A stretch of 64,000 nt of DNA from Promethearchaeota archaeon (GCA_048937405.1 JBHLNF010000012.1:1-64000); one strand, 5' to 3'; positions 1 to 64,000 are shown, counted from the stretch's first letter. Program-made: numbers and translations. The notes: generated from the letters alone by a model not told the origin.

Positions 1-141
1 GAAGGAGCAATAATTCTGCATATCAACCCAGAAGGTAAGGTAATAGATCAGTGGGGTGCTTTTTGTTTTTATGATATCTTTTATGAGCTTGGAGTATTTC
101 CTCCTTTTTGGGAATTGCATAAATTTTTAAAAGAAACATGA
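1..141 (+). CDS. Partial CDS (3' end only), possibly an SnoaL/ester-cyclase-like C-terminus
   Basis: Frame 1 is open from the window edge: EGAIILHINPEGKVIDQWGAFCFYDIFYELG...KET*. The GKVIDQW segment resembles the last strands of SnoaL-like folds. Confidence 0.4.
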   Translation, partial: EGAIILHINPEGKVIDQWGAFCFYDIFYELGVFPPFWELHKFLKET

Positions 142-293
142 AATCAGTGAGTTATTAATTATCTTATATTAATATTTTTTTGTCCTTTTTCATATTTTAG
201 TTTTGAAATTATTAAGAATTATTAAATCATTAATCTTTGAAATCTTAAATAATAAAAAATAGTGTTAATATAACAAAAATCTTGGTGAAAAAT

Positions 294-443
294 ATGGATT
301 ATATTCAAAATTTTATTCAAAAATATCGAAATACTATACCTAGTACAAGAGAAGAAGAATTTCAAATGGCAACTATCCAAGCTTTTGAACAGATTTGGGC
401 TAAATTAAAGGAAATAGAAAAGAAGGTAAACTATTTGGGTTAG
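294..443 (+). CDS. Small hypothetical protein (49 aa)
   Basis: MDYIQNFIQKYRNTIPSTREEEFQMATIQAFEQIWAKLKEIEKKVNYLG*, with a GGTGA Shine-Dalgarno at 284-288. Below the ORF-track cutoff. Confidence 0.5.
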   Translation: MDYIQNFIQKYRNTIPSTREEEFQMATIQAFEQIWAKLKEIEKKVNYLG

Positions 444-545
444 ATTAAAAGCTAAATTCTTTTTTTTTATATTAAAATCAAACAAGGAAATGTTATTCCC
501 TCCTTAAATTGGCTTCTAAATTATAAAATAAAAAGCAAACCATTT

Positions 546-1586
546 CTATTCTTCGGATTCTTCTTCCGTTAACGAAAGAATATCACCTACTATTAAATAT
601 GTATAAATAACATATCTATCGGCTTCTTCCTTGGAAAAAATAGTATCATGTGTTCCTTTATGAGATGCTTTTAAAACACTCTCTAATCTATCTGCAATAA
701 AGTATAGATTTGAACCAATTAGGTTATTAAAACTCTTAGATTCGCTATGATCAGAAATAAATGTAATAATCCTATTAATATAATGATCTTTATCCAATTT
801 TATTTGTTTTTCTTCACCATTAACTTCAAGTATTCTATCTTCATCTGGTGAAAAAATAGCATCTGCAAGATCTTCTAATATTCTACGACAACTATGAACT
901 GCATTTGACCAATCTTCTGGATTTTCTGTCTTTAAATTTTCATAAATAGCTAAGAATCTTTTTACCGAATCAGGTAAAAGCTCACCAATCCTTCTATCAA
1001 CTTTAATGCGTACTCTAGAAAATATATCTTCAGAGATTTTTGAATATTTTAATTCAGTATAATTATCAAGAGTATAATTATAAACGAAAGCTCGTCTTTC
1101 TGCTAATCTTCCTTTAGCTCTTAATGTAGAATTTCTAATGGAGATTCTCTCCGATTTATTTCCCAAGGGACTCCAAACCATTTGACGCGGATTTGCTGAG
1201 CTCACTGAAACATCAGGATCTCTTGCAGAGTTCATAGCTATTTGGAAGGATTTCACTTGAAATTCTAAATTTTCAATAGACTCTAAGTACATATACTCCT
1301 TTAATTCTTCAGAATTCTCATCTTTCGTTTTATATCTTCTTTTTGCAATCAAACCTAATTTCCAAATATCATCTGGTACTCCCTCTGGATTCGTCGGATA
1401 TCCTGAGGCTTCATAACCAAATATTTCAACCATTTGGAAATCATTTAAAAGTCTTGAAAGTCTTTGAACTTTTAAAATTATAACAGAAAGCTCTAATTCT
1501 GAAAGTTCAATATTTTTAATTATTGTTTCTGCTAATTGGAGAGCTTCTTCCAAATTTTCTTTGCTAGGTGGTATATATTCACTCAA
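546..1586 (-). CDS. AbiTii-like N-terminal domain protein with HEPN-like C-terminus (putative defence effector)
   Basis: N-terminal 'ILKVQRLSRLLND...GYEASGY' pattern, 'AVHSCRRILEDLAD' helix and late 'HKGTH' motif. Confidence 0.5.
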   Translation of the reverse strand: MSEYIPPSKENLEEALQLAETIIKNIELSELELSVIILKVQRLSRLLNDFQMVEIFGYEASGYPTNPEGVPDDIWKLGLIAKRRYKTKDENSEELKEYMYLESIENLEFQVKSFQIAMNSARDPDVSVSSANPRQMVWSPLGNKSERISIRNSTLRAKGRLAERRAFVYNYTLDNYTELKYSKISEDIFSRVRIKVDRRIGELLPDSVKRFLAIYENLKTENPEDWSNAVHSCRRILEDLADAIFSPDEDRILEVNGEEKQIKLDKDHYINRIITFISDHSESKSFNNLIGSNLYFIADRLESVLKASHKGTHDTIFSKEEADRYVIYTYLIVGDILSLTEEESEE

Positions 1587-1785
1587 TTTAAATAGCCTTG
1601 AATTATTAACTATTAATTATTTTTGTCGTAACTTACACTATGCATTAAAGCAATATATTATTTTCCCCCTTTTCTTAATAATTATTATCATTTAAAATGA
1701 AATAGGGAAATGTGATAAGTCACCACTTACCTCCGCACAGGATGAATAGGAAACTGTCATAATGTCCTTTCTCTTGTCTTCTTAA

Positions 1786-2676
1786 TTAAATTTTATAAAT
1801 TTTATTTTCATAAGCCTTATGGTTCGGATTAGCATAACAATAAAGGCACCCATGATGGCATTCCCATTCTTTATTATAACCACCAATATCCCGGCTTTTA
1901 GTACACCCACAAGCTTCTCGTTGTCCTGTATCTTTAGCAAGAGAAAGCTTAGTATTCCATAGCTTACTAAGATAATTGCCGTCGATACAATGAGCTTGGG
2001 ATATACTGGGGATTTTTAACAAATCGGGATTACAGCATACAAAAATCTTGATATTATGTTTTCTTGCTTTAATTGCAAGTTCCTGAGTGGTTTTAATCAT
2101 TTCTTTAACAGTCGGTTTATGATAGTGGAACGAATATTTCTGCATACGGTGTTCGACTTTCCTATAGTAAGTAGCAAAAGAAATAGTACATTTTCGAATC
2201 CCAGCATTAGCAAAGTAGAGAGCAATTTCATTAAAATCATTAAGGTTATTAAATAAAGTATCATCTTCTTTCCAAAAGACTATAGGATCAAATCGCCACA
2301 TAATATGATCTGAAGAAGTAATTTGAATTAGTTCATTTAGTTGAGAAAAACTTTTTTCAAGAGAAGGTGATAAAGGTTCAAGAACTTTGACAATGGAATT
2401 ACGAGTAAAATGAAAATAGACTGGTATTGATTTATTTTTAAAATGAGTAGAAGGGATATATTTCAAAAAAATTTCCCATTTATCTATAAAATTTTGAAAA
2501 TCTTTAGACCATAATACAAATCCAGCTACATCACGCGGTTTAAGGGAGACTTGACTGACTTTTTTATTAATTGGATTCCTAACATCAATTAATTCTTCTT
2601 CAATAGCTTTTTCAAGACGGTCAAAATAAAAAGCAATACCATCCGTTCTACGACTAAAACTAATTATTTGTTTCAT
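1786..2676 (-). CDS. DUF1848 family protein (radical-SAM/SPL-like, C-terminal Cys cluster)
   Basis: IISFSRRTD, LWSKD, WRFDPI, and GQREACGCTKSRDIG...CHHGCLYCYAN. Confidence 0.85.
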   Translation of the reverse strand: MKQIISFSRRTDGIAFYFDRLEKAIEEELIDVRNPINKKVSQVSLKPRDVAGFVLWSKDFQNFIDKWEIFLKYIPSTHFKNKSIPVYFHFTRNSIVKVLEPLSPSLEKSFSQLNELIQITSSDHIMWRFDPIVFWKEDDTLFNNLNDFNEIALYFANAGIRKCTISFATYYRKVEHRMQKYSFHYHKPTVKEMIKTTQELAIKARKHNIKIFVCCNPDLLKIPSISQAHCIDGNYLSKLWNTKLSLAKDTGQREACGCTKSRDIGGYNKEWECHHGCLYCYANPNHKAYENKIYKI

Positions 2677-2775
2677 TTCCTAGTTCTATAATATCTGGTT
2701 AAATAAATATTATATTTTCAATTATTTTAATTTCTTATATATATAAATCAAACAAAAGAAATCAATATTCGGAAC

Positions 2776-3984
2776 TTATATATTTGGATATTTTCCTATT
2801 TTATCAAAATATGTCATCCAATATTTTAATTTATACTCAGAAACATCTCTACGTATAGGGATCTCAAGATTATATACATTTTTAACAAATCGTTTAATAA
2901 CATTAGGAGAAAGCCCCAAAAGGTCTGCTATTCTATATGTTGGTAAGATTTTTAGAATCTTTTCAATTTTTTCTTTAGGTAAAACTTTTAATAACCAATT
3001 TCTTTGTGATGTAATATAAACAGAGTTTACTAAAGCTCGTTTACGTTTCATAGAATTGTTCATTCCTGACATCATTTTATGGAATAATTGAGGTCCTAAA
3101 GTAAGTCCATACAATTTTAATAATTTTATTTTACCTGTTTCATAATCGAACTTTTCTTTTTGAGTGAGAAAAACGTTATTCTTAATTTGATAATAAATTC
3201 TTATTTTTTCAAGAAATTCACCATTTATTGAGCATATATGAGGACTTACTTTAATTTTACCTTGAGGGGAGGTATACTGACGCAATGATCCATCTCCATC
3301 ATAAAATCCTAAAAGAAAAGCTAGCATTAGTTTTTCATTTTTTAAAGTGGGAAAAATGAGTATTTTAATTCGTTTTCCATTCTCTCCAATATCGTAATCC
3401 ATACCCCAGTTTATTAACTGATTAGCTATACTATTTTCCCACTCTACATTTCCTGATAAAAAGCGAATTTCTGAATAATGATAAACCTTTCCCTCATCAT
3501 TGTAGATATTATAATCTTTAATCATGCTTTTGTTAAGTCCTAGTGCCTTACAAAATGCAACCACCCTTTCTTTATCTTCTGATTTTTGACCAAATCCGAT
3601 GCGAAAATATTTTCCAGATTGTTTTATATCAATAGCAATCCATCCATCAGCGAATAAAAATCCTAGCCAATATGCTTTCTCAATTGTATTTATGTCTGCA
3701 AAATAATTAAAATCTAGATTTGGATGATAGTCTTTTATTTGTGAATGTGGTGTCAGCTTAGGATTAAATATTACTCTATAAAGATTAATAAATTTAATGA
3801 TTTCATTTTCAACATTATTTAACTCTTTAATAATATCTAAATGCTGTTCTTTCAGAATGGAAAATCTATTCTTCACAGAATTCTTCATTACATTTAATTT
3901 TTCTACAGCAATTGCTTTTTTAGCATATTCTTTTATCCTTTGAGTCGGAATGTATTGGGATGGAAAACCGAAAAATCTACTCAT
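2776..3984 (-). CDS. Free-standing double-motif LAGLIDADG homing-endonuclease-family protein with C-terminal HTH-like segment
   Basis: Motifs KAYWLGFLFADG and LAFLLGFYDGDGS; C-terminal 'TYRIADLLGLSPNVIKRF'. The frame stays open upstream to 4179. Confidence 0.8.
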   Translation of the reverse strand: MSRFFGFPSQYIPTQRIKEYAKKAIAVEKLNVMKNSVKNRFSILKEQHLDIIKELNNVENEIIKFINLYRVIFNPKLTPHSQIKDYHPNLDFNYFADINTIEKAYWLGFLFADGWIAIDIKQSGKYFRIGFGQKSEDKERVVAFCKALGLNKSMIKDYNIYNDEGKVYHYSEIRFLSGNVEWENSIANQLINWGMDYDIGENGKRIKILIFPTLKNEKLMLAFLLGFYDGDGSLRQYTSPQGKIKVSPHICSINGEFLEKIRIYYQIKNNVFLTQKEKFDYETGKIKLLKLYGLTLGPQLFHKMMSGMNNSMKRKRALVNSVYITSQRNWLLKVLPKEKIEKILKILPTYRIADLLGLSPNVIKRFVKNVYNLEIPIRRDVSEYKLKYWMTYFDKIGKYPNI

Positions 3985-4217
3985 TCTGCGAAATGAAGTA
4001 AAATATGGTTTAAAAAGGAGTTTTAAATTATTATTGGATTGATTCTTCAGAATCTTACGAAGTTGATTTGTGAACCAAATGTTCCAATGTTCTATATCCT
4101 TGACATCCTCAAACGTTTTGATATTTTTAATTTGAAATCCTTTCCTGTTTTGATTAAGATAAGTAATATTTTTTTTGTTTTAAAATGTAACACTCACAAG
4201 ATTTATAATTATCTTAT

Positions 4218-4424
4218 ATTACTCCACTATACAATACATTTTACATCACTTGGTTTTAATGAAATTCGATTTACCTGTTTACGATTAAAAGGATTAACTA
4301 CATCTACATAACCTTCTTTTATTCTACGAACCACCCATTCCATTAGAAAAGCGGGTATATCGGTTCTCCGTGAACATGATATTATTGGCGATTTCATTAT
4401 CCCTTTTTTTTCAATTTTTTCCAT
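4218..4424 (-). pseudogene. Truncated DUF1848 paralogue (N-terminal ~65 aa only)
   Basis: IISCSRRTDIPAF...VVNPFN...ISLKPSDVKCIV-TAG-WS: a stop lies just before the family WSK motif and homology then ends. Confidence 0.75.
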
Positions 4425-4621
4425 TATTATTTTGAAATAAAATTACATTTTCATATTTAAATTCATTATCCAAAACAATTTTCTCTTTTTTCCAAATAAG
4501 AGCAAATTAGCACGATTTTCGACTATTATTTTAGTAAATCTCCAATCAAAATTAACAAGTAAAATAATATAATAATCATTTTCAAATTTAGTTTTTAAAG
4601 ATTAAATGATTCTAAGTACTT

Positions 4622-5641
4622 ATGATTCCTTCAATAGAATGGATTAATAATAAAGTAAAGATGATTGATCAGACAGTATTACCCCATAAACTTGAATTCC
4701 TCGAGTTTGACAATTATCAAGAAGTAGCAACATCAATAAAAGAAATGAATATTCGCGGTGCTCCTGCTATAGGCGTTGCAGCAGCAATGGGGATGGCATT
4801 AGCCACAATTGAATATAAAGATCTTCCAAAAGAGTCATTTATTAAAGAAATGGAAAAGGCAGCAGATACTATTAGGAATACTCGACCTACAGCATCAAAT
4901 TTATTTTGGGCAATAGATAGGATCTGGAATATTATTAGTACTTATCCAGATAATCCCTCAAATTTATCTGAATTAGTTATCGAAGAAGCTAAATTAATGG
5001 CTCAGGAAGATATTAATGTTAACAAAAGTATAGGCAAAAATGGAGCAACGTTATTAGATGATGGAGATATAATTTTAACACATTGCAATGCAGGATCACT
5101 AGCAACAGTCCAATATGGAACCGCTTTAGCGCCTGTCAGAGCTGCTATAGAACAAAAAAAAAATATACGTGTAATTGCCGACGAAACTAGACCTAGATTA
5201 CAGGGAGCTAGATTAACTGCTTTTGAATTACAGTATGATAAAATCCCTGTAAATGTAATATCAGATACTTCATCAGGGTTATTGATGAGACTAGGAAAAA
5301 TAAACAAAGTTATTGTTGGTACTGATCGAGTTACTTCGGATGCAGTATTTAATAAAATTGGCACTTATTTGGTTGCACTAGCGGCAAAAGATAATAATAT
5401 CCCCTTTTATGTTGCAGCTCCAACATCAACATTATCTCTTCATGAAACTATTAAAGATGTAACTATTGAACAAAGAAATAGCAACGAAGTTAGCAATGTA
5501 TTAGGTCAAATTCAAATTGTTCCAGACGGAGTAGAATGTTTAAATTATGCTTTTGATATTACTCCATTTAGGTTAGTCTCAGCCATTATAACTGAGGATG
5601 GAGTGTACAGCCCTAATGAGCTTTTAAAAAAATATAAATAA
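4622..5641 (+). CDS. mtnA: S-methyl-5-thioribose-1-phosphate isomerase (eIF2B-alpha-like)
   Basis: IRGAPAIG, RPTASNL, THCNAGSLAT, ETRPRLQGARLT, NKIGTY motifs. Confidence 0.92.
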   Translation: MIPSIEWINNKVKMIDQTVLPHKLEFLEFDNYQEVATSIKEMNIRGAPAIGVAAAMGMALATIEYKDLPKESFIKEMEKAADTIRNTRPTASNLFWAIDRIWNIISTYPDNPSNLSELVIEEAKLMAQEDINVNKSIGKNGATLLDDGDIILTHCNAGSLATVQYGTALAPVRAAIEQKKNIRVIADETRPRLQGARLTAFELQYDKIPVNVISDTSSGLLMRLGKINKVIVGTDRVTSDAVFNKIGTYLVALAAKDNNIPFYVAAPTSTLSLHETIKDVTIEQRNSNEVSNVLGQIQIVPDGVECLNYAFDITPFRLVSAIITEDGVYSPNELLKKYK

Positions 5642-5669
5642 AAAAATAAGAAGTAAAAATCCTTTTTTC

Positions 5670-6653
5670 CTATTCAATACTCTCTATAATAGTTTTCAAC
5701 TGTAGAATATTTTTTGTTTTGCTTAAATCACGCCTAGCGACTGTAGAATTTCTAATATTTTTTGTTAACCATATCGCATTTCTTTTTAACTCTTTAAACT
5801 TGATTTCTTCATTACTGATTGGAGGTGACATTCCATTAAGAAAATCATCAATTATTTCTTCATAAATCCCAATATATTTCTTATATATAACATAATCCTT
5901 TTTAAAGAGATTTCTTTTTCCATTTATAAAATAATCATGAATTTGGTTAAAAATCTCTGGATTTCCCATAGATTCTCTACCAATCATCAATCCATCAACA
6001 TTTGTATAATCAATAAAAAGTTTAGCAGTAATGGGATTTATGATGTCTCCATTTCCAACTAATGGAATTGTTAATTTCTCTTTTAAACTCTTCACTGTAT
6101 CTAAATCTAAAGCCTCCTCACAAAAGCTACTTTTAACCGTCCGAGCATGAATTATAGCAAAATCAATTCCAGAATTATTAATTATTTGGGCCATATCTTT
6201 TATATTTACGGGATTATCAAATCCTGTTCTAATTTTAAGTGAAACAGGTTTATTAGAATATTTTACTGCGACTTTAATTAATAAATTTAATGTTTTTAAA
6301 TCCTTCATTAAATATCCGCCCTCTTTAGCGTGAATCGCCCTTTTAGAGGGACATCCTGCATTTAAATCTAAAATATTAAACTTATAGCTTTCAAGGCAAT
6401 CTATAGATTTTTTCAATGCTTTAGGATCTGAGCCAATTAATTGTATACCAATAGGAGATTCTTGTTCTATTTTAAATAAGTCTGATTCTATGGATTTTGG
6501 ATTCTTTTCAATTTTTTTAGTGTATAACATAGGAACATAGACTAATCCAATATTAGAAAAATACCTACAAAATCTTCTAAAGGGGCTTGTAGTTACATTT
6601 AGCATTGGGGCTAAAAAATATCGATTCTTCAGATTAAGTGAACCTAATTTCAT
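5670..6653 (-). CDS. tRNA-dihydrouridine synthase (Dus family)
   Basis: LAPM, DLNAGCP (catalytic Cys), SLKIRTG, IHART, GNGDI, GLMIGR. Confidence 0.9.
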   Translation of the reverse strand: MKLGSLNLKNRYFLAPMLNVTTSPFRRFCRYFSNIGLVYVPMLYTKKIEKNPKSIESDLFKIEQESPIGIQLIGSDPKALKKSIDCLESYKFNILDLNAGCPSKRAIHAKEGGYLMKDLKTLNLLIKVAVKYSNKPVSLKIRTGFDNPVNIKDMAQIINNSGIDFAIIHARTVKSSFCEEALDLDTVKSLKEKLTIPLVGNGDIINPITAKLFIDYTNVDGLMIGRESMGNPEIFNQIHDYFINGKRNLFKKDYVIYKKYIGIYEEIIDDFLNGMSPPISNEEIKFKELKRNAIWLTKNIRNSTVARRDLSKTKNILQLKTIIESIE

Positions 6654-6757
6654 ACTAAGTTTATGTCTCTTAAACCATACTTACAAAATAAAATCATGAA
6701 GTTTTTTTAGTAATTGCAATTAACTATAATTAAATAATTCTATGATATATAATAATA

Positions 6758-7267
6758 ATGACTGAACTCCTTAAAGAATTTAAATTTGATAAACCACCTA
6801 ATAAAATTGTTTATTTCGATAAAGAACCATTAAAACTAAGCAATGAGCTCATATTTTTTCATAATAAAAGCAAGTTTAGAAAATACATAACTCAACTACA
6901 ATATCTAATTAAATCTTACACTAATGTACCTTTACATGCTGCTGGTATAAGAGATTCTTATCTAAAGGAAGAAATATCAGAGAAATTTCTAATAATAATA
7001 CTTTCTAATTCAGAAATTATAAAAAAAACTAATGAGATTGTTGAACCCAATTCTGAAAAGGAATTAAAAAATGGTTGTTTCTATATTGAGACAAATACAA
7101 ATTTTATGCTTCTCTTATCAAGAGATATAGAAGGATTAATCTTAGGTATTAAGACTATGGAATCAATATTAAAGCAAGTCATGGATGATTATATGATTCA
7201 GAAAAAGTTCGATGATTATATAAAAGTTCGTACTTTTGAATTAATTGGCTGTAATAAATCCTTATAA
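6758..7267 (+). CDS. Stand-alone GH20-domain-2 (zincin-like fold) protein
   Basis: 'GCFYIETNTNFMLLLSRDIEGLILGIKTMESIL' matches the GH20b pattern (Y-x-L...G.FYG.QTL.QL). No catalytic barrel follows. Confidence 0.5.
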   Translation: MTELLKEFKFDKPPNKIVYFDKEPLKLSNELIFFHNKSKFRKYITQLQYLIKSYTNVPLHAAGIRDSYLKEEISEKFLIIILSNSEIIKKTNEIVEPNSEKELKNGCFYIETNTNFMLLLSRDIEGLILGIKTMESILKQVMDDYMIQKKFDDYIKVRTFELIGCNKSL

Positions 7268-7339
7268 AAGATTAATTATCAAGATTCTAAAAAATAAAAA
7301 ACTCAATTAAAAAAATAAGAAAAATTAAGAATGGAATAA

Positions 7340-9061
7340 TTAAGATCGCAAAAATTTCCATGGTCTTTGTCTTCTTAATAGATAAGCTCTCTCCGCATAT
7401 TCTTCGATCATTCTATGAGTATTAAAATATGCAGATAGCGCAATTGCATTTTTCTGTCGAAAAATCCACTCATCATGATCCATATAAGTTGGGATTATCT
7501 TATTCTCTAAGGTCTCATAAATAACATTGGAATCAATATCCCAACTGTTAGAAACTCCTGGATCTTCAGGATTAGAATCATTAGGGCCAATAGCCCAACC
7601 TGCCATAGAATTCATTCTATAAGCTTCTAACCACCATCCATCTTGAACACTAAAATTCAAAACACCATTTAAAGCTGCTTTCATACCACTTGTACCACTT
7701 GCTTCACGATATCTATTAGGAGTATTAAGCCATATATCTACTCCAGAGACAAGTAAGTGAGAGAGATCCATATTATAATTCTCCATCATTACAACTTTTA
7801 CTCCATAATTATCATATAAATATTCTCCTGATTCTTGAATTTGCTTAATATAGTCTTTTCCCATTTGATCTTTTGGATGAGCTTTTCCAGCAAATATAAA
7901 TTGAATACTGTTTTTACAAATCTTACCCAATCTATCAATATCATGAAATATAAGAATAGCTCTCTTGTATGTTGCAAAACGCCTAGCAAATCCTATAGTG
8001 ATTAATTCTTCGTCGAGTAAATTCCAACTATGACCTTTTTGATAATTGATAAGATTGAATTTATTTTCAATATGAGCATCAAATAACTCAAGATCATCCA
8101 ACTCAATCGCATTCTCTAAAATATTAGGATTTGCTCTCCAATTTGGCCATTTTTTGTTAAATATTTTGCGAAACGGCCTAGAAACCCAAAAAGGTAAATG
8201 GACACCATTAGTAATATAATCAATATCATATTGAGGAAACATTTCTCTTGAGATGTCTCCATGTTTCTTAGCAACGGCATTTCTGTACCTAGAAAGAGCC
8301 ATTCCCAAAAATGTCATATTAAATTCTCCATTATCATCAGCAAGGGGTCTTATCTCCTTTGGTATTCTGTTCTCAAAAACCTTATTTACTAATTCTTGTT
8401 TAAATCGATCATGACCTGCTGGTACAGGTGTATGAGTCGTAAAAACAACTTTTTCCTTCACTTTTTCAATACTACCCAATTCATTGTATAATTCTAAAGT
8501 TGCAAAAGAACCATGTCCTTCATTTAAATGATAGGTCTCAATATTATCATAACCCAATGATTTTAGTAACTTTACACCTCCAATACCTAGAATCATTTCT
8601 TGTACGATTCGATTCCAACGACTAGTACTATCATATAAAGAACCTGTCATTTTTTTCATCCAATCTTCATTACCTTCGACCTCAGTTGTTAAAAGATAAA
8701 TTGGAAGAACATGTCCAGATTGTCCTATTACTCGATAAAGCCATGCGCTTACCAGAACATCTTTATTCTCGATTTTCATGCTGATTGGTTTTTCTACTTT
8801 ATCAAACTCATAGTAAAAATTCCAAGCAATTTCCTTTTCTCTTTGTTCCCCAAATTCATTAAAAAATTGATAAAAATATCCAGAACTATAGCATAAACAA
8901 ATACCTACCATAGGTATTTCCAAATCTGCAGCTGAACGAACAGTGTCTCCTGATAATACTCCTAAGCCTCCACTATATGTAGGAATATTTGAATCCACAG
9001 CTATTTCCATTGAAATATATGCAACATTAGTATTTGACTTTAATTCTTCGTCGATTTCCAT
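7340..9061 (-). CDS. glgP: Alpha-glucan (glycogen/maltodextrin) phosphorylase
   Basis: YSGGLGVLSGD, HLNEGH, FTTHTPVPAGHD, FARRFATYKR, and PLP lysine motif EASGTSGMKA. Confidence 0.95.
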   Translation of the reverse strand: MEIDEELKSNTNVAYISMEIAVDSNIPTYSGGLGVLSGDTVRSAADLEIPMVGICLCYSSGYFYQFFNEFGEQREKEIAWNFYYEFDKVEKPISMKIENKDVLVSAWLYRVIGQSGHVLPIYLLTTEVEGNEDWMKKMTGSLYDSTSRWNRIVQEMILGIGGVKLLKSLGYDNIETYHLNEGHGSFATLELYNELGSIEKVKEKVVFTTHTPVPAGHDRFKQELVNKVFENRIPKEIRPLADDNGEFNMTFLGMALSRYRNAVAKKHGDISREMFPQYDIDYITNGVHLPFWVSRPFRKIFNKKWPNWRANPNILENAIELDDLELFDAHIENKFNLINYQKGHSWNLLDEELITIGFARRFATYKRAILIFHDIDRLGKICKNSIQFIFAGKAHPKDQMGKDYIKQIQESGEYLYDNYGVKVVMMENYNMDLSHLLVSGVDIWLNTPNRYREASGTSGMKAALNGVLNFSVQDGWWLEAYRMNSMAGWAIGPNDSNPEDPGVSNSWDIDSNVIYETLENKIIPTYMDHDEWIFRQKNAIALSAYFNTHRMIEEYAERAYLLRRQRPWKFLRS

Positions 9062-9251
9062 CTTTCCTCACTTTTTGTTCTTTATTTCGCTAATTTTCTT
9101 GATATATATAATTTAATATATTACTTTTAAAATCCATACTTTAAAATCTTATCTTAAAAAACTATAATAAATTTCTTGGTTTTCTATAATAATTCTCTTT
9201 GATTAAAATTAAAAAATGAAATATTTCTCACATTTATAAATCATATGGAAG

Positions 9252-10442
9252 TTATCTTCTCATCTTTAGGAAATCACCAGATTTCATTAGATTACATGGT
9301 TTAAGGTACTCTTTTCCAGTCTTTTCTGCTATATCATCAAGCAATTTAGACCAATTATCATAATTATGTTTCCCAGCACTAAATGGTCCAGGCATACTAG
9401 TTCCTTTTAACATAATATCATCAATAATTTTATAACCGGAAATAATCCCTTCCTCTAAAAGTCTACAACCTTCATTTAATTGGATTGCTAAAATAATTTC
9501 TGGATTAAATAAACCTGCCTTTTTTCTTAAATTTATATTTGGTCTTCCTTTCGTCCAATCATAGAAGCCTTTTCCCGTCTTTCTTCCTAGGGTTCCTTCT
9601 AATACAAATTTAGAAAGTACTTTACCTGGAGCAAAATCAGGGGATATATATTTTTCATAACTCTTCATACTATTATAACTAACATCTATTCCAAGATAGT
9701 CTGTTAATTGACATGGACCCATTTGGACTAACTTTTCTGTTCTTGCGTCAGCATCAATTTGTTCCCATGGAATATTCCTTTCATGTGCTAGGTCAAAAAT
9801 CCAGTTTGAATATATAAGAGAAGGAATTAAAAGTCTATTTGCAATAAATCCTGGGCTTTCCTTTTGAATTCGTACTGAAAGCCTTTTTCCTTTAACACAA
9901 GGTAAATTTTCACCCAAAATTACACACATATCTAACACTTCATCAGATGTTTTTTTACCTTTCATCACTTCAACACAGCATTGATAAGGAACTGGAGCAA
10001 AAAAATGCATTCCAATAACTTGTTCTGGTCTTTTTGACCCTTCTGCAATATCAGTAATTCTAAATGTTGAGGTATTTGAGGCAAATATAGAATGATCGGG
10101 TGAATTTTGCATTACTTTATGGCATACTCTTTTTTTAACTTCAATTTTTTCCGTAACAGCTTCGAATATGAAATCAGCATCCTGAACTGCAGAAACTAAA
10201 TCTATTGATTTTATACATTTTCTTAAAAGATCATCAATAGAGATAATATCTCCCAAATTTCCTTTAGCTTCCATCTTTAGTAGGCTTTGCTCAATTTTTT
10301 TCACTCCATTTTCTAAATTTTCTTCATTTAGATCTATTAATGTTACTGTATAGCCTGCCATTAGTGATACTTGAGCAATTCCTTGACCCATTACACCTGC
10401 ACCCACTATACATATATTATTAAGCTTATCAAAATTATACAT
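9252..10442 (-). CDS. 3-hydroxyacyl-CoA dehydrogenase
   Basis: GAGVMGQGIA, EAVTE, ASNTST, GMHFF, PGFIANR, GRKTGKGFY. Confidence 0.92.
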   Translation of the reverse strand: MYNFDKLNNICIVGAGVMGQGIAQVSLMAGYTVTLIDLNEENLENGVKKIEQSLLKMEAKGNLGDIISIDDLLRKCIKSIDLVSAVQDADFIFEAVTEKIEVKKRVCHKVMQNSPDHSIFASNTSTFRITDIAEGSKRPEQVIGMHFFAPVPYQCCVEVMKGKKTSDEVLDMCVILGENLPCVKGKRLSVRIQKESPGFIANRLLIPSLIYSNWIFDLAHERNIPWEQIDADARTEKLVQMGPCQLTDYLGIDVSYNSMKSYEKYISPDFAPGKVLSKFVLEGTLGRKTGKGFYDWTKGRPNINLRKKAGLFNPEIILAIQLNEGCRLLEEGIISGYKIIDDIMLKGTSMPGPFSAGKHNYDNWSKLLDDIAEKTGKEYLKPCNLMKSGDFLKMRR

Positions 10443-10688
10443 TTTCCATTACCACCAAGAGTCTTTTTCATCAATTCTTTTAATTATTAAACAATAAATT
10501 AACATTTGGAATTTTTTATTTATTCATTTCTATATTATTATATAGATATCTACCTAAATGGGATTAGTACCTGTATAACCAGCATAAATGTCATTAAAAA
10601 ATATACTATTTTTAGATTTTCCATACACTTCACTTGAATTTGAAAATATTAAAAAAATAAAAAAAGAAATTATTAAAAGAGTTTAATT

Positions 10689-11366
10689 TTAGATTTTTAG
10701 TGGTTTGCCACCTTTTTCTAAGATTTCCACTTTAATGTTAGGATCCTTTTTCTCGAGCAATTCCTTGAATTCAGTCAGATTTTTGCCCCAATTTTGCCTT
10801 TATACATTATTTATGTATAAATTATGCATTGGGACTGCGATCTTTGGTTTCACATCAACAGTTGCATCCGTAGATTCATCAAAATCCATTGTATATGTTC
10901 CTCCGCATGGCATCAATGCTACTGTTATGTTACGACTTGCTAGATCTTTCATTTCAGGAATTCTTTCAGTATCTCCCGCATGATATACACTTTTATCCTC
11001 AGCACTTACTATTATCCCTGCCCAATTATTATTCTTTGGATGAGTTGGTTTTTTAATAGTATATGCTGGAACTAATTTAATAGAAAGATCTTTATAATCA
11101 AAAGAATCGTTTAACTTCAATGGTGTTCCATTAAATTCCTGCAAATTACTAGTGGCACTTTCAGGGCCAATAACAACTGTGTCATCTTTCATCAGTTTTT
11201 GTATACTACTTGAATCAAAATGATCCCCATGAGTGTGTGTTGAGACAATTATATCTGCTTTCTCTTCTCCTTCTTTAAGCTGGTAGGGATCAAGATATAT
11301 AGTTCTTCCACTAGGTGTTTTTATTTTAAATGCAGCATGACCAAGCCAATAAATATCCATTGTCAT
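10689..11366 (-). CDS. MBL-fold metallo-hydrolase (UPF0173/UlaG-like); two exons 11366-10823 and 10792-10689, 215 aa if spliced
   Basis: WLGHAAF, LDPY, THTHGDH, HAGDT, PCGGTYTMD, PMH. The ORF-track call stops at 10800, but the same frame resumes after a 30-nt insert as WGKNLTEFKELLEKKDPNIKVEILEKGGKPLKI*. Confidence 0.85.
10793..10822 (-). other. Candidate 30-nt BHB-type intron in the MBL-fold gene
   Basis: mRNA reads GUCCCAA|UGCA|UA^A|UUUAUACAU-AAAUA-AUGUAUAAA|GGCA|AA^A|UUGGGGC: 7-bp exon stem, 4-nt central helix (3 pairs plus A.G), two 3-nt bulges, 9-bp intron stem. It contains an in-frame UAA. Confidence 0.75.
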
Positions 11367-11505
11367 TTTTTTATTTCACCATATTAAATTATTTCAAAAA
11401 ATGATTTATATTATATTATTATCATCAGATATCTTATATTTATATCTCAAAATTAATAAATTAAGGTTAAAAATGAAAAGAAACTACCATATATTTTTTT
11501 AATTA

Positions 11506-11877
11506 TTAAGTTTCTTCTTCAAACTTCCATTCTGGATTTTCGAGAGAGATTCTTTTTAAGATCTTATAATTATCTTCCTTGATTAAATTAAGTTCTTTGA
11601 CCCTTTCGTAGAATAACTTATTTTTAAAGTCCGGGATTTCATTAATAAAATGAGGTTTTGATCTAAAAATGGGAAAATGCTGACCAGTTTTTTTTGGTGT
11701 TATATTACTAATAAACTTGTCCTCAAGATTCCTATTATTCTCAAAGAGAGGATGCTTAATTTTTAGAAAATTTTTACTTTTTGGATTTATATCTTTTAAT
11801 GGTATTGTAGATTTCAAAATTCGACAAATAGGACAATTTATTTCATCTAAACCGTGAATACACGTCATTTTTCCCAT
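11506..11877 (-). CDS. Hypothetical protein with N-terminal CxH...CxxC (Zn-binding) motif
   Basis: CIHGLDEINCPIC. Confidence 0.6.
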   Translation of the reverse strand: MGKMTCIHGLDEINCPICRILKSTIPLKDINPKSKNFLKIKHPLFENNRNLEDKFISNITPKKTGQHFPIFRSKPHFINEIPDFKNKLFYERVKELNLIKEDNYKILKRISLENPEWKFEEET

Positions 11878-12007
11878 ACTTTTTGTTTTTTCAAATTCTA
11901 AGTATTTCGAATCATTTTTATCATTTAATTTTTGCTATTATATTTTACATAATTTAAAAAATCAGAGTTCTCTAGAGAATTTAATAAATTTAGGTTAAAT
12001 TGAGTAT

Positions 12008-12769
12008 ATGTTATTAAAAGGTGTTTTTTTCGATTTTTATGGGACATTATTAGTGCCCAAAAATAGCAAGAAAGCATGGAAGAACTGGTTTAATACTTTT
12101 TATAAATTTTTGAAAACTCATGGATTAGATTTGACTGAAAAGGAATTTGCATATACATGTAAAGAATTTTTTCATAGACCAGAACCAACAAAAAATGAAG
12201 AAGATTTAACTGTTTATGAAAATAGGATAAATACATTGGCAATCGATTTAAATATAAAACTAGAAAAATCTGAAATTAAAGAAATTGCTGATGCCACTGT
12301 TAATGCGTGGCATAAACATGTGATAATTGACCCAGAAACAATACCCATATTAGATGATTTGAAAAATAAAAAAACCTTAGCCTTGGTTACTAATTTTGAT
12401 CATCATCCATCAATCTACACAGTATTATCTAAATATCAAATTACCAAATATTTCAAATTTATTGCAATTTCAGGAGAACTTGGAGTTAAAAAACCTAATC
12501 CAAAGATTTTTCACATTACACTTAAAAAAGTTGGATTAATACCTGAGGAGGTTATATTTATAGGCGATAGTAGTGAAGATATTGAAGGTGCTACAAATGC
12601 AGGTATTAAACCAATCTTAATTCAACGTCAAAAAATAAAAAGAATTTTAACTGGTAATGATTATTTTTCAAAAAAAGTAGGTAAAAACCCTAAAAAAGAA
12701 AATTTAGGAATAACTCCATGGAAGATTATCTCAAATTTAAGAGATTTATATGAAATTGTTAATTTATAA
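12008..12769 (+). CDS. HAD-superfamily hydrolase
   Basis: FFDFYGTL, VTNFD, KKPNPKIF, IGDSSEDIEGA. Confidence 0.9.
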   Translation: MLLKGVFFDFYGTLLVPKNSKKAWKNWFNTFYKFLKTHGLDLTEKEFAYTCKEFFHRPEPTKNEEDLTVYENRINTLAIDLNIKLEKSEIKEIADATVNAWHKHVIIDPETIPILDDLKNKKTLALVTNFDHHPSIYTVLSKYQITKYFKFIAISGELGVKKPNPKIFHITLKKVGLIPEEVIFIGDSSEDIEGATNAGIKPILIQRQKIKRILTGNDYFSKKVGKNPKKENLGITPWKIISNLRDLYEIVNL

Positions 12770-12924
12770 ATAAATTTCGTAAAAATTCTTACTGAAATCT
12801 CTAGTAGATAAAGTATAAACTTAATTTTTATAAAATTTTTAAATCTAAAGAAATTAATTTTAATATTTAAAATTATTAATAAAAATTTGAAATCTCTATT
12901 AAAACAACTTAAAAAGTGAAAAGA

Positions 12925-14691
12925 ATGACAGAATGGCAAGTAAATGAAGAAAAAGCATGGTTTAAAAAATGGTGGCCAGAAGAAACTCCAAAAAATACCA
13001 CGTTTGAGAAGATTTCTTTGGGAGATTTTTTTGAAATTCAACGAAAAAAATACGCTAATGAAAGAATGATGTGGTTTATTGAATCTTGGATGACTTACGA
13101 GCAAGCTGGGTTAGCTATAGATTCTTTAGCAACATCTCTCCACAATTTAGGTGTGAAAAAAGGAGATGTTGTTGCATTTTTAATGCCAAATTGCTTTCAA
13201 TATGTAATTTGTTTTTATGCAACAATAAAATTAGGAGCCATTGGAACTGGTATTAATCCTACTTACAAACCTTTAGAAGTATTGCATCAACTTAAAATGA
13301 CGAATTCAAAGGTTTTAATTACCTTAGATGCATTATATGGAGAATTAGCACGTCCGATCATCAATAGAACTAATATTGAAATGGTCATTTACACAAATAT
13401 AGCTGATTTAGCTACAGGGTTATCAGGAATAAAAAAAACATTAGGAAAAATGTTAGGGAAAATTCCTAAGGGAAAGGTTGATTTTCCTAGTGCAATAAAT
13501 TTAATGGATCTCCTAGAATCTGAACCTGATCTTCCCAAAGTAGAATTTGATCCAACTGAACATACCGCTACATATATTATGACAGGAGGTACTACGGGAG
13601 TTCCTAAAGCGACAGTATTAACTCACTTTAATCTTGTTTCTAACGCAAAACAATGTGTTTTATGGGTTGGAGGAGAAGACCCTGGTGTAGGGGATATTGG
13701 AGTGATTCCATTATATCATTCATTTGCAATGACAACAGTTATGAATGTTTCTATAGGTTTAGGGGGATGGATGATGCTCTTTCCGCGACCACCGCCAACT
13801 GATGAATTTTTAAAAGAAATTACTCATATTGAAGCTCCAAAAGGTCTATTTTATGCAGGTGCTGAAATATTATTCAAGAGAATAGCGGATTTTCCAAATT
13901 TAGAGAAATTTCCTAATTTAATGGGGAAGTTAAGACTCTGTATTTCAGGTGCTGGCCCTTTACATGCTCCTGTACAGAAATCATTTCAAGAAAATACTCA
14001 AGGAAGAATTGTAGAAGGATACGGGCTCTCAGAAACTAGTCCAGTAGTAAGTGCTGGAAACTTATTTGGTGAAAGTCCAGTAGGTACTATAGGGATGCCA
14101 ATGACTGGTACTGACTGGGGTATTTTTGATGTAGAAGAATTTGAGAAGGGACCTATAGCAGATGGTCTACCAAGATCAAAATATGGAGAAGAACATACTG
14201 GAGAAATTTGCGTTTGTGGTCCACAAGTTATGAAAGAATATTTAGACCAACCAGAAGAAACAGCAGATACAATAAAAGAATGGGATAGTCGATTGTGGCT
14301 TTTAACTGGAGATATTGGTTTTATGAATGATGATGGAACTATAGCTATAAGAGACAGAAAGAAACAATTAATTAAAGTCGCAGGGCATTCAGTATTTCCA
14401 GCTGAAGTAGAGACAATGCTTATGAGTCATGAAGCTGTATCAGAAGCAGCGGTTGCTGGATTGCCAGATCCTCAGGGTAAAGTTGGTGAAATCACAAAAG
14501 CATGGGTCACTTTAAAACCTGAGTATATAGGCAAGATTACCGAAGATGAATTAATTGCTTGGACTGAAAAGAATATGACTAAATGGAAATGCCCAGCTAT
14601 AATTGAATTTATTGATGAAGTTCCTAAAAATATTATGGGAAAAGTCCAGAGACGTGTCCTACAAGAAAATGATCCATTATTCAAGAAGTAA
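12925..14691 (+). CDS. Long-chain acyl-CoA synthetase (AMP-forming)
   Basis: MTGGTTGVPK P-loop, EGYGLSET, TGDIG, RDRKK, PKNIMGK. The ATG at 12925 is preferred over the GTG at 12916. Confidence 0.92.
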   Translation: MTEWQVNEEKAWFKKWWPEETPKNTTFEKISLGDFFEIQRKKYANERMMWFIESWMTYEQAGLAIDSLATSLHNLGVKKGDVVAFLMPNCFQYVICFYATIKLGAIGTGINPTYKPLEVLHQLKMTNSKVLITLDALYGELARPIINRTNIEMVIYTNIADLATGLSGIKKTLGKMLGKIPKGKVDFPSAINLMDLLESEPDLPKVEFDPTEHTATYIMTGGTTGVPKATVLTHFNLVSNAKQCVLWVGGEDPGVGDIGVIPLYHSFAMTTVMNVSIGLGGWMMLFPRPPPTDEFLKEITHIEAPKGLFYAGAEILFKRIADFPNLEKFPNLMGKLRLCISGAGPLHAPVQKSFQENTQGRIVEGYGLSETSPVVSAGNLFGESPVGTIGMPMTGTDWGIFDVEEFEKGPIADGLPRSKYGEEHTGEICVCGPQVMKEYLDQPEETADTIKEWDSRLWLLTGDIGFMNDDGTIAIRDRKKQLIKVAGHSVFPAEVETMLMSHEAVSEAAVAGLPDPQGKVGEITKAWVTLKPEYIGKITEDELIAWTEKNMTKWKCPAIIEFIDEVPKNIMGKVQRRVLQENDPLFKK

Positions 14692-14838
14692 ATCTTTATT
14701 TTATCTTTTTTTTAATTAAAACAAATTGTTATAATCCTAATTAACCAACTCAGATAATTTGACAATAAATTTTAATTAGAATGTTAATTCCTTAAAAATG
14801 TTCTAAAAGTATTTTAATATATAAAATTGCTTCCTACA

Positions 14839-15975
14839 ATGACAAAAGGAATAATCATATCAGGTGGCTGGGGAACTCGCTTACGACCTTTAACGTGTAC
14901 CATCCCTAAGGCACTGATACCAGTAGTAAATAAGCCTGTTATAGAACGGCAGATCTTATTATTAAAATCAGCAGGGGTAAAAGAGATTGTATTAGCTGTA
15001 AGTGTAATGGGTGATGTATTAAGAATATACTTTGGAGATGGAAGCAAGCTTGGTGTAAAAATTTACTACACTGATGAAAAAACTCCATTAGGGACCGCAG
15101 GAGCAATTAAATTAGCAGAGGATTATTTAAAAGACGATAATTTTTTCATGTTGAATGGTGATGTTATTTTAAATTTTAATTTTAAAGAAATGATTCACGC
15201 TCACGAAAAATTTAAAGGATTAGGCCTAATAGCAAGTAAAGTTGTTCCTAATCCATCAAGATATGGTGTTTTAATTACTGAAGAACAATCAAATAAAATA
15301 ATAAAATTTCTTGAAAAAACTGAATATATACCTCCAGATGGAAAACATGTCCCCATGCCTATCAATGCAGGTGTTTATATTTTAGAGGCTGAAGTTTTCC
15401 AATATATCAAACCTAATAGAAAAGTTTCAATTGAACATGATGTCTTTCCAAAGCTAGTAAGTGAAGAGAAATTGTTTCATTATTTAATTTCAGGTATTTG
15501 GAAAGATATTGGTAAACCTGAAGAATTACTTGAAGGTAATATTTTATTAATGAAAGATATGTTAAAAAACCTTCAACCAAAAAGGGAGAATTTAATTAGT
15601 GAAAGCTTAGATGTTGAGGGTAAGTTAAACATAAAACCTCCCGTGGCTATTGGAGAGAATGTTGTGATAAGAAAAAACTGTCAAATAGGACCCAATGTGA
15701 TAATTGGCAATAATGTATATATCGGAGCAAATACGACAATTAAAAATACTCTAATTTACGATCAAGTGTACATTTCAGAGAATGTTAACTGTGAAAAAAC
15801 TATTTTAGCAGATAATTGCCTAATTCATAAAGATGTAAATTTAATTGGAAATAATTCTAATTTAGTTATTCTCTCTTCATATGCTCAGGTTTTAGATAAG
15901 GTTAGATTAATTGCTCCTTCTAATAACTCTATTTCTGTGTGTCACCATGAAATAGTTAGACTAGACGTGACCTAA
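14839..15975 (+). CDS. NDP-sugar pyrophosphorylase (mannose-1-P guanylyltransferase-like) with LbH repeats
   Basis: GGWGTRLRPLT, PLGTAGAI, NGDV, NAGVY, WKDIG, plus hexapeptide repeats. Confidence 0.88.
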   Translation: MTKGIIISGGWGTRLRPLTCTIPKALIPVVNKPVIERQILLLKSAGVKEIVLAVSVMGDVLRIYFGDGSKLGVKIYYTDEKTPLGTAGAIKLAEDYLKDDNFFMLNGDVILNFNFKEMIHAHEKFKGLGLIASKVVPNPSRYGVLITEEQSNKIIKFLEKTEYIPPDGKHVPMPINAGVYILEAEVFQYIKPNRKVSIEHDVFPKLVSEEKLFHYLISGIWKDIGKPEELLEGNILLMKDMLKNLQPKRENLISESLDVEGKLNIKPPVAIGENVVIRKNCQIGPNVIIGNNVYIGANTTIKNTLIYDQVYISENVNCEKTILADNCLIHKDVNLIGNNSNLVILSSYAQVLDKVRLIAPSNNSISVCHHEIVRLDVT

Positions 15976-17370
15976 TTAAAGTGGTTCTATCTGTTCTCGG
16001 AGCTTTATAATTTTCCTTTTTAATTTTTTAATTCGGGAATCAGAAATATTATAGATCAGAAAATCTTCGAGTATTTTTAACGCTTTTTGATAATGCTGAA
16101 TGCTGTTGATATAATCACCATTTTTTTCTGCATTTTCTCCTGCTTCTATTATAAAATCTAATTCTATTTGTTTAACTTCTTTATCCAATTTTATCAATAT
16201 TTCTGAAATACCATCTATCTCTGATTTTAAATTGAATTCTTTTGCTAGGAAAAGAGCTTTTTTATATTCTCTCTCTCCTTCTTGATAATTAAGAGCTTTT
16301 TCGGCCACTTTACCTTTTTTAATTGATTCTTTAATAATATCAACTGCAGCACTTAAATCCATTTCTTCTATTTGCTCTTTAAGATCTCCAAAGTCTGATT
16401 TCTTTATAATTATGGAAGAAATGGGTTTATATTTTTCAACTTTTTCATCTTGACTTTCTTGAATCTTTTCTAAATTACTAACAGCTGTTTCTAATTTTGT
16501 GGGAATAAAGATTTTATTCTCAACAAGCTGATAAATCTGATATAAAATAACACGTGCTTCTAAATTGACAATTTTCTTTACTCGATTTAGTAAATTATTG
16601 ATAAAAAAGAAAGACTTTTCAAGAAGCAACTCTTTGGCAAAATTAAATATTGCTTTTTGAATTTGATTTTGATTAATGCCTTCCATAATGTTTGGAGGAA
16701 TTGATTGAGTTAGAATCATGGGGAATACTAATCTAATTTCAAATAAATTAACAATGTAATCAATCATATTTTTATATATAAATAATCCAGCACTCCGAAA
16801 ATTAGATAACTCTTGTTTGAATATCTCTTCAAATTCAGAAATGAAATGGGAAACTTTAGTTCTTATGAATTCAGAAGCCTTATTATCAAGCATTAAACAG
16901 AGTCTTATAGTCTCTCCGTCTTTAAGGAGGATATTAAAGTTTTGATATTGAAATTCATAAAATTTATGATCTTTTGCTGAATAAACAGATTTATTTGATT
17001 CTTTATGAGACTCAGAAAAAGTTATATTTGCTTGGATAAATCCGCTTAATAAATCTGCATTAATCTCTTCTCCTGAAACTGGATAATTCAGTAAAGCTAA
17101 CCCTGATTCTTTATCAATAATTATAATATGTCTTATGTTAAGAACATCTGAAAATTTACGCCAGATTAAATCTTGTTCTACTTTAATACGACGTTCATCA
17201 GAATCAACATTAAATACAGTTAGATTAGAATCTATCACAAAACCTTGCTTTCTTAATGTATTTTTTATACATTCATAACAGTATTTGGGATATTTTGGAC
17301 ATTTTTCTTTAGTTTTTCCACAATTAAATCCCAACTGATCAATCTTAAAATTAACCATAAAGAACTTCAA
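15976..17370 (-). CDS. Lokiarchaeal protein: Cys-rich N-terminus, longin-like domain, C-terminal TPR-like helices
   Basis: 'HIIIIDKESGLALLNY...DLLSGFIQANITF' is longin-like; 'SIQHYQKALKI' is TPR-like. Confidence 0.55.
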   Translation of the reverse strand: MKFFMVNFKIDQLGFNCGKTKEKCPKYPKYCYECIKNTLRKQGFVIDSNLTVFNVDSDERRIKVEQDLIWRKFSDVLNIRHIIIIDKESGLALLNYPVSGEEINADLLSGFIQANITFSESHKESNKSVYSAKDHKFYEFQYQNFNILLKDGETIRLCLMLDNKASEFIRTKVSHFISEFEEIFKQELSNFRSAGLFIYKNMIDYIVNLFEIRLVFPMILTQSIPPNIMEGINQNQIQKAIFNFAKELLLEKSFFFINNLLNRVKKIVNLEARVILYQIYQLVENKIFIPTKLETAVSNLEKIQESQDEKVEKYKPISSIIIKKSDFGDLKEQIEEMDLSAAVDIIKESIKKGKVAEKALNYQEGEREYKKALFLAKEFNLKSEIDGISEILIKLDKEVKQIELDFIIEAGENAEKNGDYINSIQHYQKALKILEDFLIYNISDSRIKKLKRKIIKLREQIEPL

Positions 17371-17676
17371 AAATTAATTAAATTGTATTAAAGAAGAGAT
17401 GAAATCAAATTGTCTCTTTTTTATATTTAAATCTTATCTATATTTGTTTTACATAACTTAACAGACATATAAATCTTTAGCATAACTTTTATTTGTTAGA
17501 ACAGCAAGTATTTTTCTTAAATGAAAAGAAAAAGTTTTTTAGTAGATTAATAAGCGGAATATATTTTTCTCAATCAACTATAGATCTCTAATTTGTGCAA
17601 ATTATTAAACAAAAAAAGAAAAACAAGAAGAAAATTTATCAAAAGATATAATTATTTTTTAATGTGATATTAGTTC

Positions 17677-17955
17677 ATGGAAAATTTAAAAGATAATGGT
17701 TTGAAGATTTTTGAAGCTTTATTTGAACATAAGAAGAAGGTTATAATAGATGACATTGAATATCCAATCAAGAAATTTTCAAGTGGAGTTCGATATGTTG
17801 ACATTTTTGGATATAGATTTATAGAACAAAATCGCAATAAAAAATCAGAATGGGGAAAAAAGGCAAGAGAAGGGCATAAAATCATGTGGATTATCAAAGG
17901 AAGACGTTATATGGTAAGAATAATGGATGGAGAGTATACAGAATTAAAAAAATAG
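17677..17955 (+). CDS. Small hypothetical protein
   Basis: 92 aa with plausible coding composition; IEQNRNKKSEWGKKAREGH motif. Function unknown. Confidence 0.6.
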   Translation: MENLKDNGLKIFEALFEHKKKVIIDDIEYPIKKFSSGVRYVDIFGYRFIEQNRNKKSEWGKKAREGHKIMWIIKGRRYMVRIMDGEYTELKK

Positions 17956-17977
17956 TCTTTAATTTTAAATTAAGGAC
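17955..17977 (+). terminator. Hairpin directly after the stop of 17677-17955
   Basis: GTCTTTAATTT-T-AAATTAAGGAC inverted repeat (one G-U pair). Confidence 0.3.
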
Positions 17978-18087
17978 GTTGTATCTTAAAAAATGGACTC
18001 CAATTAACTAATATATTCATATCACCATATACATACATGGTCTGAAAATAGAATTTTGTGAAAAGGTTTTTCCTTTTCCATTTCCAA

Positions 18088-18116
18088 TTTGAGTATATTT
18101 TAAAAATATACTCAAA
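18088..18116 (-). terminator. Perfect 14-bp inverted repeat just after the CYTH gene stop
   Basis: TTTGAGTATATTTT-A-AAAATATACTCAAA, between convergent genes. Confidence 0.4.
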
Positions 18117-18124
18117 AATTTCTT

Positions 18125-18724
18125 TTATTGTCCATTCAACTTATCCATTATCAGTTCTAAATAAGATTTTCTTATAGATTCTTCCTTTTTAATACCAAAT
18201 AGATTTAAGAACTCGAATAGAATATTTCTAGAGCTTTCAATATTATCAGAAGATTCTAATAAACATTCTACTTCAATAAAAAATTGATTTAAAATGGGTA
18301 TATAGTCTATCAACGCTTCTATATGGTATGATTTAAACTTAAATTCATATCCTTCTCTTTCTTTTTTAACATTGAGAACTTCTTGGAAGCCTAATAATTT
18401 TAACAACTTATAAGTTTTTTCAATATCATCAATTTTAATTTCAATTTCTTCTCGAGTTTTTGTAGACATATCTATTTTTTTTCCTTTGTATGTGAGATAA
18501 TAATTAGTTCTTTTTCCTATTGAATTATTAAATTTATCAAACTCAATAGATTTTCTTAATCTTAAAGCTTCATCAGTTTCTTTAAAATTTCTTAACCCTT
18601 CTGGCATATTAAAGTAAATATCTTCATGAGTCAAGGAAAATTTATAATTTCCCTGATTTTTCTTGAATTTTCTTCTTATTAGAGAAGGATCTAAGATTTG
18701 AACTTTAATTTCTACCTCAATCAT
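18125..18724 (-). CDS. cyaB: CYTH-domain protein (class IV adenylate cyclase-like)
   Basis: EVEIK N-terminus, DIYF, ALRLR, LTYKG, REEIE, VKKER, FIEVE, KSYLEL. Confidence 0.88.
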   Translation of the reverse strand: MIEVEIKVQILDPSLIRRKFKKNQGNYKFSLTHEDIYFNMPEGLRNFKETDEALRLRKSIEFDKFNNSIGKRTNYYLTYKGKKIDMSTKTREEIEIKIDDIEKTYKLLKLLGFQEVLNVKKEREGYEFKFKSYHIEALIDYIPILNQFFIEVECLLESSDNIESSRNILFEFLNLFGIKKEESIRKSYLELIMDKLNGQ

Positions 18725-18805
18725 AAAATATTCTATTTTCTTCTAATAACAAATATAATTTATCAACTTTTATTAAGTATTAACCATTTTTATTTTATTT
18801 GACTA

Positions 18806-19771
18806 ATGTCTAAAAATCAAGAATTAGCACAAAAACTTGCTCAAGAGTATAATTATCTACCATATATGATAGAAAGATATCTTCAGTTCTTAGGAATAGA
18901 CGAAACCATTGACCTACTTAAAGCAAATGAGAAACCTTTAACCCCTTCTATTAGAGTAAATACTCTCAAGATTACTACATCTAACTTAAAAGAACGGTTA
19001 GAGCAGAAGAATTTTGAATTATCACCAATTGAATGGATCTCTTATGGATTTAAAGTTCTAAAACAAAGCTATAATTTAGGGTCTACTCATGAATTTCTCC
19101 AAGGATATTATTACCTTCAAAATATTGCTTCAATGCTACCATCGGTAATTCTTAACCCGAAGAACAATGATGTTGTAATAGATATGTGTGCGGCTCCAGG
19201 GAGTAAAGCAACACATTTAGCACAGTTAATGAAAAATGAAGGGGTACTTTTTTTAATTGAAAAGAATAAGGCAAGAATTCCCGCTTTAGAAATTAATCTA
19301 CGAAGAATGGGCGTTATAAATTCTATTGTCATAAATATGAACGCAATTAACTTATCAAAATTAACTATTAAGGCAAATAAAATTCTACTGGATGCTCCAT
19401 GTACAGGAGAGGGTTTGATAAGAAAAGATCCTAATAGAAAAAAGAGTCGGAAACCAAATGATATTGATAAATTAGCTTCAATTCAAAAAAAACTTCTTAA
19501 AGCAGGATTAAATTCACTAATCTCAGGAGGAGAGCTGCTTTATAGTACTTGCTCAATCGCTCCTGAAGAAAATGAATTAGTAGTTCATGAAGTTTTGAAT
19601 GAAGAAACAAATTTTAAGATTTCTAAAATACCTCACACTTATGGGGTTAGTGGTTTAACAGAAGTGTTTGGTACGAATCTCAGAGAAGATTTAGAATTTT
19701 CTCAGCGTTTATATCCTCATATTCATAATACAATTGGATTTTTCTTATGTTTAATCAGTCGGATCGATTAG
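18806..19771 (+). CDS. RsmB/NOL1/NOP2 family RNA m5C methyltransferase
   Basis: DMCAAPGSK, LLDAPCTGEG, YSTCSIAPEENE, GFF. Confidence 0.93.
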   Translation: MSKNQELAQKLAQEYNYLPYMIERYLQFLGIDETIDLLKANEKPLTPSIRVNTLKITTSNLKERLEQKNFELSPIEWISYGFKVLKQSYNLGSTHEFLQGYYYLQNIASMLPSVILNPKNNDVVIDMCAAPGSKATHLAQLMKNEGVLFLIEKNKARIPALEINLRRMGVINSIVINMNAINLSKLTIKANKILLDAPCTGEGLIRKDPNRKKSRKPNDIDKLASIQKKLLKAGLNSLISGGELLYSTCSIAPEENELVVHEVLNEETNFKISKIPHTYGVSGLTEVFGTNLREDLEFSQRLYPHIHNTIGFFLCLISRID

Positions 19772-20147
19772 TATTATAATAATATATTGATAATAGCTAT
19801 AAGATTTTTAGAATTCTATTCATTCTGTTTTATTATTGTTAAATTTCCAACTTTATTGTTTCTTTAAAAAATAGGTATATTATTACAGTTTTATAGATTG
19901 AAATTAGTTAATAAAATATGATTTACAATTATATTTATTAAGAAACCTGGTTTATAGAATTCTTAATGAGTGTATAACTCTATTTAATAATAAGGATTTA
20001 TTAAAAATGGAAATCCTAAAAGTACCAGAGAGAACCTTCTCAGAGTAAATGTTTATTTCTAATGCATTAAATAAAGAATTAATTATCTTGACTTAAAAAG
20101 GAAATTTTAAGAGTTATAGACTTGTAAATCAAAGAAATTAATTTGAT

Positions 20148-20858
20148 ATGAAAACTGAGATCATTAGCGGACTAATCGGAGAAGATCATCCCAGCGTTAA
20201 AGAAGTACTAAAAATAGCAGAGGAAATTATGAGTAAGAACAAGGTATTAAACATTCAAAATCTTTATAATATAGCAAAAAAAAGATTAAAAATACCTCGA
20301 ACTGGGCTTTTATCTATAATTCGATTTTTAATAAATAGAAAGATTTTAATAGAAGGGTCAAAATTTTCCAAAGAAACTGTTCTTTCAAATCATATTCGTA
20401 ATAATGTTTTAAAATATATAAAAGCAAATCCGGGAGTTCATTTTTCAAATTTAAGGAGAAGAGCTCTATCAGAGGATATAGGAAGCTCCGGGCAATTATT
20501 ATGGCATTTAGAAATGCTTCTAAAATTTAATTACATTAAAAAAATTAAAGTTGGAAATTATACAGTTTTTCTTCCAGCTGCTCTAGATAAAGAAATGGGG
20601 AAAATCCTTTTTTTCATTAGGGATAGGATTAATAATAAGATAATATTCCTATTAGTTGAAGAAGATGCTGTAAAAAAATCAGAAATCGTTAAGAAAATAA
20701 ATGAAAAGAGAGAAGATGTTTATTATCGCTTAAATATTTTATTAAGAAATGAACTTCTTATTGAAACTCCAGATAAAGATATAACTATAAATCCTAAGAG
20801 AAAAGAACTTATTTTAGATATACTAAAAGACTTAAATTTATTTATTAAAAAAAAATAA
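20148..20858 (+). CDS. Multi-winged-helix DNA-binding protein / transcription regulator
   Basis: 'YIKANPGVHFSNL...GQLLWHLEMLLKFNYI' and a second wHTH 'KSEIVKKI...VYYRLNIL'. Confidence 0.75.
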   Translation: MKTEIISGLIGEDHPSVKEVLKIAEEIMSKNKVLNIQNLYNIAKKRLKIPRTGLLSIIRFLINRKILIEGSKFSKETVLSNHIRNNVLKYIKANPGVHFSNLRRRALSEDIGSSGQLLWHLEMLLKFNYIKKIKVGNYTVFLPAALDKEMGKILFFIRDRINNKIIFLLVEEDAVKKSEIVKKINEKREDVYYRLNILLRNELLIETPDKDITINPKRKELILDILKDLNLFIKKK

Positions 20859-20883
20859 TGTTTAAATAAGAAAGAGGTGAAAA

Positions 20884-22200
20884 ATGGTAGTAAATTGGAC
20901 TCCTGAGGGTATATCAGATTTTTTTATGGGTATAGTACTTTTAATAGCTACATTATTAATATATTTTGCACCTAAAAAGAGAAAAATTAACTCTCTTTCT
21001 TTTATCAGAATCGGTGTGATCTTGTTAGCAGTTGGCATGTTGCTTCATGGTTTCTCTCTACTCTATCTCAGCCATTTTCTATCAAGACTCTGTGCTTTTT
21101 TTTGGGTCTTTGGATTTGGATTTTGGATCATAGGATTAAATTTAATAGTAAATGATTCTTATAATTCAATTTTCTTATTTATATATGGCTGTATAGGTGC
21201 AATTATCTGCTATTTAGCATTTCAACCTAATGTAACCGGAATAAAAATTGAGATGGGGTATACAATTGTGAGATGGAGGGGTATGCTTAACGTTTTAGGT
21301 GATTTGATTCAGGGAATAGGAGCTTTAATCATTATATATTGGGGGAGTAAAACCTGGCGTAATACGCCTTTTTTTATTAAGAAAGATTCATTAATATATT
21401 TAACAGGAATTATCTTAATGGGTCCTATAACAATCATTGTCTACTTTTTTTATTATTTTGATGCTGTATTTATTATATGGACAAATATCTTTTTTTCCAT
21501 TGGAGTATTGATTTTTAACATAGCCATAGTAAAAGAGCCAAAATTACTTTATATATTACCGTTTACTGTCTATAGAATTATTATAAAAGATAGAGAAGGT
21601 GCACCTCTTTATGACTATGATTGGTCTGAATCAAATATCAATGAAAATATATTCACGGGATTTTTAAATGCGGTGCAACTCATGAGTGAAGAGGTAATGA
21701 ATATTGGAGGGATTTTAGATATAAGTTTAGAGAATGGTATTCTAATAGTGTATGAATCAAAATATATTACCGTTGGTTTAGTTTCTTCCAAATCCTCCAA
21801 ATTATTACGCGATACTGTTATTGAATTTACTCAAGATTTTGAGCGTAAATTTGAATGGGAATTAAAGAAATTTGAAAAAGATATGAAGCAATATTTAGGA
21901 GCATTTGAACTCATTAAAAAGCACTTTTCCACTTTTCCTAGTAAAATAATTAAAAGCAAAAAACAACCTCTCCTATTGACAGGCAAATATCAGAGAATTC
22001 CCCTAGAATTAGATAATAAACTTAGAAGCATGTTTACAAATGAGAAAGAATATGAGGCTATAAAAACAGAATTAATCAAATCTCCTCTTTCTATACCTTC
22101 TAATTTTATAAAATCTTATGATGAAATGCAAAAAGAACTGCAGCAGATCTCTAAAGATGAGATGAAATATTTAGATTTGGATTCTGATTTAGATGAATGA
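20884..22200 (+). CDS. 7-TM membrane protein with cytoplasmic longin-like domain
   Basis: Seven hydrophobic segments (aa ~10-216), then 'RIIIKDREGAPLYDY...IFTGFLNAVQLMSEEV'. GAGGTGA SD upstream. Confidence 0.65.
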   Translation: MVVNWTPEGISDFFMGIVLLIATLLIYFAPKKRKINSLSFIRIGVILLAVGMLLHGFSLLYLSHFLSRLCAFFWVFGFGFWIIGLNLIVNDSYNSIFLFIYGCIGAIICYLAFQPNVTGIKIEMGYTIVRWRGMLNVLGDLIQGIGALIIIYWGSKTWRNTPFFIKKDSLIYLTGIILMGPITIIVYFFYYFDAVFIIWTNIFFSIGVLIFNIAIVKEPKLLYILPFTVYRIIIKDREGAPLYDYDWSESNINENIFTGFLNAVQLMSEEVMNIGGILDISLENGILIVYESKYITVGLVSSKSSKLLRDTVIEFTQDFERKFEWELKKFEKDMKQYLGAFELIKKHFSTFPSKIIKSKKQPLLLTGKYQRIPLELDNKLRSMFTNEKEYEAIKTELIKSPLSIPSNFIKSYDEMQKELQQISKDEMKYLDLDSDLDE

Positions 22201-22677
22201 AGCATCTTCTTAATAAAAATGTTTATATCTTACCTAATTCAATTTTTTTTTAATTAGGAACATTTCCATACGTGTTGAAAATTGGTCCTAATACCTTTAA
22301 ATACAGCAAAAGATAAAACATATAATGTAGTTCACTTTATATATCCTCGGGAGAATAGAGTGGACCCTAATTTATTAGAAATTATAAGATATTATTGGGT
22401 AGCTCTTTTTAAAATATTCCCATTTGGAATAAGGTTATATTTATCCCACTTTTTTTAAGATATAAGGAAATACTATAGGTTAAATCTTAAATAAATTTCA
22501 AATTTCTATTGCTTTTCTCAAAGCAATTCAATTTGTAAAAATTTGGTCTTTATAGATTTATATATACTTCAAATTTTTCTAGATATAGCTTTTAAATTCA
22601 TTAAAGCGAAATTTGATGAAAAAAATAAAAAATAATACATTATTGATGTTTTTTAAAAAATTTTTGGTGAAATCAAC

Positions 22678-25600
22678 ATGAGAAATTCAATAAAAAATAC
22701 AATAGTTTTATTTATTTTGGGATTTATTTTTGGATGTTTAATTCTAACTAACTCTAATTTTAAGATTTGTCAAGAAATGAATTTTAGAAATCTGGAAGGC
22801 GATACTATTGATAATAAATCTCATGAAAATGAACTTTTAAAATCTAGTAATGGAGAAATTAACCTTATCACCCCTGAAGATAAAGTTTATTATAAACCAA
22901 TGAGCGGATATTATCCTGGGACTAATAGCTTCGATCATGATGAAGTTGGTACTGAACCGACTTGGTTTCAAAAAGTCGGAACTGAGGGTGGAACTGCACA
23001 AGTTATTGATGCGCTTGATGGACATAAAACAGTCTTGGAACTTCATGATACTGATGAAACTAATAACACCTATGTCAGAAAAGATCTCTTCTCTAATCCC
23101 CAAAGTGGTACAGTTGAATTTTGGATGAGAACTGATAACATTTCTAAGGCGTGTGGTTTTTTTTTAGTGGGGGGAATATTTGACCCAACAATAATAGTAT
23201 TAGTGCGAACTTGGTCCGATTCTATTCAATTCTGGAATGGATCAGATTGGAAATACATTGCACTCATCCAAAATGATGAATGGTTTCATGTAAGGATTGA
23301 TTTTGAATGTACTAGCGGAAACTACAGTGGTTTAGATCAATATACTAGCAGGATCTTTATAAATGGCGGTCAATCTCGACTCATTCCATTTAACTCTGAC
23401 AAACTTAATGTTGTAAGTACTGTATGGTTTAGTGATTTTTTAATGCCATTTTATGATCATTATTTATATATTGATGCAATAGCATTTTCTTGGATTGAAC
23501 GTTGTAATATTGCTGATAATATGAATGATGGATTATTGTTAAAATTTCAAGCACCATCTAACCTAACCTGGATAGGTTATTCACTAAATGGGCTGGATAA
23601 TATAACAATATTAGGTGAAACCGCAATTCCCAAGCCTGGAAATGGAAATCATTCAATTCAAGTATTTGGCAAGGATTCAGAAGAAACTGTTTACTTATCA
23701 GAATTAAGGATTTTTGAAGTAAACAACCCGACACTCGTATTGATTCCAGGGATTGGAGGTGATAGTAAAGATTTATTAGACGGAATTACTTCATTGAAGC
23801 TTGATTTGGATGATAATGGAATTAACGATTTTATTGATTATTATGGATCTCAAAATATAATCAATATAAGTTATTATAATAGAACTACACCCAGACCAGA
23901 GTTTGACGAAATAAAAAATGCAAGAAAAACTTCAATTAAAGTTATTGCAAATGCTGTCAAATCCTTTATAATAAATGAATTTAATGTAGGTAATATAAAA
24001 ACACATATCGACTTGCTATGCTGGTCATATGGAGGTTTAGTAACTCGAACTATGATAAAAGAACACTATAATGAGCTTGGAAAGACAGGAATTAATATAA
24101 TTCACGTAGGGATATATGGGACTCCAAATCATGGCACATGGGGTTCCAATCGTTGTATCTGGAATTGTATTAATAACGACACTATAGACGATCTGCCTTT
24201 AAATTGGGAAGAAAAAGCAGGTTATAATATGTATACCTTTGGAAAATTTCTAGTAAATCTTAATTCTGGTGATGAAACCCCTTTCAACATATATTATAAT
24301 ACGTATAGGGGTGTACTTAGCTATGACCCTGCCTATCGTGGTAAGCCTAAAAGTATAATGAATAACACTGAGGATTATGATATGGCATTAGTTAACCAAG
24401 CCTTTGATATTATTGGTGAATATTTTGATGGGTTGATTACAACAGAGTCAGTGAAATTATCAGGAGCCTTTAATAATAGACTTTATTGGGGTATTGGTCA
24501 TTCTGGTATTGTAAATTTCCCAGAAGTTCAAAAGGATATATTATGGGACCTAAAACATTATCCAGCAGTGGAAATTGATGTAAAATCCCCAATAAATCAA
24601 ACATATTATAAACCATCGGATGGTTATTATCCAGGAACTAATAGTTTCGATCATGATGAAGTTGGATGTCAACCGGCATGGTTTTTAGAAGTCGGAACAG
24701 ATGGTGGAACTGTACATACAATTGATGAGCTTGATGGGCATAAAACTGTTCTGGAACTACAAGATACAAATGAAACTCAAAATGTTCGTGCCATAAAAAA
24801 TATCCCTATGATTCCCTCTAAAGGTACTGTAGAATTTTGGATGAGAACTAACGACACTTCTAAAGCATGTGGCTTATATTTGAGCGGTGGAATTAGTTTC
24901 TCTACAATTATTTCAGTAGTAACTTGGCTCGATACTATTCGATATTGGAACGGATCAGAATACATAAATATTACAAACATCCAAAACAATGAATGGATAC
25001 ATGTAAGACTTGATTTTGAATGTACAATCGGAAATTATAATGGTCTAGATCAATATACTTGGTGTATATATATAAATGGTATACGATATGGAAATTTTCC
25101 CTTAATTGAAGAGGTAGATTTTATAAATAGAATTGTATGGTTAACCGATTGGTTTTTTGGATTTTCAAATTATTATTATTATATTGATGCTATAGGGTTC
25201 TCTTGGGATGATAATTATAACATTGGAGATAATATGAATGAAGGTTTTTTGCTAAGTTTTGATAAAAATTTTGAACATAATTGGATAAGTTACTCATTGA
25301 ACGGAGGGGATAACAATATAATATTAGGAAATAAAAGTATCCCCTTACCAGATGATGGAGTATATTCAATAAAATTATCCAGTGAAGAATGGTCGGGAGA
25401 AGTATACCAATCTGATATTAGGTATTTCTCGATAGATGCGAATGCTCCTGTGATTACTATTAATTCACCAAATCAAAATGATTTATTAGGTATATTACCT
25501 CCAGCTTTCGAATTATCAATTTTTGATTTAAGTTTAGCTAGTACATGGTACACTCTTGATGGTGGAATAACAAATATTACATTTTCTGGGTTGACATTAA

Positions 25601-26100
25601 CCATCAATGAGGTTGAATGGGAAAAAATAAGTAATGGAACTGTAGGTATAAGGTTTTTTGCCAATGATTCTTGGGGAATTGAAGGATTTACAGACATAAC
25701 ACTTAGAAAAGATGCTAATGTTCCAGATATTGTAATAAATTATCCACTTTATAATGAAGCATTTGGTCATTCTCCACCAAATTTTAACATTTCTATAGTT
25801 GAGGATGATTTAATTATCTCTAACTGGTATACAATCGAAGGGATTACAGGAAATTTTTACTTTACAGACTTCATAGGAACAATAAATGAAGATGCATGGG
25901 AAGATCTATCTGAGGGAGAAATAACTATAACTTTTTATACAGTAGATAGAGCAGGGAATGAGGGAATTGAAACCGTAGTTGTTATAAAATATTTTCCTTC
26001 AAAACAAGCAGTTTCAGGATACAATTTAATAATTTTCATTAGTATTTTATCCATTGTATCACTAATAATTGATGCGAAAATAAGGAAATATGTTAAATAA
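22678..26100 (+). CDS. Cell-surface multidomain protein: two LamG/Ig-like repeat units flanking an alpha/beta-hydrolase, Ig-like domains, Loki-CTERM-like anchor
   Basis: Signal peptide; duplicated GYYPGTNSFDHDEVG...GTVEFWMRT units; LIPGIGG, WSYGG, GTPNHGT, DGLI, GHS; C-terminal SGYN + TM + KIRK. Confidence 0.75.
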   Translation: MRNSIKNTIVLFILGFIFGCLILTNSNFKICQEMNFRNLEGDTIDNKSHENELLKSSNGEINLITPEDKVYYKPMSGYYPGTNSFDHDEVGTEPTWFQKVGTEGGTAQVIDALDGHKTVLELHDTDETNNTYVRKDLFSNPQSGTVEFWMRTDNISKACGFFLVGGIFDPTIIVLVRTWSDSIQFWNGSDWKYIALIQNDEWFHVRIDFECTSGNYSGLDQYTSRIFINGGQSRLIPFNSDKLNVVSTVWFSDFLMPFYDHYLYIDAIAFSWIERCNIADNMNDGLLLKFQAPSNLTWIGYSLNGLDNITILGETAIPKPGNGNHSIQVFGKDSEETVYLSELRIFEVNNPTLVLIPGIGGDSKDLLDGITSLKLDLDDNGINDFIDYYGSQNIINISYYNRTTPRPEFDEIKNARKTSIKVIANAVKSFIINEFNVGNIKTHIDLLCWSYGGLVTRTMIKEHYNELGKTGINIIHVGIYGTPNHGTWGSNRCIWNCINNDTIDDLPLNWEEKAGYNMYTFGKFLVNLNSGDETPFNIYYNTYRGVLSYDPAYRGKPKSIMNNTEDYDMALVNQAFDIIGEYFDGLITTESVKLSGAFNNRLYWGIGHSGIVNFPEVQKDILWDLKHYPAVEIDVKSPINQTYYKPSDGYYPGTNSFDHDEVGCQPAWFLEVGTDGGTVHTIDELDGHKTVLELQDTNETQNVRAIKNIPMIPSKGTVEFWMRTNDTSKACGLYLSGGISFSTIISVVTWLDTIRYWNGSEYINITNIQNNEWIHVRLDFECTIGNYNGLDQYTWCIYINGIRYGNFPLIEEVDFINRIVWLTDWFFGFSNYYYYIDAIGFSWDDNYNIGDNMNEGFLLSFDKNFEHNWISYSLNGGDNNIILGNKSIPLPDDGVYSIKLSSEEWSGEVYQSDIRYFSIDANAPVITINSPNQNDLLGILPPAFELSIFDLSLASTWYTLDGGITNITFSGLTLTINEVEWEKISNGTVGIRFFANDSWGIEGFTDITLRKDANVPDIVINYPLYNEAFGHSPPNFNISIVEDDLIISNWYTIEGITGNFYFTDFIGTINEDAWEDLSEGEITITFYTVDRAGNEGIETVVVIKYFPSKQAVSGYNLIIFISILSIVSLIIDAKIRKYVK

Positions 26101-26280
26101 ACCTATTTTTTTTCTTTAAACTTGATTTTTTTGAATTAAAGTTTATTTCAGAATTATTAGAGGGAATAAAGTTATCTCAACAGCTATATCCTCATATTCT
26201 TGAATTAATTAGCCTTTATTTTTCTCTTATAAAGAAACAGAATAGTTATTTTAAAAATATTAAATCTGAATTAAATTATA

Positions 26281-26859
26281 TTATTGCTTTTCTCTAAGAT
26301 AAAATCCTTTATCGATTAAATTCTTAGCGATCACTTTATTTGGGTGAACTTTTTGTATAAATTGATAATCAATTTTAGACTGTGCTAAAGCTAGGATTTC
26401 TTCATTTTTATTAAAGATCAAGAGAATATCATTCTGTTCAAAAGAATCAAGAATCGCAAGTATCATCTTTTTTAATAAATTATTTCCATATAGAATAGAT
26501 TTTTCTCCATTATTATTGACTTGAACTTTCTTAAAACCAGAAATTATTTTATTAAAATATAAAAATTCTGCTCCTTCTAAGCTTAGATAAAAATTACCTT
26601 TTTTAATAAAACCAAAATACAGACCTACTGAGATAATTTTATTATTATCTAAAGTTGTCAATAATTTTATTTGAGATTCGGGAATTAAATAGATATTTGG
26701 GAATTTATTTTTAGTTTTTAATTTATCTATTGAAATATATAAACGTGTTGTAAGATTTTCTATAATTTTAGAAAACTCTATAGAGATATTAGAATAATTA
26801 TTGATAATTATTTGTTTTTCAATTTCATTTATCCTTCGAAAATAGAGATTATCATTCAT
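26281..26859 (-). CDS. Nip7-like PUA-domain ribosome biogenesis protein
   Basis: SVGLYFGFIK, LSLEGA, EKSILYGN, DKGFYLR. Confidence 0.8.
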   Translation of the reverse strand: MNDNLYFRRINEIEKQIIINNYSNISIEFSKIIENLTTRLYISIDKLKTKNKFPNIYLIPESQIKLLTTLDNNKIISVGLYFGFIKKGNFYLSLEGAEFLYFNKIISGFKKVQVNNNGEKSILYGNNLLKKMILAILDSFEQNDILLIFNKNEEILALAQSKIDYQFIQKVHPNKVIAKNLIDKGFYLREKQ

Positions 26860-26989
26860 ATTACAATAGAATAAAAAGAATTAGAAATAAGAATTATTAT
26901 GAATATTAATCTATACTGATATTAAAAAATGATTCTCTTTAATTCTAAAAAAAAAAAGAAAACCTTAGATTCGAAAATATTAATCCAAC

Positions 26990-27835
26990 TTATTTTATTT
27001 TAAGTTTTTTAGATTCTTTTATATTTTGTTTTGTTAAATTAAAATGAGTAAGTTGGTTTTTTAAATCCTCTGCTAATGTCCCCAATTTCTGTGCTGTAAT
27101 TGATATCTCCTCGATTGAAGTAGATTGCTCCTCTGATGATGCACTTATCTCCTCAATAGAGGAAGATGTTCTAACAATTTTATCAACAATTTCTCTAATT
27201 TCAGAATCTGTATTTTGCACTGCTTTTTTTGATTCTTCAGCTAATTTTCTCACTTCATCTGCTACTACAGCAAATCCTCTTCCATGCTCACCAGCTCTTC
27301 CAGCTTCAATACTCGCATTAAGTGCCAATAAATTTGTTTGTTCTGAGATATTGGTTATGAGTTCCATTATATTTTGAATTTTATTTGAGGAATTTACAAC
27401 TTCTTGAGAATCTGAAGCAATTCCATTAGTTTTAGAGGTTATTTCTTCTGAAGCTGCATTTACTTCACTCACGCTTGCTGCCATTTCAGAAGCGATATTT
27501 GCTACTGTTATTGAAGTTTCAGAACTAGTGTTTAATAAATCCTTAATTGTATTCTCTTGACGTCGAATAACTCTAATAACATAAAAAAATGAATAGAAAA
27601 TTAATGAAACAGCAGGAGGGACCAAACATGCAATAATAATAATCTCACCATCAAAAGGATCTAGGGCGATTATCACAAATATCACCAACACCATAATGGA
27701 TGAAGTATTAATTGTAATTACTTTAAAAGATAAAGATTCTCTGTTTAATCTATACTTTCTCTGAAAGAAAATGAAAGCTAAGATAAAAACTACTATAACC
27801 ATTAAGAATTCATATACAAGTGGTAGTTTAGGCAT
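26990..27835 (-). CDS. Methyl-accepting chemotaxis-like protein (3 TM, short signalling hairpin)
   Basis: [36 protein letters not shown] hairpin tip. Confidence 0.9.
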
Positions 27836-28111
27836 AAGTAATTATTGGAAATTGTTGTAATTATTATATTTTAATTTTTAAAAATAATATTAGAATTACT
27901 TTTTAAGGTTTTTTAAAAACAAATATTAACTACGTTTCACCTCAAAAAGATATTTATTTTTACTTAAAAGATATTTTAAAATGTCGTTTTTAGTTCATCA
28001 CTAATCAAAATAATTCATAACAATTAAATTAAAAAAATAACAAGAAAAGGATTTGTCAAGAATTATTACTCAACTTATTTATAATTTTTTGATTAAAATC
28101 TATTTTCTTTA

Positions 28112-29056
28112 CTAAGCTAACTGAAATTGAGTTAATTTATCTTTCAGATCTTCCGCCATATTACCCAGTTTCTGTGCAGTGGTTGAAATTTCCTCAATTG
28201 AACTGGTTTGTTGTTCTGCTGATGCGCTAATTCCTTCTATTGCAATTGAATTTTCTTGCACGGCTGACGTAGCACTCTCTATATTCTGAGTAATTGTTGA
28301 GATTAAATTAACTGTAGTTTTGAGACGTTCGCTAATATCTTGGATTTTTACTCCAGTGTTTCCAACAGCACTTTTAGATTCTTCAGCTAATTTTCTTACT
28401 TCATCAGCAACTACTGCAAATCCACGACCATGTTCCCCTGCTCTTCCCGCTTCGATACTTGCATTAAGTGCCAATAAATTGGTTTGCTCGGCAATCGAAG
28501 TGATAATATCCATTATGTCATTAATATCCTTGGAAGATTGCATAACCTCTTTCGCATAGTTATTAATTTCATTTGCCATACTATTTATTTCTACTAAGGA
28601 ATTTGCTTGAGACTGAGTATTAGAGGAAACTTGTTGTGTTGATGAGCTAATTTCTTCTGATGCTGCATTTACTTCACTCACGTTTGCTGCCATCTCCGTT
28701 GCTATATTCGCTACTATGATTGAAGTTTCAGAACTAGATTTTAGTAGATTATTAATTGTTTCCTGTTGATTCCTAATGACCTTGATAATATAATTGAATG
28801 TGAATAAAAGAAAAGAAAGGCAAGTAGGAATAATAATAAGTAATAAAATTATGTTATTATTAAAAACATCTACAGCAATCACTGCTATTAAAACGAACAA
28901 AGTAATAGAAAATATTATTAATGTCAACACTTTAAAAGCCAAATCATTTTTGCGTAATCTATATTTTCTCTGAAAGAAAAGAAAAGTTAAAACAAATGCA
29001 ATTACCATCATCGATAACTCAAACTCGATTGGAATTTGGAATGAGATTTGAAACAT
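28112..29056 (-). CDS. Methyl-accepting chemotaxis-like protein (3 TM), tandem paralogue
   Basis: Identical hairpin-tip motif; GGTGA SD. Confidence 0.9.
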
Positions 29057-29490
29057 TAATTAAATCACCCAACTTAATATTTGAAATGGAACTTTAATAA
29101 ATTTGAAGAAAAAAAAAAGAGAACATCTTAATAAATTTTTGTAAATCGAAAAAATAGTTTAAATGAAGTTTCAAGATTATTCAACACTTCAGTACCAAAA
29201 GATATAGGCTTTTAGAAATTTAATTATTTTTTATTTTAATAGAAGTTTATAAAGTAAACCTAAATTACGAAATCTCATTTTAAAATTAATATTGGTAATT
29301 CATAACAATTAAATTAAAAAAATATTATAATATTATAAGAGTAAATAAATCAAATTATATATTAGAATGACTTTTTATATTATTTAAAAGATCTCGTTAA
29401 AATAGGAATTCAGTTATTCTATTGGGAATAATCATTTTGAAGTTTGCAATATTAATATATAAAATTGTGAAAAATTAGTGATTTACAAAA

Positions 29491-30204
29491 ATGGGCATTC
29501 GTAAAATAGAAGATGAGATTGATTTAAAAGAGGCTATGAAAAAAAAGGCAACAGAGCTCAAAATGAAAGATATGCAAGCAAAAGCTTCTGTTGAGAAATT
29601 TACTAAAGATAAACTCAGAGAATTAGCTAAACAACATGGTGTTTTATTGGCCCTAACGCCTGAATTAAGAGAAGAAGTTAAAGAATTACAGAAAAAATAT
29701 AACATTCCATCATCTAAAATTGTTACAGAACAAATAACAGAACATGATGTATTAAAAAAATTCTCGAAAATTGATTATCAGAAATTAGGAATGTTAGCGT
29801 ATCAAAGAGTATTAATGAGTAAAGAGGAAACAGGGGGAATTATCCCTTTATCAGAAGTATTTGAATTAGTTAATACTGGTATTTTGAAAGGGAATATTGA
29901 AGTTAAAGATGTTGAGAAAGCATTAAAATCACTTAAAAAAACAAAAGTTATTGAAGATATTACCGAATTAGATACAGGAAGTATCATGGTTAGGTTTTTT
30001 CCAATTCAATATACTGGGGATGAGACGAAGGTTGTCAATCTAGCTAAAGAAAAGGGAGTTCTTACTTTGGAGGATGTATGTAGTAATTTGAATTGGTCTC
30101 AAGATAGGGCATTAAGAGCATTAGAATCACTCGAAAGTAGCGGAACCGCAAAATTTAGGGAAAATATTCTAACAGGGAAACAATGGTATTTTCCATCAAT
30201 ATAA
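29491..30204 (+). CDS. ESCRT-II Vps22/Vps36-like (EAP30 winged-helix) protein
   Basis: 'YQKLG...GGIIPLSEV', a second wHTH 'LNWSQDRALRALESLESSG...WYFPS', and position in the ESCRT cluster. Confidence 0.8.
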   Translation: MGIRKIEDEIDLKEAMKKKATELKMKDMQAKASVEKFTKDKLRELAKQHGVLLALTPELREEVKELQKKYNIPSSKIVTEQITEHDVLKKFSKIDYQKLGMLAYQRVLMSKEETGGIIPLSEVFELVNTGILKGNIEVKDVEKALKSLKKTKVIEDITELDTGSIMVRFFPIQYTGDETKVVNLAKEKGVLTLEDVCSNLNWSQDRALRALESLESSGTAKFRENILTGKQWYFPSI

Positions 30205-30215
30205 AAAGATATTTT

Positions 30216-31109
30216 TTATTCTAACCTAATTTTAAAAGCGATTTGTCCATTATCTAGTTTTAATACTTTTGCTTTACGGTTCTTGGCTAGGATCTTAAAA
30301 ATTTCTTCTAAATCTTCTAATGGAAGTGAACTAAAATCCTCTTGTTTTACTTCTCTCAATTCATATATCATAATGGGCTCGATCTTTCCATTTTCATATG
30401 CCCAATTATATATTTCATCTGACCATACTTCAAGTGTCTTCCAATAAACTCTTAGCTTATCCTTTTTTTTTGATAACCATTTAGCTTGATTTTGACTTAT
30501 TAATTCTTCAGCAATTTCTTTTATATATTGTTCACGTTTGGAGAAAGTTATGAATGGTTTATGAGTAATTATTTCTCTGGTATATATGATATGAAGAACG
30601 GCAAATCTAACATAATCGAAAAGAACTTTTGCCCATTCTACTTTCCAAGAGATATAATCATTTTTATTCTTATTCTTATCAGGCATTGTATACATAAATT
30701 TCTTTCTTTCTTCTTCCAGCCAAGGATATGCCTTTAATAAATTTTCATAAGCAGTTAATTTTTTTTCTAATAAACCCTTCTCTCCAAGAATTTCTTCCTC
30801 AAGAGTTTGTAATTCTGTTTCGACTTGCTCCGCATGTTTTTGATATACTTTTGTATCAATCTCACCCAATTTAGATGATAGTATATCTTCAAGTTTATCA
30901 AATTGATCTTCAATATAATTTAATTCAGTAGATTTAATGTCATCTTTTTTAATAATTTGTTTTTGAGTCGCCTCAAGTTCTAATTGTTCTTTTTCTTGTT
31001 TTAATTTTCTTAAACGGGTTAATTCTTTCCTTAATTCTTCTAATCCTTTTTCTGCTTTTTCCTTATCTACCTTAGGAATTTCCTTAGGCTTCTCTCTTTG
31101 TTTTTCCAT
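30216..31109 (-). CDS. ESCRT-II Vps25-like protein with N-terminal coiled coil
   Basis: 'VYWKTLEVWSDEIYNWAYENG...IYEL' is the Vps25 signature. The ATG at 31109 follows a GAGGAG SD. Confidence 0.82.
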   Translation of the reverse strand: MEKQREKPKEIPKVDKEKAEKGLEELRKELTRLRKLKQEKEQLELEATQKQIIKKDDIKSTELNYIEDQFDKLEDILSSKLGEIDTKVYQKHAEQVETELQTLEEEILGEKGLLEKKLTAYENLLKAYPWLEEERKKFMYTMPDKNKNKNDYISWKVEWAKVLFDYVRFAVLHIIYTREIITHKPFITFSKREQYIKEIAEELISQNQAKWLSKKKDKLRVYWKTLEVWSDEIYNWAYENGKIEPIMIYELREVKQEDFSSLPLEDLEEIFKILAKNRKAKVLKLDNGQIAFKIRLE

Positions 31110-31127
31110 TTTACTCCTCAATTTTTA

Positions 31128-32339
31128 TTAAGCTTCTCCAAACTCCACAGCCCAATCATTATATTGCTTTAATAATGCCTTGTTAGTCATTGGTTTTACT
31201 TTTTTAAGAGTTCTTTTAAAATCTTTCAAAGCAATGTCTCTTACTTGTACTTCTCTATCTGAATTCTCTAAAAGGCCACTCATATCTAATTCACGTACAG
31301 GTAACATTATTACTTCACGACATACATTTGCTATATCTCTTCCCGAATATCCCTCAGTTCTTACTGCTAATTCAATAAAATCTTCATCTGTTAATGCTGT
31401 ATTTACACCCGCAGTATGGATTTTAAATATTCCTACTCGTCCTTTTAAATCTGGGAGAGGAACATGCACTCTTTTTTCAAATCTACTTAACATAGCATTG
31501 TCTATATCCCATGGACGATTAGTTGCACCTAATACTAAGAGGGGTTTATCATGAGTCGACTTTAATCCCTGTATTTCACTTAATAGCTGTGTTTTTACCC
31601 TTCGCTCTCCACCACTTTCAGCACCTTCTCCCCGTTTTGTCGCTACAGAATCAATTTCGTCCATAAATATTAAACTAGGTGCTTTCATTCGAGCAACCTT
31701 GAATAAAGAACTTATTAATTTTTCACTTTCTCCTAACCATTTGCTTAGTAAATCAGCCGAGGATGCACTGAAAAATGTAGCTTTGCATTCTGTTGCTGCT
31801 GCTTTTGCTAATAATGTTTTACCACATCCAGGAGGTCCGAATAGAAGTATTCCAGACCAAGGTCTTCTCGCTCCAGTAAACAATTCTGGTTTTGCTATTG
31901 GTAAAACAATCGCTTCTCTAACAGCTTGTTTAACATTTTCTAATCCAGCAATATCATTCCATTTTACATTGGGAGATTCTGTGACGATTGTTCCTGATAT
32001 CATATCAATGAGTTCTTGCTCTTCCGAGGATACTTCTATTTCAGATTTGCTAGCATCACCTGACTTACTAGAACTTATGCTTGGTCTTGTTCCTCTTGGT
32101 CTAGCTCCTCCCAATTGAGATTTTAATACTTTTGCACGTTCAACATATTCTTCAATATTTTTTTGACATAAGAGCCTCATTTGAGGGTTCTTGTTATATT
32201 TCATAAACTGCATTAATATTTCTGCTGCTCGTTGATATTTGTTTATTGCTTGTCTGTATTTACCTTGACTGTCTAAAGCCACCGCCTCCTTAGCAGTTTG
32301 TACTGCGAATTGATAAAGTTTAGAATCAACTGATGACAT
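31128..32339 (-). CDS. vps4: Vps4-like AAA+ ATPase with MIT domain
   Basis: MIT helices, Walker A GPPGCGKT, SKWLGESEK, Walker B FMDEID, ATNRPWDID, GYSGRDI. Confidence 0.92.
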   Translation of the reverse strand: MSSVDSKLYQFAVQTAKEAVALDSQGKYRQAINKYQRAAEILMQFMKYNKNPQMRLLCQKNIEEYVERAKVLKSQLGGARPRGTRPSISSSKSGDASKSEIEVSSEEQELIDMISGTIVTESPNVKWNDIAGLENVKQAVREAIVLPIAKPELFTGARRPWSGILLFGPPGCGKTLLAKAAATECKATFFSASSADLLSKWLGESEKLISSLFKVARMKAPSLIFMDEIDSVATKRGEGAESGGERRVKTQLLSEIQGLKSTHDKPLLVLGATNRPWDIDNAMLSRFEKRVHVPLPDLKGRVGIFKIHTAGVNTALTDEDFIELAVRTEGYSGRDIANVCREVIMLPVRELDMSGLLENSDREVQVRDIALKDFKRTLKKVKPMTNKALLKQYNDWAVEFGEA

Positions 32340-32539
32340 ATTAAATATACCAAGATATTTTTACTATTTATAGCTAATGTAATTTATTATTCGGTATAAT
32401 TAATAATTTTATCTCTCTCTATCTATTTTGTTGTATAAATAACGAGAAAGTTCTTTTCCTTGACTATATAATTATTGGACTCCAAAAATAATTATATAAG
32501 ACCGAAGTTTTATATATATTATATAATTACTAATAAATT

Positions 32540-33187
32540 TTGATGATTATGGGTTTTCTGAAAGATATCTCAAAATGGTTATCAGGTGGTAAGAGAGGGA
32601 AAGACAATATTCGCTCTGCCGCAGTTAAATTAAAAGTCTTTAATAAAAGATTGATGAGACAGACTAAAAAATTAGAGATGAGTGCAAAACTCGCAAGAGA
32701 TAAAGCTGTACATTTAAGAAAAGAAGGAGATTTAGATGGTTCAAAATTTCAGGCACGCAATTATCTTCAAGTTAAAAAACAAGCAAGAGCAATTGAACAA
32801 TTTCGTACAAACTTGGAAGGATTACAATTTAAATTAGAGCAAGCAACAGCAGTTAAAGATGTATCACAAATTATGACAGGTATTGCTCAATCTCTATCTA
32901 CATTAAAAAATCAACTTTCTGTGCCACAAATGACTCAAATTATGAGCCAAATTGATATTGATATGGAGGAATTTGCCGTAACAGCGGATATTGCAACAGA
33001 AGGAATGGATAGCATTAGTATTGATACTGCGGTCACAGATTCGGATGTAACTGAGGTTTTAGGAGAAATTGATGCTGAAATTCAGGTAGAAATGGGTGTA
33101 GCTTTACCAAGTGCTGCTTCTGGGGCATCTGATGAGAAAATCGCGGAGTTGGAAAAGGAATTAAATCGATTGAAATCTGACGAATAG
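32540..33187 (+). CDS. ESCRT-III (Vps2/24/46-like, Snf7 family)
   Basis: Basic helical N-terminus, acidic C-terminus, MIM1-like 'ELEKELNRLK' tail; divergent from vps4. Confidence 0.85.
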   Translation: MMIMGFLKDISKWLSGGKRGKDNIRSAAVKLKVFNKRLMRQTKKLEMSAKLARDKAVHLRKEGDLDGSKFQARNYLQVKKQARAIEQFRTNLEGLQFKLEQATAVKDVSQIMTGIAQSLSTLKNQLSVPQMTQIMSQIDIDMEEFAVTADIATEGMDSISIDTAVTDSDVTEVLGEIDAEIQVEMGVALPSAASGASDEKIAELEKELNRLKSDE

Positions 33188-33376
33188 TAAAAAAAATCTT
33201 TTTCTCTGCAAATAACCACATGGTAAAGTCAAGACAAAATCAGATTTAATTTTTAATTAAAACGTAATATCTATTTTTAAAAGAAGAGAAATAAAAAACA
33301 ATATAAATATTTCCTTTAGATTAAATTTAATAATTTATTTTACAATTATAGATTTAATTATAAAAAAAAAAGTAGA

Positions 33377-33934
33377 ATGACTGAGAAGTATTCTTTCAAG
33401 GTTATCATAATTGGGCCAGGTGCAGTTGGAAAAACTAGTTTATTAAATAGGTTTGTTCATAATGAATTCTCTCTTAAATACAAATTGACGATTGGTGTAG
33501 ATTTCCTCACCAAAACTTTAGAATATGAGTCAGATAAATTTGTAAAACTCCATATATGGGATATTGGAGGACAAGAGAAATTTAAATTTCTCCATCGAAG
33601 CTTTTACGATGGTGCATTTGGAGCATTAGTTGTTTTTGATCTTACAAGACACCAGACATTCATTAGTATGAAACAATGGATTTCAGAAATGCATAGCATT
33701 ATAAGCACGGATATTCCTAGTGTAATAATAGGCAATAAAACCGATTTGTTACCTGAAACTGGTCAGATTATAGATAAAAATGAAGTGGAACAATATGCAG
33801 AAAAACAAGGATGTATTTATGTTGAAACTTCTGCTAAAACTGGAGAAAATGTTGAAAAAGCTTTTCTTGATCTTACTTATCATATGATAAAAAAAATGGG
33901 TAAAATTGTTAAAAACAGTAAAGAAAACTTATAA
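33377..33934 (+). CDS. Rab-like small GTPase
   Basis: GPGAVGKTS, TIGVDF, WDIGGQE, GNKTD, ETSAKTG; no C-terminal Cys. Confidence 0.93.
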   Translation: MTEKYSFKVIIIGPGAVGKTSLLNRFVHNEFSLKYKLTIGVDFLTKTLEYESDKFVKLHIWDIGGQEKFKFLHRSFYDGAFGALVVFDLTRHQTFISMKQWISEMHSIISTDIPSVIIGNKTDLLPETGQIIDKNEVEQYAEKQGCIYVETSAKTGENVEKAFLDLTYHMIKKMGKIVKNSKENL

Positions 33935-34064
33935 AAATCATTAAATAAAGCAAAAATTAAAGAAATTTTTTCAATACTCTAACCACCAATTCTTTGCAAA
34001 ATTATTAAAAGATTTATTTCTATTTTCAACTTATTCTATAATTAAAAATTTTAATTATCTATAG

Positions 34065-35090
34065 GTGAGTATTTTGAATAATCCCGAAATTATCACAATC
34101 GGAAGTAATACATTAGATATTATGATTGACATAGATGATATATTAAGATTTGAATTATTTGATAAAGATATAATAAAGAAATATACAGCAATAGAATATT
34201 CTCGGAAATTAAATGTTAAAAACGTTAGATTTGTTCCAGGAGGATCGGGTGCTAATATCGCTGCAAATAGTTCTATGCTTGGATTGAATAGTACATATAT
34301 TGGAGTTATGGGAAATGATTTTTCAGCAGAAATTTGTTTAAATGATTTAAAGAAAAGAAAAGTAGATTTATCTCAAATAATTCAAACTGATACTGATACT
34401 ACGGCACTATCAATAATTTTACGAACTCCATGGGGAAAAGATAGAAGTATTCTTGCATATAAAGGAGCTAATAATTTATTGAAACCATCAGATGTTAAAG
34501 AAGAATTATTTAGTCAAGTTAAAGCATTCGCTTGGACATCGTTAACTACTGATAATGCTTGTAAGGCTATTGAAAAAGCAATAACTCTTACAAAAAACAA
34601 TGGAGGGATAGTGTTTGCAGCCCCTAGTATGTCAATTATAAAAAATGCCCCAAATTGGGCAAAAATCTTGATTTCTAATTCTAATGTTGTATCAATGAAC
34701 CTTGAGGAAGCCCAAGAGTTCACAGGAGAAAGTAAAAAAACACTTATGATTAAAAATTTTTTAGATATGGGGATAAAACTGATTTCTATTACTGATGGGC
34801 CTAACGGTTCAATTATATCAGATGGTAAAACTATCATTAATAGTGGTATCTACAGTACAAAAAATCAAGTTTCAGATACTACAGGGGCTGGAGATGCTTT
34901 CTTAACAGGAATTCTAGTTTCAATGTTAAATAATTTTCCTTTAGAGAAGATTTCTAAGTTAGCTACAGCAATGTCTTACTTAGAGTGTATGGAAGTAGGA
35001 GTAAGAGAAGGACTTCCACAGAGTTTACGAGAATTAGAAGATTTTGTTAATGATAATGTACTTAAACAAGTTGTTTCGGAAATTGTATAA
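34065..35090 (+). CDS. PfkB-family carbohydrate kinase
   Basis: PGGSGAN, DTTGAGDAF. Confidence 0.9.
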   Translation: MSILNNPEIITIGSNTLDIMIDIDDILRFELFDKDIIKKYTAIEYSRKLNVKNVRFVPGGSGANIAANSSMLGLNSTYIGVMGNDFSAEICLNDLKKRKVDLSQIIQTDTDTTALSIILRTPWGKDRSILAYKGANNLLKPSDVKEELFSQVKAFAWTSLTTDNACKAIEKAITLTKNNGGIVFAAPSMSIIKNAPNWAKILISNSNVVSMNLEEAQEFTGESKKTLMIKNFLDMGIKLISITDGPNGSIISDGKTIINSGIYSTKNQVSDTTGAGDAFLTGILVSMLNNFPLEKISKLATAMSYLECMEVGVREGLPQSLRELEDFVNDNVLKQVVSEIV

Positions 35091-35158
35091 AACTATAATT
35101 CTAATAATTAAATAATTAAATTTTAATTTTTTAATATATTCTTCTTATTACTAAATTT

Positions 35159-35261
35159 GCGCTCTTAGTATAGTGGTCAGTATGCCAGGTTGCCAATTCT
35201 CTGGTTCTAATAGACTTGAGAGGTGAACCTGGCGACCCGGGTTCAATTCCCGGAGGGCGCA
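35159..35261 (+). tRNA. tRNA-Gly(GCC) with 31-nt anticodon-loop intron (35197-35227; 35196-35226 gives the same product)
   Basis: Acceptor GCGCUCU/AGGGCGC, anticodon stem CCAGG/CCUGG, T-arm CCGGG-UUCAAUU-CCCGG. No encoded CCA. Confidence 0.93.
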
Positions 35262-35298
35262 TTTCTTTCTGTATATACGTCATCCATACAGATGATAT

Positions 35299-35321
35299 TT
35301 TTTTACCCATGAGGTAAAAAA
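35299..35321 (+). terminator. Hairpin downstream of tRNA-Gly
   Basis: TTTTTTACC-CATGA-GGTAAAAAA. Confidence 0.3.
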
Positions 35322-35895
35322 TTCCTTTCCATTAAGCACATGAACGACAGAAAACAAAAATATCATCATATATCATTCAATCTTAAAATTTTAGCTTTAA
35401 AATGAGATATTCAGGTATAAAGGACTATGATTGTATCATTCAAGAAGGCTTGATTTAAGGATCTTCTTTTAGAAATGTGATCAGAATCTAGAATTTTGAT
35501 AACGAAATCACTAAATTATACCACAATTTTTCTTTATAAAGATCCAGGAGTATGTTTGAATCGATGGAATATTGTGAACTCGATTTTTTAAATCAAGTGA
35601 AGGAAATTGATCCTCATTTCATAAAGTTATATGAAGAAGTAACTGGCCATAAAATTAAAAGAAAAAAGAGTTATCTGGATAAACAGTATTTAAATTGTTA
35701 ATAAAATCAATGAATTTGATTATTTTGAAATCTTTATTAAGGACAAAATAAAAAAAAAATTCAAGAAAAAAAATCAAATTACTGATTACAAAATCAAAAG
35801 GCTAGTTCTATCAATTAATTCCCTAGTCACTTATATACAAATGAATCTTTATGTAAATACTAGAACATAAAGTTCTATTCTGGTGGTGGAATTAT

Positions 35896-37512
35896 TTGAT
35901 TAAAAATGAATTTAAATATATTCATAAAAGAACTGGAAAAATTTTATTTTGTCTTGTTATTATCGGAATAATGTGCTTTTCGGTTGTTCCATTGAATTCA
36001 CTTAATGCTAACTTGGCAAGTCAAACCGAAGTGAGTGGATTAAATACGAGTTCTACTTATTACTATAGAGATAATTATATAAACGGATTGTCTCCTGCAC
36101 CTATAAGTTCATTACTTCTCGAATCTAGTGTTGGTATACCAGGCTTGGGAGAGAGTCGTCCTTATGGTTGGTCACAATATAATGATGGAATCGTCTCCTT
36201 TAGTCAAGCAGGAGCAGTTGATTGGGTAATCTCTAGGGATGTTCACTGTTTTGATAGCAAGTGGTATTTATATAAGGGTTTAGAGATCTTAGATATCACA
36301 ATTAAGCTTAGTGCAGCATTTGGGGGATATTTAGGATGGAGTCAGTTATATATTATAAATCATATAAGAAACAGTGTAGTAAAACTATTAGACTTACAAG
36401 CCGACTCACTAGAACACTATTACGAGCTATCCTTAGCGAGCTTAGTTGGTGGTAATTTAGCAGAGTACATAAGTCCATCTAATACAATAGATTTTTATTT
36501 TCGAAGTTGTTCGAATGGGTATTGGTATTGGTCTTGGATATTTCCATTATGGGCAAATGCATGGCATTTCCTTTCAATTGACTTATTCGATGTGAAAGTC
36601 CAATATAGAGGTATTGAAGATTATAATGCTCCAACCGTTGACATTACAGGAGATTTAGTTAATTTAGATGCAGTTAGAGGAGTTGTTCCCATAAGTGCTG
36701 CAGCAAGTGATAATATAGGAGTATCCCTAGTTGAATTTTATATAGATAATAATCTTATCGGTTCAGATTATGACGCACCCTATAGTTATCAATGGGATTC
36801 TAGATCCGTAAGCGAGGGTAAACATTCAGTTAAGGTAATTAGCTATGATACTTCAGGAAATAGAGGTATAGATGGATGTGAGATAACCGTTGATAATATT
36901 GCTGAAAAAATTGCTATATTTTTCTGGACAAGTGAATATGGTGATGGTATGATAAATTCTTTTATTACTGATATAACAAGGAGGGGATATACTAAATTTT
37001 TCCTATTTAAAGATTTTAAACATATTAAACAAATTAACAATCTTAAACCTGCTTTTGAGTATGTAGACGCTTATGAAGGTGAAAATGATATCATTTTTTT
37101 GTATATATGGGGACATGGAGAAGAAATAAATATACCATACTATTCACATACACTTTTATATTATGATCCTGAGGCGATTGTTAAGTATTATACTCCTTCT
37201 TGGCATGTACGTGATTGTATGGATATATTAGAAGCTAATCGAAAGTGTGTTTTAGTAGAATCTTGTGGTGCTGGTCATTATATTGATGATTTCAATGTAG
37301 CACCTTATTTGGTGATGACTTCGACGGATTATGAAACTCTAGCTTTGGGTTTATATGATGGAGCTGTACCATTGTTTTCTCGTGAATTCTTTTATAATAT
37401 TGGGACTCGTCGTGACAATGCTATAGGAGCTTTTTACCGGGCAGCCTCTACGTGCGGCCAAAATTCGCAAATCGCAGTCAATTCTGACTATATTTTCTTT
37501 CCAATAAATTAA
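35896..37512 (+). CDS. Secreted protein with Ig-like (Big_7-type) domain and C-terminal caspase-fold (clan CD) peptidase domain
   Basis: Signal peptide; 'ASDNIGVSLVEFYID...APYSYQWDS...YDTSGN'; His/Cys dyad in IFLYIWGHG and VLVESCGAG. Confidence 0.7.
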   Translation: MIKNEFKYIHKRTGKILFCLVIIGIMCFSVVPLNSLNANLASQTEVSGLNTSSTYYYRDNYINGLSPAPISSLLLESSVGIPGLGESRPYGWSQYNDGIVSFSQAGAVDWVISRDVHCFDSKWYLYKGLEILDITIKLSAAFGGYLGWSQLYIINHIRNSVVKLLDLQADSLEHYYELSLASLVGGNLAEYISPSNTIDFYFRSCSNGYWYWSWIFPLWANAWHFLSIDLFDVKVQYRGIEDYNAPTVDITGDLVNLDAVRGVVPISAAASDNIGVSLVEFYIDNNLIGSDYDAPYSYQWDSRSVSEGKHSVKVISYDTSGNRGIDGCEITVDNIAEKIAIFFWTSEYGDGMINSFITDITRRGYTKFFLFKDFKHIKQINNLKPAFEYVDAYEGENDIIFLYIWGHGEEINIPYYSHTLLYYDPEAIVKYYTPSWHVRDCMDILEANRKCVLVESCGAGHYIDDFNVAPYLVMTSTDYETLALGLYDGAVPLFSREFFYNIGTRRDNAIGAFYRAASTCGQNSQIAVNSDYIFFPIN

Positions 37513-37688
37513 ATAAGGAATAAATTTAAATTTATTCTTCTTTTTTTTCAAAATGAGAAATAGATACGTAAAATAATAGAAAAGAGAAGAAACAATTACA
37601 TAAAGAAACATCACAAAAAAAAATCTCTCTCTTTAATAAGAGGAGTGAAGAAATAAATTAATTTCTCAGAAAAATATAACAATTATTA

Positions 37689-37931
37689 TTACTTTTTAAT
37701 CGTTATAGCATTTTCAGGACATATTGATACACAATTCATGCATAATGTACATGAATCAATAAATCTAACCGAAATTCTATGATTTATTTCATTTATTTTA
37801 ACTTGACTCTCAAAATCTGTCTTAAATTTTTTTTTGGGAACTCTAAGAAAAACACCTGGAATACAAACTTCTAAACATTTTAGACAACTATTGGGATCTT
37901 TGCAATTCTTAGTTTTTATTTTAATCTTCAA
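37689..37931 (-). CDS. 2[4Fe-4S] ferredoxin
   Basis: CLKCLEVC and CTLCMNCVSICP; GGTGA SD overlapping the upstream stop. Confidence 0.85.
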   Translation of the reverse strand: MKIKIKTKNCKDPNSCLKCLEVCIPGVFLRVPKKKFKTDFESQVKINEINHRISVRFIDSCTLCMNCVSICPENAITIKK

Positions 37932-37935
37932 AATA

Positions 37936-38760
37936 TCACCACATTTGTTTTATTTCAGGAAAGTCATTTCTTCGTTGAAATGAAATTGCTCCTTGAGGGC
38001 AATGAGTGCTACATAAACCGCACCCGAAACACATGTTTTTATTTATTTGAATTAATCTCTCATTTGAATTCCATTTGATTGCTCCAAATTGACAATATTG
38101 AAGACAAATAGGAACTTTTAGTTCTTCACATCCATCACATTTATTATAATCTAATATACTGATCTCATGACCTTTTACCATTCCCCTCTGAATGCCAAAA
38201 TTGAATCTTAGTTTAAAAGCAGTACAACTATTAGCATCACAATTACATACTACAACAGGATAAGGTAATTTTGCAAAAAGAACCTGATGATAATATCCAC
38301 GATTATCTGATTGTTTAATTAATTCTTTCGCTTGATCAGGTGTTATAACTTCAACTTTTTCGCTTGGTTTTAATTTTTGAAATAATTCTTTAATAGGTCC
38401 AAAATTTATACAGACGCCTTCCTTTGAACCTCTGATATTTTTTCTACACATGCAATCTAGTAAACAAAGATTATCAGCCAAATCCACAATTTTTAACGCA
38501 TCCTCTAATTTTATAACTTGACCAGAATGCTTATTAGGAATAATACGATTACCTACTTTACGAATAAATCTTCCAAGTATAGGAATTTTAGCCTTCTTAG
38601 AAAGTTTAGTCGCATAATCAAGATATTGATCAATTCCCCATCCCGTTATATCATATAAAATTTTCATTCTTTTTTTATCGTCAAGGAAACGATCTGAGTA
38701 ATTCTCAGGATTTAAATACCATCTTAATTTCCCCCCATGAGAGGCACAATAATCGCACAT
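37936..38760 (-). CDS. 4Fe-4S dicluster domain protein
   Basis: N-terminal CDYC..HG, CMCR, CNC, and CFGCGLCSTHCP. Confidence 0.8.
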   Translation of the reverse strand: MCDYCASHGGKLRWYLNPENYSDRFLDDKKRMKILYDITGWGIDQYLDYATKLSKKAKIPILGRFIRKVGNRIIPNKHSGQVIKLEDALKIVDLADNLCLLDCMCRKNIRGSKEGVCINFGPIKELFQKLKPSEKVEVITPDQAKELIKQSDNRGYYHQVLFAKLPYPVVVCNCDANSCTAFKLRFNFGIQRGMVKGHEISILDYNKCDGCEELKVPICLQYCQFGAIKWNSNERLIQINKNMCFGCGLCSTHCPQGAISFQRRNDFPEIKQMW

Positions 38761-39140
38761 TATAATTTGCTTTAATCAATTTTTTATAGTTGAATAATCC
38801 AAAATTGCTTTAAAAGCATTATTTTACTTTTTTGTTATTTTTTAACTAATAAAAAAAAATTCCAAACTACTAAAAGTTATAGTAATTTCCAAAATTAATT
38901 AAATTCTAAATTTAAAATTATGAAGTTATATATTGTGGATAATACTTAGGAATTATGTAGAAATATATAAAACAGCGTGAAATCCACATTTCACGATTGA
39001 ACATGTTAACTTATTTAAAAAGACTCTACTATCATTATCTTTTTTATTTTTTTTAATGAAATGTGAAAATTTATTGATATTAAATTGATTTCAAAAAAGT
39101 ATGTTTTTATAATCAATCCACATTTTAAAGTCTAAGGGAA

Positions 39141-39980
39141 TCACAAAAGTTTAGAAAGACCATCAATTTCGGAGATATTAATCTTAAAATAATTATATAC
39201 TACTTCTATTAAAAGGGATAAATAGGACACTTGTATTTTTTCATTATAAAAATCTAACATATGATTTATAAGCATTTTTGTTGTTATTGTTTCTCCTTCA
39301 TTTTTCTTTATGTAATCCGCAATATGTTTTGAAAATTCATATATTTTATTTATCTCATTTTTCATAATGATTAAACCAGACATCAAATCATATTCAGAAA
39401 TAAATTTATGAACTATTGCTTTCTCAATTTCTATTTTTTTAGGATTAATGATTTTATTCTTATCTCTAATAATTTCTGACTTTTTAAAGACAATAAACTC
39501 TTCATATTGGTTTTTTTTTTTATTATACTCTTCTTCAGATATAAAATCCATTTCAAATTCAAAAGACTTTTTAAAAATATATTGAAAAAAATCATTAAAT
39601 TGAGCAAATAAAAATTCTTGATCTGATATTACAACAATTCTCTTTCCTAAAAAAATTGCTCTAATGATATACGCTATAAGAATTTCTGGTAGATTTAATC
39701 TAATTAAATCTAATTTTAAAGTTTCGGTTTCAGGATGACTTTCTGTTTTAGTTTCTCTATTAGATATATCTTCCTGAATTTCAACTTCAAAATCTGCAAC
39801 TAAACAATTTCTTACATCAAAATTTTTATCAATATATACAATAAATGAATGTTCACATATATCCCCTCCTTCAATATTAATCGCTAAAACACCTTTAGGA
39901 ACATTTATGGGTGCGTCATCAGCAATCTCCACATCTTTCCATTTTTCACAAATTGGACAACGAATTTCAATTTTTGTCAT
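39141..39980 (-). CDS. Lokiarchaeal hypothetical protein with N-terminal Zn-ribbon
   Basis: CPIC...CEHSFIVYIDKNFDVR. Confidence 0.6.
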   Translation of the reverse strand: MTKIEIRCPICEKWKDVEIADDAPINVPKGVLAINIEGGDICEHSFIVYIDKNFDVRNCLVADFEVEIQEDISNRETKTESHPETETLKLDLIRLNLPEILIAYIIRAIFLGKRIVVISDQEFLFAQFNDFFQYIFKKSFEFEMDFISEEEYNKKKNQYEEFIVFKKSEIIRDKNKIINPKKIEIEKAIVHKFISEYDLMSGLIIMKNEINKIYEFSKHIADYIKKNEGETITTKMLINHMLDFYNEKIQVSYLSLLIEVVYNYFKINISEIDGLSKLL

Positions 39981-40124
39981 GTTAATTTAAAAAAATTATT
40001 GTAGAAAAGACACTTTGTTATTTATATAGGGAGGTTATTTAACATATATACTTTCATTTAATTTTAATATTAATGCTTAATAAATATATTTTAAATTATA
40101 GTCAAGTTAGATTATTGCTTGTTC

Positions 40125-40604
40125 TTAATATCTTTGAATACGTCCATACTTTTTTTCTATAAAATTTGCTATCAGAAGACAAGAAATTGCACTTAGTATT
40201 TCTGCAGTCAAAAATGCCATTGAATTTTGTAAGAATGTAGTACAAATAAAGAAGGTGCTGAAAAAAAATCCATTAAATATAATAAAAACTATTAGTAGTG
40301 GTTTTGTTAAAGGAAATTTCAAAAATTTATAAAGAGTTGAATCTTTTTTAACTTTTTTACCAAATCTGTTCTTTAATTTTTGTCTCCTCTCCACTTGAGC
40401 ATAACTTTCGAAAATAATGAGGCTAGCAAAGAAGATAGCAACCCAAGCTCCAATAGGAATTAAAATTAATACAACATGGTTTCCCATAGCTAAAACATAT
40501 TGACCGATAAATATAAAAAATAATTGAAACATACCACTTAGAGCTAATAATATTAAAGTCTCACCAAAATACTCCTTAGATGTCCAACGAATTCTTATTG
40601 GCAT
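40125..40604 (-). CDS. 4-TM membrane protein (159 aa)
   Basis: The start is reassigned to MPIRIRW (ATG at 40604); the ORF-track start lies inside tRNA-Val. Confidence 0.7.
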   Translation of the reverse strand: MPIRIRWTSKEYFGETLILLALSGMFQLFFIFIGQYVLAMGNHVVLILIPIGAWVAIFFASLIIFESYAQVERRQKLKNRFGKKVKKDSTLYKFLKFPLTKPLLIVFIIFNGFFFSTFFICTTFLQNSMAFLTAEILSAISCLLIANFIEKKYGRIQRY

Positions 40605-40631
40605 ATCAATCTTATTTCGTTTATTTTTTAG

Positions 40632-40721
40632 TGGGCCCGGCGCGATTTGAACGCACGACCTTCCGCACGTCAAGCGGACGTCATTTCGGGGGTGACCCAT
40701 ACCGAGCTAGACCACGGGCCC
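40632..40721 (-). tRNA. tRNA-Val(GAC) with 16-nt D-arm intron (40684-40699, position 21/22)
   Basis: Acceptor GGGCCCG/CGGGCCC, anticodon arm UCCGC-UUGACGU-GCGGA, T-arm GUGCG-UUCAAAU-CGCGC; BHB UCGG-UA^U-GGG-UCA-CCC-CCGA-AA^U. Confidence 0.92.
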
Positions 40722-40862
40722 AAATTTTCTAAATTCAAATCAACTTGTATTATTTTATGGAATAAAAAATAAATATTTTATTAGTAGTCCTATAAATTTT
40801 CTTTAAATAATTAGATATAAAATCCAATTTTAATAAAATAAAAAAATATTAAGTTTAACTAT

Positions 40863-42086
40863 TTAAGCTTTTTTCTCTCGTAAAGCTCTAATCATAGGTA
40901 AATCATTTCCGGAAAGGATTTCTAACATAGCTCCACCTGCAGTTGAGATAAAAGAAACATCATCTGCTTTTCCTGCCATTGAGGCTGCGGCACCCATTTC
41001 TCCTCCTCCTATTATCGTAAGGGCATTATTTTCTTTTGTTGCTCTTACCATAGTATTTACAATTTCATTTGTAGCTTTTCTGAAAACTTCCTTTTCAAAA
41101 ATACCTGGAGGACCATTTGCTACAATAGTTTTGCATTTCATGAGAATTTCATTAAATTTTTTTACTGTTTTCTCTCCAATATCTCCTGTTGTTGTATTAT
41201 ATGACCCAGCTTCATCAATTTCTATTGCTTTTCTATTACCATTTTCTTCTATAATTAAATCTTCTGGTAAAATGATTTTATCTTTATATTTATCATATGT
41301 ATGAGTAATCATATCTTTGTTTTCTTCAAGATCTTCTGCTATTATTTTATGATTAGGTTCACCCATATTTTTTCCTAAAGCTTCAAAGATTAAAATAGCG
41401 GTCAATCCTGAACAGAGTGCATAATCCAATTTATCATTGTCAAAATTAAATTTCATAGCTTTAAATTTATCTATAGCCTTTGCTCCACCTATAAGCATTG
41501 CCATTGGTTTATCGGGATTTTGCATGATTTTCTTCAAGGCATCTAATTCTCTATCTGTTATAGGACCAGCCATCATTTTTGGCCATCCTACAATGGAAGC
41601 ATGTGCACGATGAGCTGCTCCAAAGGCATCAACAATAACATAATCCACTAATGGGAAAAGTGTCTTCACCATTTCTGTATTTTCTGCTTCAGAAAAGTCT
41701 TTATATCCTTTCATTTCCCCCTCAAATTTTCGAACATTATTAAGAACTAAAACTTCACCCGGTTTTAGGTCCTTAATCGCTTGTTGTGCTTGTTCTCCAT
41801 AAATATCCTTAACAAACTTTACAGGTCGACCAAGATGTTTTTCTATCTCTCTCGCATGAATATCTAAATCTGTAAAATCTTTTTCTCCTGGACGGGATTG
41901 ATGTGCTAATATAATTACAGCACTTTTTTTGAAATATTCATTTAAAGCAGGTACGAGTGCTCGAATTCGAGGAGAATCTCTGATCTCCATTTTGTCTAAA
42001 TCAATATTTGAATTTATATCAACACGCATTAATATTTTCTTTCCCTCTAAATTCACATCTTTATATGATGTATAATCAATTTTCAT
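40863..42086 (-). CDS. pgk: Phosphoglycerate kinase
   Basis: RVDINS, AHQSRPG, DAFGAAHRAHAS, GGAK, NGPPGIFE, ISTAGGA. Confidence 0.95.
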   Translation of the reverse strand: MKIDYTSYKDVNLEGKKILMRVDINSNIDLDKMEIRDSPRIRALVPALNEYFKKSAVIILAHQSRPGEKDFTDLDIHAREIEKHLGRPVKFVKDIYGEQAQQAIKDLKPGEVLVLNNVRKFEGEMKGYKDFSEAENTEMVKTLFPLVDYVIVDAFGAAHRAHASIVGWPKMMAGPITDRELDALKKIMQNPDKPMAMLIGGAKAIDKFKAMKFNFDNDKLDYALCSGLTAILIFEALGKNMGEPNHKIIAEDLEENKDMITHTYDKYKDKIILPEDLIIEENGNRKAIEIDEAGSYNTTTGDIGEKTVKKFNEILMKCKTIVANGPPGIFEKEVFRKATNEIVNTMVRATKENNALTIIGGGEMGAAASMAGKADDVSFISTAGGAMLEILSGNDLPMIRALREKKA

Positions 42087-42248
42087 AAGTTTCTTCACTA
42101 TTAATTGAGATTAATATTTGATAATTTGGTAATTTATAATTATTTTGATTAGTTATTATCTTTTTTGAAATATTAGTAAAATACAAAATTTATGAAATGT
42201 TATTTAATTTAACTCAACAAAACTATAAAATGATATGGGAAGTATCAA

Positions 42249-43028
42249 ATGAGTGAAATCAGAAAGGTTCTCCTCGAATTACTCGAAAAAAAAATAAGTG
42301 TGGATGAAGCTGAAAAATTATTAAAAGTAAATGTCATTAAAGAAATTGGAGATCTCGCTAAACTTGATATATTTCGTAAAACTAGGACTGGTGTACCAGA
42401 AGTAATTTATGCTCAAAATAAAGACACCAATATATTGATTAATATTATTTCTGGATTTATTAACAGTAAGAAATTTGCCATAATTACACGTTATAATGAA
42501 GAACAAAAAAGAATGATAGTTGAAGAATTTGGAAAAAATAAGGATATTGTAATTGAAATAAATGACCTAGGGAAAATTATAACTGTGAAAGAACAATCAT
42601 TCAAATTTACTAAAAAAGAAGGTGTAGTGGGGATTATTACCGCGGGAAGTTCGGATATTCCTATTGCTATTGAAGCGGAGGTAATTGTAAAAGCCATGGG
42701 ATGTGATGTAGTCTCTAGTTATGATGTTGGGATTGCTGGTATTCATAGAATATTCGTTCCTTTAGGTGAAATGATAAAAAAAGGTGTTCATGTCATTATA
42801 GTATGTGCAGGTATGGAGGGAACACTACCCGGAGTTGTAGCATCTCTAGTGGATGTTCCAGTTATAGGTGTTCCAATCTCAAGTGGCTACGGAATAGGAG
42901 AAAAAGGAAAAGGAGCTTTAACCACGATGCTGCAATCCTGTTCTCCAGGATTATTAGTAGTAAATATAGATAATGGATTTGGTGCAGGAATTTCAGCGGC
43001 TCTGATAGCTAATAAAATTGCTGAATAA
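42249..43028 (+). CDS. larB: Nickel-pincer cofactor biosynthesis protein LarB
   Basis: RTGVPEVIY, AGSSD, DVGIAGIHR, AGMEGTL, GYG, VVNIDNGFGA. Confidence 0.93.
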   Translation: MSEIRKVLLELLEKKISVDEAEKLLKVNVIKEIGDLAKLDIFRKTRTGVPEVIYAQNKDTNILINIISGFINSKKFAIITRYNEEQKRMIVEEFGKNKDIVIEINDLGKIITVKEQSFKFTKKEGVVGIITAGSSDIPIAIEAEVIVKAMGCDVVSSYDVGIAGIHRIFVPLGEMIKKGVHVIIVCAGMEGTLPGVVASLVDVPVIGVPISSGYGIGEKGKGALTTMLQSCSPGLLVVNIDNGFGAGISAALIANKIAE

Positions 43029-43175
43029 TTTCTGTTAAAATATCAATTTTTTTTACTCATCAATAATTTATAAAAAAAATTGAAAAAATCCCTTTATTTG
43101 ATTTAGAAACATAAGTATAAAATTATTTAAAGATTCGAATTTAAATTTTCTGTAGTTAAAAAAAAATTAAAAAAT

Positions 43176-43850
43176 GTGAAATTTATGACACCAACAGCAG
43201 CTTCATTAGAAGCATTATCTAAACTTCGTGAATTGAATTCTGAAAACGGTTGGTACATCATTCCACTACTCGCTATAGTATTATATATTTATGGAACTGA
43301 AATTAAAAATGCACGAGAAACTGGAAATTGGAGTATTATCTTTGCAGGCCTAACTGTATTAGGTTTGGATTTGATTAATGAAATTTGGAATGGTCTTATA
43401 TTTGTGGCTACTAATTATTCAGCTTTTTGGACTACACCTGGAGCAAGTGCCTATATCATTCTGATTGGATGGAACATTGAAATTGCGTTTATGTTTTCAA
43501 TTGCAGGAATCATATTTGCTAAGTTTTTATCAGATGATAAAAGTAAAAAGATGCTTGGGCTTTCTAATCGATGGGCTATGGCAATTGGATTTTCAATCTT
43601 TTGTGTAATAATTGAGATTTTTTTAAATATTGGAAATTATTTAATTTGGGCTTATTGGTGGTGGAATTGGTATAATCCAATTTTAATCTTTTTGATAGGA
43701 TATTTTCATTTTTTTGTAATAGCCTTTTATGTATATGATTTGCCAGATAAGAAATCTAAAGTGAAAGTAGTAGGTATTATCTATGCTGTAGGATTTGTAT
43801 TATTATGTATCTTTTTGCCTTTAGGTATTGTTGGAATTATTAATTTTTAA
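43176..43850 (+). CDS. Multi-pass membrane protein, unknown function
   Basis: About 6-7 hydrophobic segments; NEIWN and GWNIEIAFMF motifs. Confidence 0.7.
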   Translation: MKFMTPTAASLEALSKLRELNSENGWYIIPLLAIVLYIYGTEIKNARETGNWSIIFAGLTVLGLDLINEIWNGLIFVATNYSAFWTTPGASAYIILIGWNIEIAFMFSIAGIIFAKFLSDDKSKKMLGLSNRWAMAIGFSIFCVIIEIFLNIGNYLIWAYWWWNWYNPILIFLIGYFHFFVIAFYVYDLPDKKSKVKVVGIIYAVGFVLLCIFLPLGIVGIINF

Positions 43851-44164
43851 TTCAATAAACTCTTTTTTTTTGAAAATTTGATCTTCTTTGATTAAAAATA
43901 GTTAAGAGAGGGCAATTAAATTTTAGTTAAATATCTTTTTATTTAAATAGATGTATTTAAGTGAATTCTTTGCTTTAAGAGTGCATTACCAATTTCCTAA
44001 ATATCATCCCTTTTCAAGAAAAAGTGCGATCTTAAAGTCCAAAATTACATTAATTTTAATATAGATAAGTATAAATATAGAAAATAATATAATAATACTT
44101 GAACTTATTTTCTAATTTATAATATCTTAAAAAAAAATTCCACGAATAAGTAGTTGAGACCCAA

Positions 44165-44707
44165 ATGGTCGCATCTATTGATCATACCGAACTTTTTGAA
44201 AAATCTAGAAAGTTTTTTGAGGATGGTGATATCCTTAAAACATTAGAAAATTACGAACGAGCAATGGAGCGTATTGATCGATCACAGATTAAAAATAAAC
44301 AAGAATACATTCAATTTCTTGAATCAATCTTAAATTATTGCAGAGAAAAAAACTTAACCGAACAGGAAGCTCTCGTTCTAAGAGCATTAGGCAGAACATG
44401 CTCAATATTTAAACAATATCCTGAGAGCATGAAGTATCATTATCAGTCATTAAAAATTCAAAAAAGACTTGGTAAAAAGAAAGAAACTGCAGAGGGTTTA
44501 GTTTTTCTTGCAGAAGATTTGGAAGTATCAGGAAACTTCGATAAATGCATTCAAACGTTCCAAGAAGCTTCAGATTTATTTAAAGAAATGGGTAAATTAA
44601 AGAAAGTTAAGGAAATAAAGAAAGAAATATCGAGGCTGGAAGAATTCTCAAGAGAAATGGTCGAAGACGAGTATATGTTACATAAATTTCATGTTGATAA
44701 ATATTAA
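44165..44707 (+). CDS. TPR-repeat protein
   Basis: 'LRALGRTCSIFKQYPESMKYHYQSLKI' TPR pattern. Confidence 0.75.
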   Translation: MVASIDHTELFEKSRKFFEDGDILKTLENYERAMERIDRSQIKNKQEYIQFLESILNYCREKNLTEQEALVLRALGRTCSIFKQYPESMKYHYQSLKIQKRLGKKKETAEGLVFLAEDLEVSGNFDKCIQTFQEASDLFKEMGKLKKVKEIKKEISRLEEFSREMVEDEYMLHKFHVDKY

Positions 44708-44766
44708 GTTTGATATTGAAACTTATTTACCAACTTTATTTTTTTTATATAATTTTTATCTTTGAG

Positions 44767-46056
44767 TTATTTGAAAAATTCCTCATAGATCTGTTTAACT
44801 TTTGCTTGAGCAATAAATTGTATTTTTTTAAGAGGTAATCCTGTTTCTTCACTTATTTTCTTTAAATCATCAAATTCTGGTTTAATATTAACAATTTCTA
44901 TTTTATTATCTGATTCAATGAATGAAATCTTATAGCCTAAATTAAACAAATTTTTATCTACTTCAATGTTTTTTTTCTCAAACTTTCTTTTAATACACAC
45001 TCGATTTATCACTTGAAATCTTACCCCTAAAGTCCCTAATTCATATATAATCTTTTCAATTATTTTAAAAATCTGATCAGGTAAACAAAGAATTTTTATA
45101 ATATATCCAGGTCTATTTTTTTTTGTTTGAGTTGGAATAATTTGAACATCTAGGATATTTTCTTTCTCTAATTTACTAATAAAATTACCAAGAATTTCTC
45201 CTGATACATCATCAACGTCAGTTTCTAATATAGCAACTTCTTTAATAAATTTCTGTAAAGGATGATAAAATTCTTTCATGTGAGAGACCTCAATTTTACC
45301 ATAAAAAATTCTCAGGATATTTAAAAAATTTTTGAACTCTTTTTGTCCTGTACTATAGATAGATTTAATAATTCTCATTTCGTTTGGATATTGAAGAACT
45401 ATTGGATCTAAATTTGAAATTAAAGCAGCTCCTGTAGGTGTTACCAATTCAGAATCTATAGGACCCCCAAAGGTAATTAAATTTGAGTTTTGTAAAATCT
45501 TTATTGTTGCGGGAGCAGGAATTGCTAAAGTACCATGTTTAGTATCAACTGTTCCACCACCTAAAGGGATTTTACTACAGAAAATTTGAAAATCTTTCTC
45601 AAAAGCTTTAATTTTATCAAGAGTAATTGCTACTCCAGAAATATCTATAAGAGTGTCAACAGAACTAAGTTCATGGAGATGAATGTTTTCAGTTAATTTT
45701 CCATGAACCTTAGATTCTGCTTGAATTAATGTATTTAAAACATTTTTTGCATAAAGGGATGCATTATTTGAGATTTCGATACCTTCAAGAAAATTATTTA
45801 ATGATCTTTTCAATATTTTAGCATTTCTATGTTCTTTGTTTTCCTTAATTTCAATTTTTAGTTGATTCAATTGAATACCAGAACGTTCAGTGTTAACCAA
45901 ATCTATTTTTAATTTTATAACTCCTGGTAAGTAATTTTTTAAATCCTCCAATTTTATTAAAAGAGCTTCAGATTCTGGAATTAACCCTAATAGAGAACTA
46001 AGGAACATATCTCCTGAAATTCCAGAGTTATTCATGTCGATATATAATGTTCTCAT
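44767..46056 (-). CDS. larC: Nickel insertase LarC (single uninterrupted ORF)
   Basis: SGISGDM, AESKVHG, HLHEL, HGTLAIPAPAT, ELVTPTGAAL, ETDVDD, KKNRPG, GTLGVR, KPEFDD. Confidence 0.92.
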   Translation of the reverse strand: MRTLYIDMNNSGISGDMFLSSLLGLIPESEALLIKLEDLKNYLPGVIKLKIDLVNTERSGIQLNQLKIEIKENKEHRNAKILKRSLNNFLEGIEISNNASLYAKNVLNTLIQAESKVHGKLTENIHLHELSSVDTLIDISGVAITLDKIKAFEKDFQIFCSKIPLGGGTVDTKHGTLAIPAPATIKILQNSNLITFGGPIDSELVTPTGAALISNLDPIVLQYPNEMRIIKSIYSTGQKEFKNFLNILRIFYGKIEVSHMKEFYHPLQKFIKEVAILETDVDDVSGEILGNFISKLEKENILDVQIIPTQTKKNRPGYIIKILCLPDQIFKIIEKIIYELGTLGVRFQVINRVCIKRKFEKKNIEVDKNLFNLGYKISFIESDNKIEIVNIKPEFDDLKKISEETGLPLKKIQFIAQAKVKQIYEEFFK

Positions 46057-46187
46057 TTTATTACTTCATAAAAATGGGTAAATTATTCTATAAATTATGT
46101 AATAACAATTTTATAATTATATTATCTTTTTAATAATATTAAGAATTATTAAAAATAAATAATAAATTCATACTTAGAGTATATATT

Positions 46188-46922
46188 ATGTCAGAACTAC
46201 AAACTATAAAATGTTACTTGAATCAATTACCAGCAACTATTTTGAAATTATTAGATGTTGAACCGCCACATGGTACCATCCCAGAAGCAGTTCAACAAAT
46301 CTTGGATTTATATCAAGGAATCGAGCGTATTAGTATAAATCTGATAGATAATTTTGGTCTTTTTGAGATCACATATCTTAAACCACATTTTATGATAACT
46401 AACTCTGAAGTAATGTTATTATTAAGCACTAAAAATCCTTACACATTAGGAGTCTTGCATCAATTAATATATGGAGGTTTTGAGATTGAACCTAATGGAT
46501 TTCATCTACTAAAAACGATAGAATCTGCAGGTAAAACATCATGCTTTATTGGTAGAAAAAAGGATTTAGAGAGATATGATGGAGGAACAAAATCTATTCC
46601 AAAAGATACTGATATGGCTACATGGGTGGAAAGTGCAAAAGCTATTAATACCCATCAGCTTTCTTGGATGCATTATTTAGATTTTGAGAATTTACATAAA
46701 CAACAACAACAATTAAAACAAAGAACTCCCGAAGATTTGATAGAAAAATTAATAAATAGAACGGATAAATGGATTTTAAGTAATTACAAGCAACTCAGAT
46801 CTAATTCATTGATGATAATTATAGGTGATCATGGTAGGGTAAAGTTAAACCTTGAATATTCTGGCAAAATAGCACAATGGCGTGAAGCTAGTGTACCAAT
46901 TGCCATTTTAATAAGAAAATGA
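46188..46922 (+). CDS. Short alkaline-phosphatase/nucleotide-pyrophosphatase-superfamily-like protein
   Basis: LIDNFG, HYLDFE..H, IIGDHG. Confidence 0.5.
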   Translation: MSELQTIKCYLNQLPATILKLLDVEPPHGTIPEAVQQILDLYQGIERISINLIDNFGLFEITYLKPHFMITNSEVMLLLSTKNPYTLGVLHQLIYGGFEIEPNGFHLLKTIESAGKTSCFIGRKKDLERYDGGTKSIPKDTDMATWVESAKAINTHQLSWMHYLDFENLHKQQQQLKQRTPEDLIEKLINRTDKWILSNYKQLRSNSLMIIIGDHGRVKLNLEYSGKIAQWREASVPIAILIRK

Positions 46923-46928
46923 ATATTA

Positions 46929-48443
46929 TTATTTTCCTGAGAATTTGGAAATAACAAATTTTTGATAGTCATGGAGTTTTTTTAGTACGATTGCAGCTTT
47001 CTCAGGATCTCCTCCAATAAGCATCGTGTTATTTTCATCATATTTATCAAAAGAAAGGCTATCTATACTAGGTGGAATAGCAATATAAATGATCTTTTTA
47101 GCAGGAAATTTTTGACATAGTTCAAATTCCATTTTACTTTCTCTCTCAGACCTCTCAGTTGATCTTTGAATCATTATTTCCGCCATTTTTTTCCCAAATT
47201 CATTCATAGGCTTTATTCTTTTAATTCGATCAATAGTAGCAGCAGATGCCCTTGTAAGAATTACATCAAAGCAATTAGAATTTAACATTAGTTCAATAAT
47301 TTTCCTATAAGCGTTAGGATTTCGAGTAGCGACCATATCAACAGGATTATTATGACTCCAATAAAAAGGAAGATGTTTTGAAATATCTTCTATTAATTTG
47401 GGACCGTTTGGCTCTGCATTTAAATCAACAACATTAATTCCGTGTTTTTCACAAAGATCTGCAAGATGAACAATAAAACCACCTCCCCCGCTAATTATTC
47501 CAACTCTTAGGCGCCCATTAGTAGGAAGCGGTAACAAATATTGTGCTCCCTTCACTAGATAAATAAATTGGTCTATTTGATCCGCCAGAATGACCCCTGT
47601 CTGTTTAAATAAAGATCTGTAAATATCTAATGAACCTGCAATTGACCCAGTATGACTGTTTGCAGCTCTTGCACCACTTTTAGTGGTCCCAGCTTTAAGA
47701 AAAATGATTGGTTTTATTTTTGATGTTTCAGAACAAATTTCTCTAAATCTTTTCCCTGCTCTTAAGCCCTCCGCAAACAAAGCTATTGTTTTAGTTTCTG
47801 GATCCTGAGAATAATAATCTAAGTAATCCTCTAAAGTAAGGGATGCTTCGTTCCCACTTGAGACAAAATATCGGATATTTTGAAACGCATTACACAATAC
47901 AGTTCCCATTGTACCTGATTGAGAAATAATTGATATATTTCCAGGTCTAGGCATCATATATCCAAAACCTAAATGAATAGGAGATGTTTTATCTTCTGAT
48001 GAATAAAATCCCATGGAATTAGGGCCTACAAAAATCAAACCTCCTTTTTCAGCCACCTTAATCAATTCCTTATTTTCATCTTGTCTTTCTTCAGTTTTTA
48101 CTTCACCGAATCCTGCGGTAATAATCGCTGCCGTTCTGACTCCATTTTCAATCGCCTGTTTGATTGAATCCACAACAGCATGCGGAGGAACTACAACACC
48201 AACGAGATCGATAGGTTCTGGACATTTATCCAATGAGGGATATACATCATTTCCTAATATTTTCATATTTTCATATTTAGGATTCTGATTTATACCATAT
48301 ATCTTCTTCCTAAAACCACAACTTAAAACATTTCCAAATACCGAATAACCAATTTTTTTTATATTGTCAGTTGCTCCTATAATTGCCACATTTTTAGGAT
48401 TTAAAAGAACTTTCATTAATTCTAATTTTTCTTCGATATCCAT
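46929..48443 (-). CDS. ADP-forming acyl-CoA synthetase alpha subunit (copy 1)
   Basis: GPNSMG, SQSG, SSGNEA, SHTGSIAG (phospho-His), NPVD. Confidence 0.9.
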   Translation of the reverse strand: MDIEEKLELMKVLLNPKNVAIIGATDNIKKIGYSVFGNVLSCGFRKKIYGINQNPKYENMKILGNDVYPSLDKCPEPIDLVGVVVPPHAVVDSIKQAIENGVRTAAIITAGFGEVKTEERQDENKELIKVAEKGGLIFVGPNSMGFYSSEDKTSPIHLGFGYMMPRPGNISIISQSGTMGTVLCNAFQNIRYFVSSGNEASLTLEDYLDYYSQDPETKTIALFAEGLRAGKRFREICSETSKIKPIIFLKAGTTKSGARAANSHTGSIAGSLDIYRSLFKQTGVILADQIDQFIYLVKGAQYLLPLPTNGRLRVGIISGGGGFIVHLADLCEKHGINVVDLNAEPNGPKLIEDISKHLPFYWSHNNPVDMVATRNPNAYRKIIELMLNSNCFDVILTRASAATIDRIKRIKPMNEFGKKMAEIMIQRSTERSERESKMEFELCQKFPAKKIIYIAIPPSIDSLSFDKYDENNTMLIGGDPEKAAIVLKKLHDYQKFVISKFSGK

Positions 48444-48686
48444 TATTCATTCTTCCAAGTCTAAATTGTTAATTGAAGATATAATATGTATTAAATAGAT
48501 TCGTAAAGGATTGAAAAAATATTAATTTTCTCAATATGGTTAATTAAAAAACTTACAATAAGAGTGAAAATTAAAAATTATGATAAAAATATGAAATTGA
48601 TTAGAAAAATTTTGAAAAAGGAAAGAGTTTATTATATTTCAATTTAAAACTATATATTTCTATTTTTTATAAGGAAATAAACCATA

Positions 48687-50198
48687 TTATTTTCCTAAGG
48701 ATTCAGAATTAACATATTTTTGGTAATCATGGAGTTTTTTTAGTACTATTGCTGCATTCTCAGGATTTCCTCCAATAACCATCATATTATTTTCATCATA
48801 TTTTTGAAAAGAAGGACCCCCCATATTGGGTGGAATGGCAATATAAATAATCTTTTTACTTGGATATTTTTGATGCAATTCAATTTCTTTTTTATACCCA
48901 TCTTCAAACATTTGACTTGCTCTTTGTCTCATCAGCTCAGCTAATCTTTTTCCAATCTCATTCATAGGTTTTAATTCTTTCACTCTATCGAGAAATGTAG
49001 CAGATGCCATTGTAAGAATTACATCAAAGCAATCGGAATTCAACATTAATTTGATAATTTCATACCCGTCAGCATTACGGGTAGCGACCATATCAACAGG
49101 ATTATTATGGCTCCAATAAAAAGGAAGATGTTTTGATATATCATCTATTAGTTTGGGACCATTTGGCTCCGTTCTTAAATCAACAACATTAATTCCATGT
49201 TTTTCACAAAGATCTGCAAGGTGAACTATGATTCCACCGCCTCCACTAATTATTCCAACTCTTAGGTGCCCATTTGTAGGAAGAGGTAATAAATACTGTG
49301 CTCCCTTCACTAAATAAATAAATTGATCTATTTGATCTGCAGAGATTACTCCTGTCTGTTTAAATAAAGATCTGTAAATATCTAATGAACCCGCAATTGA
49401 CCCAGTATGACTATTTGCAGCTCTAGCCCCACTTTTAGTAGTTCCAGCTTTGAGAAAAATGATTGGTTTTGTTTTTGATGTTTCAGAGCAAATTTCTCTG
49501 AATCTTTTTCCTGCTCTTAAGCCCTCCGCAAATAATGCTATTGTTTTAGTTTCTGGATCCTGAGAATAATACTCTAAGTAATCCTCTAGAGTAAGGGATG
49601 CTTCGTTCCCACTTGAGACAAAATATCGGATATTTTGAAAGGCATTGCATAAAATAGTTCCCATTGTTCCCGATTGAGAAACTATCGACAAATTTCCAGG
49701 TCTAGGCAACATGAATCCAAAACCTAAATGGAGGGGGGATGTTTTATCTTCTGATGAATAAAATCCCATGGAATTAGGGCCTACAAAAATCAAACCTCCT
49801 TTTTCAGCCACCTTAATCAATTCCTTATTTTCATCTTGTCTTTTTTCAGTTTTTACTTCACCGAATCCTGCGGTAATAATCGCTGCCGTTCTGACTCCAT
49901 TTTCAATCGCTTGTTTGACTGAATCCACAACAGCATCAGGGGGAACAACGATTCCGACAAGATCTATTGGTTCTGGACATTTATCCAGTGAGGGATAGAC
50001 ATCATTTCCTAGAATTTTCTTGTTTTTATATTTAGGATTCTGATTTATACCATAAATCTTCTTCGTAAATCCACAACTTAAAACACTCCCCAACACCATA
50101 AAGCCAATCTTCATTATACTGTCAGTTGCCCCCATAACTGCCACATTTTTAGGATTAAACATTATTTTCATTAATTCCAACTTTTCTTCAATATCCAT
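48687..50198 (-). CDS. ADP-forming acyl-CoA synthetase alpha subunit (copy 2)
   Basis: Same motifs; long stretches identical to copy 1. Confidence 0.9.
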   Translation of the reverse strand: MDIEEKLELMKIMFNPKNVAVMGATDSIMKIGFMVLGSVLSCGFTKKIYGINQNPKYKNKKILGNDVYPSLDKCPEPIDLVGIVVPPDAVVDSVKQAIENGVRTAAIITAGFGEVKTEKRQDENKELIKVAEKGGLIFVGPNSMGFYSSEDKTSPLHLGFGFMLPRPGNLSIVSQSGTMGTILCNAFQNIRYFVSSGNEASLTLEDYLEYYSQDPETKTIALFAEGLRAGKRFREICSETSKTKPIIFLKAGTTKSGARAANSHTGSIAGSLDIYRSLFKQTGVISADQIDQFIYLVKGAQYLLPLPTNGHLRVGIISGGGGIIVHLADLCEKHGINVVDLRTEPNGPKLIDDISKHLPFYWSHNNPVDMVATRNADGYEIIKLMLNSDCFDVILTMASATFLDRVKELKPMNEIGKRLAELMRQRASQMFEDGYKKEIELHQKYPSKKIIYIAIPPNMGGPSFQKYDENNMMVIGGNPENAAIVLKKLHDYQKYVNSESLGK

Positions 50199-50416
50199 TT
50201 TTCATTCCTCAAAGTTTAGATTGTCATTTGATGATATAATATAAAATAAGTAGATTCGTAAAGGATTCAAAAAATATTAATTTTCTCAATATGGTTGATT
50301 AAAGAACTTACAATAAGAGTGAAAATTAAAAATTATGATTACAATACAAAATTGAATTAAAAATTTTTATAAGGAAATAATTAAATATATTTCAATTTAA
50401 AACTATAAATTCCTAA

Positions 50417-50932
50417 TTGCCTAAAATGGAAGAATATAAACGCTTTACAATTTCACTTCCTCAAGATTTATACCAAAAATTTGAGGAATTTAGAAATAAG
50501 ATAGGAATATCAAGATCCGATGCTATTAGAAAAGCTATGCATCTTTTTATGATACAAGAAGAAAATATTTCTATAGCATCTGAAAATGTTGTAGGATGTA
50601 TTACATTAATTATGACTCATGAGCATGTCGATTTAAATCATGAACATTCTCATCACGACTTACATGATTCTGAACATGATCATGATTATAGCTCAAAATC
50701 TTTATATGCTAATGTTCAACAAACAGATGAAATCCTTAAAAATGATATTCAACATCATTTTCACGATATTATTATATCTACAATGCATATCCACTTGGAA
50801 TATGAAAAATGTCTTGAAATAATAGCAGTTTCTGGTCCTTTCAATCGAGTTAAAAGATTAAAAGATGATCTTCAACGGTTAAAAAGTGTTTTATCTATTG
50901 GATTCTTCATTATTGATAAAAAAATCGAATAA
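50417..50932 (+). CDS. nikR: NikR-family ribbon-helix-helix regulator with His-rich insertion
   Basis: RFTISLP...SRSDAIRKAM; QHHFHDIIISTMHIHL...CLEII; insert HEHSHHDLHDSEHDHD. Confidence 0.85.
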   Translation: MPKMEEYKRFTISLPQDLYQKFEEFRNKIGISRSDAIRKAMHLFMIQEENISIASENVVGCITLIMTHEHVDLNHEHSHHDLHDSEHDHDYSSKSLYANVQQTDEILKNDIQHHFHDIIISTMHIHLEYEKCLEIIAVSGPFNRVKRLKDDLQRLKSVLSIGFFIIDKKIE

Positions 50933-51181
50933 AATATTAAAAAGAGATCCTATAAGGAAGTAATAAAATAAGAATAAATTATTCCATGTACTCTAGAAAG
51001 AGATTAAGGTATAAGGCGATTTAGGTTGGAATATTTATTCTTTATTTTTTTAGGGTCGTGTGTGTTAATTGCATAATTAAATTTTGTAAATTAAAGCATC
51101 AAGAGACAACAAATTTAGTAATTTTACTTTAAGAATTAATTAGATTAAAAAATAAAAAAAAAAAGTATACTTTAACTAGGA

Positions 51182-51379
51182 TTATAAATCTTTTTCTTGG
51201 ACTGTTTTTCTATTATTTGCCTTAGCTCTTCCGATTGCTTTGTCGAGAACTCCAATGATTGCATCATTAAGTGCAGGACCATCAATTAAATCTCCACTTG
51301 TGTTACATCCTTTACTTTTTATATATTCTCGGACTTTACTTTTCACAAAAAGAGCCTCTACAGCAGGTTTTTTAGCCAT
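51182..51379 (-). CDS. Short histone-fold protein of the non-nucleosomal (Bd0055/HLp-like, alpha3-truncated) type
   Basis: LFVKSKVREYIKSKG.NTSGD...AIGRAKANNRKTVQEKDL (RxTxxxxD); GGAGG SD. Confidence 0.8.
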   Translation of the reverse strand: MAKKPAVEALFVKSKVREYIKSKGCNTSGDLIDGPALNDAIIGVLDKAIGRAKANNRKTVQEKDL

Positions 51380-51836
51380 TTTTTATTCCTCCTATTAAGT
51401 TTTTAAAAATGTTTTAAATAAATTTATTAATTTAATTATTATTCCGTCTTCCTTATTTTTAAACTTTAAGGTTAGATCATCTTAAACGATGAATAACAAC
51501 CTTCTAAATGCAATTTTTTCCAAAAAAAAATCATATAAAAAGAATTACAGATTTTAAAATAAAATGCAAATTCAACAAGATATTATCTTTTCTAAATTGG
51601 AAATAATAGATTTGAATATCAAAGAATGATATATTCATAGAGATGGTCTCTTTAAATGAGAAAATGGAATATGAAGTTTATTTCAAAAATTATATGATTA
51701 AAAATAACTAGCAGGAAATTAAGAACAATACTGAAATTTATAATTATCTAATGATTATTGAAAATCCTAAAGGAATAAATTTTTATGCAGCTTTGAGAAC
51801 TTTGAAAAGTATGTGATTTTTATAGTTCATTTATAA

Positions 51837-52646
51837 TTGTGTATTATGGGAATTAAAGATCAATCTCCTATGCAATCAAAGATTCGAAGATCATATGATA
51901 ATACCATTATTCACAATATCTTTATCTTTAATAGATCTGGGATATGTTTCTATGGAAAGAATTTTACAGATTATTTTAATATTGAAAAAAATTTAGTTTC
52001 ACCCTTTATTACTGCTTTAATGTCTTTTTCTAAAGAGATGATTGGAAAAGAGTTTAAAACAATAGAGATGGGAGATGTTAAAATTGTAATTTTTGAAAAG
52101 GGAAAAATAAATTATAGTATTTTATGTGATTCGACTGAGAATAATTTGTTTTTAGGAGATATAATTATCGAAATTAATAAGCGGCTTCAAGCATATATCG
52201 ATAAAGAAAAAATTAACTTTGATAAAGAGGTTGTGTATGATAGCAAATTAATTGAAATTATAGATAATATAATAGATGATACATTAAGTAGTGAATTTGA
52301 TTTAAAATCAGAACAGAAAATTCTGGAATATCTGAAGGAAATCACCCTTATAGATGAAATTGACGGAATTATTCTTTTAACCAACAGGGGAAAAGTAATA
52401 TATTCATCTTACAACAAATTAAATCTAAGAAATTTTATGAGAGAGGTTGATTTCCGCGTGAAAATATTTAATAATTCTATACTTAAGCTTTTTTATACAT
52501 TTAGAGATAAGAGATTTATTTTTTCAGAATATGTACAAAATAAATATTTCCTAATCCTAGTATTTGATTCTTACGTAAAATTTGGAATGGCTGAGCATTA
52601 TTTAACTCAAATTGTAAATTCTGTGAAGAAAATTCTTTCAGAATAA
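51837..52646 (+). CDS. Longin-like plus roadblock-like two-domain protein
   Basis: 'IFIFNRSGICFY...LVSPFITALMSFSKE' and 'IDGIILLTNRGKVIYSS'. Confidence 0.6.
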   Translation: MCIMGIKDQSPMQSKIRRSYDNTIIHNIFIFNRSGICFYGKNFTDYFNIEKNLVSPFITALMSFSKEMIGKEFKTIEMGDVKIVIFEKGKINYSILCDSTENNLFLGDIIIEINKRLQAYIDKEKINFDKEVVYDSKLIEIIDNIIDDTLSSEFDLKSEQKILEYLKEITLIDEIDGIILLTNRGKVIYSSYNKLNLRNFMREVDFRVKIFNNSILKLFYTFRDKRFIFSEYVQNKYFLILVFDSYVKFGMAEHYLTQIVNSVKKILSE

Positions 52647-52806
52647 TTAGTTTTGAATTTAAAAGGCATATATTTAATTATTTAAGGATTAAACTCTTAA
52701 TAAAAATTAGAAATCTTAGATTAAGATTTAAATTTATGATTTATAAAAACTAATTTAAAAAAGCTACAAATATATTCATAAAGTAAAAATTTTGAGTGTT
52801 TTCATT

Positions 52807-53310
52807 ATGTCAAAATCAGAAGAAGGATTAAAAGAAGCATTTGCTGGTGAATCACAAGCAAATCGTAAATATTTAGCTTTTGCTCAAAAGGCAGATCAAG
52901 AAGGATTTTCTCAAATAGCAAAGCTCTTTAGAGCCGCTGCTGCTGCTGAAACAGTTCACGCGCATAATCACCTTAGAGTTCTTGGTGGTGTTAAATCAAC
53001 AAAAGAAAATTTAAAAGCTGCTGTAGAAGGTGAGCATTATGAATTTACCAAAATGTACCCCGAGTTTCTCGAAGCAGCTAGAAATGAAGGAAATAAGGAT
53101 GCTGAAAGAACATTTAATTATGCTAACGAAGTTGAAAAAATTCATCATAAATTATATTCAGTAGCTCTCAAAGCAGTTGAGAATGATAAAGATTTAGAGA
53201 AAAAAGAAATATACATATGCCCTGTCTGTGGATATACTCATGAAGGAGAGCCCCCAGAAAAGTGTCCCGTTTGTGGAGCAGCAAAAAAAGTCTTTAAACC
53301 AATTACATAA
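52807..53310 (+). CDS. rbr: Rubrerythrin
   Basis: AFAGESQANRKY, ETVHA, GEHYE, EKIH, CPVCGY...CPVCG. Confidence 0.95.
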   Translation: MSKSEEGLKEAFAGESQANRKYLAFAQKADQEGFSQIAKLFRAAAAAETVHAHNHLRVLGGVKSTKENLKAAVEGEHYEFTKMYPEFLEAARNEGNKDAERTFNYANEVEKIHHKLYSVALKAVENDKDLEKKEIYICPVCGYTHEGEPPEKCPVCGAAKKVFKPIT

Positions 53311-53324
53311 TTTTTTTTATTTAT

Positions 53325-54917
53325 TCATAACATAATCCAAGGACTATAACAATTTTTGATCTTTAGCATATATTCATCCATCGAGAACTTCATTTCTTTC
53401 TCGATTTTTTGTAAATTAACAAAATTAGCACCATCATAATAATATTTTAAAAGAAGACCGGAAATTTCTTGATTCCCTAAAGAAATCATTGTTTGAAGTC
53501 TAGCATTTTTGATAATAGTTTTATAATTCTTGAACTTCAGTTTTATCGAAGAAAATTTCTTTAATTCCCTTTCTAAAATCTGATATTTCTTTATTAAACT
53601 ATTGATGTTCTTTTCTAAGTAAAAAAAAATTTCTTTCTCATATGGTGTATTTAATTTTGGAATAAAAGGATTTACATTAATTCTAAGAGTATTTTTCTCA
53701 TAACCCAAATTATTAATTTTTTCTAATAAGTTGATGAGATCTTGAATATTAGCATCATTTTCATTTGGTAACCCTATTAGGAAATACATTTTTACATTCT
53801 TTATACGAGAATCTCTAATTTGAGTTAAAGTAGAAAGAATTTTATCATTTGATATTTTTTTGCCAAGAACATATCTTAGATTTTCTGAACCTGTTTCTGG
53901 TGCAATAGTGATAGTTTTGATATTTCCTTTTTCAAATATTTCTATTAATTCTTTATTAAGATGTTCAATGCGAATCGAAGGAATTGTTAATCTTTTTCCT
54001 CTATTAATTATGAATTCACAGATTTGTTGAAATTTAGGATGAGAAGAAACGCAAGATCCTATAAGACTAATAGTATTAAAATTAGAATATTTCATTCCAT
54101 TTTCAATAATATCTATAATTTTATCAAAAGTTCTATTTCTAAATGGAGAATTATGAAACGAAGAAATGCAAAATTTACATTGATAAGGACAACCACGATT
54201 TACTTCAACAAAAAAGTTTCCCTCAAAAATATTTTTTTCTTCTGAAGTTTTTAACATTAATTGAAAAACTGGATGAGGAGAATCATTTAAGTCTTTTATT
54301 ACTGATCTTTTAGTTTTATTTCTTAATTTGGGAACAAAAATTCCTTCAATTTTTATAACTTTTTGAAAAAATTCATCAAGATTAATCTGATTATTTTTTA
54401 GTTCAAGGTAAACGTTAAAAAACAGTCCTAAATTTGGCTCTGAATCACCAATAAATAGTATATCAAATATCTCATTTAGGGGGATAGGATTTGAAGTAAC
54501 AACTGGACCTCCTCCTATAATCATCGGAAAATGTTTTTTTCTTTGAATCATCGAGTTTTGACGTTCTTGAGAGGTTAAGGGAATGTTTGCCTTCTCCAAT
54601 ATCCATAAAATATTTTTAAAATCATTTTCAAAATGTAAAGAAAAACCTAAAATATCAAAATCTTCTGGTAATACCTTAGTTTCAAGGGAACGTAAAATAT
54701 TTTTTGAAGAATTATCTTTAGAAGCAGGAAATCTTAGGTATAAATCATTGGGGATAAAAATACGTTCACAGGCAATATTATCAAAAGAATTGATTAAATA
54801 ATATAGTAATCTAATAGAATATGAAGACATACCAAGTGTATATTTATTTGGGTAAATTAATCCAAACGATAATTCAATTTTTCGCCAATCCTTAACTATA
54901 GCATTTTCCCTACTCAT
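53325..54917 (-). CDS. B12-binding-like radical SAM protein
   Basis: YPNKYTLGMSS, GGP...NP, RGCPYQCKFC, APETGSE, YFLIGLPNE. Confidence 0.85.
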   Translation of the reverse strand: MSRENAIVKDWRKIELSFGLIYPNKYTLGMSSYSIRLLYYLINSFDNIACERIFIPNDLYLRFPASKDNSSKNILRSLETKVLPEDFDILGFSLHFENDFKNILWILEKANIPLTSQERQNSMIQRKKHFPMIIGGGPVVTSNPIPLNEIFDILFIGDSEPNLGLFFNVYLELKNNQINLDEFFQKVIKIEGIFVPKLRNKTKRSVIKDLNDSPHPVFQLMLKTSEEKNIFEGNFFVEVNRGCPYQCKFCISSFHNSPFRNRTFDKIIDIIENGMKYSNFNTISLIGSCVSSHPKFQQICEFIINRGKRLTIPSIRIEHLNKELIEIFEKGNIKTITIAPETGSENLRYVLGKKISNDKILSTLTQIRDSRIKNVKMYFLIGLPNENDANIQDLINLLEKINNLGYEKNTLRINVNPFIPKLNTPYEKEIFFYLEKNINSLIKKYQILERELKKFSSIKLKFKNYKTIIKNARLQTMISLGNQEISGLLLKYYYDGANFVNLQKIEKEMKFSMDEYMLKIKNCYSPWIML

Positions 54918-54953
54918 ATAAAATAACTTTAAACCTTAAACTTTTAAAAATCA

Positions 54954-55760
54954 TTAATTTTGAATTTTAAATTGATTTGTTCCTTTAATTTTTTTAATTT
55001 CTTCTACAATTAATGGCAATACAATCCCAATTTTTTGATTGATTACTATTTCAGCACGCTCATCTAAATAGGTAGGTTCATCGTTAATAATTATTAATTT
55101 TCCTCCTTCCTTTAATGTATAGAGTGGTAAATCACAAATTGGGGCAACCTCGAGGGAGGAACCCGCTATTACCATGATATCTGATTTTTTTGCCAAATCT
55201 ATAGACATATATTTTTCAAAATTGGGAAGATTTTCTCCAAATAAAACAACAGATGGTTTCAAGGGTGATGCGCAGGAATCACATATGGGAGGTAAATCTT
55301 TTTCTTTTTTTGTTTTCTGTAAAACTATTTCTTTATTATAACTTGCACGACATCCTAAACAAGTATATCTATTTATATTTCCATGAACTTCATACACTAT
55401 TATAGATCCTGCTTTTTGATGTAATCCATCAATGTTTTGTGTGATGATTGCTTTAATAATATTCATTTTTTCAAGAGAAGTGATAGCATAATGAGCAGGA
55501 TTAGGATTAGCATTGAGCAAAGTAGGTGCTATATCTTCTGCCATTTTCCAAAATTTTGATGGATCTTTTAGGAACGATTGAATAGTACCATAAATTTCTG
55601 GTTTGTATTTTTTCCAAATTCCATTTTCCCCTCTAAAGTCAGGAATTCCAGATTCTGTTGAAATTCCTGCACCTGTTAATATAATTGCATTTTTAGAATT
55701 TGCTAATAATTCTGAAGCTTTGATAATTTTATTTTTATCAATTGGGGTTAATATATTCAT
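54954..55760 (-). CDS. cobB: Sir2-family NAD-dependent deacylase
   Basis: GAGISTESGIPDFRG, TQNIDGLH, HG, CxxC...CxxC, VVLFGE, GSSLEV. Confidence 0.93.
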   Translation of the reverse strand: MNILTPIDKNKIIKASELLANSKNAIILTGAGISTESGIPDFRGENGIWKKYKPEIYGTIQSFLKDPSKFWKMAEDIAPTLLNANPNPAHYAITSLEKMNIIKAIITQNIDGLHQKAGSIIVYEVHGNINRYTCLGCRASYNKEIVLQKTKKEKDLPPICDSCASPLKPSVVLFGENLPNFEKYMSIDLAKKSDIMVIAGSSLEVAPICDLPLYTLKEGGKLIIINDEPTYLDERAEIVINQKIGIVLPLIVEEIKKIKGTNQFKIQN

Positions 55761-55958
55761 TTTTATTAGAATAATGTATTTTTAGCTTTTTAAAACTTTA
55801 AGTTTTAATAAAATTTGTACTTATAGATTTAATTATCTAAGATTTACCAAAATTTTTGCATTTTTTTAATAAGAAATCAAAAAAAATTAATATATTCAAG
55901 TATTTTTTCATCCATAAAGCTAATTTATAACTTTTTACTCCCTTAAAGGCTTGAAGAT

Positions 55959-56855
55959 TTGATCTCTGGTTTTACGATTATTTTAGAAGATGATATTTTA
56001 TTTTGTTCTGATGAAAATAAATACAATGTTTTTGAGATAGTATTATTTGTTGAAAAACTACTGAATTTTTTTCAATGGAGATTAAAAAACATCTGTTTAA
56101 AAAATCGAAAAATGGGCAGAGAAAGGATTATTGTTGATCATATAATTACAAATGCAGGTCAGAATCTATTCTTTTGTTGTGTAGGTAATTTTAGTGTAGG
56201 CTCTAAGGAAGCGTTTAAAATGTTAAAAGAATTTCGTAATCAAGTTAGAAAGCAATATAAAGATCTTTCTCGATTAAAATTTGCTTCAGAAGAGCCAACA
56301 TTTACTCAAGTGATTAATTTGATAGTAGAATATCTATACGACAAATATTTAGAACCATTAGAAGAAGAAATAATTTTTGAAGAATTAATTAATGATATTG
56401 AAAATAATATATTATATGCAGGAATTTCTGCTCAAGGATTACCAATAATTTCTCAACTATATGATGAAAATCTTATAAAAAGTTTTGATAAAGATAAAAC
56501 TGATGAAAATATTGAGTTATTTACTTCAGACTTATCCGCTAAATTAGCAACTATATCTATGAATACCCAAATTCGTACAAAAACAAAAATTAAAGAAATT
56601 CATTTAGAGGACAATAGAGATATTCAAAATAGTATTGCTAAAAAAGTAATATTATTTGGAAATATTAACGGTTATTCAATAGATTTCATAGCAACAGGTA
56701 ATTTTTACAAAATACAATCGGTTTTTAAACAATTTAAATCAAAAATGGCATTAGATTCCGCATTTAAGAATGAATTTTCAGGAGATTTAAGACCATTTAA
56801 GCATTTAAAATATTATCTTAATGAAGTTGTAAAAGAATTTGATCAAATATATTAA
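55959..56855 (+). CDS. Lokiarchaeal hypothetical protein, possibly tandem longin-like
   Basis: Two beta-beta-alpha-start units ('GFTIILEDDILF', 'LYAGISAQGLPIISQLY'). Confidence 0.45.
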   Translation: MISGFTIILEDDILFCSDENKYNVFEIVLFVEKLLNFFQWRLKNICLKNRKMGRERIIVDHIITNAGQNLFFCCVGNFSVGSKEAFKMLKEFRNQVRKQYKDLSRLKFASEEPTFTQVINLIVEYLYDKYLEPLEEEIIFEELINDIENNILYAGISAQGLPIISQLYDENLIKSFDKDKTDENIELFTSDLSAKLATISMNTQIRTKTKIKEIHLEDNRDIQNSIAKKVILFGNINGYSIDFIATGNFYKIQSVFKQFKSKMALDSAFKNEFSGDLRPFKHLKYYLNEVVKEFDQIY

Positions 56856-56879
56856 TTATGCAAATTTTTAATGATTTTG

Positions 56880-58175
56880 ATGAAAGCTGTAATTTTAGCG
56901 GCAGGAGAAGGAAAAAGACTTAGACCTATTACATCCTCCTTACCAAAACCAATGATTCTTTTACTTGGAAAACCTATTTTAGAACATATTATAATGGGAT
57001 TGAAAAAAATTGGAATAGATCATATTTTAATAATTGTTGGATATAAACAAGAGATAATAAAGGAATATTTTGATAAAGCAGCGACACAAATTAATGTTAA
57101 AATTGAATATATTGAACAAGAAGAATATTTAGGTACTGCTAATGCGGCGAGTTATGCTAAAAAATTCGTAAAAGATGATTCTTTTCTGATGATGTATGGA
57201 GATATTTTCGTTGATACTGAAATTTTTAAAGACATCTTACAAAAATATAACCAAAATAAGGTTGATGGGTTAATTGCCTTAAAAAAGGTAAAAAATCCCC
57301 AAGATTATGGAATTATAACGTTAAATTCTCAAGGGTTGGTAGAAAAAATAATTGAAAAACCAACAATCCAGCAAATGGCTGGAAATTTAGCTAATGCCGG
57401 AATTTATATCTTCAATCATTTGATTTTTAAAGCAATTGATAAAACTCAGAAATCTCCTCGAGATGAATATGAATTTACAGATTCAATACAGATATTGACT
57501 AATGAATTAAATGGTAAAATCGTAGGGTTTCCTCTTGAAGACTACTTTTGGAATGATATTGGATTACCATGGCAATTATTTGATACTAATCATTTTTTAT
57601 TAGATAAATTAAAAAAAGAAATCAATGGAAATGTTGAGGAAAACGTTAAAATTAATGGAGAAGTATTTATAGGCAAAAATACTATTATAAAATCTGGTAC
57701 GTATATTCAAGGCCCGTGTTTTATTGGAGAAAATAACAGAATAGGTCCAAATGCCTTTTTACGTCCCTATACGTCGATTGAAAATAATTGTCATATCGGA
57801 ATGTCTGAAATTAAAAATTCACTGATATTCTCTGATAGCTCTGTTCCACATTTTAATTATGTAGGAGATAGTATTATTTGCTCTAAGGTGAATTTGGGTG
57901 CTGGGACAAAATTATCTAACTTGCGTTTTGATAAAAAATCGATTAAAATGAAGATAAACAATAAATTGATCGATTCAGGTCGGAGAAAATTAGGTGCTAT
58001 TATTGGTCCTAATTCCCAAACAGGTATCAATACAAGTATTATGTGTGGAAAAAAAGTAGGTCAAAATTCTATTATTGGAGCACATACAATAGTTGATGAA
58101 GACGTCAGTCCTAACACTTTCTACTATCAAGATTCAAATGGAAAAATAATAAAAAAGCCAATTCAGATTAAATAA
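56880..58175 (+). CDS. glmU: Bifunctional sugar-1-phosphate nucleotidylyltransferase/acetyltransferase (archaeal GlmU-like)
   Basis: LAAGEGKRLRP, LGTANA, PHFNYVGDS, NLGAGT, GRRKLGA. Confidence 0.85.
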   Translation: MKAVILAAGEGKRLRPITSSLPKPMILLLGKPILEHIIMGLKKIGIDHILIIVGYKQEIIKEYFDKAATQINVKIEYIEQEEYLGTANAASYAKKFVKDDSFLMMYGDIFVDTEIFKDILQKYNQNKVDGLIALKKVKNPQDYGIITLNSQGLVEKIIEKPTIQQMAGNLANAGIYIFNHLIFKAIDKTQKSPRDEYEFTDSIQILTNELNGKIVGFPLEDYFWNDIGLPWQLFDTNHFLLDKLKKEINGNVEENVKINGEVFIGKNTIIKSGTYIQGPCFIGENNRIGPNAFLRPYTSIENNCHIGMSEIKNSLIFSDSSVPHFNYVGDSIICSKVNLGAGTKLSNLRFDKKSIKMKINNKLIDSGRRKLGAIIGPNSQTGINTSIMCGKKVGQNSIIGAHTIVDEDVSPNTFYYQDSNGKIIKKPIQIK

Positions 58176-58176
58176 A

Positions 58177-58986
58177 TTAATCAGAATCACTTTCTTCTTC
58201 AGAAGAGCCGATTTCTTTAGAATTGGATTCAACTTTTGCATTTACAGGCTCATCTGCACTTTTTGGATGCCATAATTTTTTTACATTAATTCTCTCAGAT
58301 CGTTTTATTTCTGATTTTCGAGATCTTTTTATATCAACTTCTACGATATCGAACTCATCATCAGGAATCTCTTTATCCTCTCCTCCTTCTGGAATTGAAA
58401 CTATTTTACTCTTGATTAGTACAGAATTTGATAATGGATAAATAGTTTTAGCAACGCGCTGAATTTGGTTATCGAGTTCTCGTGAAATCATTGCTTTAAT
58501 GAACTTTTCATGATTGTATAAAGAAGCAAATTCACGGAGTACTTCATCCATTATTTTTCTTATTAATTCAATTTGAGAACTTCTTGCACGTTTTATTGTT
58601 GTACAAATTCCAGTAACTCGAAAAACATAACCATCTTTTGTTGTTAAATTTTTTATGATTTGTATTTTTGAACTACCCCTTCCAATCAAAGATCTAATAA
58701 AATCACTAGTATATTGATGTCCATAAAAAATAGAATCCGCTTTTCCATTTTCAAAATTTAGATTAGAAACTTTAAAAAGAAGCTTTAAACTAATATCTGA
58801 ATATTTTCCAGTAAAGTCGTAAAGAAGGTTTTCCACAGTTCTTCCAGCAATAGTATCTTCTAAACCTATTATTTCTCCAATTTCTTTATTATTAAAAATC
58901 TTTGGAGCATAAATCGTAATCCATTTTTTATCTGCCCATTTTACTTTCTTAACTTTAGGTTTTTTTTTTCTCGATTTTGAACTCAA
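58177..58986 (-). CDS. rps3ae: 30S ribosomal protein S3Ae (eS1) with charged C-terminal extension
   Basis: KWADKKW...APKIF, GRTVE, DFIRSLIGRGSSKI, IRKIM, IYPL; GAGGGAGG SD with TTG start. Confidence 0.9.
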   Translation of the reverse strand: MSSKSRKKKPKVKKVKWADKKWITIYAPKIFNNKEIGEIIGLEDTIAGRTVENLLYDFTGKYSDISLKLLFKVSNLNFENGKADSIFYGHQYTSDFIRSLIGRGSSKIQIIKNLTTKDGYVFRVTGICTTIKRARSSQIELIRKIMDEVLREFASLYNHEKFIKAMISRELDNQIQRVAKTIYPLSNSVLIKSKIVSIPEGGEDKEIPDDEFDIVEVDIKRSRKSEIKRSERINVKKLWHPKSADEPVNAKVESNSKEIGSSEEESDSD

Positions 58987-59001
58987 TTAAATCCTCCCTC
59001 T

Positions 59002-59460
59002 TTATCTAGCAACTAAAGTTCTAATCTTTTCTGGATCATATTTAAAATCCTGTGCTAAAACTTTCTTCTTTTTGTAATATTTTATCAACCTGTAGATTTT
59101 GGATTCACAACGGTTAAGCCCCTTCTTGGACTCTAAGTCCTTGTGATTTGTTTCAAGATGTTTTCTGATATTTAGAGCTTTTTTTACCAAGTTAGCAAGT
59201 TCCTCAGGTAAAGGGCCTTTAATATCATTTTCTTCAAGAATTTGACTAACTTTCTTACCAGTAACAACTTTAACTAGTGGTACGCCTCGTGCATCTCTCA
59301 TTATAGTTCCAATCATTGATTTTGATTGCCCTTTTCTAGCTAGCTTGACAACTTCATTCTCAACTTCCTCGGGAGATAGCTCTACCCAGACTGGTTTTTC
59401 CAATCTCGCAGGTCGGGTACTTCCCGCCTTTCCTTTTTTTCTTGAATGCATCCTTGCCAT
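59002..59460 (-). CDS. rps15: 30S ribosomal protein S15 (uS15/S13e)
   Basis: MARMHSRKKGKAGSTRP...ESKIYRLIKYYK. Confidence 0.96.
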   Translation of the reverse strand: MARMHSRKKGKAGSTRPARLEKPVWVELSPEEVENEVVKLARKGQSKSMIGTIMRDARGVPLVKVVTGKKVSQILEENDIKGPLPEELANLVKKALNIRKHLETNHKDLESKKGLNRCESKIYRLIKYYKKKKVLAQDFKYDPEKIRTLVAR

Positions 59461-59618
59461 AATATCTCAGAAAAAAACAAATCTTACTATATTTGATATA
59501 ATTTTTAATGAAATCTCAAAAATAAAATTTTGGAATTTTAAGCTGTAAGTGAGAATTTCTATAAATTTTTATTGGGTTAATAAATTTCGATTATTAATTA
59601 TTTTGCATTATTAAAAAT

Positions 59619-60206
59619 ATGGAAATAAAAGAAATTACAATCTATTTTGTTACTGGAAATATTCATAAATTTCATGAGATTTCTGATCTTTTCTCAAAAG
59701 CAAATATTAATTACACTTTAAAACGAAGTGAGATTAAATCTACTGAAATCCAAGCAACTAATATAAAAGATGTAGCCTCATTTAAGTTGAATAGTATAAA
59801 AGGACAAATTAATAGTTCATATTTTATAGAAGATGCGGGATTCTTTGTAGATATCCCTCTAAATGGTTTTCCAGGTGTATATTCTTCATACGTTATGAAA
59901 ACTATTGGAAATAAAGGGATATTAAATTTAATTAATAATTTTAATGAAAGTCAAGCTCATTTTACTTCCGTAATTGCTCTATACTTTAAACCTCATGATA
60001 AAAATTATTATTTTGAGGGAACGGTTTATGGAAAGGTTTCAAATACAATAAAAGGATCAAGTGGTTTTGGTTTTGATCCTATTTTTCTTCCTAATGCACT
60101 TCCAAATAAAACCTTTGCAGAATTAACAACAGAAGAGAAAAATAAAATTTCTCATCGAGGAGTAGCTTGGAATAAATTTATTAAATTTTTAATTGAAAAT
60201 AGATAG
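59619..60206 (+). CDS. rdgB: Non-canonical purine NTP pyrophosphatase
   Basis: TGNIHK, EDAG, GFPGVYS, GFGFDPIF, KNKISHRG. Confidence 0.93.
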   Translation: MEIKEITIYFVTGNIHKFHEISDLFSKANINYTLKRSEIKSTEIQATNIKDVASFKLNSIKGQINSSYFIEDAGFFVDIPLNGFPGVYSSYVMKTIGNKGILNLINNFNESQAHFTSVIALYFKPHDKNYYFEGTVYGKVSNTIKGSSGFGFDPIFLPNALPNKTFAELTTEEKNKISHRGVAWNKFIKFLIENR

Positions 60207-60236
60207 AATATTTTTAATTCTTATTTAATCTCATTT

Positions 60237-63206
60237 TTAGAATGTTTGTCGGAAGATATCCATAATACTTTTCTTGTGGAAAAATTTAGCTAAAATTACA
60301 TAAGTTCCGAAAAATGCAAAAGTAATAGAGAGTATAAATACTCTAAATAATATATCCATTGGAACTGCAAAAATTACCGGCATCTCAGTCATAAGAGATA
60401 AATTAGTCTGTAGAAGATAAGCAGTAAACGTACCTATTATCGTTCCCATAATACCAGCTGCAAGTAAAATTATCATACTTTCTATTAAAAACATATTTCG
60501 AACATTTCTAGTTTTCATTCCCATTGATCTAAGAATACCAATTTCAAATTTTCTTTCTAAAATTACAGCATACATACTACTAACTAACCCAAAAATACAT
60601 ATTATTATCGTAAACATTAAAATTAATTCCATAAGAAAACTCTGTCTTTCTGTCATAGCTTCCATGAAATTAATTTTAGAAATCGCATCATCTATTAATA
60701 TATCTTTTTCTTGATACATCATACGAATATTCTCCTTAGTTTCTTTAATATTTTCTTCAGATTTTTCTATCAAATTTATAAAAACTTTATCGACAATCAT
60801 ATCTCTCTCTCCAGGATTATCAATTTTCATTAATCGTATATAATTCTCTAGAGATACCATAACTCCTCCTCCATTGGCAGACATTTCATTAGTTCGGAAA
60901 TTATAAAATCCAGGAATACCTCCTGAAATTCCAACTACTCTAAATAAAGTAACATTACCATGATCATTTTCAATTTGAGGATCATAGAAAGTAATTCTTA
61001 CATATTCCCCAACTTCTCTAATATTAAGTAAACTTGCGACAGATTTTGCTATTATACATGTATTATTAAATGCAAATAATTCATTAAAGGAATATTCTGT
61101 ATTACTATCTTCACTTCCCCAAATTAATAAATTTTTATCAATTAGATCAACAAATTCTTCATTAATACCTATAAATCCAGCATTTACTACATCAAAATCC
61201 ATGATATCTCCCACCGTGGTTTGAAGTTTAGTTTCTTCTTGAGCCGTATAAAATTGTATTATATTCATTAATGCTTCTTCTGATGATTCTCCTGAAAACC
61301 CAACCTGTCCCTCACTCACTTCAAATAATGTAGCTAACGTGGCTTGAAAATCGAAAGTATTATGAAGTGATATCGCTAATTTATCTAATCCCGGCATAGT
61401 TTCTAATTCTTCAACCATTTCAAGAGTTAAAGCACCTTCAGGGCTATATATATCTTGATTTATTAATACTAAATCTGATCCATATTGAAACCTTAAATTT
61501 AAAGAGGTATTTTTTGATTGCATTTCAGAAACACTTGTTATAAAAAAGATAAATGAAAAACTAATAGCAAACATGATAACAGTACTAGTATTACGCCTTC
61601 GATAACGTTTTAAGGAAATTGAAAGTATATTTCTATATTTTCTTATAAAAGGTGAAATCACTCCTAAAAAGATTTTCTGAATTAATGGAATTATACCAAC
61701 TGAAGCGAAAACAAGACCGATTACAATTGCAGAAAGTAAACCAACAAATAATCCCATAGTTAACATGAAATCACCAGTAACAAAAATATTTGGCATAAGG
61801 ACAAAAACAATCATCCCAATAGTAGCAACTGCAATACCGGTAAGAAAACTTTTTACATTCATACTCCCTTCTTTCTTAATCTCCCACCCTTCTTCTTTAG
61901 TTTGGAAAGGAGTTATCGATTTTATAATATTCATCTTTGCTGCTTTTATAGCAGGTAATAAAGCTACTGCTAAAGAAGCTATTGTTCCAATTCCAAATGT
62001 TATTAAAATTGTGTCAGGTTGAATAACCCATTCTACTTCTTCAAATTCAAAAGTAAAACCATACATGGGGAATATTAAACGAGCTATTGGTCTCAGTAAA
62101 GTTCCACCTAAAAGCATTCCAATGACAGATCCGATAAGACCTAGCATTAGACCCTCAAAAATTACCATTTTTATTGGATATGATTTTCTTCCCCCAACAA
62201 CTCTAGTAATTCCAAACTCTCTTTGACGTTCTTCTACTGAAGTAGATAAGATACTATTTATTAATATACCTGTTATTAATGTAGAAAGGATAATAATAAC
62301 CCAAAATATTATAGAAATCATCATTAACATGAATTGACCCCCTTCAAGTTCCTCTAATTTCGGGAGATTAACAGTATACTCATCGAGTTCTAATCGATCC
62401 TGAATCCTCATACCTAATATGCGTAATTTTCTAGTTGTTCGATCTACATCACTTGCATCATAAACAGATTTTGGGTTAGCAATAGTCCCTACGATAAAAT
62501 TTATTTGTCCTTCTCGCTGTAAAAATAATTGAGCTTGTTGTAAATTAACAAGAATTAAAGATGATTCGAATTGCATAAATTTAAGATCTTGAATGCAAAT
62601 TTCTGCAACTGTCAGATTTATTTCATAAGTTTGATATTTTAGATTTATATTGTCACCTTTACTAACGTTAAGAATTTCTGCAGCATTCCATAGGAGAACA
62701 CATTCACCATTATCTGGCTCTTGATCATAAATCTCATCAGTTTCTTTTCCTTCATCATCTACAATGATCAAATCTCCTATATCTCCATTTGTAGCTTCTT
62801 TTATAAAATCAATACCATATAGTTGCAGAGAACCACTTGTGTTTATTTTATTAGAAGTTGTTGTAACTAGCATTGAAATACGTGGAAATAATTCCTCAAT
62901 CCCCTCAATATCCTTCAATTCATTATTAATAATATCTTCTTCAAAGAAGGGATCGAATGTTAAATCAGTTTGAATTGTCCGAGTAATCATAATGTCACTC
63001 TTTCCAGTTGTCGAGGTGACATATAATAAATAATTATAATTTACAGTATCATTTAACATACCAATAACCGTTAATAGAAATAATGAAATTGCAATGCCAG
63101 ATATCCCAAAGATTGCTTTTATTTTATCTCGTTTGAGATCGAGCCAAGAATGCTTAAAGAATTGAAAATTTACTTTTTTTTTTTGCTTCTTTTTAATTCC
63201 ACTCAA
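60237..63206 (-). CDS. FtsX/MacB-like ABC transporter permease (two repeats)
   Basis: SVEERQREFGITRVVG and ERKFEIGILRSMGM; multiple TM segments with two large extracellular loops. Confidence 0.88.
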   Translation of the reverse strand: MSGIKKKQKKKVNFQFFKHSWLDLKRDKIKAIFGISGIAISLFLLTVIGMLNDTVNYNYLLYVTSTTGKSDIMITRTIQTDLTFDPFFEEDIINNELKDIEGIEELFPRISMLVTTTSNKINTSGSLQLYGIDFIKEATNGDIGDLIIVDDEGKETDEIYDQEPDNGECVLLWNAAEILNVSKGDNINLKYQTYEINLTVAEICIQDLKFMQFESSLILVNLQQAQLFLQREGQINFIVGTIANPKSVYDASDVDRTTRKLRILGMRIQDRLELDEYTVNLPKLEELEGGQFMLMMISIIFWVIIILSTLITGILINSILSTSVEERQREFGITRVVGGRKSYPIKMVIFEGLMLGLIGSVIGMLLGGTLLRPIARLIFPMYGFTFEFEEVEWVIQPDTILITFGIGTIASLAVALLPAIKAAKMNIIKSITPFQTKEEGWEIKKEGSMNVKSFLTGIAVATIGMIVFVLMPNIFVTGDFMLTMGLFVGLLSAIVIGLVFASVGIIPLIQKIFLGVISPFIRKYRNILSISLKRYRRRNTSTVIMFAISFSFIFFITSVSEMQSKNTSLNLRFQYGSDLVLINQDIYSPEGALTLEMVEELETMPGLDKLAISLHNTFDFQATLATLFEVSEGQVGFSGESSEEALMNIIQFYTAQEETKLQTTVGDIMDFDVVNAGFIGINEEFVDLIDKNLLIWGSEDSNTEYSFNELFAFNNTCIIAKSVASLLNIREVGEYVRITFYDPQIENDHGNVTLFRVVGISGGIPGFYNFRTNEMSANGGGVMVSLENYIRLMKIDNPGERDMIVDKVFINLIEKSEENIKETKENIRMMYQEKDILIDDAISKINFMEAMTERQSFLMELILMFTIIICIFGLVSSMYAVILERKFEIGILRSMGMKTRNVRNMFLIESMIILLAAGIMGTIIGTFTAYLLQTNLSLMTEMPVIFAVPMDILFRVFILSITFAFFGTYVILAKFFHKKSIMDIFRQTF

Positions 63207-63241
63207 TTTCGTATCCTTTTAACATAGTTCTTAAATTTTCA

Positions 63242-64000
63242 TTATAAATCTAAAATACTATATTTATTTTTCTTTGGTTTAAATTCTCTTAACAACTTTC
63301 CTTTTTCCTTTAAAATATTCCTAATTTCTTCTGTTTCACGTCTAATTAATCTCACTCCTTCGCAAGATTTATTTCTACAATAATAATTTTCTCCTGGTTC
63401 ATCAAAAAACTCGAATTTTCCACAATTTAAACAGTTATATGCTGCAAATATTTGATCATATTCGCATTCAGGACATATTATACTAAATTTTGGTGAATAA
63501 AACCACGATTTGCATGACTTACAGTATAAAATTAAAGGTCGACTTAATTCTTCCTTATTTTCAATTAAATCTATCTGTTTGATGACTTGAATTTTATCTG
63601 CATCTTTTAGATGTTTATATTCTAAATTTGCATTTTGCAATTTCATAAACCAAAGTTTACCCTTCTTTTTAAAAAGAATGAACAGAAATCCCCCAATTGA
63701 TATTATCAAAATAAAGCTTATAATATATATACCCCAATCTCGCCACCATTTCAAGTTATTGACATATACAGAAATGAAGGCTTCTGCTTTATTTCCCTCT
63801 TCATCATATGCTATTATCCTTAATTCATACTTACCATCATTAAATTGAAAGGTATTCCAATTAAAATCTAAAATATTTGTGGTACTATTGTAATTGAGCT
63901 TATTCATGTCGACGCTTTTATTATTAAGAAAAATATAAATTCTTGACTCATCTAATTTTACATTATCAGTTATGTTTGCTTTAACATCTATTAACGATTT
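63242..64000 (-). CDS. Partial single-pass protein: extracellular Ig-like domain, TM, cytoplasmic multi-CxxC Zn-binding region
   Basis: The frame is open to the window edge (KSLIDVKANITDNV...WNTFQFNDGKYELRIIAYDEEGN), then TM, then CKSC, CPEC, CLNC, CRNKSC. Confidence 0.7.
   Translation of the reverse strand, partial: KSLIDVKANITDNVKLDESRIYIFLNNKSVDMNKLNYNSTTNILDFNWNTFQFNDGKYELRIIAYDEEGNKAEAFISVYVNNLKWWRDWGIYIISFILIISIGGFLFILFKKKGKLWFMKLQNANLEYKHLKDADKIQVIKQIDLIENKEELSRPLILYCKSCKSWFYSPKFSIICPECEYDQIFAAYNCLNCGKFEFFDEPGENYYCRNKSCEGVRLIRRETEEIRNILKEKGKLLREFKPKKNKYSILDL

What the first reader, a model, noticed from the sequence alone, without database searches (positions are those of the whole stretch)
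10689..11366. Candidate BHB (tRNA-endonuclease-type) intron inside a protein-coding gene of an Asgard archaeon
Seen in sequence: the MBL-fold hydrolase appears to stop at PMHNLYINNV*, but the same frame resumes with a plausible family C-terminus (WGKNLTEFKELL...VEILEKGGKPLKI*). The interruption is exactly 30 nt. It folds as exon stem GUCCCAA/UUGGGGC (7 bp, one G-U), central helix UGCA/GGCA (3 pairs plus A.G), 3-nt bulges UAA and AAA, and a perfect 9-bp intron stem UUUAUACAU/AUGUAUAAA. Cutting after the second nucleotide of each bulge removes 10822-10793 and gives ...CCA AUG CAU AAU UGG GGC (P-M-H-N-W-G), 215 aa in total. Both tRNA introns in this window also have A at the scissile bulge position. 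Established: archaeal EndA cuts BHB motifs and RtcB ligates the exons, and the well-known archaeal mRNA example is the crenarchaeal cbf5 intron. Inference: this lineage may splice mRNAs, so that full-length protein depends on EndA/RtcB. The imperfect central helix could make splicing partial or regulated, conceptually like non-spliceosomal HAC1/XBP1 splicing. Standard annotation would call this a truncated gene.
Basis: partly seen in the sequence, partly recalled or inferred. Interest (0 to 1): 0.93.

Follow-up and report, generated by a model that had tools for sequence, protein, structure and literature searches.

The report
tRNA-type mini-intron in Asgard hydrolase gene
A 30-base insert that seems to truncate a metal-dependent hydrolase gene of an Asgard archaeon has the shape, cut sites and evolutionary behaviour of an intron removed from the mRNA by the tRNA-splicing enzymes; in the papers I could search, this is reported inside an archaeal coding sequence only for cbf5.

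Summary
On the minus strand, a UPF0173/MBL-fold hydrolase gene (11366..10689) is interrupted by exactly 30 nt (10822..10793). These 30 nt carry an in-frame TAA and sit in a bulge-helix-bulge (BHB) fold.

Intron-less orthologues read PMH-N-WGK, exactly the predicted splice product. I found the same-site 30-nt insert in 21 distinct alleles from two genera.
- Its stems covary: 18 cells changed on both sides against 6.3±1.9 in shuffles.
- Exon 2 is as constrained as exon 1 (dN/dS 0.07 against 0.10).
- Of nine possible 30-nt deletion registers, only the canonical cut after the second nucleotide of each bulge restores the conserved Asn in all 21 alleles.

Intron-bearing alleles are not one clade (AU p = 4e-36), yet intron and gene divergence correlate. 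The likeliest history is an old, vertically inherited intron that was lost precisely many times.

The genome encodes a catalytic and a His-less EndA paralogue, RtcB and archease. It also has same-sized BHB inserts in a tRNA-Gly gene and in at least four other protein genes that I checked.

No RNA data were available, so excision itself is inferred, not shown.

This scan had already noted such mini-introns on other DNA: other genes of this genome, other Asgard genomes, and this same hydrolase in another genome. The accessible literature reports only crenarchaeal cbf5.

The parts
10823..11366 (-). Exon 1 of the UPF0173/MBL-fold hydrolase gene (ATG at 11366; ends with CAU A, the first base of the Asn codon; intron phase 1)
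   Evidence: ORF list. Pfam Lactamase_B_3 1.1e-25 and Lactamase_B_2 3.8e-18. PDB relatives are UPF0173 hydrolases such as TM_1162.
10793..10822 (-). 30-nt BHB intron: last base of bulge 1, 9-bp hairpin with a 5-nt loop, the 3' strand of the central helix (GGCA), and the first two bases of bulge 2
   Evidence: Absent from 31 intron-less orthologues and present at the same site in 21 distinct alleles. Covariation. Only this register restores HNW in all alleles.
10800..10802 (-). In-frame stop codon TAA inside the intron (3' arm of the hairpin). It is TAA or TAG in 21 of 21 alleles.
   Evidence: Column 38 (the middle A) is invariant even in the four alleles where its pairing partner changed.
10689..10792 (-). 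Exon 2: AU of the Asn codon, then WGKNLTEFKELLEKKDPNIKVEILEKGGKPLKI and the stop (10691-10689)
   Evidence: Same frame as exon 1. NCBIfam PRK00685 aligns through it (residues 3-218 on model positions 1-222 of 228). dN/dS is 0.07 among intron-bearing alleles. In the AlphaFold model of an intact orthologue it forms a helix and two short strands, with pLDDT 92-96 from residue 191 on.
10829..10835 (-). 5' strand of the exon-exon helix h (GUCCCAA)
   Evidence: Pairs with 10785-10791. 92.5% of cells are paired over 21 alleles. RNAfold and RNAalifold both predict it.
10785..10791 (-). 3' strand of the exon-exon helix h (UUGGGGC)
10825..10828 (-). 5' strand of the central 4-position helix H (UGCA, exonic: the Met and His codons)
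   Evidence: U-A and G-C are invariant, C-G holds in 20 of 21 alleles, and the fourth position pairs in only 4 of 21.
10795..10798 (-). 3' strand of the central helix H (GGCA, intronic). GCA is almost invariant although it is non-coding.
   Evidence: Alignment A2: C43 and A44 are invariant and G42 is present in 20 of 21 alleles, whereas the loop is free to vary.
10822..10824 (-). Bulge 1 (UA|A), 5' splice site after 10823
   Evidence: Bulge 1 is UAA in 19, UAU in 1 and CAA in 1 allele.
10792..10794 (-). Bulge 2 (AA|A), 3' splice site after 10793
   Evidence: Bulge 2 is AAA in 19, ACA in 1 and AGA in 1 allele.

Best explanation
The 30 nt at 10822..10793 (minus strand) are a bulge-helix-bulge intron in the pre-mRNA of a UPF0173-type MBL-fold hydrolase. 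The transcript folds so that the conserved codons on either side (GUC CCA A / U UGG GGC) form an exon-exon helix. The Met and His codons pair with the intronic GGCA as the central helix. Two 3-nt bulges lie on opposite strands, and the rest of the intron forms a 9-bp hairpin. The genome's splicing endonuclease would cut after the second nucleotide of each bulge. It probably has an (alpha-beta)2 make-up: a catalytic subunit most similar to the crenarchaeal alpha subunits, plus a paralogue that lacks the His. RtcB, with archease, would then join the exons to give ...PMH-N-WGK... and a 215-aa enzyme. Unspliced mRNA would give a 188-aa protein that lacks the C-terminal helix and strands. Shown here: the anatomy, the homology, the covariation, the selection on exon 2, the exact junction, and the presence of the enzymes. 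Inferred: that the RNA is actually cut and ligated, and by these enzymes. The intron is old, predating the split of two genera of one family. It is inherited vertically and has been lost precisely many times.
For: (1) The geometry is exactly as described.
(2) 31 intron-less orthologues read PMH N WG at the junction. The insert is always 30 nt, always at the same site, and always carries an in-frame TAA or TAG.
(3) Over 21 distinct alleles, 90.5% of cells are paired, against 23-54% when the partners are slid. 7 pairs and 18 cells changed on both sides, against 6.3±1.9 cells in shuffles (0 of 500 reached 18). 5 of the 9 intron-stem pairs are compensatory. RNAalifold finds the two helices on its own.
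(4) Of nine 30-nt deletion registers, only the canonical BHB cut gives H-N-W in all 21 alleles. L009 (bulges UAU and ACA) and L046 (AGA) exclude the neighbouring registers.
(5) Exon 2 has dN/dS 0.07 in intron-bearing alleles, against 0.10 for exon 1. No allele has a frameshift or a stop in exon 2. Exon 2 is a confidently modelled part of the fold.
(6) The non-coding GCA of the central helix and the A-rich bulge 2 are the most conserved intron positions, while the loop diverges faster than the CDS (p-distance 0.385 against 0.242).
(7) Machinery in the genome: two EndA paralogues (30% identical). One keeps a His (LEHS) where the other reads FEKDS in the BLASTP alignment, and its best PDB matches are the Aeropyrum, Sulfolobus and Pyrobaculum alpha subunits. 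RtcB and an adjacent archease are also present.
(8) Same class elsewhere in this genome: a 31-nt BHB intron in tRNA-Gly, and 29-31-nt BHB inserts whose canonical removal restores rubredoxin, mevalonate kinase, Rpo10 and an AIR-synthase-family gene.
(9) Precedent: the crenarchaeal cbf5 intron, whose lineage-specific loss is also inferred (PMC2738675).
Against: There is no RNA-level observation. No spliced junction, excised intron or exon-2 peptide has been seen for this gene.

The central helix has only three Watson-Crick pairs in the window allele. Its pairs never covary, because the 5' strand is fixed by the Met and His codons.

Thermodynamic folding does not form the 4-bp helix with its bulges. 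It leaves a 6x6 internal loop instead.

The alleles are related, so the shuffle statistics overstate independence.

The trend for intron-bearing alleles to keep the exon helix better (20 of 21 against 23 of 31 with at least 6 of 7 pairs) is not significant (p = 0.07).
Confidence: 0.86

Rival explanations
1. The ribosome, not an RNA-processing enzyme, skips or reads through the insert. Either it hops from a take-off codon to a matching landing codon over the hairpin, as in phage T4 gene 60, or it reads through the TAA/TAG and makes a 225-aa protein with a 10-residue insert.
For: The window allele has AAU immediately before the insert and AAU as its last three bases, and a stable hairpin lies between them. 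A hairpin under selection would also covary.
Against: In L009 the codons are AUU and CAU, and in L046 AAU and GAU, so take-off and landing codons do not match. Hopping from CAU to CAU in L009 would drop the conserved Asn. The stop is six codons after the putative take-off codon, not next to it. The insert peptide is not conserved as protein (LYINNV, LHVINV, PYNLLV, QYMLNV, PFMIHV, LYTGHI), and its changes follow base pairing instead. Readthrough would put 10 residues next to the invariant His181, which by analogy with UPF0173 relatives I take to be a metal ligand.
Confidence: 0.04
2. The insert is a disabling insertion. The gene is a pseudogene, or only the 188-aa product is made and the downstream 33 codons are a remnant.
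For: Standard annotation-192-aa truncated proteins in several assemblies. The flanks share the short repeat AAT.
Against: Exon 2 is intact in the same frame in all 21 alleles. These differ from one another by a mean nucleotide p-distance of 0.24 over the CDS. Exon 2 has pS 0.71 and pN 0.14, so dN/dS is 0.07, as low as in exon 1. The insert has persisted since before two genera split. It is unique in the genome, so it is not a spreading element. Exon 2 is a well-ordered part of the fold.
Confidence: 0.02
3. The 30 nt are removed, but not by EndA and RtcB: either another RNA-processing activity acts on the hairpin, or the segment is excised from the DNA in part of the population between the AAT repeats.
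For: Excision is not shown, so the enzyme is inferred. Intron-less alleles exist in close relatives, so precise removal at the DNA level has happened in evolution. The flanking AAT microhomology could support slippage.
Against: The positions that are conserved or covary are exactly those of the BHB motif: two 3-nt bulges on opposite strands, four positions between them, and flanking helices. The only register that always restores Asn is the EndA rule. 30 nt is too small for any self-splicing intron that I know of (my own knowledge, not a tool result). DNA excision needs no RNA structure and would not maintain one.
Confidence: 0.06
4. The insert is an assembly or sequencing artefact.
For: None beyond the fact that the window comes from a metagenome-assembled genome (5.7% contamination estimate).
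Against: The insert is present at the same site in assemblies from NCBI, JGI, ENA and Logan. They carry 21 different sequences.
Confidence: 0.01

Closest known systems
BHB intron in the cbf5 (pseudouridine synthase) pre-mRNA of Crenarchaeota (Desulfurococcales, Sulfolobales; Yokobori et al. 2009, PMC2738675, and the earlier work it cites)
   Same: A short intron inside a protein-coding sequence, flanked by a bulge-helix-bulge motif. It is attributed to the tRNA splicing endonuclease of the two-subunit, broad-specificity type. It has a patchy distribution that is explained by an ancestral gain and later lineage-specific precise losses. Annotation pipelines mis-call the gene.
   Different: The host gene is different (a UPF0173 MBL-fold hydrolase, not cbf5) and so is the phylum (Asgard, by the names on the nearest relatives' records). 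Here the intron is one of several of 29-31 nt in protein genes of one genome. cbf5 splicing was shown experimentally; this one is supported only by comparative evidence.
Archaeal tRNA introns (hBHBh' motif; the abundant tRNA introns of Asgard archaea: PMC11291895 and bioRxiv 10.64898/2026.10.13.758758)
   Same: The motif geometry, the cut rule and the size class are the same: tRNA-Gly(GCC) in this very window has a 31-nt intron with AA|N bulges. The presumed enzymes are also the same. The preprint reports two full-length EndA paralogues, consistent with an (alpha-beta)2 make-up, in 44 of 60 Asgard genomes.
   Different: The exon part of the motif is built from codons (Pro-Met-His-Asn / Trp-Gly), not from a tRNA stem. 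The product is a translatable mRNA. Neither paper mentions introns in protein-coding genes.
IRE1-dependent HAC1/XBP1 mRNA splicing in eukaryotes
   Same: This is spliceosome-independent, protein-only mRNA splicing. An endonuclease cuts at two RNA structures, and in animals RtcB joins the exons. The full-length reading frame depends on splicing.
   Different: The endonuclease (IRE1) and the recognition motif (paired stem-loops) are different. It is a regulated stress response that changes the frame. No regulation is shown here, and the frame is kept because the intron length is a multiple of three.
UPF0173 metal-dependent hydrolases (PRK00685; Thermotoga TM_1162, PDB 3X2Z)
   Same: The host protein matches Pfam Lactamase_B_3 and Lactamase_B_2 above the cut-offs and aligns over its whole length to PRK00685.
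   Different: The NCBIfam score (96.4 bits) is below the equivalog cut-off (144), so it is a relative and not a certified equivalog. The substrate is unknown.

Membership tests
Archaeal BHB (EndA-type) intron | [quoted passage not shown] | tested here: met
   The bulges are 3 nt in all 21 alleles and four positions separate them. U-A and G-C are invariant, C-G holds in 20 of 21, and the fourth position is a standard pair in 4 of 21 (otherwise A.G or A.A). This is a slightly relaxed central helix.
Archaeal BHB (EndA-type) intron | Flanking helices: exon-exon (h) and intron (h') | tested here: met
   A 7-bp exon helix (92.5% of cells paired) and a 9-bp intron helix (94.2% paired, 5 pairs with compensatory changes). 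RNAfold and RNAalifold predict both.
Archaeal BHB (EndA-type) intron | Cutting after the second nucleotide of each bulge yields the functional product | tested here: met
   It is the only one of nine registers that gives H-N-W in all 21 alleles. The junction is identical to that of 31 intron-less orthologues.
Archaeal BHB (EndA-type) intron | Splicing endonuclease and RtcB-type ligase encoded by the organism | tested here: met
   PF01974 matches twice (103 and 71 bits). RtcB scores 565 bits and archease 144 bits. The catalytic paralogue is most similar to crenarchaeal alpha subunits.
Archaeal BHB (EndA-type) intron | Excision and exon ligation observed in RNA | not testable with these tools
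   No RNA run was listed for this stretch. No exact spliced product was found among the 120 best homologues.
cbf5 intron of Crenarchaeota (as an orthologous intron) | Located in the cbf5 gene of Desulfurococcales or Sulfolobales | tested here: not met
   The host gene is an MBL-fold hydrolase in an Asgard genome. It is the same kind of intron, not the same intron.
Translational bypass (T4 gene 60 type) | Matching take-off and landing codons, with a stop codon directly after the take-off codon | tested here: not met
   The codons differ in L009 (AUU and CAU) and L046 (AAU and GAU). The stop lies six codons downstream.
UPF0173 metal-dependent hydrolase (NCBIfam NF001911 / PRK00685) | Score above the curated equivalog cut-off | tested here: not met
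   96.4 bits against a cut-off of 144, although the alignment covers positions 1-222 of 228. The Pfam Lactamase_B_3 and Lactamase_B_2 cut-offs are met.

The most novel reading that the evidence does not exclude
This intron is one of a genome-wide population of roughly 30-nt EndA-type introns in Asgard protein-coding genes. They evolve like eukaryotic introns: old, vertically inherited, and repeatedly and precisely lost. The always-retained in-frame stop would make synthesis of the full-length enzyme conditional on splicing. That would be a protein-only mRNA splicing layer, possibly regulated, in the closest archaeal relatives of eukaryotes.
Probability: 0.25. Interest if true: 0.92.

Novelty: new member of a known kind. 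Interest (0 to 1): 0.8.

Why it matters
In the literature I could search, endonuclease-type introns inside archaeal coding sequences are reported for only one gene, crenarchaeal cbf5. This report adds a second, unrelated gene in Asgard archaea, with unusually rich natural genetics. There are 21 intron alleles and 31 intron-less ones. Two alleles pin the cut sites to single nucleotides. Well-supported branches of the gene tree force at least ten gains or losses of the intron.

Practical consequence: gene callers truncate such genes. Seven of the 120 best homologues (about 6%) are database proteins of 186-192 aa that are mis-annotated in this way, so metabolic reconstructions of Asgard genomes will under-call genes.

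Conceptual consequence: Asgard archaea would routinely splice mRNAs with the tRNA machinery, and the introns show presence/absence dynamics across species. This gives a testable system for how introns in protein genes are gained, kept and lost before the spliceosome existed.

Tried and rejected
- RNA evidence: no RNA holder was listed for window 10400-11700.
- Exact spliced products: BLASTP of the in-silico spliced proteins of all intron-bearing alleles against the 120 best database homologues found no intact protein above 95.8% identity. No RNA-derived spliced contig could therefore be recognised.
- Pattern scans: scans of metagenome contigs and genome contigs with a 15-base degenerate pattern were too loose.
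- Genome-wide scan: my scan of G000 for BHB geometry plus ORF restoration recovered this locus and one further convincing case (C7:314179). It was not specific, however: 1052 candidates against 988-1100 for the 4-bp-helix decoy geometries, and only a slight excess at 14 or more of 15 pairs and 28-33 nt (34 against 13-28). It gives no count of introns. The first version timed out.
- Synonymous-site test: intron-bearing alleles tend to protect the exon helix more than intron-less ones, but this is a trend only (p = 0.07-0.22, and the rows are not independent).
- Repeated element: the hairpin has no other copy in the genome, so the repeated mobile-element idea was dropped.
- Recent horizontal spread: intron distance correlates with CDS distance (Mantel r = 0.51, p = 0.0006) and the loop diverges freely. 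The idea is therefore disfavoured.

Full report
**What is there.** On the minus strand, an ORF of 188 aa (11366..10800) ends PMHNLYINNV*. The same frame resumes and runs to 10689 as RQNWGKNLTEF...PLKI*. The protein is an MBL-fold hydrolase of the UPF0173 type:
- Pfam Lactamase_B_3 1.1e-25 and Lactamase_B_2 3.8e-18.
- NCBIfam PRK00685 aligns over positions 1-222 of 228, straight through the interruption, but scores below its equivalog cut-off.
- The PDB relatives are UPF0173 hydrolases such as TM_1162.

- exon helix GUCCCAA/UUGGGGC;
- central UGCA/GGCA (three pairs plus A.G);
- bulges UAA and AAA;
- a perfect 9-bp hairpin.

RNAfold gives -21.5 kcal/mol, z = -5.05. The hairpin has no other copy in the 4.47-Mb genome.

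**Orthologues.** A protein search returned many intact orthologues of 211-219 aa, all reading PMHNWGK[DN]L. It also returned seven apparently truncated ones of 186-192 aa that all stop six residues after PMH(N/I). I fetched their DNA. I then scanned 399 genomes of the phylum with stops read through and cut out further regions.

Every truncated copy has an insert of exactly 30 nt at the same site. Each has an in-frame TAA or TAG, and exon 2 is intact in the same frame. Every other copy has no insert and reads PMH-N-WG. After removing duplicates there are 21 different intron alleles and 31 intron-less genes. The intron occurs in the window's own genus (13 of the listed genomes) and in a second genus of the same family (G167, G174).

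**Structure under selection.** On the gap-free alignment of the 21 alleles (A2) I counted the BHB structure.
- 90.5% of cells are standard pairs, against 23-54% when partners are slid by 1-3 columns.
- 7 pairs and 18 cells show changes on both sides (shuffles 6.3±1.9 cells; 0 of 500 reach 18).
- In the intron hairpin, 5 of 9 pairs have compensatory changes: U-A/C-G twice, A-U/G-C, C-G/U-A and U-A/A-U.

RNAalifold finds the exon helix and the hairpin without being told. Like RNAfold, it leaves the BHB core open.

The central helix offers no covariation, because its 5' strand is the Met and His codons. Its intronic strand (GCA) and bulge 2 are nevertheless the best-conserved non-coding positions. 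The hairpin loop, by contrast, diverges faster than the coding sequence (p-distance 0.385 against 0.242). The fourth central position is A.G or A.A in 17 alleles and A-U in 4, so it is not required.

**The cut sites.** In most alleles the repeat AAT at both ends makes four deletion registers equivalent. Two alleles break the tie:
- L009 has bulges UAU and ACA, and its unspliced reading is PMHI...QHWG.
- L046 has bulge 2 AGA.

I removed 30 nt in nine registers from all 21 alleles. Only the cut after the second nucleotide of each bulge gives H-N-W everywhere. The neighbouring registers give HHW, HDW or HIW in those alleles. The Asn is present in all but one of the intact orthologues I aligned. 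This is the archaeal endonuclease rule, and it also argues against ribosomal hopping, whose take-off and landing codons would not match in these two alleles.

**Exon 2 is expressed.** Among intron-bearing alleles, exon 2 has pS 0.71 and pN 0.14, so dN/dS is 0.07. Exon 1 gives 0.10, and intron-less genes have the same pN. No allele has a frameshift or a stop in exon 2. An AlphaFold model of an intact orthologue (pLDDT 88.9) places exon 2 as a helix (188-197) and two short strands, with pLDDT 92-96 from residue 191 on. A pseudogene or a dispensable tail is therefore excluded.

**History.** I built a maximum-likelihood tree of 52 coding sequences with the intron columns removed. On it, intron presence needs 15 changes, and well-supported branches alone force at least 10. 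The AU test rejects a single clade of intron-bearing alleles (p = 4e-36).

Intron and CDS distances are correlated (Mantel r = 0.51, p = 0.0006), and the loop evolves freely. An old, vertically inherited intron with many precise losses therefore fits better than repeated insertion or recent spread. Recombination between lineages could reduce the number of events, and a gene tree is not a species tree. Patchy loss has also been inferred for the cbf5 intron, where replacement by a reverse-transcribed spliced mRNA was proposed (PMC2738675). The AAT microhomology would also allow slippage.

**Machinery and context.** The genome has two EndA paralogues of about 200 aa, 30% identical. In the BLASTP alignment one reads LEHS where the other reads FEKDS, so the second lacks that His. 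The His-bearing paralogue's best PDB matches are the catalytic alpha subunits of Aeropyrum, Sulfolobus and Pyrobaculum. RtcB and an adjacent archease are also present. A two-subunit, broad-specificity enzyme is the type reported to cut relaxed motifs (PMC5829648 abstract).

tRNA-Gly(GCC) in the same window has a 31-nt intron with the same architecture.

Earlier notes of this scan listed many ~30-nt BHB inserts in protein genes of this genome and of other Asgard genomes. I checked three myself:
- Rubredoxin: 29 nt, central helix GCGU/GCGU; removal gives CPVCGVGKDMFEKIEG*.
- Mevalonate kinase: 31 nt; removal gives FGE|HFVVYG.
- Rpo10: removal gives RMIVSHVDLIDELL.

My own scan found one more in an AIR-synthase-family gene. 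Its exon 2 starts at position 43 of the 112-position AIRS profile.

**What is missing.** Excision and the identity of the enzymes are therefore inferred.

One hint deserves a look. All 21 alleles keep the in-frame stop. Its middle A is invariant even in the four alleles whose pairing partner changed. In those alleles the stop is UAG, so a compensating A-to-G change would turn it into UGG and destroy it.

**Literature.** Searches for BHB or endonuclease introns in archaeal or Asgard protein-coding genes returned only the cbf5 work. Recent Asgard papers deal with tRNA introns only, and a 2026 review of non-canonical splicing does not mention archaeal mRNA.

**Verdict.** This is a real BHB intron in a protein-coding gene, with strong comparative support (confidence 0.86). 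It is a new member of the kind known from cbf5, and part of a wider, apparently unpublished set of mini-introns in Asgard genes.

Noticed in passing
window 35159-35261 (+): tRNA-Gly(GCC) has a 31-nt intron at the canonical 37/38 position. I read its BHB as central helix UGCC/GGUG with bulges AA|U and AA|C. It is the same size class as the mRNA intron.
   Followed up: partly
window 40631-40721 (-): A 91-nt tRNA gene is called Arg(CCG) by ARAGORN in default mode and Ser(UGA) with a 12-nt non-canonical intron in intron mode. Rfam misses it at the gathering score. It probably carries one or more non-canonical introns.
   Followed up: no
G000 C7, minus strand, intron about 314151-314179 (locus L300): A 29-nt insert has a perfect 15 of 15 pairs in my BHB scan (central helix ACGU/GCGU). 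It splits an AIR-synthase-family gene, and exon 2 begins at position 43 of the 112-position AIRS N-domain profile. I did not see this one named in the earlier notes shown to me.
   Followed up: partly
G000 C7:+ about 432996 (rubredoxin), C7:+ about 997406 (rpo10), C17:+ about 197212 (mevalonate kinase): Three further protein genes carry BHB-flanked inserts (29 nt in rubredoxin, 31 nt in mevalonate kinase; the rpo10 insert was not sized). Removal by the canonical rule restores conserved motifs: CPVCGVGKDMFEKIEG, RMIVSHVDL and FGE|HFVVYG.
   Followed up: partly
window 10800-10802 and alignment A2 columns 37-39: The in-frame stop inside the intron is kept in 21 of 21 alleles (TAA or TAG). Its middle A does not covary when its partner changes, which suggests selection for a stop in unspliced mRNA.
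   Followed up: partly
window 9252-12769 and L010: The gene order HAD hydrolase / 120-aa ORF / MBL hydrolase / 3-hydroxyacyl-CoA dehydrogenase is shared with the closest relative (L010). More distant relatives have an AMP-binding enzyme or a phosphorylase next to the hydrolase instead.
   Followed up: no
protein collection, P0002, P0042, P0046, P0068, P0071, P0074, P0086: Public annotation lists these hydrolases as complete 186-192-aa proteins. They are exon-1-only calls of intron-bearing genes.
   Followed up: yes
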